Positions 1 through 25,783 of a stretch of 25,783 nucleotides of DNA are shown here, one piece after another. Position 1 is the first letter of the stretch, and the number at the start of each line of letters is the position of its first letter. The position numbers and the translations under genes were made by a program. Origin of the DNA: Candidatus Heimdallarchaeota archaeon (GTDB taxonomy: Archaea > Asgardarchaeota > Heimdallarchaeia > Heimdallarchaeales > Heimdallarchaeaceae); NCBI GenBank assembly GCA_021399395.1, contig JAAFKJ010000130.1, positions 1 through 25,783 on the forward strand, in the 5' to 3' direction. The notes under the pieces were generated by a model, which saw nothing but the letters and a program-made list of their open reading frames with translations, was not told the DNA's origin and did no database searches.

Positions 1-9
1 AGTGCTTAT

Positions 10-990
10 ATGATTAGAGCAATTATTACAGGAGTGATTATTGGATTAATAGGCGGTTTGATTGGAGTTTTCGTTCTATTGAAAGGGATGGTATTTCTGG
101 GAGAAGCTATAGCTCATTCAGCATTTGCAGGAGCGGCTCTCGCCTTACTTCTTGGGATCGAACCCATAATTACTATACTGCTATTTGGAGTTATATCTGC
201 CGTAGGAGTTGGAGCTGTAAGTGAGAAAAAAATCATGAAAGATGAAGTTATCATAGGAATAGTTTTTACGAGTTTCATGGCATTAGCAATTTTATTTATT
301 GGATTAAAAGGAACTAATAACACATCTGTTGATTCGATATTATTTGGTAATATAGTCGCAGTTACTGAAGCGTCATTTTATACACTCATTTTCTTAGCCT
401 TAGTTGTAGTCCTCATCATTTACGCATTCAAAAAGGAACTCTATCTTATAACTTTTAATTCAGAGATGGCCAAAGTAGCTGGTATTCCAGTAAGATTTCT
501 CAATTACCTGTTTCTGGTGCTTGTAGCAGTTACCATCAACATTTCATTAGAAGCTATAGGTGCAATACTTGTGTTTGCGATGATAATAACTCCAGCTGCG
601 GCAGCATATCAATGGACTTTCAAGCTTAATAAGATGATAATACTAGCGACAATTTTCGGTATGTTCTCGTCCATTTTCGGGATATTTTTCTCCTTTATAC
701 TTGACATACCATCTGGAAGTGCAATTGTTGGGCTCGCAACATTGATTTTTATTGTATCATTCATTGCTTCTCCTAAAAGAAGAAAATCTGGTTCAGGCCA
801 TGTAGTTGAAGATTGTGAATTCTGCTCTAAAACCATTGATGGCAGAAAATACTGTATAGAAGAAAACTGTATTGCCAAAGAAATCCCCCACAAACATGAT
901 GAAAAGGGATTAATAATCTACAAAACTGCACTTGCTCATACTAAGAAACCATCAAAACATAAACATGATTCTGGAGGTAAAGAAGAATGA
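10..990 (+). CDS. znuB: Mn/Zn ABC transporter permease (ZnuB/MntB family) with a Cys/His-rich C-terminal tail; the frame is open to the window edge, so the true start may be upstream
   Basis: Multi-TM protein with family motifs GEAIAHSAFAG, ILFGNI and GAILVFAMIITPAAAA; ATGA overlap with the ABC ATPase. Confidence 0.9.
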   Translation: MIRAIITGVIIGLIGGLIGVFVLLKGMVFLGEAIAHSAFAGAALALLLGIEPIITILLFGVISAVGVGAVSEKKIMKDEVIIGIVFTSFMALAILFIGLKGTNNTSVDSILFGNIVAVTEASFYTLIFLALVVVLIIYAFKKELYLITFNSEMAKVAGIPVRFLNYLFLVLVAVTINISLEAIGAILVFAMIITPAAAAYQWTFKLNKMIILATIFGMFSSIFGIFFSFILDIPSGSAIVGLATLIFIVSFIASPKRRKSGSGHVVEDCEFCSKTIDGRKYCIEENCIAKEIPHKHDEKGLIIYKTALAHTKKPSKHKHDSGGKEE

Positions 991-1718
991 CTTCTGAGGA
1001 CATTGTTGTCTGTATGAAAGACATTAGTGTAGCTTATGGTAATTTCGCAGCGCTATATGATATCAATGTAGATGTTAATAGAGGAGATTTTGTAGGTATA
1101 TGCGGTCCTAATGGATCAGGGAAAACAACTCTTTTGAAAGCTATAATTGGACTTATGAAACCTATTACCGGTGCTCTCGCGCTGTTTGGGGAGAAAATCG
1201 AAGATAATATACCAAAAGAATTGCGCTACAGGTTAGCTTATGTTCCTCAGATTACTGATATTGATCGAAATTTTCCAGCTAGGGTAATTGATGTTGTAGA
1301 AATGGGGAGGTACGCGAAAGCAGGATTAGCTAAACCACTAAAGAAGGAAGATAAAGAAAAAGCTATGGATGCTTTGAGACTTGTAGAAATGGATTATATG
1401 GCAGAAAGACCAATCGGCCATTTAAGTGGCGGGCAGCAACAAAGAGTCTTAATTGCACAAGCTTTAGCTTCTGAAGCAGAAGTACTACTTCTTGATGAAT
1501 TCACAAGTGCTTTAGACATCCATATGACGGAAGAAGTAATGGAACTGTTGGATTTCCTAAACCATACACATGAAATAACAATAGTTACAGTTGGACACAA
1601 TTTGGAAATACTCAAAGCTTATTGCAATCGAATAATATGCATTAACAAGATTATAGCCTTTGATGGAAGCTCAAAAGACCCAAAATTAGATGAGGTTATT
1701 AATAGAGTATTTCATTGA
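987..1718 (+). CDS. znuC: Mn/Zn ABC transporter ATP-binding subunit (ZnuC family)
   Basis: Walker A GPNGSGKT, AYVPQ, signature LSGGQQQR, Walker B LLLDE. Confidence 0.92.
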   Translation: MTSEDIVVCMKDISVAYGNFAALYDINVDVNRGDFVGICGPNGSGKTTLLKAIIGLMKPITGALALFGEKIEDNIPKELRYRLAYVPQITDIDRNFPARVIDVVEMGRYAKAGLAKPLKKEDKEKAMDALRLVEMDYMAERPIGHLSGGQQQRVLIAQALASEAEVLLLDEFTSALDIHMTEEVMELLDFLNHTHEITIVTVGHNLEILKAYCNRIICINKIIAFDGSSKDPKLDEVINRVFH

Positions 1719-1743
1719 AACAAATAACAAAAAGTAGTAAGAT

Positions 1744-1777
1744 AAAACAACCTCAATTCGAAACTAGGTGTTGTTTT
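1744..1777. terminator. Hairpin with T-tracts between convergent znuC and alba; possible bidirectional terminator
   Basis: AAAACAAC...GTTGTTTT inverted repeat followed by T-rich sequence. Confidence 0.4.
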
Positions 1778-1784
1778 TATTTCT

Positions 1785-2072
1785 TTATTTTCGTTTAATT
1801 ACTATATCCATTGTAGATACTGTCTTTGTTTGGCCATCATCATTCTGAAGGTCCTCAGATCCTATGACGACATCAGCTATTTCGACTATCTCAGGTAAGA
1901 ATCTTCTTACAGAAATTTCTGCAACATCTACTGCCTTAGAAATCGATCTTCCTCTAGCTCTTATTGTACATTCTTCTTCGCCCTTATTGAAGATTGTAAC
2001 AACGACTAAGCAGTAATTCATAGTACCTTTTTTACCAATGTAAATTGCATTCTTCTTCTTCTCTTCAGACAT
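1785..2072 (-). CDS. albA: Archaeal chromatin/RNA-binding protein Alba
   Basis: IYIGKKxxMNY, IRARGRSISKAVDVAE and VSTMDI motifs; 95 aa. Confidence 0.95.
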   Translation of the reverse strand: MSEEKKKNAIYIGKKGTMNYCLVVVTIFNKGEEECTIRARGRSISKAVDVAEISVRRFLPEIVEIADVVIGSEDLQNDDGQTKTVSTMDIVIKRK

Positions 2073-2163
2073 GTCGTTCGTCTCCGTTAATTCAATAGAG
2101 GTTAGTCACTATAAGGTGAATACTCTTTTAAATCTTTGTTCAACCAAGCGACAATTCTAAAGA

Positions 2164-3183
2164 TTATTTCTTAACCTCAACCCTATAATCCACTTTACGT
2201 TTTTTGAAGGTATCCTCAAATTTTTCATTGTAGTAGGCTTCATCGTATTCCGCCCTGTATTCACGTTCTTTTGGAACTATAAGATTAATTGCATCATCAA
2301 TCCTTTCAGTTTCAATTATCGCACTCTTCTCGTTATAAATTTCACCTTCAGTTGAACAAAAGAGAGGGTCGCCATGAGACTCTATTACAACTTTTCTACC
2401 TCTAGTAAACCAGATGCCTTTAGTCCCTAAGTGCTTTCCAGGAATTGCTTTCAGAAGTAAGGATATTCTACCTAATCCTTTTTTGTCATGCATAATACTA
2501 ATTCCTAAATCTTTGTTCTTAGTACTGAAAGCAGCATTTCCAGGAAGTACACGAAAACCTGCAATATCATCTGCTAAAGAAACAAAGAAACTAGTCAATT
2601 TTTCAACCTTGATTGGTTCTTTATCATCTATAGTAATTGTACAAGGGGTATTCTTGAACTTCAGTATATACTTAACCGCCAAATAGTTATATTTGATAGC
2701 TCCAATCTTCAGCCATTTCATTTCATGCTGAGCAGCTGCAGAAGCTTTTCCTGAAAACCCTCCATCAGTCATGTCAAATGCATAAGCTTCTTCGTCGCCT
2801 TTACATTTTATTGCTGCGAATTTTTCGCTGTGTCCTTCGGCAAGCACAGCTAAACTCTCTTCCAAATCATATGGTATAGAATTGGTTTGATGCCAATCAC
2901 ACATGGATCCAGCTGAAATAAGACCAAGTGTTACATCTGGATTTTTAACAACAATATCACCCATGTTGGTTGCGGTTCCATCTCCACCAAGAGCTATTAA
3001 GGTCTTATAACCTTCATCTATTGCTTTCTGAGCTAATTCTTTTTCATGTTTGTAATGTTCAGTTAGCGCGTAATCGAATTTTCCTAAATATTCCTCAGTC
3101 AATTTGAGAACTTTATCTAGTTTCTTTCCAAGCCTCCCAGTGTTAGCATTAGGATTAGCTACAATAAATGGATCTTTAGTCAT
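2164..3183 (-). CDS. Diacylglycerol kinase catalytic-domain lipid kinase (YegS/DgkB family)
   Basis: IVANPNA, ALGGDGT, GSMCD (GTGND-like) and C-terminal TEGE (DGE-like). Confidence 0.85.
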   Translation of the reverse strand: MTKDPFIVANPNANTGRLGKKLDKVLKLTEEYLGKFDYALTEHYKHEKELAQKAIDEGYKTLIALGGDGTATNMGDIVVKNPDVTLGLISAGSMCDWHQTNSIPYDLEESLAVLAEGHSEKFAAIKCKGDEEAYAFDMTDGGFSGKASAAAQHEMKWLKIGAIKYNYLAVKYILKFKNTPCTITIDDKEPIKVEKLTSFFVSLADDIAGFRVLPGNAAFSTKNKDLGISIMHDKKGLGRISLLLKAIPGKHLGTKGIWFTRGRKVVIESHGDPLFCSTEGEIYNEKSAIIETERIDDAINLIVPKEREYRAEYDEAYYNEKFEDTFKKRKVDYRVEVKK

Positions 3184-3302
3184 AATAATTTGGTGATAAT
3201 TTAGTCATATATAAATTATTCTGGAAATGCTGTTCTAATAGGTTAAAACTCTTTGAATGGATACATTTTAAATAGTTGAAGTCTTACCAGTACTTGATAA
3301 AT

Positions 3303-3644
3303 ATGATTTGCGACCAATGTGGAACTGAAAATCCAGCAAATGCTGTGTTTTGTGGTAAATGTGGAAGAAATATAGCGCAAGAGTCTGCTCAACAACCTGC
3401 TCAACCGGCTCAACAAGCTCAACAAGCGGTAGCTTATGAAAAACCAAGAACTTTTGTTCGTTGTTCTAACGACAAACAGATTGGTGGTGTATGTTCAGGT
3501 TTTGCAAAATATTTCGATTTGGACGTTAGTTTAGTTAGAATATTAACTGTTGTAAGTTTCTTATTTACTGGTTCAGCAACTTTCTGGGCCTATATAATTA
3601 TGTGGGCTATTATTCCCGAAGAACCTTGTGGTCCAATACAATAG
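3303..3644 (+). CDS. Zinc-ribbon + PspC domain membrane protein
   Basis: CDQCG...FCGKCG ribbon, Q/P/A linker, PspC motif RxxxDKQIGGVCSGFAKYFDLDVSLVR...YIIMWAIIPEE; ATG at 3303 preferred to the TTG at 3276. Confidence 0.85.
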   Translation: MICDQCGTENPANAVFCGKCGRNIAQESAQQPAQPAQQAQQAVAYEKPRTFVRCSNDKQIGGVCSGFAKYFDLDVSLVRILTVVSFLFTGSATFWAYIIMWAIIPEEPCGPIQ

Positions 3645-3658
3645 TTAGTTTATTTTTT

Positions 3659-4480
3659 TTATTTTTTTTCTCCAAAAAATTCTTCTAAAAGTGCACTTTT
3701 TGGTCGTTTTATTGTTGGAAAAACTTCATCCCAAGGAATTCTTTTAGCAACTAGACCGTTCTCTTCTAGATATGCAAGTACTTTCTGTGGAAAATCAGGT
3801 GCAATTAAAATACCGGTGACGTCTTTTTTCTCTTTCTCTTCAAAGTATTCAATATATCGCTTGAGTTGATGTGCGTCAGCTGGTGTTGCTTTCCGTTTTT
3901 TGACTTCAATAATAGTTTCCCCATTTTTCCCCATCCCTCTAATATCTACTGGACCAACATCTGTGTTATATTCGGTTCTTAGAACTTGAAACTCTTCTTC
4001 AATTAAATCAGGTGATGAAACAAGATATCTTACTAAATCACTCTCATCTCCATATATTACTAGCTCTGAAACATCATAAGCATGCCATAGAGAAACAAAT
4101 GCAAGTTGAGCAAAATTAATAGTAAGAACTTCTTGAGTTTTGGTTCTTTGAGTTACCATCTCCAAAGAATCTTCTTTTGCTTTGAAATTAATTGGTCCTG
4201 CCTGAGGTTTCTGCCAGTTTAATGGTTTAACACCTATTGGTCCATGCATGATTATGGAAAGATCCTTCTTTATGATTAATATTCGATCGCCATCATCTAA
4301 TGTTGATTTAATCCTTCCATCAAAAACAGCTGAACATTTTCCTGCTACAACAATCATTTTTTCTCCCATTGCAGAGTTTAATCTATTTGAAATTGTAGAA
4401 AAAGAATCTAAAGGTAAGACTTCGAAATTTGAGTTACTCATTTCATCAACAATCTTAGCAGCTGTTAGTTCAATAAACAC
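3659..4480 (-). CDS. nucS: Mismatch-specific endonuclease NucS/EndoMS
   Basis: CSAVFDGR, DRILIIKKD, KPLNWQ, GPVDI, IIEVKKR, QLKRY and GILIAP motifs. Confidence 0.93.
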   Translation of the reverse strand: MFIELTAAKIVDEMSNSNFEVLPLDSFSTISNRLNSAMGEKMIVVAGKCSAVFDGRIKSTLDDGDRILIIKKDLSIIMHGPIGVKPLNWQKPQAGPINFKAKEDSLEMVTQRTKTQEVLTINFAQLAFVSLWHAYDVSELVIYGDESDLVRYLVSSPDLIEEEFQVLRTEYNTDVGPVDIRGMGKNGETIIEVKKRKATPADAHQLKRYIEYFEEKEKKDVTGILIAPDFPQKVLAYLEENGLVAKRIPWDEVFPTIKRPKSALLEEFFGEKK

Positions 4481-4563
4481 TCAACTTTATTTCAAGTTTT
4501 CCAATCTACTACCATCACGAAAAAAGTAATATATTACTTCTATGACTCAACAATTGTATTCAA

Positions 4564-5382
4564 ATGGTAACACCGTCACTTGTTGTTTTTCAAACAATGT
4601 TCTATATTCAAGTATCAGTGGTAATTCTTTGTTTAGTTTTTGGTTCAGTTATGGATTTACTTAAACGAGAGGTTTCAGACATCCCTTGGATTGTGATGGC
4701 GATAACAGGTGTCCTTACATCAATTTTCCTAATAATCTGGTCTGAAGATCCTAAAAAGGTTGGGATAATGTTTGGTTTTAATGTAGGTATCGGGATAGTT
4801 CTTGGGCTGTTACTCTACTATACCGGAGTTATGGGGGGTGCTGATGCTAAGGCAATTATGGCGCTTTCCTTTAATACACCGATTTATATTTTCTCATTTG
4901 AATTCTTAACACAAGGTGTTTATACAATCATCCCCCCAGTTTTCAACACTTTCTTTAACTGGTTACTTGTGATGGTAATTTTCTATCCGCTACCATTGTT
5001 ATTCTACAATCTATTTCTCAAAGCTAGAGGTAAAAAACTCTTTGAGAATACAAACGCTAATTTCGCAAGTAAGATACTGATGATGATTTCAGGATATTTG
5101 ATATCTACAGAAAAAGCAGTAAACAGACACGATATAGTTTACTCTGAAGAATATGATAAGGAAAGTAAAAAGTGGAACATCAAACATTTTATGCAAGTAG
5201 TAGAAGTTGAAGAAGAAGAGAAGTTCAAGAAGGAGGTAGAAGAGGATATTCAAAAAACTGGTAGAAAGAAGATCTGGGTAAAGGTTTTACCACCAGGAAT
5301 AGTTTTCTTGCTATTTGGTTATATCATTAATATTTTCTTGGGAAACATATTATTTCTAATCTATCACTTCGCTTTGGGTTAG
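4564..5382 (+). CDS. Archaeal prepilin/prearchaellin peptidase (A24, FlaK/PibD-like)
   Basis: DLLKREVSD and GGADAK catalytic aspartate motifs; multi-TM; C-terminal KIWV..PGIVFL. Confidence 0.88.
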   Translation: MVTPSLVVFQTMFYIQVSVVILCLVFGSVMDLLKREVSDIPWIVMAITGVLTSIFLIIWSEDPKKVGIMFGFNVGIGIVLGLLLYYTGVMGGADAKAIMALSFNTPIYIFSFEFLTQGVYTIIPPVFNTFFNWLLVMVIFYPLPLLFYNLFLKARGKKLFENTNANFASKILMMISGYLISTEKAVNRHDIVYSEEYDKESKKWNIKHFMQVVEVEEEEKFKKEVEEDIQKTGRKKIWVKVLPPGIVFLLFGYIINIFLGNILFLIYHFALG

Positions 5383-5410
5383 ATGATTTTTGAATAAGTA
5401 AAAAAAGAGA

Positions 5411-6196
5411 TTACGAACTAGTTTCCAAATTTAGTTCGATTTCTCTGTCTACGTTTTCTTTTATATCTCCTAAAATGTATTCCAAAACTTCGTTGTAGTC
5501 AACTTCAATTCGGAATAACCTTTTAAAAAATGGTAAGAGAGAGTTTAGATCCTTTCTTAGAATCCTATAAGCTCTTGATAGAGGTATCAGAGCTGATCCA
5601 TAAGGAACTGCATCTTTCAAAGCAAAACTTTTTGCTTGCAGGAAATCTATAGCATGTACTTTTTCGTCATGCCAAAGCAAATTATGTTCACTGAAATCTC
5701 CATGAACAAAATGAGCTTGAAACATATCATACAAAATCTCTATACACTCTTCTAGAACATCAGCTGGATCATCGAAAAAACTCTTGCTTAAATCTCTCAA
5801 TAATGGTGCTGGCCCTTCTTCGTCACCAATCAGTTCCATAGCGTAGCTAAATCCAGCATACTTGTATGGTTCAGGAACAGGTAATTTTGCTTGGAACATA
5901 TCTAGATTTTTATAATACTCTAGTTTTGCAAATTGCGATATAACCGCATATGGGTTACCTCGACGTGTGCCATGAATGACCCCTCTATGTGTAGTTTTGT
6001 AGAGTTTGTATGTTTTAACAGCAACAAATCGATCTTCGTTATCTATACCCCAGCAAACAAAAGCTTCTTTACCTTGACCAATTACTTGCTGAGCTACGAT
6101 AATAAGACCATTTTCGATAGCCTGAGCTATTGATTCATTTGTTGAGATCTCTTCGATTTCTTCATCTCTTCTTTCCAAATATTCTTTGTTTAACAC
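5411..6196 (-). CDS. RIO-family atypical Ser/Thr kinase
   Basis: GQGKEAFV P-loop, VAVKTY, MELIGD...PAPLL, HGDFSEHN and IDFLQA. Confidence 0.9.
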   Translation of the reverse strand: MLNKEYLERRDEEIEEISTNESIAQAIENGLIIVAQQVIGQGKEAFVCWGIDNEDRFVAVKTYKLYKTTHRGVIHGTRRGNPYAVISQFAKLEYYKNLDMFQAKLPVPEPYKYAGFSYAMELIGDEEGPAPLLRDLSKSFFDDPADVLEECIEILYDMFQAHFVHGDFSEHNLLWHDEKVHAIDFLQAKSFALKDAVPYGSALIPLSRAYRILRKDLNSLLPFFKRLFRIEVDYNEVLEYILGDIKENVDREIELNLETSS

Positions 6197-6286
6197 TTTT
6201 TTTCACTTCCATAGAGAGGGTCAAGACAAAAGAAAACCACCAAACAATTAGTATCTCAGGAAGTATTGGTAAAAGAAGAATCGACT

Positions 6287-6367
6287 TTATAGTCCTTCTG
6301 AAGATGTCATAGTAGCGTGTTTGAAGCAAATTGATGGTTTAGTTGTTGTTTGTAATTCTGCATTCAT
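6287..6367 (-). CDS. Putative 26-aa leader peptide MNAELQTTTKPSICFKHATMTSSEGL upstream of the RIO kinase
   Basis: Strong SD GGAGGTG (6378-6384) 10 nt before the ATG, and a TATA-like TTTATTAA near 6415-6422; too short for the ORF track. Confidence 0.6.
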   Translation of the reverse strand: MNAELQTTTKPSICFKHATMTSSEGL

Positions 6368-6457
6368 TTGTCTATGACACCTCCTTTTAGTGTATTTGCA
6401 TGTTGTTTAGAGAATTAATAAATTTATCGCACTTGTAGTTATATGAAAAGAAGTAAG

Positions 6458-6533
6458 TGGTAGCTCCAGGATGATTCGAACATCCGCCACAGAGAATAAA
6501 TCTCTGTATCCTTGGCCACTAGACTATGAAGCT
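6458..6533 (-). tRNA. tRNA-Gln-like gene with UUA (ochre) anticodon and atypical loop; suppressor-like or non-translational tRNA
   Basis: 76 nt cloverleaf AGCTTCA TA GTCT AGTGGCCAA GGAT A CAGAG ATTTATT CTCTG TGGC GGATG TTCGAAT CATCC TGGAGCT ACCA; all four stems pair and CCA is encoded. Confidence 0.85.
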
Positions 6534-6610
6534 ATAATTTTGTTAAAATTTAACAAGTCTTTTTTAAGTTTGCTTTTGATAGATGAAATAACAGGTGAAA
6601 AATTGATCGC

Positions 6611-6808
6611 TTACGAATCTTCTTCTATAATTCGTTGCATGTAGATTTCACAATCTTTACACACAAGAAAATCATGTGATTCTTTGTCCTTATAGAATAT
6701 AGAGAACATCATTGGTTTTTCACATTTACCACATTTTATATCAGATTCTTCTTCAGAAACAAGTAGAAGATCTTTTACATCCACTTTTGGTGTGATATAG
6801 CGACTCAT
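6611..6808 (-). CDS. Small zinc-ribbon protein (CxxC...CxxC)
   Basis: CGKC and CKDC pairs; upstream SD AAGGAG. Confidence 0.7.
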   Translation of the reverse strand: MSRYITPKVDVKDLLLVSEEESDIKCGKCEKPMMFSIFYKDKESHDFLVCKDCEIYMQRIIEEDS

Positions 6809-6938
6809 ATTGAATAATCTCCTTTAAATTTTAGAATAGTTTAGTATATACTATAGCTTTTACATTAATATACATTATCTTTCAGAATCACTACAAAACA
6901 AACAGTATAAATATGGGTTAAGAATCTCGAGAAATAGA

Positions 6939-7310
6939 ATGATTGGAGACGTTTACAGAATTAGATTCATAATCCCAGGAATGGGCGATGCTGAAGGAGA
7001 GTTAATCAGGATTAAGGGTCCTCATTTAACTGAACTAATAAATCGAAACTTACCTATAACTTCTCGAGGATTAAAACGAGGAGATATGTTTGTAATACCA
7101 ACTCAAGTTCTTTATGCAATTGAAAAACCAAAGGAAATGGGTAGGAAGGGTGATATTGCTTATGATTCGAAAGCAAAAGCAATTATCATTCTATTAGCTG
7201 ATCAGAGGTTTGATTCAAAGATGGCAGTGATAGGTACAATTACCAGAAGTTTCAAAATTTTTGAGAATCTGAAAACATCAGCTGGAGTGAAAATAGAAAA
7301 ACTAGACTAG
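6939..7310 (+). CDS. Cyclophilin-like fold protein (TM1367-like)
   Basis: P..T..I...LP, KGDIAY and VIG pattern typical of archaeal cyclophilin-like proteins. Confidence 0.65.
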   Translation: MIGDVYRIRFIIPGMGDAEGELIRIKGPHLTELINRNLPITSRGLKRGDMFVIPTQVLYAIEKPKEMGRKGDIAYDSKAKAIIILLADQRFDSKMAVIGTITRSFKIFENLKTSAGVKIEKLD

Positions 7311-7396
7311 CACACTCCTTCACTTTCTTATTTAAAAACAATCTTTATAAATAGATTATTCGTCATTAAGTCGAGAACCACAAAGTGTGAAATTCC

Positions 7397-7738
7397 ATGA
7401 GTATCAGAGAAAATATCGGAAAAACAATCTCATCTGCAAAAGATGAATATGGTAAAGTAGATTTTGGAGACAAAATACTTGATTTAATCTCACTTGTAGG
7501 TGCAGCTCTTTTCTTAGTCTCATTAGTTTCTGTATTCGTTAGCTCGACGTTTAACGCAATGAACATTGTATTTATCCTCTATCCCCTTGCAGTAGGAGGT
7601 ATTGCAGCCGCACTTCGAATGAAAAAGAGAGAAAAACCTGAAGAAGCTGGAAATATTTTCAAAGAATGGATATGGATAATGAGTTCAATAACAGCAATCT
7701 CTTTGCTGATTATTATCTTAGCTCTTGTGTTAGCATAG
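7397..7738 (+). CDS. Small three-TM membrane protein, unknown function
   Basis: Three hydrophobic segments; 113 aa. Confidence 0.7.
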   Translation: MSIRENIGKTISSAKDEYGKVDFGDKILDLISLVGAALFLVSLVSVFVSSTFNAMNIVFILYPLAVGGIAAALRMKKREKPEEAGNIFKEWIWIMSSITAISLLIIILALVLA

Positions 7739-7818
7739 GTTTAATTCTAAACCTTCTATTTCTACAAATCGTTAGAACGGAAAAAGTTATTATATCTTAT
7801 CCCGTTTATTTTATCTTG

Positions 7819-9234
7819 ATGACTCAAGAGACGTACAAAATTTATTCGAGGGTTCTTAAATTTGGTCAGCAAATTGGGTTCAGAAGATTGGCAGAGACAA
7901 TTGTCTTTGGTTTTACTATATTTGCCATCACTCTGGTGTATATTTTTGCAATAGCATGGGCACCAATAGGTCCAACAGGAAAGTACATTTTCTTTCCAAT
8001 AGGCTTGTTCTTTGAAATCATACTCATCTTGAGTTACATAGAGAATCATTACCATATGGACATTTTTGGTGAGAATTCGAACAAAATTCTAACTATAATG
8101 TCTATTTTATCCTTAGTGGTTATAGTTCTCTATGCAGCTATTCCAGGATTATATACAACTGAAAATGGCAAAATACATCCACAAACAATTTCTTTAATTG
8201 TTCTATTCTTCCTTCTAAATGTAATTGAAATAGCTTACTTCCTATTTTCTATACCAAGAGCATCCAGATCTGATTCTTTCGGTTTAGAATATCAATTTTC
8301 AGTTTTAGAAAAGAATTTAGAAAATAAAAAATTATCAGACTTAAATCTTGATAAAGCAATAACTAAGGCGATAAATGCATTAAAGAAAAGAGTTAATGAA
8401 GACGGTCTTTGGGGCGATCTTAGTCCTGTTTATGAAACAGCATGTGTTCTTGAGTTGTTTAACAAACTTGGTTATAATGAAGATACAGAATGGATTGTTC
8501 CCACAGAAGAAGGTAAACAAACTGTTAAACTTGGAAAAAGTATTGAAAGTTTGAATGCTATTGTTGAAACAGCCGAAGCAATTGACACTTCATACGAGCA
8601 CTATTATATTCTCCATTCACTTAGTCTGTATAATCCAACAATATTTGATAGTAGAATCCCTGAAATCGAAGAATTTTACAATTCTACAATTGAGGATACA
8701 GAATGGGATTTCATAAACAAACTCAATAGATTCACACCTAATTTACGTTCAAGAACAACTCCATTACATGTTATGATGAGTTATGTTGGAGATGCTACAG
8801 GAAATATCAAATTATTAGACAGAATGGCAAATCTATTCATCGCTGGAATTGATATTGTAATCAAAAGAGGATATGCAAGGTTTTCTACTTCTCAGACAGG
8901 AAAGACACCAATAGAAATGTTTGCCAGATTAATGTTAGCATTGCATGATATTCGAAGAGCTCCAACAAGGAGACAGCAATTTATACAAGCTGTAATAGGA
9001 ACACAATTCTTAGAAGGTTCATGGGCTGGAAATATTGGAACAACAGGTTATGTTATTTTAGCCCTTATTCCAAGCGAAACAGCAGATTCTTTGCCTCTAA
9101 AGAAAGCTGCACTGTATCTTGCAGCTGTTCAGGATAAGGAAGGACTGTGGGGAGCTAATATAGAGGAAACAACTATTGCGCTTAAAGCATTGATTGCACT
9201 GAAGAATATGGCAGCACAAGAAATTGTAGAGTAA
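7819..9234 (+). CDS. Membrane-anchored protein with prenyltransferase/squalene cyclase-like alpha-alpha barrel repeats
   Basis: About four N-terminal TMs and QW-like repeats NEDGLWG, QFLEGSW and QDKEGLWG; start at MTQETY avoids overlap with the upstream gene. Confidence 0.6.
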   Translation: MTQETYKIYSRVLKFGQQIGFRRLAETIVFGFTIFAITLVYIFAIAWAPIGPTGKYIFFPIGLFFEIILILSYIENHYHMDIFGENSNKILTIMSILSLVVIVLYAAIPGLYTTENGKIHPQTISLIVLFFLLNVIEIAYFLFSIPRASRSDSFGLEYQFSVLEKNLENKKLSDLNLDKAITKAINALKKRVNEDGLWGDLSPVYETACVLELFNKLGYNEDTEWIVPTEEGKQTVKLGKSIESLNAIVETAEAIDTSYEHYYILHSLSLYNPTIFDSRIPEIEEFYNSTIEDTEWDFINKLNRFTPNLRSRTTPLHVMMSYVGDATGNIKLLDRMANLFIAGIDIVIKRGYARFSTSQTGKTPIEMFARLMLALHDIRRAPTRRQQFIQAVIGTQFLEGSWAGNIGTTGYVILALIPSETADSLPLKKAALYLAAVQDKEGLWGANIEETTIALKALIALKNMAAQEIVE

Positions 9235-9271
9235 GCAGAATACTTTTTAATTTTCTTCTATTTTTTCTTTA

Positions 9272-9748
9272 ATGAACAAAGAAAGTAAGAATGTTTACAT
9301 AGCTTGTTCTATGATCAAAGCTCAACAACTTGATTTTTCACTATTAGACTATCTAGTAGAGTATACTAAGAAACAGAACTATCAGCCTTTCATTCCTGGA
9401 AAAATGGATGATGCCCCGTCTAAGGTTATTTTTGAAAGAGATATGAATTGGTTAAAACTATCAGAGAAAATAATTGCAGATGTAAATGAACCTTCTCACG
9501 GGGTAGGTATGGAGATTATGTATGCATATAAGCATGACATTCCAGTTATCTGTCTACTGAACAAGAAAAACAAACCCCTTTCGAGAATGGTCGAAGGAAG
9601 TCCTCACATTATTCTTATTGAATATGAATCAAAAGAAGATTTAGATGTAAAACTAGGGGAAATGAGTCTAGATAAACTCGATATTGATTTATGTACTAAT
9701 TGTCAAGAAAAAACCCTACATCTGAATAAACAATGTTTAAAATGCTAA
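9272..9748 (+). CDS. Nucleoside 2-deoxyribosyltransferase / DNPH1-like N-glycosidase with C-terminal Zn ribbon
   Basis: VYIA, IFERDMNWL, IIADVNEPSHGVGMEIMYA and LSRMVEG; CTNC...CLKC tail. Confidence 0.85.
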   Translation: MNKESKNVYIACSMIKAQQLDFSLLDYLVEYTKKQNYQPFIPGKMDDAPSKVIFERDMNWLKLSEKIIADVNEPSHGVGMEIMYAYKHDIPVICLLNKKNKPLSRMVEGSPHIILIEYESKEDLDVKLGEMSLDKLDIDLCTNCQEKTLHLNKQCLKC

Positions 9749-9751
9749 AAA

Positions 9752-9825
9752 TGGTAGACCCGAGGCGATTTGAACGCCTGTCTCAGGATCCAGAGTCCCG
9801 TATCCTTCCGCTAGACTACGGGTCT
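9752..9825 (-). tRNA. tRNA-Gln(CUG)
   Basis: AGACCCG TA GTCT AGCGGAA GGAT A CGGGA CT-CTG-GA TCCTG AGAC AGGCG TTCAAAT CGCCT CGGGTCT ACCA; A1-U72. Confidence 0.97.
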
Positions 9826-9928
9826 TCATTTTATCTTGGAGAGAGTTTGATTAGTCGCAAATTAAAAGTTTTGGTCTTATCCTTAAATTACGAGAAACGG
9901 ATATAAAGACTTGAAATCATTGTACTAT

Positions 9929-10639
9929 ATGAAACAAGTATTTATCACTGGTGCAAGTAGAGGTTTAGGATTAGAATTTGCAAAACAATATCTAGAAAGG
10001 GGGGAGAAAGTTTTTGCTAGTTGTAGAAATCCAGAAGATGCAACCTTACTACAAAAACTCAAGGAATCCTACAAAGATAACTTACAAATTATCAAACTAG
10101 ATGTATCAGATGAAGAAGCAAGAAATTCAGTATTTGAGAAGGTTTCAAGAAATACTGAATCTCTTGATATACTAATTAATAACGCAGGAATTATTTCAGG
10201 TAATGAGCAACAATCTTCAGTTTTAGGAGACGTCTATAAAGAAGATTTCAATAAGGTTTTTCTTGTAAATTCTATTTCTCCTTTATTGGTTACTGAAAGA
10301 TTCTTACCTCTGCTAGAGAAGGGGTCAACACCTAAAATTGTTAATATTTCATCTCAAAATGGTTCCATATCACAAAGAAATAGTGGTGGAAAATACAGTT
10401 ATGCTTCTAGCAAAGCTGCTCTTAACATGATTACCAAGATATTATCGCATGATATCAAAGATAAAGGAATAACTGCTTTGTCTATCCATCCTGGGTGGAT
10501 TAAAACCGATATGGGAGGAGAAGAAGCTCCACTTGAAATCGAAAAACCTATATCTCAGATAATAAGTTTGATTGATTCCAAAGATATTTCTGAATCAGGT
10601 AAATTTCTAGATCGAGAAGGTAATGAAATGCCTTGGTAA
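9929..10639 (+). CDS. Short-chain dehydrogenase/reductase (CsgA/C-factor-like)
   Basis: TGASRGLG, NNAG, YASSK and HPGWIKTDMGG. Confidence 0.92.
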   Translation: MKQVFITGASRGLGLEFAKQYLERGEKVFASCRNPEDATLLQKLKESYKDNLQIIKLDVSDEEARNSVFEKVSRNTESLDILINNAGIISGNEQQSSVLGDVYKEDFNKVFLVNSISPLLVTERFLPLLEKGSTPKIVNISSQNGSISQRNSGGKYSYASSKAALNMITKILSHDIKDKGITALSIHPGWIKTDMGGEEAPLEIEKPISQIISLIDSKDISESGKFLDREGNEMPW

Positions 10640-10656
10640 TTGGAAGAGAGATAGTA

Positions 10657-11373
10657 ATGAAAAACATACTTATAACTGGTGCTAGTCGAGGGTTAGGATT
10701 AGAGTTTGTTAATCAATATTTGAGAAAAGGTGAGAGAATCTTTGCATGCAATAGAAATCCAGAAAAATATTCTGAATTGAAAGAACTAAAATCTGAATAT
10801 CAAGATAAGTTAACTCTCATAAATCTAGATGTAACTAATCAAAAATCCAGAAATGAAGCTTTTGAGGAGATTTCCAAGATAACTAATCAAATTGATATCC
10901 TCATTAACAATGCAGGAATACGATTTGGTGGCGAAAAATATTGTGATGAATTAGGGAAATTAGAAAAAGAAGATTTTGGAAAGATATACCAAGTAAATAC
11001 AGTTGCTCCCTTGATGATAGTTGAAAAATTCCTACCTTTACTAAAAGCAGGAAACGACACTAAAATCATCAATATTTCATCAAGCAGTGGTTGTATTACA
11101 AGAAGAACTAGTAAAAGAGGTGGATATAGCTATGCCTCTAGTAAAGCAGCCTTGAATATGGTTACTAAAGCACTTTCAGTTGACCTTGAAGAATACAATA
11201 TAACTGTAATATCACTTCATCCTGGGTGGGTTAAAACAACTATGGAATTAACGGTTAATGCACCATTAGTACCCGAAGAATCGGTAACAGGAATGATCAA
11301 TCTAATTGCAAATCTTAGAATAAAAGAAACAGGGAAGTTCTTTGATTGGCAAGGTAATGAAATGCCCTGGTAA
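10657..11373 (+). CDS. Short-chain dehydrogenase/reductase (CsgA-like), tandem paralog
   Basis: TGASRGLG, NNAG, YASSK and HPGWVKT; same GNEMPW C-terminus as the neighbour. Confidence 0.92.
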   Translation: MKNILITGASRGLGLEFVNQYLRKGERIFACNRNPEKYSELKELKSEYQDKLTLINLDVTNQKSRNEAFEEISKITNQIDILINNAGIRFGGEKYCDELGKLEKEDFGKIYQVNTVAPLMIVEKFLPLLKAGNDTKIINISSSSGCITRRTSKRGGYSYASSKAALNMVTKALSVDLEEYNITVISLHPGWVKTTMELTVNAPLVPEESVTGMINLIANLRIKETGKFFDWQGNEMPW

Positions 11374-11395
11374 GCTATGGATGGTTTAGAAGGGA

Positions 11396-11737
11396 TTATT
11401 CATCTCGAATTTCGTTTCCACAGCTTGGACAGAATTTAGTAATCTTCAATACAGACTGTCCACAGTTTGCACAGTTCAATTCTTCTTTCTGTATCAGGAA
11501 GATAACAATTTTCCTTACCAGAATAACAATAAAACCTAGAACAAAGGTAAACATTACAATTAATACTAGAATAATTAAAACTAGAAACGATATATTGTTT
11601 TTATCGTATTTTTGAATCAATAACATAAACAGATAGGCTAAAAGAAGTAGAATGCCAATCTCTAGAATTAAGTACGCAAGGGGTTTGATTGAATTCCATA
11701 CAAACTGAAACATGCTTATGGGTTTTTCTTTATGCAT
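11396..11737 (-). CDS. Two-TM protein with C-terminal zinc ribbon
   Basis: Two hydrophobic helices, then CANCG...FCPSCG. Confidence 0.75.
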   Translation of the reverse strand: MHKEKPISMFQFVWNSIKPLAYLILEIGILLLLAYLFMLLIQKYDKNNISFLVLIILVLIVMFTFVLGFIVILVRKIVIFLIQKEELNCANCGQSVLKITKFCPSCGNEIRDE

Positions 11738-11875
11738 ACTTTTGACTCTGAGATGTAATATTTGTGTAAAGCCATTTTATTATTTAATGTTTTGCGCAAA
11801 AAGCCTTCTAAACTAAATTTCTCAAAAAGGAATAGAAATTCTTAATATAGTCCATGAAATCTATAGTGAAATCTG

Positions 11876-12067
11876 ATGAGTTTCCATACTAATTACGAGA
11901 AGTGGTTACATTATTCAAAAGAAGAAAATTGTCCAGTTTGTAGAAAATTACCAGCTCCTGAAGATGATGTTGATATCATGGAATTTCCTACATCATGGTT
12001 ATGTGCTCATCCAAGAGTTTGTTTGAAAGGAACATGTTATTTACTATTTTTTTTCATATATACTTAA
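11876..12067 (+). pseudogene. Truncated HIT-family protein (N-terminal fragment)
   Basis: ENCPVC...GTCYLL resembles a HIT N-terminus, then breaks into a T-run next to the tRNA 3' end; no HxHxH motif. Confidence 0.55.
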
Positions 12068-12076
12068 GAAAAAATT

Positions 12077-12152
12077 TGGTAGTCCCAGGGAGATTTGAAC
12101 TCCCGGTACCGGATTCAAAGTCCGGAGTGTTTCCAGGCTACACCATGGGACT
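12077..12152 (-). tRNA. tRNA-Gln(UUG)
   Basis: AGTCCCA TG GTGT AGCCTGGAA ACAC T CCGGA CT-TTG-AA TCCGG TACC GGGAG TTCAAAT CTCCC TGGGACT ACCA. Confidence 0.97.
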
Positions 12153-12221
12153 GTAAGTTGTCAAGCGTCTTTGACAACCTTTCATTTCTTGAATTGATTT
12201 TAAATTTTTCTAAAGCGAGGC

Positions 12222-14147
12222 TTATTTCTTTCCCCAAGAATCTCTCAATGTAATGATTCTGTTGAATACAAGATTTTCTTTTGAAGAATCCTCAATATCT
12301 ATCACATAGTATCCATTTCTTTCAAATTGGGATCTTGACCCAGACTCCTTTTCTTTGAGAAATGGTTCTACATAAGATTCTATTATGTTAATAGAGTCAG
12401 GATTGAGATAATCCTTGAATTCTTTTCCTTCTTCTGTGTCCATAGGATTTTCTTTTGTATATAATCTATCATATTGCCTAACTTCAACTTTTAGAGCATT
12501 ATCTGCAGACAACCAGTGAATAGTTCCTTGTACTTTTCTTCCATCAGGAGATTCTCCTCCTTTTGTTTCAGAATCATAGGTACAATGGATTTCTTTTATT
12601 TCCCCAGTTATTTCATCCTTAATGGTATCTTCATATTTGATGAAATAAGCGTATTTCAATCTAACTTCTTTACCTGGAGAAAGTCTATAGTAGTCGTCAG
12701 GAGGGTCTTCCATGAAATCTTCTTTCTCTATGAATAGATTTCTAGTAAATTTCACCTCTCTTGTTCCCATACTTTTATCTGAAGGATGATTTGGTACAGA
12801 GAAGACCTCTTCCTTATCCTCGGGATAATTTGTTATTACTAGCTTCAGAGGGTTAAGAACACTCATTACTCTAGGGCATCTTTTGTCCAAATCCTCACGG
12901 ATATAATGCTCAAGGATAGACATATCGATTAACTTCTCTCTTTTAGTGAAGTTTATTGCAAGGGAGAAGTTTCGGATAGCCTCAGGAGTGTATCCTCTTC
13001 GCCTCATACCTGCTATTGTAAGCATTCTGGGATCATCCCAACCATTGACATATCCTCCTTCAACTAGCATTCTCATATTTCTTTTACTAAGAACCATGTA
13101 GGATAGATTCATTTTAGCAAATTCGGTTTGCTGAGAATGATGTATGGGATTTCCTTCTTCGTCCTCTAACTGATCAATATACCAATCATAAAGGGGTCTA
13201 TGAACCTCAAATTCTAAAGTACAATTCGAATGAGTAATTCCTTCAATAGAATCTTCGAGCCCGTGAGCCCAATCATACATAGGATAAATACACCATTTAT
13301 CTCCTGTCCTGTGATGGCTTGCATGAAGGATTCTATAAATAATGGGGTCTCTCATGAGCATATTAGGATGAGACATGTCAATTTTGGCTCGGAGAACTTT
13401 TTCTCCGTTTTTAAACTCACCATTTTTCATCCTCTCAAAGAGGTCAAGATTCTCTTCAATGGGCCTGTTTCTATAAGGGCTCTCTTGTCCATGTTCAGTA
13501 ATAGTACCTCTCATCTCTCGTATTTCTTCAACGCTGGAATCATCTACGTAAGCCAATCCTTTTCTAACTAACTGGACAGCATATTCATAGAGTTGATCGA
13601 AGTAATCTGATGCAAAGAGCAATCTATCTTCATAGTCTACTCCTAACCAAAGTACATCTTTGATAATGGATTCAACAAATTCTTCCTCCTCTGTTAGAGG
13701 ATTTGTATCATCAAACCTAAGATTGAATTTTCCCCTGTATTCAAAAGCAAAGTTATAGTTTCGGTTTATAGAATAAGCATGGCCAATATGTAACCAGCCA
13801 TTTGGTTCCGGAGGGAATCGAGTATGGACTTTTCCGTCAAATCGACCTGTTCGATTGTGTTCCTCAATAATCTCTCTTATGAAATCAGCTTCTTCCTGAA
13901 CCTCTTTTTCCTTCTTTTGAAGAAGTTCTGGAAATTGTTTTTGTGCGAGTTGTTGTATTTCTTCAGCTGTTAATGAATTGATATAATCAACCTTATTTTC
14001 AATAATCTCTTTGATGCGTTTTGCATCCTTTCTTAATTCGGAATCAGCCTTAAAGACAAGACCCATGACAGGACCTACTTCTGCTTTCCCGTGTTCTAAA
14101 GCATTTTCAATAGCATGTTTTTCGCACATTTTTTCTACTGAATTCAT
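12222..14147 (-). CDS. glnS: Glutaminyl-tRNA synthetase: bacterial-type core with archaeal GluRS-like N-terminal domain
   Basis: TRFPPEPNGxLHIGH, LRFDDTNP, WCIYPMYD, ITHSxCTLEF, VLSKR, GWDDPRM, GKEVRL, GTIHW, QFERNGY and LRDSW match GlnRS end to end. Confidence 0.93.
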   Translation of the reverse strand: MNSVEKMCEKHAIENALEHGKAEVGPVMGLVFKADSELRKDAKRIKEIIENKVDYINSLTAEEIQQLAQKQFPELLQKKEKEVQEEADFIREIIEEHNRTGRFDGKVHTRFPPEPNGWLHIGHAYSINRNYNFAFEYRGKFNLRFDDTNPLTEEEEFVESIIKDVLWLGVDYEDRLLFASDYFDQLYEYAVQLVRKGLAYVDDSSVEEIREMRGTITEHGQESPYRNRPIEENLDLFERMKNGEFKNGEKVLRAKIDMSHPNMLMRDPIIYRILHASHHRTGDKWCIYPMYDWAHGLEDSIEGITHSNCTLEFEVHRPLYDWYIDQLEDEEGNPIHHSQQTEFAKMNLSYMVLSKRNMRMLVEGGYVNGWDDPRMLTIAGMRRRGYTPEAIRNFSLAINFTKREKLIDMSILEHYIREDLDKRCPRVMSVLNPLKLVITNYPEDKEEVFSVPNHPSDKSMGTREVKFTRNLFIEKEDFMEDPPDDYYRLSPGKEVRLKYAYFIKYEDTIKDEITGEIKEIHCTYDSETKGGESPDGRKVQGTIHWLSADNALKVEVRQYDRLYTKENPMDTEEGKEFKDYLNPDSINIIESYVEPFLKEKESGSRSQFERNGYYVIDIEDSSKENLVFNRIITLRDSWGKK

Positions 14148-14233
14148 AGTAAGTATTTTGTTGTATAGGGAATAATAAATCTTTAGTCTAATGATGGATT
14201 AACTTCAAATATGATACCGATTTTATTCAAAGT

Positions 14234-15280
14234 GTGAAATCAATTTATATTCAAATAATTGCTGGCACATTAATTCTGGGGATGATAGGGACAGGAATAG
14301 GTTTGTATTTTTATTTCAATCCTTATTTCAACGTAGAATATCCGGTGAAGAAAAATTTCTACTGGTTCAGTCCTTGGAACAATTCTTCTTACGAAAGATT
14401 GGTGGAATCAGCTGATGAAATAGATATGATTTCACCTTCTTGGTGGAGAGTTCTATCAAATGGAACGATGACGGATGAACACTGGTATCTAGATGTAACT
14501 CCAACGGAAGTTTTTGATTTCTGCAGAAGTAATAATATTGAGATTCACCCACTTGTATCCAATTATGCAGACCATTTCAGCCCTGAGTTGATATCAGAGA
14601 TTATCAACAATGAAACCAGCGTTAATAATTTCATTAATTCAGCTAATTATTTGTTGGATCTATACAACTGTACTGGTATTAACCTTGATTTCGAAGGAGT
14701 ACCTTCTGAAGATAGGAATGTGTTCAATGATTTTCTCAGAGAGATTAGAGATAACCTTGAATCAAAATATATTATGTCAATAGATGTTCCAGCTAAACAA
14801 GCTGATTGGACAACAGGTTGGGGAGGAGCTTTTGACTATGAGATTATAGGGGAAATTTGTGATTTTGTGATGATCATGACCTATGATTATTCATATGATG
14901 GAAGCAGTCCGGGTCAGATATCTCCCATAAGCTGGATAAAGAGAGTATTGAATTACGCAACTAAGACTATTCCTTACGAAAAAATCTTTTGCGGGATTCC
15001 GCTCTATGGATATAATTGGCCAGATAGTGGAGAAAGAGCCTCTTCAGCTGGTTATACCTATTTCAAAAATTTAGCAGATAGTTATGGAATTGAACCTGAC
15101 AGATATTCAGATTCTAAGGAATTATACTTTACATATACAGATGAGAGCGATATAACATGGTTCGCTGTTTTTCAAGATTATATATCTACCCAAGAAAAAG
15201 AGAATGCAATAAACAAATATCCTGTGGGAGGATATTGTTACTGGTACTTAGGGATAGGAGATCCTTTGTATTGGGTATAA
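14234..15280 (+). CDS. Glycoside hydrolase family 18 (chitinase/YaaH-like), N-terminally anchored
   Basis: TGINLDFE catalytic motif, IMTYD, GIPLYGYNW and YWYLG; N-terminal TM. Confidence 0.9.
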   Translation: MKSIYIQIIAGTLILGMIGTGIGLYFYFNPYFNVEYPVKKNFYWFSPWNNSSYERLVESADEIDMISPSWWRVLSNGTMTDEHWYLDVTPTEVFDFCRSNNIEIHPLVSNYADHFSPELISEIINNETSVNNFINSANYLLDLYNCTGINLDFEGVPSEDRNVFNDFLREIRDNLESKYIMSIDVPAKQADWTTGWGGAFDYEIIGEICDFVMIMTYDYSYDGSSPGQISPISWIKRVLNYATKTIPYEKIFCGIPLYGYNWPDSGERASSAGYTYFKNLADSYGIEPDRYSDSKELYFTYTDESDITWFAVFQDYISTQEKENAINKYPVGGYCYWYLGIGDPLYWV

Positions 15281-15303
15281 AAAAAGAGAAGATAGAAATT
15301 AAT

Positions 15304-16515
15304 CTATCGTTTCTTTAGAAAAATAGTCGATATTCCGATTAAAGAAATCACAAAAACAAGACTCATCCAACCAAAGGGATATTCAGGAATGATTCCAGTT
15401 ATTACAACCATTGCCCCCAAAGGATAAGGATCAAAATTGAAACAGTTACCAGCTATATAATAGGGTCCTGTTCCTCCATAATCAGAGTAATAGTTACCTT
15501 CAAGCCTTCCTACATCATACCATGTAGAATTGATATGCCCTGGAATATAGTCTTCATCAGCTTGTATTCCGCCTTGATTATTCTGTATGAAGTTATTATG
15601 ATGAATAATTAAATTACCTGAAACATGATCAATTGACAGTCCAAATCCATCATTTTTAATGATACTGTTGTAAATTACTAATCCATTAATACTATTTGCG
15701 AAATAAATACCCCTAGCTGATGAACCAAGACCATTCGTTTCAATTGTGTTATTTTCTATTGTAACCAACATCGAAGTTGAAATGTAAATTCCTTCATAGG
15801 TATTGTTTGCTATAGTATTGTACAGAAATACATTGTTATGACTTATTTCATTTATAATACCATGACCACCGTTCAGAATTACTTCGTTCCTCTTATACAT
15901 CCCATTATCAGCAGCATTATCAATGTAAAAACCTTCATCTCCATTGTTGTAGCAAGTGTTGTTTTCAGCAATTATACCTCCACAAGTATCTATTCTTATT
16001 CCGGAATGAAGGTTAAAATTACAATTATTTTCAGTTAATATTGCCCCATCACATCTTTGTAACCATATTCCTATTCCATCACCAACATGTGTATTGATAC
16101 ATGTACAATTATGAATTTTTACTAGACTTGGATATGCATCTATAATCCGAATACAAACATCATCAGCAGTTATCCAACAATTATTAATTTCAAATGATAC
16201 ATTGAAACCATTCGCAGTACCTGTTCCATTTATCAAAATGCCAAATGCTGCTCCTGTTATGTTGTAGTTTTCAATTCTATATGGATTACCTGGTGAGCCA
16301 TCACCTGGAAAATTATATCCTAATGGACCAAAATCCTGATCTGTCAATATTATTATTTCGGCATGAGGTGTTAAATCATTAATTATTGGAGAAGATATTA
16401 TTGAAGAATCATCCTGAATCGCAGTTGTTTCCATTCTGAAGAATAGTAGGCTTAAGAATATCAGACTAAGTAATAAGTAAAATTTCCCCCTTAATCCCTT
16501 ATTTTTTAATTCCAT
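15304..16515 (-). CDS. Secreted right-handed parallel beta-helix (NosD/CASH-like) protein with C-terminal sorting signal
   Basis: Signal peptide, GDGS..NPYRIEN, Asn-ladder repeats, GNYYSDY...DPYPL, then IPEY + TM + KKR; SD GGTGA before MELKNK. Confidence 0.85.
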   Translation of the reverse strand: MELKNKGLRGKFYLLLSLIFLSLLFFRMETTAIQDDSSIISSPIINDLTPHAEIIILTDQDFGPLGYNFPGDGSPGNPYRIENYNITGAAFGILINGTGTANGFNVSFEINNCWITADDVCIRIIDAYPSLVKIHNCTCINTHVGDGIGIWLQRCDGAILTENNCNFNLHSGIRIDTCGGIIAENNTCYNNGDEGFYIDNAADNGMYKRNEVILNGGHGIINEISHNNVFLYNTIANNTYEGIYISTSMLVTIENNTIETNGLGSSARGIYFANSINGLVIYNSIIKNDGFGLSIDHVSGNLIIHHNNFIQNNQGGIQADEDYIPGHINSTWYDVGRLEGNYYSDYGGTGPYYIAGNCFNFDPYPLGAMVVITGIIPEYPFGWMSLVFVISLIGISTIFLKKR

Positions 16516-16632
16516 TTTATCACCAGAGTTAACTCTGAAGTTAATAATAGAGATTTGACTTAAATACTTTACCGACAGAAAGATTATCAAAAAAGTTTAT
16601 TTGGAAGGAAACCTTACATATTTTTGATTCAA

Positions 16633-16809
16633 ATGAGTAAATTACCAAATGATGTATACTGCTTCCATTGTGGATTTAAATTCGGAAAGAGTGACCCAGA
16701 GGGCTATGAAGGCTGTCCAAGTTGTAGTAAAGGTTTTTCTGATTTAAATGATGAAGCACAATATGCAGTTAAAATGGTTATGAAATCAATGATTGAACAT
16801 TTTAGATGA
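16633..16809 (+). CDS. Small zinc-ribbon protein
   Basis: CFHCG...CPSC. Confidence 0.65.
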   Translation: MSKLPNDVYCFHCGFKFGKSDPEGYEGCPSCSKGFSDLNDEAQYAVKMVMKSMIEHFR

Positions 16810-16841
16810 GCAATTTCTGAGCTCATTATTTTCTTTGATTT

Positions 16842-17870
16842 CTACACATTAATTACAATGAAATTGTAAATGTTATCTAGCACTATTAGTGTAATAATGG
16901 TAGCTAGAACAAGGAAAGTCATAACAATCTGAGTGATGTATTTTCTACTGATTCTTTTAAATTGTCTAGTTGAGACAGTTCCTCCTCTTACAAACGATTG
17001 TGAGGTCCAGAAAATCAACGCACATGATGCATAGATTGCTAGAACATTCAAACCTAAGAGAACCAAAGATCCAAAAGCTTCACCAATCAAACCTGGTGTT
17101 GCAAGTAATACACCTACATTTGCAGCTGGGGGGCACAATGATGCTGCAACAGCTACACCAACTATAGAAGTACTTTCTCCTCTGATTATGAACAAACCTG
17201 CTGCTAATCCGCTCGCTATGGCGAAAACAATATCACCAATTGTAGGTTTAATTCTTATTTGTATCTGATTACTTAGTATGTTACTTCCATCTACAATTGC
17301 GTTGGGGTCAGCAAATCTGTAAATTATTCCAACTATAAACCCAATCAAAATGATTGAGAATAAACCTATTATTTCAGCTCCTATAGCTCTCTTTGAGTAA
17401 ATATTCTTTGGAGTCATTGTTCCAATAACTGTAAGAGCAATCGGCCCCAATAGTGGAGCGATAATCATACTAGCTATGATAATAACTACATTATCATAGA
17501 TTAAACCAAAGGATGCTAGAATTCCCGCCAAGACAATCAATCCCACAAAAGTAGTATTAACAAGTGATAGATTTTTGATATTTGAGATCATCTCATCAAT
17601 GCTAATTCCTCTATCTCGTACGATAGATTCCTTTTTCTTTGATGCAATCTCCAATGCTACTGGAGAGACAATGACCTTCCCAAAAATTGTCCCTACACCA
17701 ATTCCCTTTAATTCTTCGAGAATAGTAGATGTATGTTGATTTTTTACTACAACCGCCATTGTTGCCTCTTCTTCGAAAATGATTATTGTAAAATCATATC
17801 CTAATCTATCGAACAGTTCTTTTACAATTTCCAACCGTTCTGCTGACACAATGATTCTGATTTCTTTCAT
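16842..17870 (-). CDS. TIGR00341/DUF389 family membrane protein
   Basis: IIASMIIAPLLGPI, IAIASGLAA-like and VGVAVAASLCPP motifs. Confidence 0.88.
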   Translation of the reverse strand: MKEIRIIVSAERLEIVKELFDRLGYDFTIIIFEEEATMAVVVKNQHTSTILEELKGIGVGTIFGKVIVSPVALEIASKKKESIVRDRGISIDEMISNIKNLSLVNTTFVGLIVLAGILASFGLIYDNVVIIIASMIIAPLLGPIALTVIGTMTPKNIYSKRAIGAEIIGLFSIILIGFIVGIIYRFADPNAIVDGSNILSNQIQIRIKPTIGDIVFAIASGLAAGLFIIRGESTSIVGVAVAASLCPPAANVGVLLATPGLIGEAFGSLVLLGLNVLAIYASCALIFWTSQSFVRGGTVSTRQFKRISRKYITQIVMTFLVLATIITLIVLDNIYNFIVINV

Positions 17871-18007
17871 CTGTAGGAATTCCTTATGTTTTCTAAATAG
17901 TATAAAATATGTATCATTTAAAATGATTCCTCAGCAATTATAAGGGCGAATAGATAGATTCATCCCCAGAACCCCACAAATAACGCTCTAGAGGTTTGAA
18001 TTGCATC

Positions 18008-18181
18008 TTATTTTCCATGATTGTACTTACGCATAGCATATTTCAGTCGAACTTCATCTTCTTCAATATATTTTGGATACTTCCTAAGTATTTTATCCAA
18101 TTCTTTGTTTAAGCTGTGCAGTTCTTTATCCATTTTCACGAGGATTCTATTCATCTCGTTAACTAGATTCTCGGGTTGCAT
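18008..18181 (-). CDS. Small 57-aa helical protein MQPENLVNEMNRILVKMDKELHSLNKELDKILRKYPKYIEEDEVRLKYAMRKYNHGK
   Basis: Open frame below the 60-aa cutoff fills an intergenic gap; TATA-like TATAAAAA about 25 nt upstream; heptad pattern. Confidence 0.55.
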   Translation of the reverse strand: MQPENLVNEMNRILVKMDKELHSLNKELDKILRKYPKYIEEDEVRLKYAMRKYNHGK

Positions 18182-18254
18182 GAATTATAAATAGTCAAAC
18201 TTTTTTATAGAGTAGGTATGATAAAGATACTACCCTCGTAATACATATAAGCTA

Positions 18255-18431
18255 TTATTCGTCTCTGTGTCCTGTTATTGTTGTTCTAATGTCAGGAGAT
18301 AAACAATTAGGGCAAAGAGTTTTTGTGGTAAATATTCCATCAACTTGTTCTTTCAGAGTTTTCTTCTCTTCATTATTGAATCGGTTTCCACAATTGTTAC
18401 AGATAAATGCATCAGGTCTATGAACTACCAT
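18255..18431 (-). CDS. Small zinc-ribbon protein
   Basis: CNNCG...CPNC.S..I. Confidence 0.65.
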   Translation of the reverse strand: MVVHRPDAFICNNCGNRFNNEEKKTLKEQVDGIFTTKTLCPNCLSPDIRTTITGHRDE

Positions 18432-18534
18432 TTTATCACTAAACAAGTAGTAAATCTTTTTGGAATATAACTTTTACTACTGCAAGATAGTTTCATAAGT
18501 GCGTATTAGTCTATCTTGTGTAGTGTATAAAGAG

Positions 18535-19887
18535 ATGAAGAGAAGAAAAATAAGCCAATTTGTGCTACAACTAATGATTATTTCTTCGATATTACTATCA
18601 AATTCAAGTTCTGAAGTAGTACTATCAGATTTATCTCAGGATAATAATTCAGATAATCTACATGATGATCAGAAAACCTGCTATCTGTATAATATAAGCG
18701 GTTGTTATGCAGTACAAGCACCTGAATCAGATCTCGGACCCTTCAAACTCTATGCTCATATTCCAATTGCATATGGAAGACAGGCACTAATTGGTCTTAA
18801 ACTCTGGGAATATCCAACCGGTAGAGTACTAGATTATAAGATCAACCAGGATTATCCTGGACCAAACATCCTCCTCGAGATTCAATTTGGTTATCTTAAC
18901 GAAATGGAAATAGTCTATGTTTATTGGAGTATGTTGATGATTGTAGAGAAGAATGATTACTCACATCTACCAGAGGTTATTGATCAAACCCCTATAGAGG
19001 AATTACCAACTGAAACAACAATTTGGTTGGAGAGTACAGAGTTTGCTCAAGCATCTCATCCTGAAATACAAGCAAAAGCAGAGGAACTAGCAGGAAATGA
19101 AACAAATGCTTATGCGATTGCTAAGAATATAGGAAATTTTACCGGACTTGGAATAGATTATCAGTACACGTATGAACCCCAAGATGCCCTTACGACTTTA
19201 CAAAATGGTTTTGGTGTTTGTACAGGTAAATCCAACCTTGCAGTTGCGCTTCTCCGAGCTCTAGATATTCCTGCAAGGATGTTACTTACAAGCCCTCTCC
19301 CCCATTTCTTTATTGAATTGTATTTACACCCTTATGGATGGATAAGGTGTGAAGCAACACCTGGAACAGTACCATTTGATTATCATTGGCTTACAGTTGG
19401 ATATTGTGTTTATCCTTCAGATGAAACATCATCTAGTGTCATTAACGGCATTCATCCCTACGAGGGACAAGTAACTTATTGGGGAACAGATAATCCATCA
19501 ATTCTGTGGGACTACATTGGAGTACATTGTAAGAGAGAAACATACACCCTTGTTATGAATTCGGATCAACTCGAGCAAGCATACAATCTATCAAACCTTG
19601 TTTGGGAGAATTTTGTTTTAAACTTCAATTCGAATCTAACCAACCAAGAACAGTTAAGGTACGAATCTGCAATCAATTATCAAATCGTAGCAACAAATGG
19701 GTACATAAACCAAAATATAACCAAGTTTCTTAACAATATGGAACTCTCTCTTGAAACGTATCTTAGTGATATTGTACCATTATCTACAGCTGAATCTAGC
19801 ATTTATAGTGTGCTAATCTTTTGTTCACTGATTCTGATTGGAACTGTTGATTGTGTGAAAAAAAGGAGAGTTAAGCAAGATCTTTAG
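18535..19887 (+). CDS. Secreted transglutaminase-like domain protein with C-terminal membrane anchor
   Basis: DALTTL..GFGVCTGKS...VALLRALDIPAR, HFFIELY and GWIRCEAT (Cys-His-Glu triad); signal peptide; TM plus basic tail. Confidence 0.85.
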   Translation: MKRRKISQFVLQLMIISSILLSNSSSEVVLSDLSQDNNSDNLHDDQKTCYLYNISGCYAVQAPESDLGPFKLYAHIPIAYGRQALIGLKLWEYPTGRVLDYKINQDYPGPNILLEIQFGYLNEMEIVYVYWSMLMIVEKNDYSHLPEVIDQTPIEELPTETTIWLESTEFAQASHPEIQAKAEELAGNETNAYAIAKNIGNFTGLGIDYQYTYEPQDALTTLQNGFGVCTGKSNLAVALLRALDIPARMLLTSPLPHFFIELYLHPYGWIRCEATPGTVPFDYHWLTVGYCVYPSDETSSSVINGIHPYEGQVTYWGTDNPSILWDYIGVHCKRETYTLVMNSDQLEQAYNLSNLVWENFVLNFNSNLTNQEQLRYESAINYQIVATNGYINQNITKFLNNMELSLETYLSDIVPLSTAESSIYSVLIFCSLILIGTVDCVKKRRVKQDL

Positions 19888-19888
19888 A

Positions 19889-19937
19889 TGGTTGGTCTTC
19901 AACAGCGAAACCGTTTTTAGTGAGGCTGGTACCGTTA
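19889..19937. repeat. 49-bp direct-repeat copy (46/49) of actin coding positions 22099-22147
   Basis: TGGTTGGTCTTCAaCAGCGAAACCGTTTTTAGTGAgGCtGGTACCGTTA versus TGGTTGGTCTTCAcCAGCGAAACCGTTTTTAGTGAaGCcGGTACCGTTA. Confidence 0.95.
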
Positions 19938-20019
19938 GCTGAGTTTTCTGATTTTTGGACAATGAATTTAATAAATAGTGATTATTATTTCTCTAAAATA
20001 ATTCAAGAGGTTTGAACTG

Positions 20020-20997
20020 GTGCCAATCAATTGGAAAAAAACACTATCTATTTCATGGTTAGTAAGTAAGATAATACTAGCAATTTTCTTCCTAATTGAA
20101 TGGCTTGCTACACTTGTTGATATACTGTCAGTAATGTCAACTGCAGTGGAACCTGAACCTATTCTCAGAGGTTTAGGAAGGATCTATCCTTTTACTTCGT
20201 ATACTGATACAATACTTCGATTCTTTTTAGGAGATACAATTCATCATTATTTATTCAAACATTGGATAATGGCAGGCTTTTTTTTCTTCATGTTATTTTT
20301 AACTTTAGCAATAAATCATGGTCGTAAACGAAGAAAGTTAAAGAAATTGCCTTGGTCATGGTGGGGAATTGTTTCTATTTTAATTGTAGAAGTTATTATT
20401 TTGTTTATCTGTTTCTTCTATGCAGATCCAGTTCCATATGTTCAAGATCCTTCTTGGTTTATTGATATTTATCACAAGAATCAGTTTTCTGCAACTTTAA
20501 CTATCTCATGTCTGTTTCTGATTATTTATTCTAGTATCAAAGAAGGTAAGAAATTAAATGAAAGAGCATATGAATTTTGTACTACTCCACTTCTTTATAG
20601 CATTATTTTTGGAATCATGACTCTTGAGATAATAGCAGGTTTTCCTTGGTTTTCAGGAGGATATCGCGATATATTTCTTTATGGACAATCATGGTTTTCT
20701 TTCGATAAATATTTACATTTCCTGATGAGTGTTGCAATTGTTTTGATTTTCTGGAGCTTAACAAGGAATAAATGGATATCAGGCGGTATTGTTATTAGTT
20801 CTCATTTACTCTGGGAATTGTTTGAATATGGATTACAACCTGGGGAAATTGTTGATACTCTAAAAGATGAGATTATAAATATCTCAGCAGTAATTTTTGC
20901 TATACTAATTATCATATTTCTTGAAAGAAGGAAGAAACGGAATCAAGAAAAATCAGAACAAACTTCAGATAATGTTAGTGAAGAAAAAAAGAAATAA
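20020..20997 (+). CDS. Polytopic membrane protein with VanZ/DUF2238-like C-terminal motif
   Basis: About 8 TMs; FDKYLHF...LWELFEY...DTLKD pattern. Confidence 0.6.
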   Translation: MPINWKKTLSISWLVSKIILAIFFLIEWLATLVDILSVMSTAVEPEPILRGLGRIYPFTSYTDTILRFFLGDTIHHYLFKHWIMAGFFFFMLFLTLAINHGRKRRKLKKLPWSWWGIVSILIVEVIILFICFFYADPVPYVQDPSWFIDIYHKNQFSATLTISCLFLIIYSSIKEGKKLNERAYEFCTTPLLYSIIFGIMTLEIIAGFPWFSGGYRDIFLYGQSWFSFDKYLHFLMSVAIVLIFWSLTRNKWISGGIVISSHLLWELFEYGLQPGEIVDTLKDEIINISAVIFAILIIIFLERRKKRNQEKSEQTSDNVSEEKKK

Positions 20998-21048
20998 AAA
21001 AAAGAGGAAACATCTAAAAAAATAGAAAATGAGTAAAAGAAAAAACAT

Positions 21049-22185
21049 CTAGATACAGCGATATACTGCTGTAGATCCTATTTCTTTATACTCCTTTTTT
21101 GTTACCCATAGTTTATTGAAAGTCTTTAGAGAACTGAGAATACTTCCACCTATCCATACGGAATATCTTCTTTCTGGTGGTGAGATTATCTTCACTTCTG
21201 TGGTCTCTGGAACCAACTCAACAAGTTCTTTGTGTACTCTTTCCTTTAATCCAGGAAACATTGTAGATCCACCAGATAAAACAATGTTAGAGAAGAGGTC
21301 TCGGCGTAAATCTACGTCACAGTTCTGTATCATCCTATAGATTAGCTCATCCAAAGGTTCTTCTTCAGAGCCAATCACTCCAGGACTGAAGAGTAATTCT
21401 GGTGCCATAAATCGTTCTGAACCGATAGTTATTACTTCTCCGTCAGGCATGACATAGTCTTTCTCCATTCCAGAAACTTTCTCTGATAATCTTAGTTCCT
21501 TCTCTGGATCTAGAGCAACATAACAGAGTCTTTCTTTGATGTCCCGCACAATCTCTCGTTCAGCACTCGTTGTTAAGGAGTAACCCCTTTGTTTCAATAG
21601 AGTCCTCAGATAGTTGGTTATATCTCTTCCACCTATATCGCTTCTATGTATGGCATGGGATATAGCAAATCCTTCATAGACAGGTACGATGTGTATCACT
21701 CCATCTCCTGCATCTATAACAAGTCCCGTGGTCCTTCCAGATGCATATAGAGAAAGTATTGCCTGCATTGAGACATACATCGCGGGAACATTGAACGTCT
21801 CAAACATCAACTCAGCCATCTTCTCTTTGTTTCTATTATCATTAAGAGGCGGTTCAGTTAACATTATCGGATGTTCGTTTGGATTAACCCGCATGTCATT
21901 AAAGAATGTGTAGTGCCAGATTCTTTCCATTGCTTGCCAGTCTCTAACTTGTCCATGTTCCATTGGATAGACTAGTTTGAGAACACCACGCATGTTCATA
22001 GCTTCTTCACCAATGTAGTATTCCCTAATCCAACCTTCAACATCAGGCATAACAACTGGGTTCTTTGGATAACCCATGATTGTTGGAAAAACACTACGTG
22101 GTTGGTCTTCACCAGCGAAACCGTTTTTAGTGAAGCCGGTACCGTTATCAATGACCAGAGGATTGGTATGGAGTTCGTCCGACAA
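21049..22185 (-). CDS. Asgard actin (Lokiactin-type, eukaryote-like)
   Basis: DNGTGFTKNGFAGEDQPRSVFP, YPMEHG, LTEPPLN, LYASGRTTG, DAGDG, AEREIVRDIKE, LSGGSTMFPG and PERRYSVWIGGSIL; SD AAGGAGGT before the TTG start. Confidence 0.97.
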   Translation of the reverse strand: MSDELHTNPLVIDNGTGFTKNGFAGEDQPRSVFPTIMGYPKNPVVMPDVEGWIREYYIGEEAMNMRGVLKLVYPMEHGQVRDWQAMERIWHYTFFNDMRVNPNEHPIMLTEPPLNDNRNKEKMAELMFETFNVPAMYVSMQAILSLYASGRTTGLVIDAGDGVIHIVPVYEGFAISHAIHRSDIGGRDITNYLRTLLKQRGYSLTTSAEREIVRDIKERLCYVALDPEKELRLSEKVSGMEKDYVMPDGEVITIGSERFMAPELLFSPGVIGSEEEPLDELIYRMIQNCDVDLRRDLFSNIVLSGGSTMFPGLKERVHKELVELVPETTEVKIISPPERRYSVWIGGSILSSLKTFNKLWVTKKEYKEIGSTAVYRCI

Positions 22186-22211
22186 ACTAGATACCTCCTT
22201 TGGTCATCATA

Positions 22212-23120
22212 TCATTTTTTCTGAACAGTTTTACTTTCATTCGCGTTTTTGTTGGTTTTCTTTTCATTTTTCTCACTTTTTTCAACTTTTTTCGTTTTGT
22301 TTACAAATTCCTTAACATGTCGAAGTTTCTCATCGGTCATTGTTTTCTCAAGTTCTTCAAGACGCTTTTCTAAACGTTCAAAATCTCTTTCTTGAGCCGT
22401 CTCTCTTTCTCGTCTTGATAGCTCTGCTTCAACAGTATAGAGAAGAATCAATTCTTGAAATACTTCGAATAATTGATCTGTTCTAAAAATGTCTTTGAGA
22501 TACTTCCAATGTTTAGGAGAATCTATGTTCTTTTTCTCCATTGTTGATGGTTTTACATGAAGGTCTTCTTCAGTGATTTTTTTCCCAGTTTTTTTCATAT
22601 TCTGAATATATTCATCAGGTTTCATTTTTGTTTTAGGTGTTGAAGTATCAGCTGTTTTAGCTAATTTTTCCTTTAAAATCACTTCGTAAGGTTTGTTTTC
22701 AATACTTGATTTTCTGGAATCAAACTCTCGATCTACTGAAGGCATAAGTGCACTTTCAAGGGCTGAAAGTAATGGATTATGATAACTTCCATGATATCGA
22801 CTCTGTAAAAAATCTTGAATACGCTTTAATTCATGAAGGTCTAGGTCCACTAATTCAGATGGTGAATATTTCCTTGAACGATCCTTGATATGCTCATGTA
22901 TTTCCGAAATCTCTCCTGGAACTTGTTGATCTGTATATGTAGATTTAACTATTTTTCTTTCCATATTATCCATCCTACTTTGTAGTTCTGTAACTCGTTT
23001 AGCACGTGTTTCTAGTTTGCCTTGTTCTTCCTTCTTACGCTCACGATAGGCCTTTTTTCGTTCTGCGTTTGTATCATATTTTCTTGGTCTTCCACGTGCT
23101 TTCTTTTCTTCGTCATTCAT
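22212..23120 (-). CDS. Basic coiled-coil protein with N-terminal AT-hook-like motif, unknown function
   Basis: RGRPRKY.TNAERKKAYRERKK and two coiled-coil stretches; SD AAGGTGA 5 nt before the ATG at 23120; ends 26 bp before actin. Confidence 0.75.
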   Translation of the reverse strand: MNDEEKKARGRPRKYDTNAERKKAYRERKKEEQGKLETRAKRVTELQSRMDNMERKIVKSTYTDQQVPGEISEIHEHIKDRSRKYSPSELVDLDLHELKRIQDFLQSRYHGSYHNPLLSALESALMPSVDREFDSRKSSIENKPYEVILKEKLAKTADTSTPKTKMKPDEYIQNMKKTGKKITEEDLHVKPSTMEKKNIDSPKHWKYLKDIFRTDQLFEVFQELILLYTVEAELSRRERETAQERDFERLEKRLEELEKTMTDEKLRHVKEFVNKTKKVEKSEKNEKKTNKNANESKTVQKK

Positions 23121-23135
23121 TTGGTTCACCTTTTC

Positions 23136-23195
23136 GTCTCGGGACAATAAACAATTTACCCAATCATTTAAAAAGATTTTTGTCTCGGGACAAAA
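23136..23195. promoter_or_regulatory. Two copies of GTCTCGGGACAA (near-palindromic) flanking a TATA-like box
   Basis: Identical 12-mers at 23136-23147 and 23182-23193; the second extends to TTTTGTC-TCGG-GACAAAA; minus-strand TTTTTAAAT at 23166-23174. Confidence 0.65.
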
Positions 23196-23237
23196 TTAAG
23201 AGAAAAGGTTATAGTGGCATGAGAAGCAGGTTTGTCA

Positions 23238-24086
23238 ATGTATATTCCTATTGAAGGATTAAAACCATCTAAAGAGATTCTGGAATCATTTGGTCTGAAG
23301 GATGAGATAAAACTATTACCAGGAGGGCTAAGAAGAACATTTCTAGTCGGCGATGTTGTGCTGAAATATTATCATGATACAACTGAAGAGGAAGTTAAAT
23401 GGTTAGCAGATTTACTAAACGGCATTAATCTCGGCAATATACGTTTCCAGCAATTTATCAAATCTAAAGATGGCAGATATGTTGTTGAAGGATGGAGTGC
23501 ATACAGATATCTTGTAGGAGAATTTTACAATGACATTAAGCATCTCAGACTGAAAAAGGAAGTTCTTCAATCATTTCATGAAGCAATAAAAAATAAGCCA
23601 CGCCCGTCTCACGTAACAGCTGAAGGGACAGATCCCTGGAATATTGCGGATAAAATGGTTTGGGGAGAAATACCCATTCAATGTCATGAACAAATAATGA
23701 AAAAAATTAGCAAATTAATGGGGTATATTAAACCCTTAAACCTTCCTTCTCAATTGATTCAGGGTGATCCTCATCACATCCTCTTTTCAGACCATGAATC
23801 GCCAGCTCTAATTGATTTATCTTGGCATTATAGACCTGCAGATTTCGCTTTAGCAGTATTAGCTGCAGATGCACTCTGTTGTTGGTGCAAAGATGAATGT
23901 ACCTGTTCTGATGCAAATGAAGTTTACCAAGTTTTCGAAGATATAGAGTTTTTTGATCAACTGCTACTAAGAGCAGTCTTGAGAAGAGCACTCGAATTTG
24001 AAGGATTAAGAAAACACGATGAAAAGTATCTCGAATCAATTGAAGGCGTTATACCTGCTATTGATTTTGTATATGGGATTTTTTAA
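23238..24086 (+). CDS. Aminoglycoside phosphotransferase-like kinase-fold protein (TIGR02569-like)
   Basis: LLPGG, VVLK, VVEGWSA, DPWNIADKMVWGE, QLIQGD and ALIDLS. Confidence 0.7.
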   Translation: MYIPIEGLKPSKEILESFGLKDEIKLLPGGLRRTFLVGDVVLKYYHDTTEEEVKWLADLLNGINLGNIRFQQFIKSKDGRYVVEGWSAYRYLVGEFYNDIKHLRLKKEVLQSFHEAIKNKPRPSHVTAEGTDPWNIADKMVWGEIPIQCHEQIMKKISKLMGYIKPLNLPSQLIQGDPHHILFSDHESPALIDLSWHYRPADFALAVLAADALCCWCKDECTCSDANEVYQVFEDIEFFDQLLLRAVLRRALEFEGLRKHDEKYLESIEGVIPAIDFVYGIF

Positions 24087-24141
24087 AAATAGTTTGGGAT
24101 AGAGATATAAATTAAAATAATAGTTTTACTCTGAAATTCAC

Positions 24142-25026
24142 ATGCAAGTTAAACTTACCAATATCGTAGACAAATATGTGAGAACAGATAAAGAGTTTAT
24201 TTCTTCAGATGGATTATGTTATTTGATTGATATAGATGATAAGAAAATCCTTTTCGATACTGGCGATCAGGGAATAATACTCCAGAATAATATGCATTTG
24301 CTAGAAATTGACGCCAAAACTATTGATCTGGTTGTATTCAGTCATGGCCATTGGGACCATACTTTTGGTATTGAGGCATTGATGTATGATAGAGGTGATG
24401 CTCCAGTTTTGAAATTAGTAGGTCATCCTCATGTATTTACAAGAAGAAGAATAAAGAAACCCATTCTTAGGCTATTAGCATATTTGAAGTACAAGTGGTA
24501 TAATTTAGGTTTCCCCAAACTTCCCGAAGATGTTATGTCTAAACTTGAGTTTGTGAAAGTTGTAGATCCTTATGAGATTGCACCTAATCTCACCACAATT
24601 GGGGAGATTAATGAGTGGAAAGAAAAACCCAGTAAAATCGATAAACTTACTATTGAGATTGATGGAAAATTTGTCAAAGACGAAATTCTAGATGACCTTT
24701 CTCTTGTACTTAAAACTAAAGATGGTATGGTATTAATCCTAGGTTGTGGTCATGCGGGAGTACTCAATATCTGCGCAAGGGCTAAAGAGATTCATCCAAA
24801 TAGAAAAATTGAGATGATAATTGGGGGAACTCATTTAGTTGCGCTAACTGAAGAAAAAGATCTTGAATATGTTGCCCAACAACTTGAACAGAAATACGAT
24901 AAACCGCAGCTCTACTTCAGTCATTGTACAGGTAGAAAAGCAATTGATTATATGAAAAATTACTTTGGTAAGGATGTAGTTAAAACTTTCAAAGTTGGAG
25001 ACACTTTAACTTTTGATACTAAGTAA
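24142..25026 (+). CDS. Metallo-beta-lactamase fold hydrolase (MJ0301/DHPS-like subgroup)
   Basis: ILFDTG, SHGHWDH, GCGHAG, IIGGTHL and HCTG. Confidence 0.9.
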   Translation: MQVKLTNIVDKYVRTDKEFISSDGLCYLIDIDDKKILFDTGDQGIILQNNMHLLEIDAKTIDLVVFSHGHWDHTFGIEALMYDRGDAPVLKLVGHPHVFTRRRIKKPILRLLAYLKYKWYNLGFPKLPEDVMSKLEFVKVVDPYEIAPNLTTIGEINEWKEKPSKIDKLTIEIDGKFVKDEILDDLSLVLKTKDGMVLILGCGHAGVLNICARAKEIHPNRKIEMIIGGTHLVALTEEKDLEYVAQQLEQKYDKPQLYFSHCTGRKAIDYMKNYFGKDVVKTFKVGDTLTFDTK

Positions 25027-25133
25027 AGTAGTTAGTGCAATCAAAAGGAGGAGAAAGCATTTTTACTCTTTCTTTCTCATGATTGTCAGAGTTTAACAAA
25101 AAAGTTATATCAATAACTGTTTACTCAAGAATT

Positions 25134-25783
25134 ATGTCTATACTAAAAACTAGAGTAAACATCTCTGAAGTTGAGGGATTTCTCAAGAAAAACTTTAGTA
25201 CAGGCATAAAAAATATAGAGATTCTAAAGGGTGGAGAGATATCTCAAGCATTTTCTTTTGATGATAACTCAGCTAGTTTTGTCATCAAGGTTCGAAAAGT
25301 CAGGAGAAGATTCAGAAAAGTTGACCCGTTCGCTAAGGAAACTGAAATTTCAAAGATTTTGAGAAAGAAAAACCCCCAAATTCCTATACCGAAAGTAGTA
25401 AGATACGGATTATTCAAAGGAGACAAAAGGAATAGATTCATTTATAGTATTGTTGAGAAAGCAAATGGCTCTTTTGTTCATCTTTTTCAGAAAGAAAAAG
25501 CAAATCTTGTTGATGAATCCTTGGTAGATACATTATATTTGATACATTCAATTGATGTATCGAAAACGAAAGGGTATGGTTTCTGGGAGAGATGGAACAA
25601 AGCCAAACTCAAATCAATGCAAGAACACATTTTAAAGGGATTAGATAGAGAAAAAATTTATACAAATGATAGATTTTCATCTGGAATATTCGAAAAAGAC
25701 TTGTATTTACAAGGTTCAACAAGAATTAAGGAATTGATCAATTTTTGCTCTTCCAAGCGTTATTTAGTTCACGCAGATTATGG
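25134..25783 (+). CDS. Aminoglycoside phosphotransferase family protein (hygromycin kinase-like), 3' partial
   Basis: Open frame from the ATG at 25134 to the window end: LKGGEISQAFSF, FVIKV, IPIPKV and YLVHADYG; absent from the ORF track because it has no stop. Confidence 0.85.
   Translation, partial: MSILKTRVNISEVEGFLKKNFSTGIKNIEILKGGEISQAFSFDDNSASFVIKVRKVRRRFRKVDPFAKETEISKILRKKNPQIPIPKVVRYGLFKGDKRNRFIYSIVEKANGSFVHLFQKEKANLVDESLVDTLYLIHSIDVSKTKGYGFWERWNKAKLKSMQEHILKGLDREKIYTNDRFSSGIFEKDLYLQGSTRIKELINFCSSKRYLVHADY

What the first reader, a model, noticed from the sequence alone, without database searches (positions are those of the whole stretch)
6458..6533. Intact tRNA-Gln-like gene with a stop-codon (UUA) anticodon
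Seen: a full 76-nt cloverleaf with encoded CCA, A1-U72, A73, a 4-nt variable loop and a D-arm close to that of the nearby tRNA-Gln(CUG) (TAGTCTAG.GG..AGGATA). The anticodon loop is A-U-[UUA]-U-U. A32 and U37 are abnormal, and A26-U44 plus A32-U38 could extend the stem to 7 bp with a 5-nt loop. The stems differ in sequence from both canonical tRNA-Gln yet still pair, which suggests selection on structure rather than decay. Known: UUA-anticodon tRNA-Gln underlies UAA/UAG-to-Gln recoding in ciliates, and GlnRS relies strongly on U35, which is kept here. However, TAA and TAG end genes at their natural C-termini throughout this window. Inference: a weak or conditional suppressor, a non-ribosomal aminoacyl donor, or a tRNA mimic/decoy, possibly a partner of the unusual GlnRS.
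Basis: partly seen in the sequence, partly recalled or inferred. Interest (0 to 1): 0.85.

Follow-up and report, generated by a model that had tools for sequence, protein, structure and literature searches.

The report
Anticodon-capped tRNA-Gln paralogue, not a suppressor
This is a real, well-preserved extra copy of a glutamine tRNA gene in a Heimdall-group archaeon whose anticodon loop has drifted to a different sequence in every related species, so its stop-codon anticodon is an accident of one lineage and not a recoding device; the RNA probably has some job that does not involve reading codons.

Summary
The 76-nt cloverleaf at 6458-6533 (minus strand) is real: ARAGORN calls tRNA-Stop(tta) and Rfam tRNA scores 49.2 bits. 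It lies in a Heimdallarchaeota MAG (34% GC). By synteny (small zinc-ribbon ORF, tRNA, RIO kinase) it is the orthologue of a normal tRNA-Gln(CUG) in a sister clade, and a second normal tRNA-Gln(CUG) lies at 9752-9825. The UUA triplet is not conserved. The four other lineages with this gene have loops GUU, GAU, CUU or an 8-nt loop. All five keep A32 and U38, which close the loop, and the four with 7-nt loops have a pyrimidine at position 37. The 56-nt body differs at only 3-7 sites between lineages, while four-fold sites of the adjacent RIO gene are saturated (44-54% identity). The promoter-like block, the CCA and the T-tract are also kept, and stems change by compensation. TAA is the commonest terminator (751 of 1436 long frames). 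A second tRNA-Gln-like locus with a capped 5-6-nt loop exists in the sister clade and in another genus. Verdict: a selected, probably non-decoding tRNA-like RNA. It is not a dedicated ochre suppressor and not a freely decaying pseudogene. Expression and function are untested.

The parts
6458..6533 (-). tRNA-Gln(CUG)-derived tRNA-like gene ('P1 variant'), loop A-U-UUA-U-U, encoded CCA
   Evidence: ARAGORN; Rfam RF00005 49.2 bits; own model R1 97.9 bits; orthologues
6556..6593 (-). Conserved upstream block with a BRE/TATA-like motif (TTAAAAAA at about 6560-6567, i.e. -34 to -27)
   Evidence: Kept in all 5 lineages. TTAAAA/TTTAAA starting between -50 and -22 is found upstream of 25 of 42 tRNA genes of this genome, against 164 of 5000 random 60-mers. 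Promoter function is inferred.
6445..6457 (-). T-rich tract directly after CCA, terminator-like
   Evidence: T-rich tracts follow the CCA in all 5 lineages although the sequence itself is not conserved. Function is inferred.
9752..9825 (-). Canonical tRNA-Gln(CUG) ('P2'), the working paralogue
   Evidence: ARAGORN; Rfam 60 bits; 99% identical among the four clade-A genomes
12077..12152 (-). Canonical tRNA-Gln(UUG), directly downstream of GlnRS
   Evidence: ARAGORN; Rfam 62.2 bits
12222..14147 (-). Glutaminyl-tRNA synthetase of bacterial type (context only, not a specific partner)
   Evidence: TIGR00440 674 bits, cut-off 425.8. The first hits named as bacterial (Dehalococcoidia/Chloroflexi) are 62-65% identical.
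5411..6196 (-). RIO-type kinase, downstream neighbour used as the synteny anchor
   Evidence: Pfam RIO1; orthologues in 21 of 25 genus genomes
6611..6808 (-). 65-aa CxxC small ORF, upstream neighbour and synteny anchor; ends in TAA

Best explanation
The gene is a paralogue of tRNA-Gln(CUG) that became redundant when a second tRNA-Gln(CUG) (9752-9825) took over decoding. In this clade of a Heimdallarchaeota genus it was neither lost nor left to decay. The acceptor stem (A1-U72, A73), D-arm, T-arm, CCA end, anticodon helix, promoter-like block and T-tract are all held by purifying selection. Loop positions 33-37 drift freely, and A32-U38 close the loop into a small cap. The RNA is therefore most likely transcribed and end-processed like a tRNA and folds into the L-shape. 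It probably does not read codons, and acts through proteins that recognise only the tRNA body. The UUA triplet in this genome is a lineage-specific drift state, not a selected stop-codon anticodon. Shown: the structure, orthology, loop variability, body and promoter conservation, and normal use of TAA as a stop. Inferred: transcription, lack of decoding, and action off the ribosome. The partner is unknown. The best candidate is the archaeal amidotransferase GatDE, which is present in the genome and reads exactly the conserved parts without touching the anticodon.
For: (1) Orthology. Gene order is small ORF, tRNA, RIO in clade A and clade C. In clade C the tRNA at this place is a normal tRNA-Gln(CUG), and the upstream promoter-like sequences align.
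(2) Loops. Five lineages give five loops: AUUUAUU (window), AUGUUCU (G017 plus 2 metagenome contigs), AUGAUCU (G021 plus 1 contig), AGCUUCU (1 metagenome contig) and the 8-nt AUAUUUAU (G001).
(3) Rates. The body differs at 3-7 of 56 sites per pair, the anticodon stem at 0-2 of 10 and the loop at 1-4 of 7. RIO four-fold sites are only 44-54% identical (10 pairs).
(4) Structure. 96.6% of pair cells are standard pairs and 5 of 22 pairs have changes on both sides. 0 of 500 shuffles reach the covariation score; slid controls give 27-50% paired.
(5) Promoter-like block and T-tract are kept in all 5 lineages and match the motif of this genome's tRNA genes.
(6) TAA ends 751 of 1436 long frames.
(7) Parallel case. 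A second tRNA-Gln-like locus between tRNA-Gln(UUG) and (CUG) has 6-nt loops UUUNGG with covarying stems and its own conserved promoter-like block in 7 clade-B genomes. In another genus (G043) it has a 5-nt loop UUUAU closed by A-U.
(8) On the RIO tree, clade A (99/96 support) carries only the first locus variant and clade B only the second.
(9) GatD is present in 5 of 5 genomes tested. GatE is above cut-off in 4 of 5 and is cut by a contig end in this genome. A review states that GatDE contacts the acceptor stem, T stem-loop and D-loop, recognises A1-U72 and does not recognise the anticodon (passages of PMC2330236).
Against: There is no expression evidence. None of the 13 listed runs holding this DNA is recorded as RNA.
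The gene was lost cleanly in clade B. Clade C has no aberrant copy at all in 5 genomes that are 79-91% complete, so the RNA is dispensable in close relatives.
The body evolves faster than the working paralogue (3-7 of 56 differences, against 99% identity over 74 nt, about one difference).
Two lineages have a U13.U22 mismatch and G001 has a G.A mismatch in the anticodon stem, which looks like relaxed constraint.
The comparison rests on only 5 lineages. Two loops (CUU and the 8-nt one) each rest on a single assembly.
The GatDE link is a fit of known recognition rules to conserved parts, not a test. Clades B and C also keep GatDE.
Confidence: 0.55

Rival explanations
1. Slowly decaying pseudogene. 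A redundant tRNA-Gln(CUG) copy was hit first in the anticodon loop, is now without function, and has not yet been erased.
For: Loops look like AT-biased drift. G001 has an 8-nt loop and a G.A stem mismatch, and U13.U22 occurs in 2 lineages. The gene is deleted in clade B. It is less conserved than the working paralogue. No RNA data exist.
Against: The body shows 5-12% differences where four-fold sites show 46-56%. The promoter-like block is conserved in all 5 lineages. Changes in stems keep pairing. The same pattern recurs at a second locus over a deeper time span.
Confidence: 0.2
2. Weak or conditional ochre suppressor in this species. The RNA is charged with Gln by GlnRS through U35 and occasionally reads UAA.
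For: U33 and UUA sit in a 7-nt loop on an intact tRNA-Gln body with CCA. GlnRS is encoded 5.7 kb away. Recalled, not from a call: E. coli ochre suppressors derive from tRNA-Gln(UUG), and GlnRS depends strongly on U35.
Against: UUA occurs in 1 of 5 orthologous lineages, and by comparison with the others (..UUCU) it looks derived. U37 and an A32-U38 pair on an all-A/U anticodon should give very poor decoding (established tRNA knowledge, recalled). TAA is the commonest stop, 751 of 1436. The adjacent ORF's TAA aligns with stops in orthologues.
Confidence: 0.07
3. Dual-identity mistranslating tRNA family, like tRNAProX of Streptomyces. Each lineage uses its own sense or stop anticodon (GUU, GAU, CUU, UUA) to insert Gln at other codons.
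For: One tRNA-Gln body carries different anticodon-like triplets in different lineages. A precedent exists in bacteria (abstract of PMC10404621).
Against: The loop context is non-canonical everywhere: A32-U38, pyrimidine 37, G33 in one lineage, an 8-nt loop in another. The second locus has 5-6-nt loops that cannot present a triplet normally. There is no dedicated synthetase isoform next to the gene. The single GlnRS occurs in all clades.
Confidence: 0.05
4. Cis-acting tRNA-like processing signal. RNase P or RNase Z cuts at the tRNA-like fold to separate or mature the neighbouring mRNAs (small ORF upstream, RIO downstream).
For: All three units are on the same strand and closely spaced. The parts read by end-processing enzymes are the conserved ones. 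[quoted passage not shown]
Against: The gene has its own tRNA-type promoter-like motif and a T-tract. A separate conserved TATA-like box and leader precede RIO, and they are present also in clades without the tRNA. The anticodon helix is conserved too, although end-processing enzymes do not need it (recalled).
Confidence: 0.08

Closest known systems
Pseudo-tRNA 'tRNA-Other' of Bacillus cereus (PMC3399842, abstract read)
   Same: A tRNA-like gene with a non-canonical anticodon region that does not act in translation yet has a cellular role. It is an inactivated tRNA recruited to another function.
   Different: It is bacterial, flanks a genomic island and is expressed inside a larger regulatory RNA. 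Here the gene is a stand-alone unit with tRNA-type promoter-like motif, CCA and T-tract, is archaeal, and is derived from tRNA-Gln. No phenotype or expression is known.
Stop-codon-reading tRNA-Gln(UUA): ciliate code 6 and E. coli ochre suppressors (recalled, no call)
   Same: A tRNA-Gln body with a UUA triplet at positions 34-36 and U35 kept.
   Different: Those have a canonical loop (purine 37, open 32-38). In ciliates, TAA is used as a sense codon. Here TAA is the main terminator, the loop is capped, and orthologues carry other triplets.
tRNAProX / ProRSx mistranslation system of Streptomyces (PMC10404621, abstract read)
   Same: One tRNA body carries anticodons of other amino acids in different strains.
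   Different: tRNAProX has working anticodon loops, proven decoding and an adjacent dedicated synthetase isoform. None of these holds here.
Substrates of archaeal GatDE (Glu-tRNA-Gln amidotransferase) (PMC2330236, passages read)
   Same: The conserved parts of the variant (A1-U72, acceptor stem, T-arm, D-loop) are those GatDE contacts, and GatDE ignores the anticodon. GatD and GatE are encoded in this genus.
   Different: A GatDE substrate must first be glutamylated by GluRS, which probably needs the anticodon. Neither binding nor charging of the variant has been tested.
Non-proteinogenic tRNA-Gly of Staphylococcus used for cell-wall synthesis (recalled, no call)
   Same: An extra tRNA paralogue kept for a role off the ribosome.
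   Different: Those keep a normal anticodon because GlyRS needs it and differ in the T-arm. Here the anticodon loop is the part given up.

Membership tests
tRNA (Rfam RF00005) | Cloverleaf scoring above the family's gathering score | tested here: met
   49.2 bits against 29; ARAGORN call
Canonical decoding elongator tRNA | 7-nt anticodon loop with U33, purine 37 and no Watson-Crick 32-38 pair (rule recalled) | tested here: not met
   U33 is present, but position 37 is U and A32-U38 can pair. Orthologues show C37, G33 or an 8-nt loop.
Ochre suppressor / stop-reassigning tRNA-Gln(UUA) | UUA anticodon conserved among orthologues | tested here: not met
   1 of 5 lineages has UUA
Ochre suppressor / stop-reassigning tRNA-Gln(UUA) | TAA read as sense, or depleted as a terminator | tested here: not met
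   TAA ends 751 of 1436 long frames. The neighbouring ORF's TAA aligns with stops in orthologues.
Ochre suppressor / stop-reassigning tRNA-Gln(UUA) | Aminoacylation with Gln and readthrough at UAA | not testable with these tools
   Needs charging assays, a reporter or proteomics
Neutral tRNA pseudogene | Substitutions spread over the whole gene at the neutral rate, with broken stems | tested here: not met
   3-7 of 56 body differences against about 50% at four-fold sites; 96.6% of pair cells paired
Neutral tRNA pseudogene | Loss of promoter | tested here: not met
   The upstream block with TTAAAAAA is kept in 5 of 5 lineages. Promoter activity itself is not tested.
Functional non-decoding tRNA-like RNA (pseudo-tRNA class) | Stable transcript present in cells | not testable with these tools
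   No run listed as holding this DNA is recorded as RNA
Functional non-decoding tRNA-like RNA (pseudo-tRNA class) | tRNA-like fold under selection while the anticodon is not | tested here: met
   parallel second locus
Dual-identity mistranslating tRNA (tRNAProX type) | Dedicated synthetase isoform co-occurring with the tRNA | tested here: not met
   Only one GlnRS-type gene per genome scores over cut-off, and it is also present in clades without the variant

The most novel reading that the evidence does not exclude
Heimdallarchaeaceae that acquired a bacterial-type GlnRS but kept GatDE maintain a dedicated 'anticodon-capped' tRNA-Gln body. It arose twice, at two loci, by closing the loop of a spare tRNA-Gln gene. 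It would serve as a non-ribosomal ligand of the old indirect pathway. For example, it could act as a regulator or sink for GatDE or GluRS, or as a carrier of Glu/Gln for a reaction outside translation. That would be the first selected non-decoding tRNA described in Asgard archaea. It would also be a living intermediate of the switch from indirect to direct Gln-tRNA formation that eukaryotes also underwent.
Probability: 0.15. Interest if true: 0.8.

Novelty: new variant of a known kind. Interest (0 to 1): 0.55.

Why it matters
First, it removes a false lead: this is not stop-codon recoding in an Asgard archaeon.

Second, it shows a rare, clean comparative signature: a tRNA body under purifying selection with a free, capped anticodon loop. 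The signature is seen at two independent loci in one archaeal family, which points to a tRNA-derived RNA working off the ribosome.

Third, the surrounding cluster holds GlnRS, two normal tRNA-Gln genes and the spare copy, and GatDE is encoded elsewhere in the genome. It documents archaea that hold both routes to Gln-tRNA, which a 2022 review says no known archaeon does (PMC9499178, passages read). Searches combining GlnRS or glutaminyl-tRNA synthetase with Asgard or Heimdall terms listed no paper whose title or abstract start addressed it; only some of the hits were listed. This bears on how the eukaryote-like direct pathway replaces the archaeal indirect one.

Tried and rejected
- RNA evidence. 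The look-up of sequencing runs listed 13 runs and no RNA holder, so nothing can be said about expression.
- Read check. Contigs of 4 runs were laid. One contig (X3) spans the gene without differences. Contigs of X5 and X8 stop at 6524 and 6534, and X6 does not reach the gene. The cause of the breaks was not established.
- Viral origin. The 25-nt T-arm/acceptor pattern had 0 matches in viral contigs.
- Local antisense or T-box-like target. The reverse complement of each lineage's loop was sought within 1.5 kb on each side. There was no consistent site; the 7-mers were absent in 3 of 5 lineages.
- Integration site idea. The 3.6-kb insertion between the tRNA-like gene and RIO in G001 holds two paralogous large ORFs, with no integrase ORF evident (read by eye, no family search).
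- Second suppressor. ARAGORN's other 'tRNA-Stop(tta)' (contig C70) reads as tRNA-Lys(UUU) with a 37/38 intron.
- Overlap with a protein gene as the cause of conservation. Only ORFs of 26-57 aa overlap the gene. They were not examined further.
- Literature. Searches combining Asgard, Heimdall, GlnRS, suppressor tRNA, UUA anticodon, pseudo-tRNA and tRNA-like terms listed no title or abstract start describing this gene; only the top 6-12 hits of each search were listed. In a 2026 preprint on Asgard tRNA introns, the terms suppressor, stop codon and tRNA-Gln had 0 occurrences (term search only). Its supplements could not be seen.
- A weak Rfam hit to archaeal sRNA41 (20.5 bits, E 0.26) was treated as chance.

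Full report
**1. The object**

ARAGORN finds three tRNA genes in the window, all on the minus strand: 6458-6533 'tRNA-Stop (tta)', 9752-9825 tRNA-Gln(ctg) and 12077-12152 tRNA-Gln(ttg).
- Rfam's tRNA model scores the first at 49.2 bits (cut-off 29) when 6400-6600 is searched and in the whole-genome search. The whole-window run with the default filters listed only the other two, so automatic annotation may miss it.
- The alignment to the model and the ARAGORN drawing give A1-U72, A73, encoded CCA, loop A32-U33-UUA-U37-U38, a 4-nt variable region and a normal T-loop.
- RNAfold closes A32-U38 and A26-U44, leaving a 5-nt loop.

**2. The organism and its code**

- The window is contig C37 of a 2.8-Mb assembly with 201 contigs, 81.8% complete and 34.3% GC.
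- Related contigs are titled Candidatus Heimdallarchaeota, and relatives of its GlnRS are named Heimdallarchaeaceae.
- Of 44 ARAGORN tRNA calls in the genome, 38 end in an encoded CCA, so the CCA is the local norm.
- The other 'tRNA-Stop(tta)' call (contig C70) reads as tRNA-Lys(UUU) with an intron after position 37.
- Of 1436 stop-to-stop frames of at least 250 codons, 751 end in TAA, 375 in TAG and 310 in TGA.
- The small ORF just upstream of the tRNA-like gene ends in TAA where its orthologues end in TAA or TGA.

The genome uses the standard stops, and TAA is the main one.

**3. Orthologues**

- A BLAST search with the 76 nt in 40 relatives hit 5 of 24 genomes of the genus and 0 of 16 in other families.
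- Three hits (G017, G001, G021; 86-90% identity) are the same gene. Two (G018, G012; 76-77%) are normal tRNA-Gln(CUG).
- A 25-nt pattern from the T-arm and acceptor found the same three genomes in genome contigs, 4 metagenome contigs and 0 viral contigs.
- ARAGORN reads the anticodon positions as GTT, GAT, CTT and a 4-letter ATTT in an 8-nt loop.
- The five distinct loops are AUUUAUU (window), AUGUUCU (G017 and contigs L010, L013), AUGAUCU (G021 and L011), AGCUUCU (L012 only) and AUAUUUAU (G001 only).
- A32 and U38 are constant. Position 37 is U or C in the four lineages with 7-nt loops. U33 is G in one lineage.
- Comparison of the loops (three of the five share UC at positions 36-37, and two of these the whole UUCU at 35-38) suggests that UUA in the window is a derived state. 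This is inference.

**4. Synteny and history**

- On the minus strand the order is: 65-aa CxxC ORF (6611-6808), tRNA-like gene, RIO kinase (5411-6196).
- RIO orthologues were found in 21 of 25 genus genomes.
- ARAGORN on those 21 loci found a tRNA beside RIO in 7. Three were the variant and 4 were tRNA-Gln(CUG); 14 had none.
- Of the 14 without a call, G001's variant lies 3.6 kb away, outside the locus. G008 has the tRNA-Gln(CUG) with a 32-nt insertion in the T-loop.
- A maximum-likelihood tree of RIO (20 rows; L031 and L034 were left out as partial) gives outgroup (G004, G003), then clade C, then sister clades A and B. Clade A has 99/96 support; other forks are weaker.
- Clade C (G023, G012, G018, G005, G008) has a normal tRNA-Gln(CUG) at this place and no other CUG copy was found.
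- Clade B (7 genomes) has a clean gap of about 260-290 nt without the tRNA or its promoter block. It keeps the copy that corresponds to 9752-9825.
- Clade A (window, G017, G021, G001, plus contig L012) has both. The 9752-9825 copy is 99% identical among the four genomes.

So the gene is a duplicate of tRNA-Gln(CUG) that was resolved in three ways: kept as the working copy (C), lost (B), or kept with an altered loop (A).

**5. Selection**

Rates were compared between the five clade-A lineages (10 pairs).
- The 56-nt body (without the anticodon arm and CCA) differs at 3-7 sites.
- The anticodon stem differs at 0-2 of 10 sites and the loop at 1-4 of 7.
- Four-fold degenerate sites of the neighbouring RIO gene are 44-54% identical, which is saturation. 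RIO protein identity is 79-87%.
- The sequence after the CCA is not alignable beyond a T-rich tract. An upstream block of about 35 nt is nearly constant.
- That block carries TTAAAAAA at -34 to -27. TTAAAA or TTTAAA starting between -50 and -22 precedes 25 of 42 tRNA genes of this genome, against 164 of 5000 random 60-mers.

Structure was counted on an alignment of 5 variants and 4 clade-C genes.
- 96.6% of pair cells are standard pairs.
- 5 of 22 pairs show changes on both sides.
- 0 of 500 shuffles reach the observed covariation score, and slid controls give 27-50% paired cells.
- Pair 30:40 alone is A-U, U-A, U.G or G.A within clade A.
- Signs of relaxed constraint: U13.U22 in two lineages, the G.A in G001, and a rate higher than that of the working copy.

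A freely decaying pseudogene is hard to reconcile with these numbers.

**6. A second locus with the same pattern**

A covariance model built from the alignment was run on 47 genomes of the order.
- In the 7 clade-B genomes a 75-nt tRNA-Gln-like gene lies between tRNA-Gln(UUG) (next to GlnRS) and tRNA-Gln(CUG). It has a 6-nt loop UUUAGG, UUUUGG or UUUCGG, covarying stem changes, CCA and its own conserved promoter-like block.
- In G043, of another genus in the family, a gene at the same relative place has an anticodon arm ending in UUUAU closed by A-U. ARAGORN again calls it 'Stop(tta)'. By the model alignment its loop is 2 nt short, and it has an A1.A72 mismatch.
- In the outgroup G004 the gene at that place still has UUG but with A32 and U38, the same A1.A72 mismatch, CUA instead of CCA and a 31-nt T-loop insertion.
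- The window has no such third gene: the model with filters off finds only the three known genes.
- Clade C has none either in 5 genomes.

Clade A therefore carries a capped copy only at the RIO locus and clade B only at the GlnRS locus. This complementary pattern is suggestive of a shared role, but it rests on two clades.

**7. Context: two routes to Gln-tRNA**

- ORF 12222-14147 is a glutaminyl-tRNA synthetase (TIGR00440 674 bits, cut-off 425.8).
- It scores above cut-off in 15 of 25 genus genomes, covering all clades.
- Its named relatives are Heimdall and Asgard MAG proteins. The first hits named as bacterial are Dehalococcoidia/Chloroflexi GlnRS at 62-65% identity and about 80 residues shorter.
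- GatD is above cut-off in 5 of 5 genomes tested. GatE is above cut-off in 4 of 5 and in this genome is cut by a contig end.
- A 2022 review states that all known archaea lack GlnRS (PMC9499178, passages).
- GatDE contacts the acceptor stem, T stem-loop and D-loop, recognises A1-U72 and does not read the anticodon (PMC2330236, passages). These are the parts conserved in the variant.

This is the basis of the partner hypothesis. It is inference only, and GatDE is also present in clades without the RIO-locus variant.

**8. Verdict**

- The stop-codon anticodon is one drift state of a loop that selection no longer protects, apart from its closing pair.
- The rest of the molecule, its promoter-like block and its 3' end are protected.
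- Best reading: an expressed, non-decoding tRNA-Gln-like RNA acting through body-reading proteins (0.55).
- Rivals: slow pseudogene (0.2), cis processing signal (0.08), weak ochre suppressor in this species (0.07), mistranslating tRNA family (0.05).
- Open points: no expression or charging data were obtainable. Two of the five loops rest on single assemblies. The loop of the window itself is confirmed by one further contig of the same study.

Noticed in passing
window 12222-14147 (-); GatD at G000:C159:1182-2384, GatE fragment at G000:C159:43-1056: This Heimdallarchaeota genus encodes both a bacterial-type GlnRS and the archaeal amidotransferase GatDE. The first GlnRS hits named as bacterial are Dehalococcoidia/Chloroflexi at 62-65% identity, and the archaeal protein has an extra approximately 80-aa N-terminus. 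A 2022 review says all known archaea lack GlnRS.
   Followed up: partly
loci L039-L041, L077-L080 (clade B); L066:1331-1404 (G043); L081 (G004): A second family of tRNA-Gln-like genes with capped 5-6-nt anticodon loops lies between tRNA-Gln(UUG) and tRNA-Gln(CUG), with a conserved body and promoter-like block.
   Followed up: partly
window about 6287-6400 (-): Upstream of RIO, all clades of the genus keep a TATA-like TTTATTAAT, then AGGAGGTGTCATAG. Its reverse complement lies about 55-65 nt further on. The two enclose a conserved approximately 26-aa micro-ORF (6287-6367). This looks like an SD/anti-SD hairpin or leader-peptide element, and it is present also where the tRNA gene is absent.
   Followed up: no
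L029/L063 (G008), L081 (G004), L083 (G015): Several tRNA-Gln genes of the genus carry 31-33-nt insertions in the T-loop, and G015 also has a 21-nt insertion at the anticodon loop. These are probably non-canonical introns, and ARAGORN missed these genes.
   Followed up: no
window 6458-6533: Rfam's whole-window search at gathering threshold did not list this 49-bit tRNA, while a local search and the genome search did. A filter effect may hide the gene from pipelines.
   Followed up: yes
G000:C70:18401-18509: ARAGORN calls a second 'tRNA-Stop(tta)' with an intron. Read with the intron after position 37 it is tRNA-Lys(UUU), and no other tRNA-Lys appears in the ARAGORN list.
   Followed up: yes
L003:1578-3077 and L017:1-1259 (G001): In G001 about 3.6 kb holding two paralogous large ORFs (over 400 aa each) is inserted between the tRNA-like gene and RIO. 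No integrase ORF was evident; this was read by eye without a family search.
   Followed up: partly
window 6524-6534: Contigs of two runs from other studies (X5, X8) end at the 5' edge of the tRNA-like gene, although they match the flank at 99%. This may reflect strain variation or shared tRNA k-mers.
   Followed up: no

Follow-up and report, generated by a model that had tools for sequence, protein, structure and literature searches.

The window analysed here, a whole contig of 25,783 nt, carries an uninterrupted open reading frame with an ATG start that encodes a predicted chimeric glutaminyl-tRNA synthetase (GlnRS), together with two tRNA-Gln genes and a tRNA-Gln-like paralogue (Table 1). 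Both tRNA-Gln genes lay where the original prediction had placed them, the UUG gene 69 bp downstream of GlnRS on the same strand and the CUG gene about 2.3 kb further on, and they were the only tRNA-Gln genes that ARAGORN found in the 2.8-Mb assembly. A Pfam search of ten neighbouring ORFs returned SDRs, GH18, a beta-helix protein, DUF389 and a transglutaminase, and no integrase or transposase that would indicate a mobile element. No cox genes were present near GlnRS in this window, unlike the cox-gene context described for Hodarchaeales and Kariarchaeaceae in a 2024 preprint.

Table 1. Features of the chimeric GlnRS gene and of the tRNA genes in the window.
Feature	Position	Strand	Properties
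Chimeric glutaminyl-tRNA synthetase, whole gene	12222..14147	-	641 aa + TAA stop
N-terminal four-helix domain (predicted), residues 1-86	13890..14147	-	Homologous to archaeal GluRS N-terminus
Acidic linker and start of bacterial-type GlnRS body (DFIREIIEE...), residues 87-105	13833..13889	-	pLDDT 58-66; net charge -3 over residues 76-105; E. coli alignment begins at residue 86
Class I catalytic domain, residues 106-421	12885..13832	-	Pfam PF00749, E 6.5e-99; LHIGHA, VLSKR, YPMYD, SNCTLEF; aligned to E. coli and P. aeruginosa GlnRS
Two beta-barrel anticodon-binding domains, residues 424-617	12297..12878	-	PF03950 and PF20974; contain PRVM and, by alignment, the counterpart of the E. coli G36-recognition loop
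tRNA-Gln(UUG)	12077..12152	-	69 nt downstream of GlnRS stop; A1-U72, A73, A37, encoded CCA; arrangement recurs in relatives
tRNA-Gln(CUG)	9752..9825	-	2.25 kb beyond UUG gene; A1-U72, A73, G37, encoded CCA
tRNA-Gln-like paralogue	6458..6533	-	Anticodon loop AUUUAUU, read as UUA; non-canonical; in the same tRNA-Gln/GlnRS neighbourhood in relatives

The protein had been predicted to follow bacterial GlnRS from about residue 88 to its end, and profile and pairwise searches agreed with this. It scored 674.4 bits against the NCBIfam equivalog model TIGR00440 (glnS; cut-off 425.8), with residues 107–640 matching model positions 1–524, and residues 8–551 of E. coli GlnRS aligned to residues 86–640 (E = 2.3e-189). 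Pfam assigned tRNA-synt_1c to residues 106–421 of the whole protein, the corresponding _C domain to 424–525 and the _C2 domain to 542–617. Against PDB entries, the whole protein matched E. coli and P. aeruginosa GlnRS with E values of 1e-189 to 1e-193, human GlnRS with 5e-123 and the archaeal GluRS 3AII with 1e-63, and archaeal GluRS models scored it under their cut-offs (389.8 vs 401.75 bits for TIGR00463; 362.7 vs 516 for NF003169). Compared to bacterial GlnRS (E. coli 1GTR/1O0B, P. aeruginosa 5BNZ), residues 86–640 aligned end to end with conservation of HIGH, VxSKR, YPMYD, CTLEF, PRxM and the G36 loop, and the core shared 55–65% identity with GlnRS from a wide range of bacterial phyla; unlike these enzymes, the protein has an archaeal host and begins with an additional domain derived from Archaea.

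The glutamine-pocket and anticodon-side motifs that had been named in the original prediction were all located by alignment to E. coli GlnRS. The class I motifs LHIGHA and VLSKR corresponded to E. coli LHIGHA and VMSKR, the glutamine-pocket segment CIYPMYD was identical to that of E. coli, HSNCTLEF aligned to HSLCTLEF, and the anticodon-side motifs CPRVMSV and QFERNGY were present. The Tyr of YPMYD and the Cys of CTLEF are glutamine-pocket residues in E. coli GlnRS. The acceptor-unpairing region RGTITEHGQESPYRNR aligned without gaps to E. coli GlnRS RGTLTQPGKNSPYRDR, as did the G36-recognition loop region DFMEDPPDDYYRLSPGKEVRL to a stretch of 21 E. coli residues. Nureki et al. (2010) describe the acceptor-unpairing hairpin and the G36-recognition loop as tRNA-Gln-specific modules missing from ND-GluRS. 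The body keeps this hairpin and the elements that read U35 and G36, which set a GlnRS apart from ND-GluRS. Relative to archaeal ND-GluRS (M. thermautotrophicus 3AII), which represents the source family of residues 1–86 and has in common with this protein the class Ib fold and beta-barrel anticodon domains, the protein differs in falling under the GluRS cut-offs and in having the G36 and unpairing loops that are missing there according to that study.

Residues 1–85 had been predicted to resemble the N-terminal domain of archaeal GluRS, and this was borne out. Residues 1–105 alone matched only archaeal GluRS models (NF003169, E = 1.2e-15, residues 2–86 to model positions 3–88; TIGR00463, E = 2.2e-9), and in a PDB search the domain matched M. 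thermautotrophicus GluRS 3AII (residues 3–82 to 3–83, E = 1.7e-10), with the next matches at E > 0.5. It also aligned without gaps to GluRS N-domains of Heimdallarchaeia, with a common one-residue deletion and a KYPE motif, and N15, G20, A22 and P73 were invariant across 13 GlnRS and 15 GluRS N-domains. In an N-domain tree (76 columns) it grouped with the GluRS N-domains of families f1 and f4 and of type B of f5 (SH-aLRT 84), and sequences from Nitrososphaerota, Bathyarchaeia and Fervidicoccus fell outside that Heimdall group. These results give moderate support for the N-domain being closest to the GluRS N-domains of Heimdallarchaeia itself. A sequence-word search with residues 1–90 returned 12 proteins, all close GlnRS relatives. 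The AF2 model confidently predicted a four-helix fold, with pLDDT > 90 for residues 11–70 and 58–66 for the linker.

The same domain had been proposed to be tRNA-binding, which was not upheld. Its net charge was between -3 and 0 in 12 of 13 sequences (residues 76–105 of this protein carry -3), and this acidic-to-neutral charge is unlike that of typical appended RNA-binding domains; the tRNA-binding role is therefore unproven. No YqeY/GatB-tail match was obtained for it, Foldseek against the PDB gave a best E of 4 (the PDB may hold no well-ordered comparator), and the N-terminal domain is disordered in 3AII, the only solved archaeal GluRS as stated by Nureki et al. (2010). The same study labels the GluRS N-terminus a YqeY / GatB-tail domain. 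This identity was rejected for the present N-domain, as hhalign against 14 GlnRS YqeY tails gave a probability of 1.4% (with a single low-quality row in the tail alignment) and a protein atlas search returned GluRS fragments only (best scores 0.80 and 0.76); GatB_Yqey gave no match in the N-domain and was not among the 25 Pfam families listed for 28 members. A very distant kinship with these tails may nevertheless exist.

It had further been suggested that the fusion parallels the appended domains of eukaryotic and Deinococcus GlnRS, and this held for the presence of an additional domain before or after a GlnRS body, but not for the domains themselves. The GlnRS of Deinococcus radiodurans with its C-terminal YqeY domain (PDB 2HZ7; NF011291) is likewise a bacterial-type GlnRS to which a helical domain taken from the older indirect pathway has been added. 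The YqeY tail of the Deinococcus enzyme raises its affinity for tRNA. In contrast to that enzyme, the domain appended here is N-terminal, comprises ~86 aa, is a homologue of the GluRS N-terminus and has no profile similarity to YqeY tails. The protein matched NF011291 at positions 6–558 of 769 (809 bits), leaving the C-terminal part unmatched, and Pfam found no C-terminal GatB_Yqey (PF02637) in it, a domain that the bacterial members P0124 and P0129 do have. Public records name these archaeal proteins 'GlnRS/YqeY fusion', and since neither a GatB_Yqey domain nor similarity to one was detected, this name describes an absent domain. Eukaryotic GlnRS also has an N-terminal extension before the catalytic body, but its extension is unrelated (PF04558 and PF04557 had no match in Pfam searches of the protein and the N-domain) and its core lies in a separate clade.

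Survey of 400 Asgard genomes identified GlnRS in 42, all within three families of one class (Heimdallarchaeia), and the nearest named homologues came from MAGs of Heimdallarchaeaceae or Heimdallarchaeota. The N-domain was present in all 21 loci of families f1 and f7, closed genomes included, and in none of the 12 loci of family f5; tblastn detected it in 5/5 long-form controls and 0/13 short-form loci. Identity of the N-domain among long-form loci was 40–84%. The fusion is thus not unique to this genome and is already present in public records, and two families of Heimdallarchaeia have it as their fixed architecture. The assembly itself is fragmented (201 contigs, 82% complete, 2.6% contamination), which would be compatible with bacterial contamination of the bin or with a contig that joins the 5' end of an archaeal gltX to a bacterial glnS. 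However, the same fusion occurs in the single-contig genomes G054 and G055, the GC content of the gene (36%) is near that of the genome (34%), the flanking tRNA-Gln genes are of the archaeal type (A1-U72), and the N-domain/core junction (~13833–13889) was bridged with 0 differences by contigs from four runs, which belong to two studies, in a check that left out a possible source run. Because the fusion is found in 21 loci and its junction is bridged in four runs, an assembly artefact is ruled out as its source; the chance that such an explanation holds is negligible, and it is already refuted.

Phylogenetic analysis of the core pointed to a bacterial origin, in agreement with the claim that GlnRS was acquired by horizontal gene transfer. 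In an IQ-TREE analysis of 85 rows, a eukaryote-type clade was separated from the bacterial type (SH-aLRT 99; PF04558 was present in 5/5 eukaryote-type rows tested), and the long-form clade (100) fell inside a 26-row bacterial group (99). In a second tree of 39 rows, the long form was recovered with 100/99, the short form with 100/100 and the short form plus Syntrophales with 90/86, and the Heimdall cores stood apart from the eukaryotic GlnRS clade with 100/100. Residues ~86–641 therefore nest among the bacterial GlnRS sequences, apart from both eukaryotic GlnRS and archaeal GluRS, which shows that they came by horizontal transfer, and the separate clade and unrelated extension indicate that the Heimdall enzyme is neither ancestor nor sister of eukaryotic GlnRS. 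The third family, f5 (one named record, 'Promethearchaeota archaeon'), has a short-form GlnRS without the N-domain and with a different bacterial neighbourhood, grouping with Syntrophales. Both forms are of the bacterial type and are found beside tRNA-Gln genes and alongside GatD, but the short-form core was 57.5–60.9% identical to the long-form core studied here, with bacterial sequences at least as close, and the short form has its own G73/A37 tRNA-Gln genes. The trees favour two separate transfers for the long and short forms, and a single origin was not rejected (AU test of a single Heimdall clade, p 0.073 with 39 rows).

The search for gltX, gatD and gatE found that this genome also encodes a separate GluRS (428.3 bits against the archaeal GluRS model, on another contig), GatD and a fragment of GatE at a contig edge. 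GatD was present in 41, and a separate GluRS in 39, of the 42 GlnRS-bearing genomes, and the two closed genomes G054 and G055 contain both. As GluRS and GatD are kept in nearly all GlnRS genomes, the direct and indirect routes to Gln-tRNA coexist side by side as judged from gene content. The proposal that direct glutaminylation had been acquired thus stands as far as a bacterial GlnRS is present, but the indirect route was not replaced, and retention of GatDE means that GlnRS may be redundant or conditional.

A match to the tRNA-Gln model was found within the flanks of 28/33 GlnRS loci, and the identity of positions 37 and 73 varied with this linkage. A review gives G73 for bacterial tRNA-Gln, compared to A1-U72 and A73 in the neighbouring tRNA-Gln genes here. 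In f5, 16/16 GlnRS-linked tRNAs were G73/A37 and 6/6 unlinked tRNA-Gln genes of the same genomes were A73/G37. The intron-less UUG genes of long-form loci were A73/A37 (7/7), and f7 genomes had a linked UUG gene with A37 and an unlinked one with G37. Among families without GlnRS, all tRNA-Gln genes of f4 (6/6) and f6 (3/3) were A73/G37, and f3 had G73 in 5/12 genes and A37 in 2/12. That GlnRS-linked tRNAs have A37 and GlnRS-free relatives mostly G37 suggests that tRNA and enzyme may be tuned to each other, with the pairing of the short enzyme with a G73 tRNA and of the long enzyme with an A73 tRNA resting on two lineages; several species of this genus have a G73 CUG isoacceptor despite the long enzyme. 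The tRNA-Gln-like paralogue at 6458..6533 is probably not a working decoder. Its ARAGORN reading as tRNA(UUA) raised the possibility of TAA recoding or an ochre suppressor, which was rejected as a general code change, since 13 of 24 ORFs checked in the window stop at TAA and five relatives have different anticodon loops in the syntenic gene.

Overall, we consider it likely from these sequence comparisons that the gene encodes a working GlnRS for direct synthesis of Gln-tRNA(Gln), with a bacterial core obtained by horizontal transfer, a grafted GluRS N-domain and a coexisting indirect route. What the N-domain does is more speculative. Joined ahead of the core through a flexible acidic linker, in a gene placed directly upstream of tRNA-Gln(UUG), it would adapt the foreign GlnRS to archaeal A73-type tRNA-Gln through added affinity or positioning, a role that we propose tentatively and rate at somewhat short of even. 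The short-enzyme family would have found an alternative solution, a dedicated G73/A37 tRNA-Gln pair kept beside the gene. By extension, the 'orthogonality barrier' to which the absence of GlnRS from Archaea has been ascribed may have been breached twice in two ways by Heimdallarchaeia, by a short form with its private tRNA pair (native A73/G37 tRNAs being left to GluRS/GatDE) and by a long form that uses a GluRS N-domain for A73 tRNA-Gln, although we regard this broader scheme as doubtful. If true, two parallel glutamine-decoding systems would operate in one cell in the short-form lineage, and the N-domain would be a specific device fitting a bacterial synthetase to archaeal tRNA or to the archaeal transamidosome.

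The N-domain could instead be a protein–protein module with which GlnRS docks onto a partner of the archaeal GluRS N-terminus (the GatDE transamidosome, another synthetase complex or an elongation factor), resulting in channelled Gln-tRNA or in competition with GluRS for tRNA-Gln. Its charge would fit such a role, as would the retention of GluRS and GatD and the archaeal GluRS-GatDE-tRNA complex described in a review; the residues invariant in common with GluRS N-domains suggest the same ligand as GluRS. However, the domain has no known partner and is disordered in 3AII, and we consider this role unlikely. Still less probable is that the domain is a passenger, left over and tolerated after recombination had brought a bacterial core into a duplicated gltX gene, or immediately after its 5' end, and had so supplied the core with a native promoter and start. 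The fusion point is indeed a natural GluRS domain boundary, and the short form of another family appears to do without the domain, but its intactness in 21/21 long-form loci of two families, its 40–84% identity among them with residues kept invariant jointly with GluRS, and the confidently predicted fold point to purifying selection. A further reading is a division of labour, in which GlnRS serves only the co-travelling tRNA-Gln genes (A37; G73 in one family) and native A73/G37 tRNAs fall to ND-GluRS with GatDE; two glutamine systems would then run in parallel and be orthogonal in part, and the native UUG gene would have been lost in this genus. The two tRNA-Gln sets in the same f5 genomes, the linked A37 and unlinked G37 UUG genes of f7 and, in the window, the A37 UUG gene beside GlnRS with the G37 CUG gene 2.3 kb off are consistent with this, but one gene per isoacceptor was found in this genome, which requires one or both of the pathways to handle the two tRNAs. 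We regard this division as possible though not probable, and it is compatible with, rather than exclusive of, the explanation that we prefer, a working GlnRS beside the indirect route.

According to reviews published until 2022, GlnRS is encoded by no archaeon, and the reason given is the incompatibility of archaeal tRNA-Gln and GlnRS. A GlnRS in a Heimdall-group archaeon contradicts this textbook view; earlier print contains one passing mention. Three families of the class of Archaea nearest to eukaryotes have GlnRS as a fixed gene, and in them the enzyme's architecture and the identity positions of the tRNA show apparent mutual adaptation, with the old GluRS/GatDE route still in place. As to how eukaryotic GlnRS arose, the enzymes of the Heimdall group are bacterial imports rather than precursors, and natural orthogonal GlnRS/tRNA pairs could serve genetic-code engineering. 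These families provide a natural test system for how a foreign synthetase is domesticated, for the role of the archaeal GluRS N-domain and for whether the two pathways to Gln-tRNA, direct and indirect, are able to operate together.

By every sequence criterion applied, the window protein is a glutaminyl-tRNA synthetase (GlnRS). It scored 674 bits against the NCBIfam glnS equivalog TIGR00440 (cut-off 426) and fell under the cut-offs of both archaeal GluRS equivalogs. Its top matches among solved structures, over residues 83/86–640, were the bacterial GlnRS of P. aeruginosa (E 7e-193) and E. coli (E 2e-189), with far weaker matches to human GlnRS (5e-123) and archaeal GluRS 3AII (1e-63). A residue-level alignment showed that the HIGH, KMSKS-type VLSKR, YPMYD, SNCTLEF and PRVM motifs were kept, and that two GlnRS-specific loops, which the available text of Nureki et al. 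(PMC2978374) places in GlnRS and describes as missing from non-discriminating GluRS, were conserved without gaps. Residues 1–105 alone had no Pfam match and matched the N-terminus of archaeal GluRS in NF003169 (E 1.2e-15, residues 2–86 to model positions 3–88), in TIGR00463 (2e-9) and in residues 3–83 of M. thermautotrophicus GluRS 3AII (E 1.7e-10). The original prediction of a bacterial-type GlnRS body joined to a GluRS-like N-terminus was thus confirmed in both parts.

The public gene call (P0003, 614 aa) is 27 residues shorter at the N-terminus, beginning with the internal Met of ...GPVMGLV... and so splitting the N-domain in half. Residues 1–27 were conserved in all relatives, so the ATG at 14147 is supported as the start.

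Coordinates of the GlnRS gene, its domains and the tRNA-Gln and tRNA-Gln-like genes discussed in the text
Feature	Position	Strand	Details
Chimeric GlnRS ORF	12222-14147	(-)	ATG to TAA, open, 641 residues
Class I Glu/Gln catalytic domain	residues 106-421		Pfam
Two beta-barrel anticodon-binding domains	residues 424-525 and 542-617		Pfam
tRNA-Gln(UUG)	69 nt past GlnRS stop	same as GlnRS	ARAGORN
tRNA-Gln-like gene, anticodon UUA ('tRNA-Stop')	6458-6533	(-)	76 nt, ARAGORN
Odd tRNA-Gln-like gene, locus L192 (G052:C187:2081-2501)	149-222		
Odd tRNA-Gln-like gene, locus L007	1168-1242		
Odd tRNA-Gln-like gene, locus L010	1132-1206		
Odd tRNA-Gln-like gene, locus L013	1165-1239		

An assembly artefact was ruled out. 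The assembly (2.8 Mb, 201 contigs, 34% GC, 82% complete) is close in composition to the GlnRS gene (36% GC), and contigs of four runs from two studies crossed both the N-domain/core junction and the GlnRS–tRNA spacer with zero differences, which speaks against a chimeric contig. The 641-aa architecture also recurred in dozens of Heimdallarchaeaceae/Heimdallarchaeota MAG protein clusters at 59–90% identity.

GlnRS was found in 42 of 400 genomes of the phylum (41 of them above cut-off), all from three Heimdallarchaeia families: the window's own family f1 (21/31, own genome counted), f7 (9/12) and f5 (12/22), with none in the remaining 335 genomes. Assembly gaps account for part of the absences; the tRNA-Gln pair of G006, for instance, sits at the extreme end of a contig, and the gene is expected beyond it. 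The fusion proposed from one contig extended across two families, as the N-domain was present in all 21 f1 and f7 loci examined (long form). All 12 f5 loci lacked it (short form), starting ~20–30 residues ahead of the DFIR motif, and tblastn with the N-domain detected 5/5 long-form controls and 0/13 short-form loci.

Core trees were built with FastTree (284 rows) and IQ-TREE (LG+C20+F+G4, quick search, 85 rows, rooted on Heimdall GluRS). Both separated a eukaryote-type clade (PF04558 in 5/5 rows tested) from a bacterial-type clade (SH-aLRT 99), and the window's core fell, as predicted, in the latter and not with archaeal GluRS. In the 85-row tree, long-form sequences formed a single clade (100) inside a 26-row group (99) that includes Ignavibacteriota, Bacteroidota and Fibrobacterota, and short-form sequences formed a separate clade (100) adjoining Syntrophales/Thermodesulfobacteriota (86). 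A careful 39-row search recovered the long form (100/99), the short form (100/100) and the short form with Syntrophales (90/86), with weak values (81/90) for the group holding the long form. The window core was 57.5–60.9% identical to short forms, compared with 59–63% to bacterial sequences. Constraining all Heimdall sequences to one clade cost 35.4 log-likelihood units (p-AU 0.073, for a group defined after the tree was seen); two transfers are therefore favoured, and this value does not reject a single origin. On these trees, GlnRS is a bacterial import under one or two transfers, and neither sister nor ancestor of eukaryotic GlnRS. No single donor phylum is indicated, since the window core was 55–65% identical to GlnRS of many phyla. 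Within the long-form clade f7 nested among f1 lineages (98/93, 39-row tree), and the genome survey found no GlnRS in f2–f4 of the window's own order, which together hint at loss or transfer inside the class.

The N-domain likely came from a Heimdallarchaeial GluRS. It could be aligned gap-free with GluRS N-domains from across the class (16–41% identity; 31% to that of its own genome), sharing a one-residue deletion (H-GKA) with f1 GluRS and one f5 GluRS subgroup, and a KYPE motif with these and f4. In a tree of 77 N-domains, GlnRS N-domains clustered with this f5 subgroup (83–89), with f4 and f1 GluRS domains as sister (84); Nitrososphaerota, Bathyarchaeia, Fervidicoccus, f6, f7 and other f5 sequences stood apart. 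The native source that had been proposed is thus likely and short of proof, because the tree had few columns (76), a quick search and no starred support. The f5 GluRS loci (L038–L053) were of two quite different types, LRLAPYPSGPLHIGN... and TRLPPEPSGYLHIGH...; among GluRS, it is the latter type whose N-domain is most closely related to that of GlnRS.

An AlphaFold2 model built from 28 aligned N-domains (mean pLDDT 85; >90 across residues 11–70) comprised four helices (3–19, 24–34, 36–57 and 61–71) followed by a low-confidence helical linker. Nureki et al. label the N-terminus of archaeal GluRS, disordered in 3AII, as YqeY-type. A YqeY relationship was not reproduced: compared by hhalign with the C-terminal YqeY tails of 14 bacterial GlnRS, the domain reached a probability of 1.4%, GatB_Yqey was not among the 25 Pfam families listed for the 28 N-domains, and the best Foldseek hit in the PDB had E 4. 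The public name 'GlnRS/YqeY domain fusion' is a mislabel, the YqeY part of the annotation model behind it (NF011291) being unmatched. Since the folded part was also acidic to neutral (net charge −3 to 0 in 12/13 GlnRS N-domains), the description of this region as a tRNA-binding domain was not borne out.

GlnRS is an addition to, not a substitute for, the indirect pathway. A search for gltX, gatD and gatE in the window's genome found archaeal GluRS (428 bits, contig C75), GatD (481 bits) and, at the edge of a contig, GatE in its C-terminal half. GatD was present in 78/83 genomes of the class and 41/42 with GlnRS (the single miss is 86% complete), and GluRS was encoded apart from the GlnRS locus in 39/42 (misses 70–86% complete); the two single-contig f1 genomes had GlnRS, GluRS and GatD.

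The genome's own GluRS (L001, G000:C75:37567-41017; also L060, L067) reads ...PPEPSKHPHIGQ... at the expected HIGH position, is highly diverged in the 85-row tree (branch of 2.54 changes per column) and barely exceeds the TIGR00463 cut-off (428 vs 402); its constraint was possibly relaxed or changed once GlnRS arrived. At least two GatD matches occurred in 11/12 f7 genomes (G080–G091), mostly as a pair of full-length copies located on separate contigs; a single full-length GatD was the rule in most of the remaining families, with a shorter second match under cut-off in f3 and f4.

ARAGORN called only two tRNA-Gln genes in the window's assembly, both inside the window. A covariance model of 21 tRNA-Gln genes from GlnRS loci and syntenic positions, partly the same sequences as those scored, matched within ~±1.5 kb of 28/33 Heimdall GlnRS loci. 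E. coli GlnRS uses A37 and G73 as identity elements. In f5, GlnRS-linked, intron-less genes carried G73/A37 (16/16), and unlinked genes of the same genomes, mostly with introns, carried A73/G37 (6/6, five genomes). Linked intron-less UUG genes of long-form lineages carried A73/A37 (7/7), as did all intron-bearing and other UUG genes checked, and four f7 genomes had a second, unlinked UUG gene with G37. Families f4 (6/6) and f6 (3/3), which have no GlnRS, carried A73/G37. Counter-examples to a simple pattern were f3, also without GlnRS (G73 in 5/12 genes, A37 in 2/12), and the CUG isoacceptor of the window's genus (A73/G37 in the window, G73/G37 in G004, G006, G011 and G024). As related genomes are non-independent samples, these patterns are leads, not statistics.

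The gene at 6458-6533 combined the A1-U72/A73 acceptor and D arm of tRNA-Gln(CUG) with an abnormal loop, AUUUAUU (A32, U37). Five further species of the genus have a syntenic copy within a few kb of GlnRS; these copies, 76–90% identical, all differed in the anticodon loop (CUG in G018 and G012, GUU in G017, GAU in G021, an 8-nt loop in G001), giving a family with a conserved body and a hypervariable loop. A code change was rejected, since TAA is used more often than any other stop in the window. UUA-containing loops recurred among further odd genes between or beside tRNA-Gln genes at GlnRS loci: L192, from another genus of the family, shared the AUUUAUU loop and carried an A1·A72 mismatch, and L007, L010 and L013 (three species of the window's genus) had 6-nt (or 8-nt) loops. 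A second 'tRNA-Stop(tta)' with a 30-nt intron (G000 contig C70:18401-18509) is probably an ordinary tRNA with a mis-placed intron. Two f5 genomes that yielded no GlnRS had tRNA-Gln-like genes with introns (L196, G061:C135; L198, G068:C175) that read ...TTCTAT... at the anticodon and were called 'tRNA-Pyl(cta)', which may reflect wrong placement of the intron or a genuine CUA anticodon.

Taken together, the identification by sequence, the conserved fused GluRS-type N-domain, the tRNA-Gln linkage and the coexisting GluRS and GatDE suggest that the window GlnRS would charge the adjacent tRNA-Gln directly with glutamine, and we consider the enzyme identity and history proposed here quite probable. 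According to the available text of PMC9499178, the discriminator base is A73 in archaea and G73 in bacteria. The N-domain may help a bacterial enzyme to act on A73 tRNA-Gln of the archaeal kind, or to cooperate with archaeal partners, and the short-form lineage would have met the same problem from the tRNA side. Adaptation to archaeal tRNA-Gln is our tentative preference for the role of the N-domain; binding of a protein partner is a rather unlikely alternative role.

The available text of 2021–2022 reviews (PMC8007984, PMC9499178) holds all known archaea to be without GlnRS, and that of PMC8762117 has it missing in 'almost all archaea', citing Di Giulio 2020. A full-text search on archaeal GlnRS turned up a single relevant mention: the available text of a preprint from 2024 (10.1101/2024.07.04.601786) places GlnRS among cox-adjacent genes in Hodarchaeales and Kariarchaeaceae; no full text found described the chimeric N-domain, the two enzyme forms or the linked tRNA sets, and supplements might hold more. 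The finding is real and well supported: an enzyme of the same general kind as known GlnRS with an appended domain sits in a domain of life held to be without GlnRS.

Follow-up and report, generated by a model that had tools for sequence, protein, structure and literature searches.

The locus analysed here, in which an actin gene lies behind the gene for a small helical protein, looks like an arrangement for gene regulation rather than a plasmid-style DNA-segregation machine, and the small protein, which is predicted to bind DNA, probably regulates its promoter by way of two private sites. We consider it rather probable that this protein autoregulates its promoter via two palindromes, with the transcript also carrying a second, 'spare' actin that would be set separately from the main actin. 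The first-pass annotation had described the arrangement as a ParMRC-like layout and had offered a dedicated transcriptional regulator as the other option. The latter fits the features of the locus (private conserved sites, co-variation of site and basic helix, and tight gene packing), while the former is unsupported, given a true actin paralogue, only two palindromes, a chromosomal backbone and frequent loss of the actin.

The window, i.e. the whole 25,783-nucleotide stretch of Heimdallarchaeota DNA that was analysed, carries all features of the locus on its minus strand. The distal candidate operator (TTTTGTCCCGAGACAAAA, 23178..23195, core 23182-23191) has its 3' end 3 nt upstream of a putative TATA box (TTTTTAAAT, 23166..23174), and the proximal candidate operator (TTGTCCCGAGACGAAAA, 23131..23147, core 23136-23145) lies ~19-38 nt downstream of it. 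An exact 12-base site, TTGTCCCGAGAC, is present at 23182-23193 and 23136-23147, flanking the TATA box, and the two sites form a 17-nt direct repeat with 94% identity and a start-to-start spacing of 46 nt. The distal site occupies the position where a BRE would be, upstream of the TATA box; the distance from TATA box to start is fairly fixed in archaea, which places the expected transcription start under the proximal site. A ribosome-binding site (GGTGA, 23126..23130) stands 5 nt before the ATG (at 23120) of the gene for the bZIP-like protein (P0001, 302 aa, 22212..23120), which contains RGRPRKY...AERKKAYRERKK. A junction of 26 nt (22186..22211), with the Shine-Dalgarno sequence AAGGAGGT at 22193-22200, 7 nt before a TTG start codon, leads to an accessory actin paralogue ('actin2', P0002, 378 aa, 21049..22185). 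All of these elements, from the two sites around the TATA box to the 302-aa basic protein, the 26-nt gap with its Shine-Dalgarno sequence and the actin, had been placed correctly by the first-pass annotation, and the genome-wide rarity of the core makes a chance origin of the sites unlikely. No RNA element was detected in the leader or junction (Rfam, E<=1, 20800-23400). The chromosomal backbone around the locus (MBL - gene - (actin) - DUF389) is conserved among relatives; a mobile-element origin was rejected on this ground and because viral contigs contain the N-terminal motif only (8 loci), with no full-length relative.

The 10-nt core GTCYCGRGAC is found at only 2 places in the whole 2,816,164-base assembly, both of them at the promoter of the bZIP-like gene. 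The 25 genomes of the genus contain 37 core occurrences, of which 30 fall at promoters of P0001 orthologues, arranged as pairs 44-47 nt apart, and 7 elsewhere, the one of these that was examined (genome G039) lying inside an ORF; a reversed control pattern occurs 28 times in the same genomes. In a search for additional regulon members, degenerate 14-mers showed no enrichment in this assembly (9 versus 8 with two mismatches, 56 versus 75 with three). A TATA box with a site on each side, distal and proximal, is present in 16 of 16 genus loci whose upstream sequence extends to 100 nt or more, with or without an actin behind. In the relatives a T/A-rich box keeps its position between the sites, and GTGAT or GGTGA stands at the position of the ribosome-binding site. 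Of the two sites, the proximal one, kept in all 17 genus loci compared, shows the stronger conservation, and the distal site is conserved upstream of orthologues in either orientation. The description of the twin sites as palindromic in the first-pass annotation holds in full only for relatives: in this genome the palindrome is imperfect (GTCCCGAGAC, with arms GTC/GAC and central CG), and the perfect palindromes GTCTCGAGAC and GTCCCGGGAC are found in related genomes. Such flips in orientation, together with perfect palindromes, are expected of a site that is read by a dimer.

Beyond the genus, the design of the promoter is retained while its sequence changes. In sister-genus orthologues, whose basic helix reads RQK or KQK rather than RKK, the TATA box is flanked on each side by GTAACGTTAC-type palindromes, a subfamily of 206-207 aa (ARQRAYYER) is accompanied by TGTAATATTACA-type palindromes, and at 5 loci in another Heimdall family the TATA box is followed by TTGTCCCGAG(A/T)C. 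Across sister subfamilies the palindrome sequence therefore co-varies with the basic helix. No cytoskeletal neighbours of family members were found at the 5 loci in other Heimdall families; since the neighbours of family members differ, the gene that constantly accompanies the site is the protein's own. Palindromes placed around the family's own TATA boxes and changing together with the basic helix make self-regulation the best reading.

The protein itself begins with a GRP arm (residues 9-15) and a basic helix (18-30), which runs into a heptad zipper (L36, V43, M50, I57), followed by a helical middle region with a clade-specific insert of ~80 residues (~125-205) and a long C-terminal helix (212-301). 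In the predicted structure (mean pLDDT 75), residues 18-63 form a single helix and residues 212-301 the second long one. The long coiled coils proposed in the first-pass annotation correspond to these predicted long helices. P0001 gave weak matches to coiled-coil families; a Foldseek search of the model against the PDB gave generic long-helix matches only, none at E<=0.001, and the best ESM Atlas score (0.79) is below the informative level. G10, R11, R21, A24, Y25 and R28 are invariant among 23 aligned family sequences, and P12 is retained in at least 90% of members. The family is tiny and restricted to Heimdall archaea, comprising 30 clusters among 1.84 billion representatives in an exhaustive representative search, and P0001 orthologues evolve fast, with an identity of 64% in a comparison of genomes that share 97% identity in their spare actins. 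RGRP had been taken for the core of an AT-hook, a designation that P0001 falls short of (15.0 bits, Pfam PF02178 cut-off 17.4); the cut-off is passed by one family member (P0010, 19.0 bits) and by one bacterial protein (18.7 bits).

In bZIP factors the basic region is continuous with a heptad leucine zipper at a fixed spacing and contains a near-invariant Asn, and the sites of the CRE/PAR type consist of abutting 5-bp half-sites with a central CG. The family resembles eukaryotic bZIP proteins (Pap1/Yap1/HapX; PF00170, PF07716; PDB 7aw7, 1gd2) in its unbroken basic helix into a heptad zipper, in the spacing, which in P0001 is N18-x7-R26-x9-L36-x6-V43-x6-M50-x6-I57 and follows the bZIP pattern N-x7-R-x9-L-x6-hydrophobic, and in its putative 10-bp palindromic targets, which likewise consist of paired 5-bp half-sites that abut at a central CG. 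The top PDB profile match of the family is the bZIP domain 7aw7_D (E 0.0085), with A-[YF]-R-E-R-[KR] of the family aligned to the AFRER motif of that structure. Sub-threshold matches to bZIP_1 or bZIP_2 were obtained for 9 of 13 members scanned (E<=0.05), the bZIP_1 matches sharing one register, in which residues 21-23 of the protein align with profile positions 17-18. The differences are nevertheless considerable. All bZIP matches of the members scanned are below the Pfam cut-offs (at best 22.1 bits versus 27.6 for bZIP_1 and 17.6 versus 22.3 for bZIP_2), P0001 itself gives no bZIP match at E<=1, and at the position of the hallmark Asn no more than 11 of the 23 aligned members have N, while 7 have D and 5 have other residues. 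The family also has the GRP arm before the helix and extra conserved middle and C-terminal helices. Furthermore, the GRP...AYRER motif occurs alone, without a zipper, in bacterial and phage proteins, so the likeness to bZIP may reflect convergence rather than common descent.

Among archaeal regulators, GvpE is bZIP-like. According to the accessible parts of the respective reports, GvpE is an activator of gas-vesicle genes (PMC2241852), and AmzR (MA2561) is a disulfide-linked dimer with PAS and GAF sensor domains that governs a methylamine regulon (bioRxiv 10.1101/2025.05.05.652248). As far as these accounts extend, both would share with P0001 the binding of promoters by paired basic helices, predicted for P0001, rather than by a helix-turn-helix. 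Neither was among the matches of the sequence searches with P0001 and its family.

The second gene encodes a full eukaryote-type actin. P0002 matches Pfam Actin (PF00022) over profile positions 3-407 of 410 (E 1e-131, 439.8 bits versus a cut-off of 27); the match to MreB_Mbl is far weaker (E 0.0032), and NCBIfam MamK and crenactin are far below their cut-offs. The main actin of this genome, to which P0002 is 83-84% identical, is encoded on another contig (C48), adjoining prefoldin-like and V-ATPase-like genes (named by eye). P0002 is not orthologous to this main, near-invariant actin, which is present in every genome of the family, and belongs instead to a distinct clade (support 84/96) formed by 10 promoter-linked actins, whose branch is longer than that of the main actins. 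As judged from these sequences, the spare actin is a paralogue of single origin. Spare and main actin are separated by 19 fixed differences, of which 5 fall within positions 42-51, and both the N-terminus and the D-loop, which in actin makes contacts along the filament, are altered, while nucleotide-binding and filament residues are conserved. With a dN/dS of ~0.05 (28 pairs), the spare actin is evidently under purifying selection. In comparison with the Asgard actin Lokiactin, for which profilin and gelsolin regulators are described in the accessible parts of the literature (PMC9834061, PMC9433394), P0002 is likewise a full eukaryote-type actin, but it is a genus-level extra copy with changed D-loop and N-terminus, and its partner gene encodes a putative transcription factor rather than a filament regulator.

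The distribution of the spare actin is uneven. Of the 25 genomes in the genus, 10 carry it, invariably behind the bZIP-like gene; the other 15 lack it, and at least 7 of these retain the upstream gene and sites. Genus genomes lacking the spare actin gave no actin remnants at E<=10 beyond noise-level matches. In the sister genus the spare actin is an internally deleted pseudogene, and a paralogous pair, in which a family member is followed by a divergent actin, is also present. The spare actin was lost at least four times.

Where both genes are present, they look like one transcription unit. The gaps between them at the 10 loci are -11, -11, 26, 26, 26, 35, 35, 36, 61 and 79 nt, with the GACCAAAGGAGG junction kept in 8 and an 11-nt gene overlap in the other 2. 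Archaeal transcription terminates at oligo-T. The junction contains no T5 run at any of the 10 loci, whereas T7-T9 runs are found within 40 nt past the actin stop at all 10; in this genome, runs of T6, T7 and T8 (20996..21045, minus strand), just past the actin stop, probably serve as terminator for both genes. An internal actin promoter could nonetheless be hidden in the AT-rich 3' end of the upstream gene.

Taken together, these features suggest a self-regulated switch. The GRP arm and the basic helix that runs straight into the zipper, as in bZIP factors, would allow a dimer of the protein to bind, most likely, the two 10-14-bp palindromes (consensus TTGTCYC|GRGACAA), of which one adjoins the BRE/TATA region of the protein's promoter and the other covers the position where transcription is expected to start. 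Autoregulation would then consist in the bound protein silencing its own transcript, which in this genome would also carry the second actin; a strong Shine-Dalgarno sequence precedes the weak TTG start of that gene. The spare actin is an accessory paralogue with its own D-loop and N-terminus, and its supply would be set by this private switch, apart from that of the main actin. From sequence features we infer that the protein itself is what binds, that it represses instead of activating and that both genes share a transcript. Archaeal promoter-occluding autoregulators (Lrp-, TrmB-, MDR1- and Phr-type) have operators over the BRE/TATA region or the start site. The present locus is similar in that palindromic candidate operators stand on either side of the TATA box in front of the putative regulator's gene, overlapping BRE/TATA or start in 16 of 16 genus loci, and in its small, private regulon that appears to be transcribed along with the regulator; it differs in that those proteins are of the helix-turn-helix or winged-helix type, compared with a predicted basic helix and zipper here. 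One aspect sits uneasily with self-repression alone: in at least 7 genomes the gene and sites are present without the actin or any other exact site, and such self-only control would be odd, which hints at a further role or at unseen targets.

An operator over the transcription start normally blocks polymerase, and it is the proximal site, over the expected start, that is the better conserved. The distal site, however, lies directly upstream of BRE/TATA, a position also used by activators, which counts against repression. A protein bound there, as an activator or a dual regulator, might recruit TBP/TFB, so that autoregulation would be positive and the spare actin would be expressed in a switch-like manner; the zipper-like archaeal GvpE, in the accessible part of its description, activates from sequence upstream of the BRE (PMC2241852). 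On balance this alternative is unlikely.

Quite unlikely is an actin-sensing feedback, in which the insert or the C-terminal helix of the operator-bound protein would bind actin, so that the actin pool would set transcription of the spare actin; by analogy, this is the logic of MRTF/SRF in animals. Such a role would supply the signal input that self-only regulons call for, and would suit the retention of two diverged pairs of family member and actin and the confinement of the insert to the clade that sits, or formerly sat, before an actin. P0001, however, has no match to WH2, RPEL, gelsolin or profilin families (Pfam, E<=1), it evolves far faster than the spare actin, and its gene persists where the spare actin does not. 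A WH2-like reading of LKEKLAKT in the insert was dropped for want of Pfam support. More generally, the gain of the insert by the actin-linked clade and the keeping of a private site without the spare actin make it possible that the protein is more than a self-repressor, either an adaptor tying one chromosomal site to actin filaments or a reader of the actin pool that feeds back on transcription; we regard this as decidedly unlikely, and the adaptor idea as unsupported by the features of the sequence.

It is very improbable that another factor binds the sites and that the upstream protein is a non-DNA-binding, cytoskeletal coiled-coil protein that merely shares a promoter with the actin. DNA binding by the protein is a prediction, and its long helices and weak coiled-coil matches would be compatible with such a role, but the site accompanies the gene across genera and families with differing neighbours and co-varies with its basic helix, the N-terminal residues are invariant and basic, and this assembly offers a general factor no further exact copy of the site.

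In ParMRC of R1, repeated sites around a promoter (a centromere of two blocks of five direct repeats), a DNA-binding adaptor of the ribbon-helix-helix type and an actin-fold ATPase form one autoregulated unit. The slimmest prospect of all is that the present sites are likewise a centromere-like mark, from which a coiled-coil adaptor and filaments of the spare or main actin would move or position the chromosome. In its favour, a promoter with sites around it, a putative DNA-binding protein and an actin-fold ATPase do appear to lie in one unit, as first described, the genome has this site at a single place, which would suit a centromere, and the protein and sites outlast the spare actin, with the sister-genus pair and the clade-limited insert pointing the same way, but the ATPase is a true eukaryote-type actin close to the main actin and not of ParM/Alp type, it is dispensable and often lost (at least four times, with a pseudogene in the sister genus), two palindromes exactly at BRE/TATA and expected start are an operator geometry rather than a repeat-array centromere, family members without a nearby actin share the promoter design, there is no ribbon-helix-helix protein, the gene order is reversed relative to R1, and the conserved backbone is chromosomal, not that of a mobile replicon with co-inherited adaptor and ATPase.

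The value of the locus is limited by the confinement of the two-gene unit to two genera and by the frequent loss of the spare actin. No earlier report of the spare-actin diversification, the actin switch or the regulator family was found in the literature, which was searched mostly at listing level. Research on Asgard actin treats it as the root of the eukaryotic cytoskeleton, and its known partners, profilin and gelsolin, are regulators of the filament. The locus described here shows actin isoform diversification within a single Heimdall genus, offers a candidate for a dedicated and simple transcriptional switch of a cytoskeleton gene, and brings to light an uncurated family of putative regulators in archaea, predicted to read DNA by a basic helix and zipper, in the manner of eukaryotic bZIP proteins.

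Read again on the minus strand of the window, the locus has the arrangement that the first-pass annotation had described (twin sites, TATA box, 302-aa frame, 26-nt gap and actin), and that description is accurate. A distal TTGTCCCGAGAC site (23182-23193, minus strand), which lies within the longer palindrome TTTTGTC-CCGA-GACAAAA, is followed by the TATA box TTTTTAAAT (23166-23174, minus) and by a proximal, second copy of TTGTCCCGAGAC (23136-23147, minus); GGTGA then precedes the ATG at 23120 of the 302-aa frame P0001 (22212-23120, minus). Beyond a gap of 26 nt with AAGGAGGT on the same strand lies P0002 (21049-22185, minus), a 378-aa frame with a TTG start that encodes a full actin (Pfam Actin, E 1e-131), with T6, T7 and T8 runs directly past its stop. 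A repeat search returned a 17-nt direct repeat (94% identical, spacing 46 nt), and Rfam gave no match in the P0001-actin region.

The promoter design is conserved. All 16 genus loci whose assembled upstream sequence reaches 100 nt or more contain the distal site, TATA box, proximal site, GTGA-type ribosome binding site and ATG in this order, and a 17th, cut by a contig end, retains the proximal site only. Within the genus the site reads GTCCCGAGAC, GTCTCGGGAC, GTCTCGAGAC or GTCCCGGGAC, and since it occurs in either orientation and is sometimes perfectly symmetric, it looks like a dimer site. In five loci of another Heimdall family, TTGTCCCGAG(A/T)C comes after the TATA box. In the sister-genus orthologues, where the basic helix carries RQK or KQK (RKK in others), GTAACGTTAC-type palindromes flank the TATA box on both sides; the 206-207-aa subfamily (ARQRAYYER) has TGTAATATTACA-type palindromes, and the sister-genus paralogue in genome G012 keeps both RKR and, at its promoter, the TTGTCTCGGGACAA site. 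Operator sequence and basic helix thus co-vary across the subfamilies. Neighboring genes vary among the family loci, and the sole constant companion of the site is the protein's own gene. If transcription starts at the distance from the TATA box that is usual in archaea, the proximal site lies over the predicted start and the distal one adjoins the BRE; this arrangement is the one expected of a repressor, but an activator could also act from the distal position. Because of the conserved design, the dimer-like sites, the co-variation, the constant own gene and this geometry, we think that P0001 binds its own promoter, a putative interaction.

The sites are also private to this promoter. In the 2,816,164-base assembly of the window's genome, which is 82% complete, the core GTCYCGRGAC occurs only at the two promoter places, and a looser 14-mer shows no excess there over a reversed control (9 versus 8 occurrences with two mismatches, 56 versus 75 with three). 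Across the genus (25 genomes) there are 37 cores, compared with 28 occurrences of the reversed control pattern; 30 of the cores belong to the orthologous gene's promoter, mostly paired and 44-47 nt apart, and the other seven are single sites elsewhere, of which the one inspected falls inside an ORF.

Several neighbors were recorded. The divergent 284-aa gene (23232-24086, plus) matches NCBIfam TIGR02569 (hypothetical equivalog) below its cut-off (70.5 versus 136.75 bits); translation probably begins at an ATG near 23238. The distal operator, about 45 nt away, could therefore also touch the promoter of this gene, which is not kept beside the operator in all genomes. Between the actin and a DUF389 gene lies the gene of a 462-aa transglutaminase-core protein (18499-19887, plus); three other genomes have it in that position too, but turned the other way with respect to actin. 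A 325-aa ORF convergent on actin (20020-20997, plus) has no family match and no counterpart in 16 related loci checked.

P0001 belongs to a narrow family: when 1.84 billion representative proteins were searched exhaustively with HMMER, 30 relatives appeared at E ≤ 0.001, only four of them at E ≤ 1e-30. Of 400 genomes in the phylum, 36 gave a match. Outside the window's genus, where 17 further genomes have a full-length orthologue and an additional one is truncated by a contig end, full-length orthologues occur only in one sister genus, in both of its two genomes. Members, mostly of 180-200 aa, share in an alignment of 23 sequences an N-terminus of the form GRPRKY-x(3,4)-A-x-R-K-K-A-Y-R-E-R-K-K with heptads directly after it (G10, R11, R21, A24, Y25 and R28 being invariant), a helical stretch in the middle and a C-terminal LLY-x-E-x-EL-x-R motif carried by a long helix; an insert of about 80 residues (P0001 residues ~125-205) is found only in the clade of the orthologues and the sister-genus paralogue. 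The AlphaFold model (mean pLDDT 75) has helices at residues 18-63 and 212-301. P0001 is only 64% identical to the product of genome G040, of the same genus (locus L081, 4001-4909), although the flanking genes are 84-97% identical, and the actin tree pairs the two genomes as sisters whereas the regulator tree does not; both observations point to fast evolution or allele exchange of the bZIP-like protein. Some genomes of the genus encode a further member, the 206-207-aa ARQRAYYER type (L071, 1023-1646; L073, 1078-1698), with TGTA-N4-TACA palindromes of its own and a following protein of about 600 aa, helical-repeat-like as judged by eye; the window's assembly did not yield this member.

The likeness to bZIP proteins is partial. 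The spacing in P0001 (N18-x7-R26-x9-L36-x6-V43-x6-M50-x6-I57) agrees with the bZIP rule, and the top PDB match of the family profile is a bZIP domain (7aw7_D, E 0.0085; AYRERKK aligned to AFRERR), followed by Pap1 (1gd2, E 0.81). At E ≤ 1, bZIP_1 matches 13 and bZIP_2 nine of the 23 members, and at E ≤ 0.05 one or the other matches nine of 13 scanned members in constant register; however, no scanned member reaches either curated cut-off, P0001 itself has no match, and just 11 of the 23 members have Asn at the hallmark position. The GRP...AYRER motif recurs in bacterial proteins that are built quite differently (helicase-like, Dam methylase, GIY-YIG and 80-aa proteins), on eight viral contigs and in five functionally uncharacterized PHROG families, all these matches being limited to the first 30-100 residues. 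Given the sub-cut-off scores, the variable Asn and the motif in unlike proteins, P0001 is described as bZIP-like in action rather than as a member, and convergence seems at least as likely as common descent. GRPRKY...AERKRAYRER looks like an uncurated small module (bacterial loci L095-L122, viral contigs L123-L130), which in bacteria is fused to the helicase-like, Dam methylase and GIY-YIG proteins and is present in the 80-aa proteins of many bacteria. GvpE is an archaeal zipper-like DNA reader. AmzR offers a further archaeal precedent (preprint 10.1101/2025.05.05.652248).

The P0001 gene and actin look like a bicistronic unit. At ten loci the stop-to-start distances are -11, -11, 26, 26, 26, 35, 35, 36, 61 and 79 nt; T5 runs are absent from every junction, T7-T9 runs follow within 40 nt of the actin stop at all ten, and the TTG start stands behind GACCAAAGGAGG at eight. 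Nevertheless, actin might have a promoter of its own inside the first gene, at its AT-rich end.

The window's assembly encodes two high-scoring actins, P0002 and one on contig C48 beside prefoldin-like and V-ATPase-like genes (judged by eye). The C48 type, the main actin, is almost invariant and present in 31/31 genomes of the family. The spare actin (86-97% identical to P0002) is present in 10 of 25 genomes of the genus, and in all ten it lies directly behind the bZIP-like gene. The ten spare actins are monophyletic (support 84/96) and sit on a longer branch. At 19 columns they share no residue with five main actins, five of these being at positions 42-51, the D-loop, and four at the N-terminus; 105 columns vary among spare actins versus 50 among main actins. 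Median dN/dS is about 0.05 for spare actins (eight equal-length sequences, two of ten left out) and 0.02 for main actins (seven sequences), rough ratios with synonymous sites near saturation. Where kept, the spare actin is by these sequence measures a predicted working gene. A third actin in G040 (C391:29-1141; 66% identical to P0002) starts a short contig with its upstream region unassembled, and a third, distant actin-family gene of the window's genome (C149:11294-12529; 491-aa frame, Pfam Actin 196.8 bits) is 29% identical to P0002.

The pair is old and has been lost repeatedly in part. In both sister-genus genomes the orthologue is followed by the same ribosome binding site, the first 23 actin codons and the last 31 codons out of frame (L022, 2401-2534; L023, 1320-1452), the middle of the gene being deleted; this remnant reads as an internal-deletion pseudogene, and the pair would therefore predate the split of the two genera. 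Within the genus, actin is clearly missing at the locus in seven genomes, and two further genomes, where the locus is not assessable, have no second actin anywhere in their assemblies; such absences are provisional, all genomes being draft MAGs (64-95% complete among those cited), and the kin genomes counted are not independent. Genomes with and without actin are interleaved in the tree of bZIP-like proteins, requiring at least four changes, and one pair of near-identical sister genomes differs in actin presence. The backbone is conserved: MBL-fold gene, (284-aa gene), bZIP-like gene, (actin), (transglutaminase-like gene), DUF389 gene. The spare actin thus appears to be a chromosomal presence/absence polymorphism, not a mobile cassette. 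In the sister genus, a 245-246-aa paralogue overlaps the start of a divergent 401-403-aa actin, 37-38% identical to P0002 (L064, 3524-5396, G011:C35; L065, 252-2151, G012:C173). This paralogue and the orthologues form one clade (support 95) with the 180-200-aa members outside, and the simplest history would be one origin of the regulator-actin pair, then duplication of the pair, then differing fates, so that the two pairs count as one event rather than as two independent associations.

Of the two roles put forward in the first-pass annotation, that of a dedicated, autoregulated regulator is the best supported and, as judged from the sequence comparisons, moderately probable. Where the spare actin is missing, genomes still retain a factor with no strict target beyond its own promoter, which does not fit a pure self-repressor; this misfit leaves a share for the bZIP-like protein also touching or sensing actin, which we consider improbable. 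With the known features of ParMRC systems as the comparison, the other proposed role, a ParMRC-like adaptor between DNA and actin, fails on those testable here: the ATPase is of another type, and there are no repeat arrays, no mobile replicon and no joint inheritance of regulator and actin. The long retention of both pairs is mild evidence that favors a functional tie between regulator and actin.
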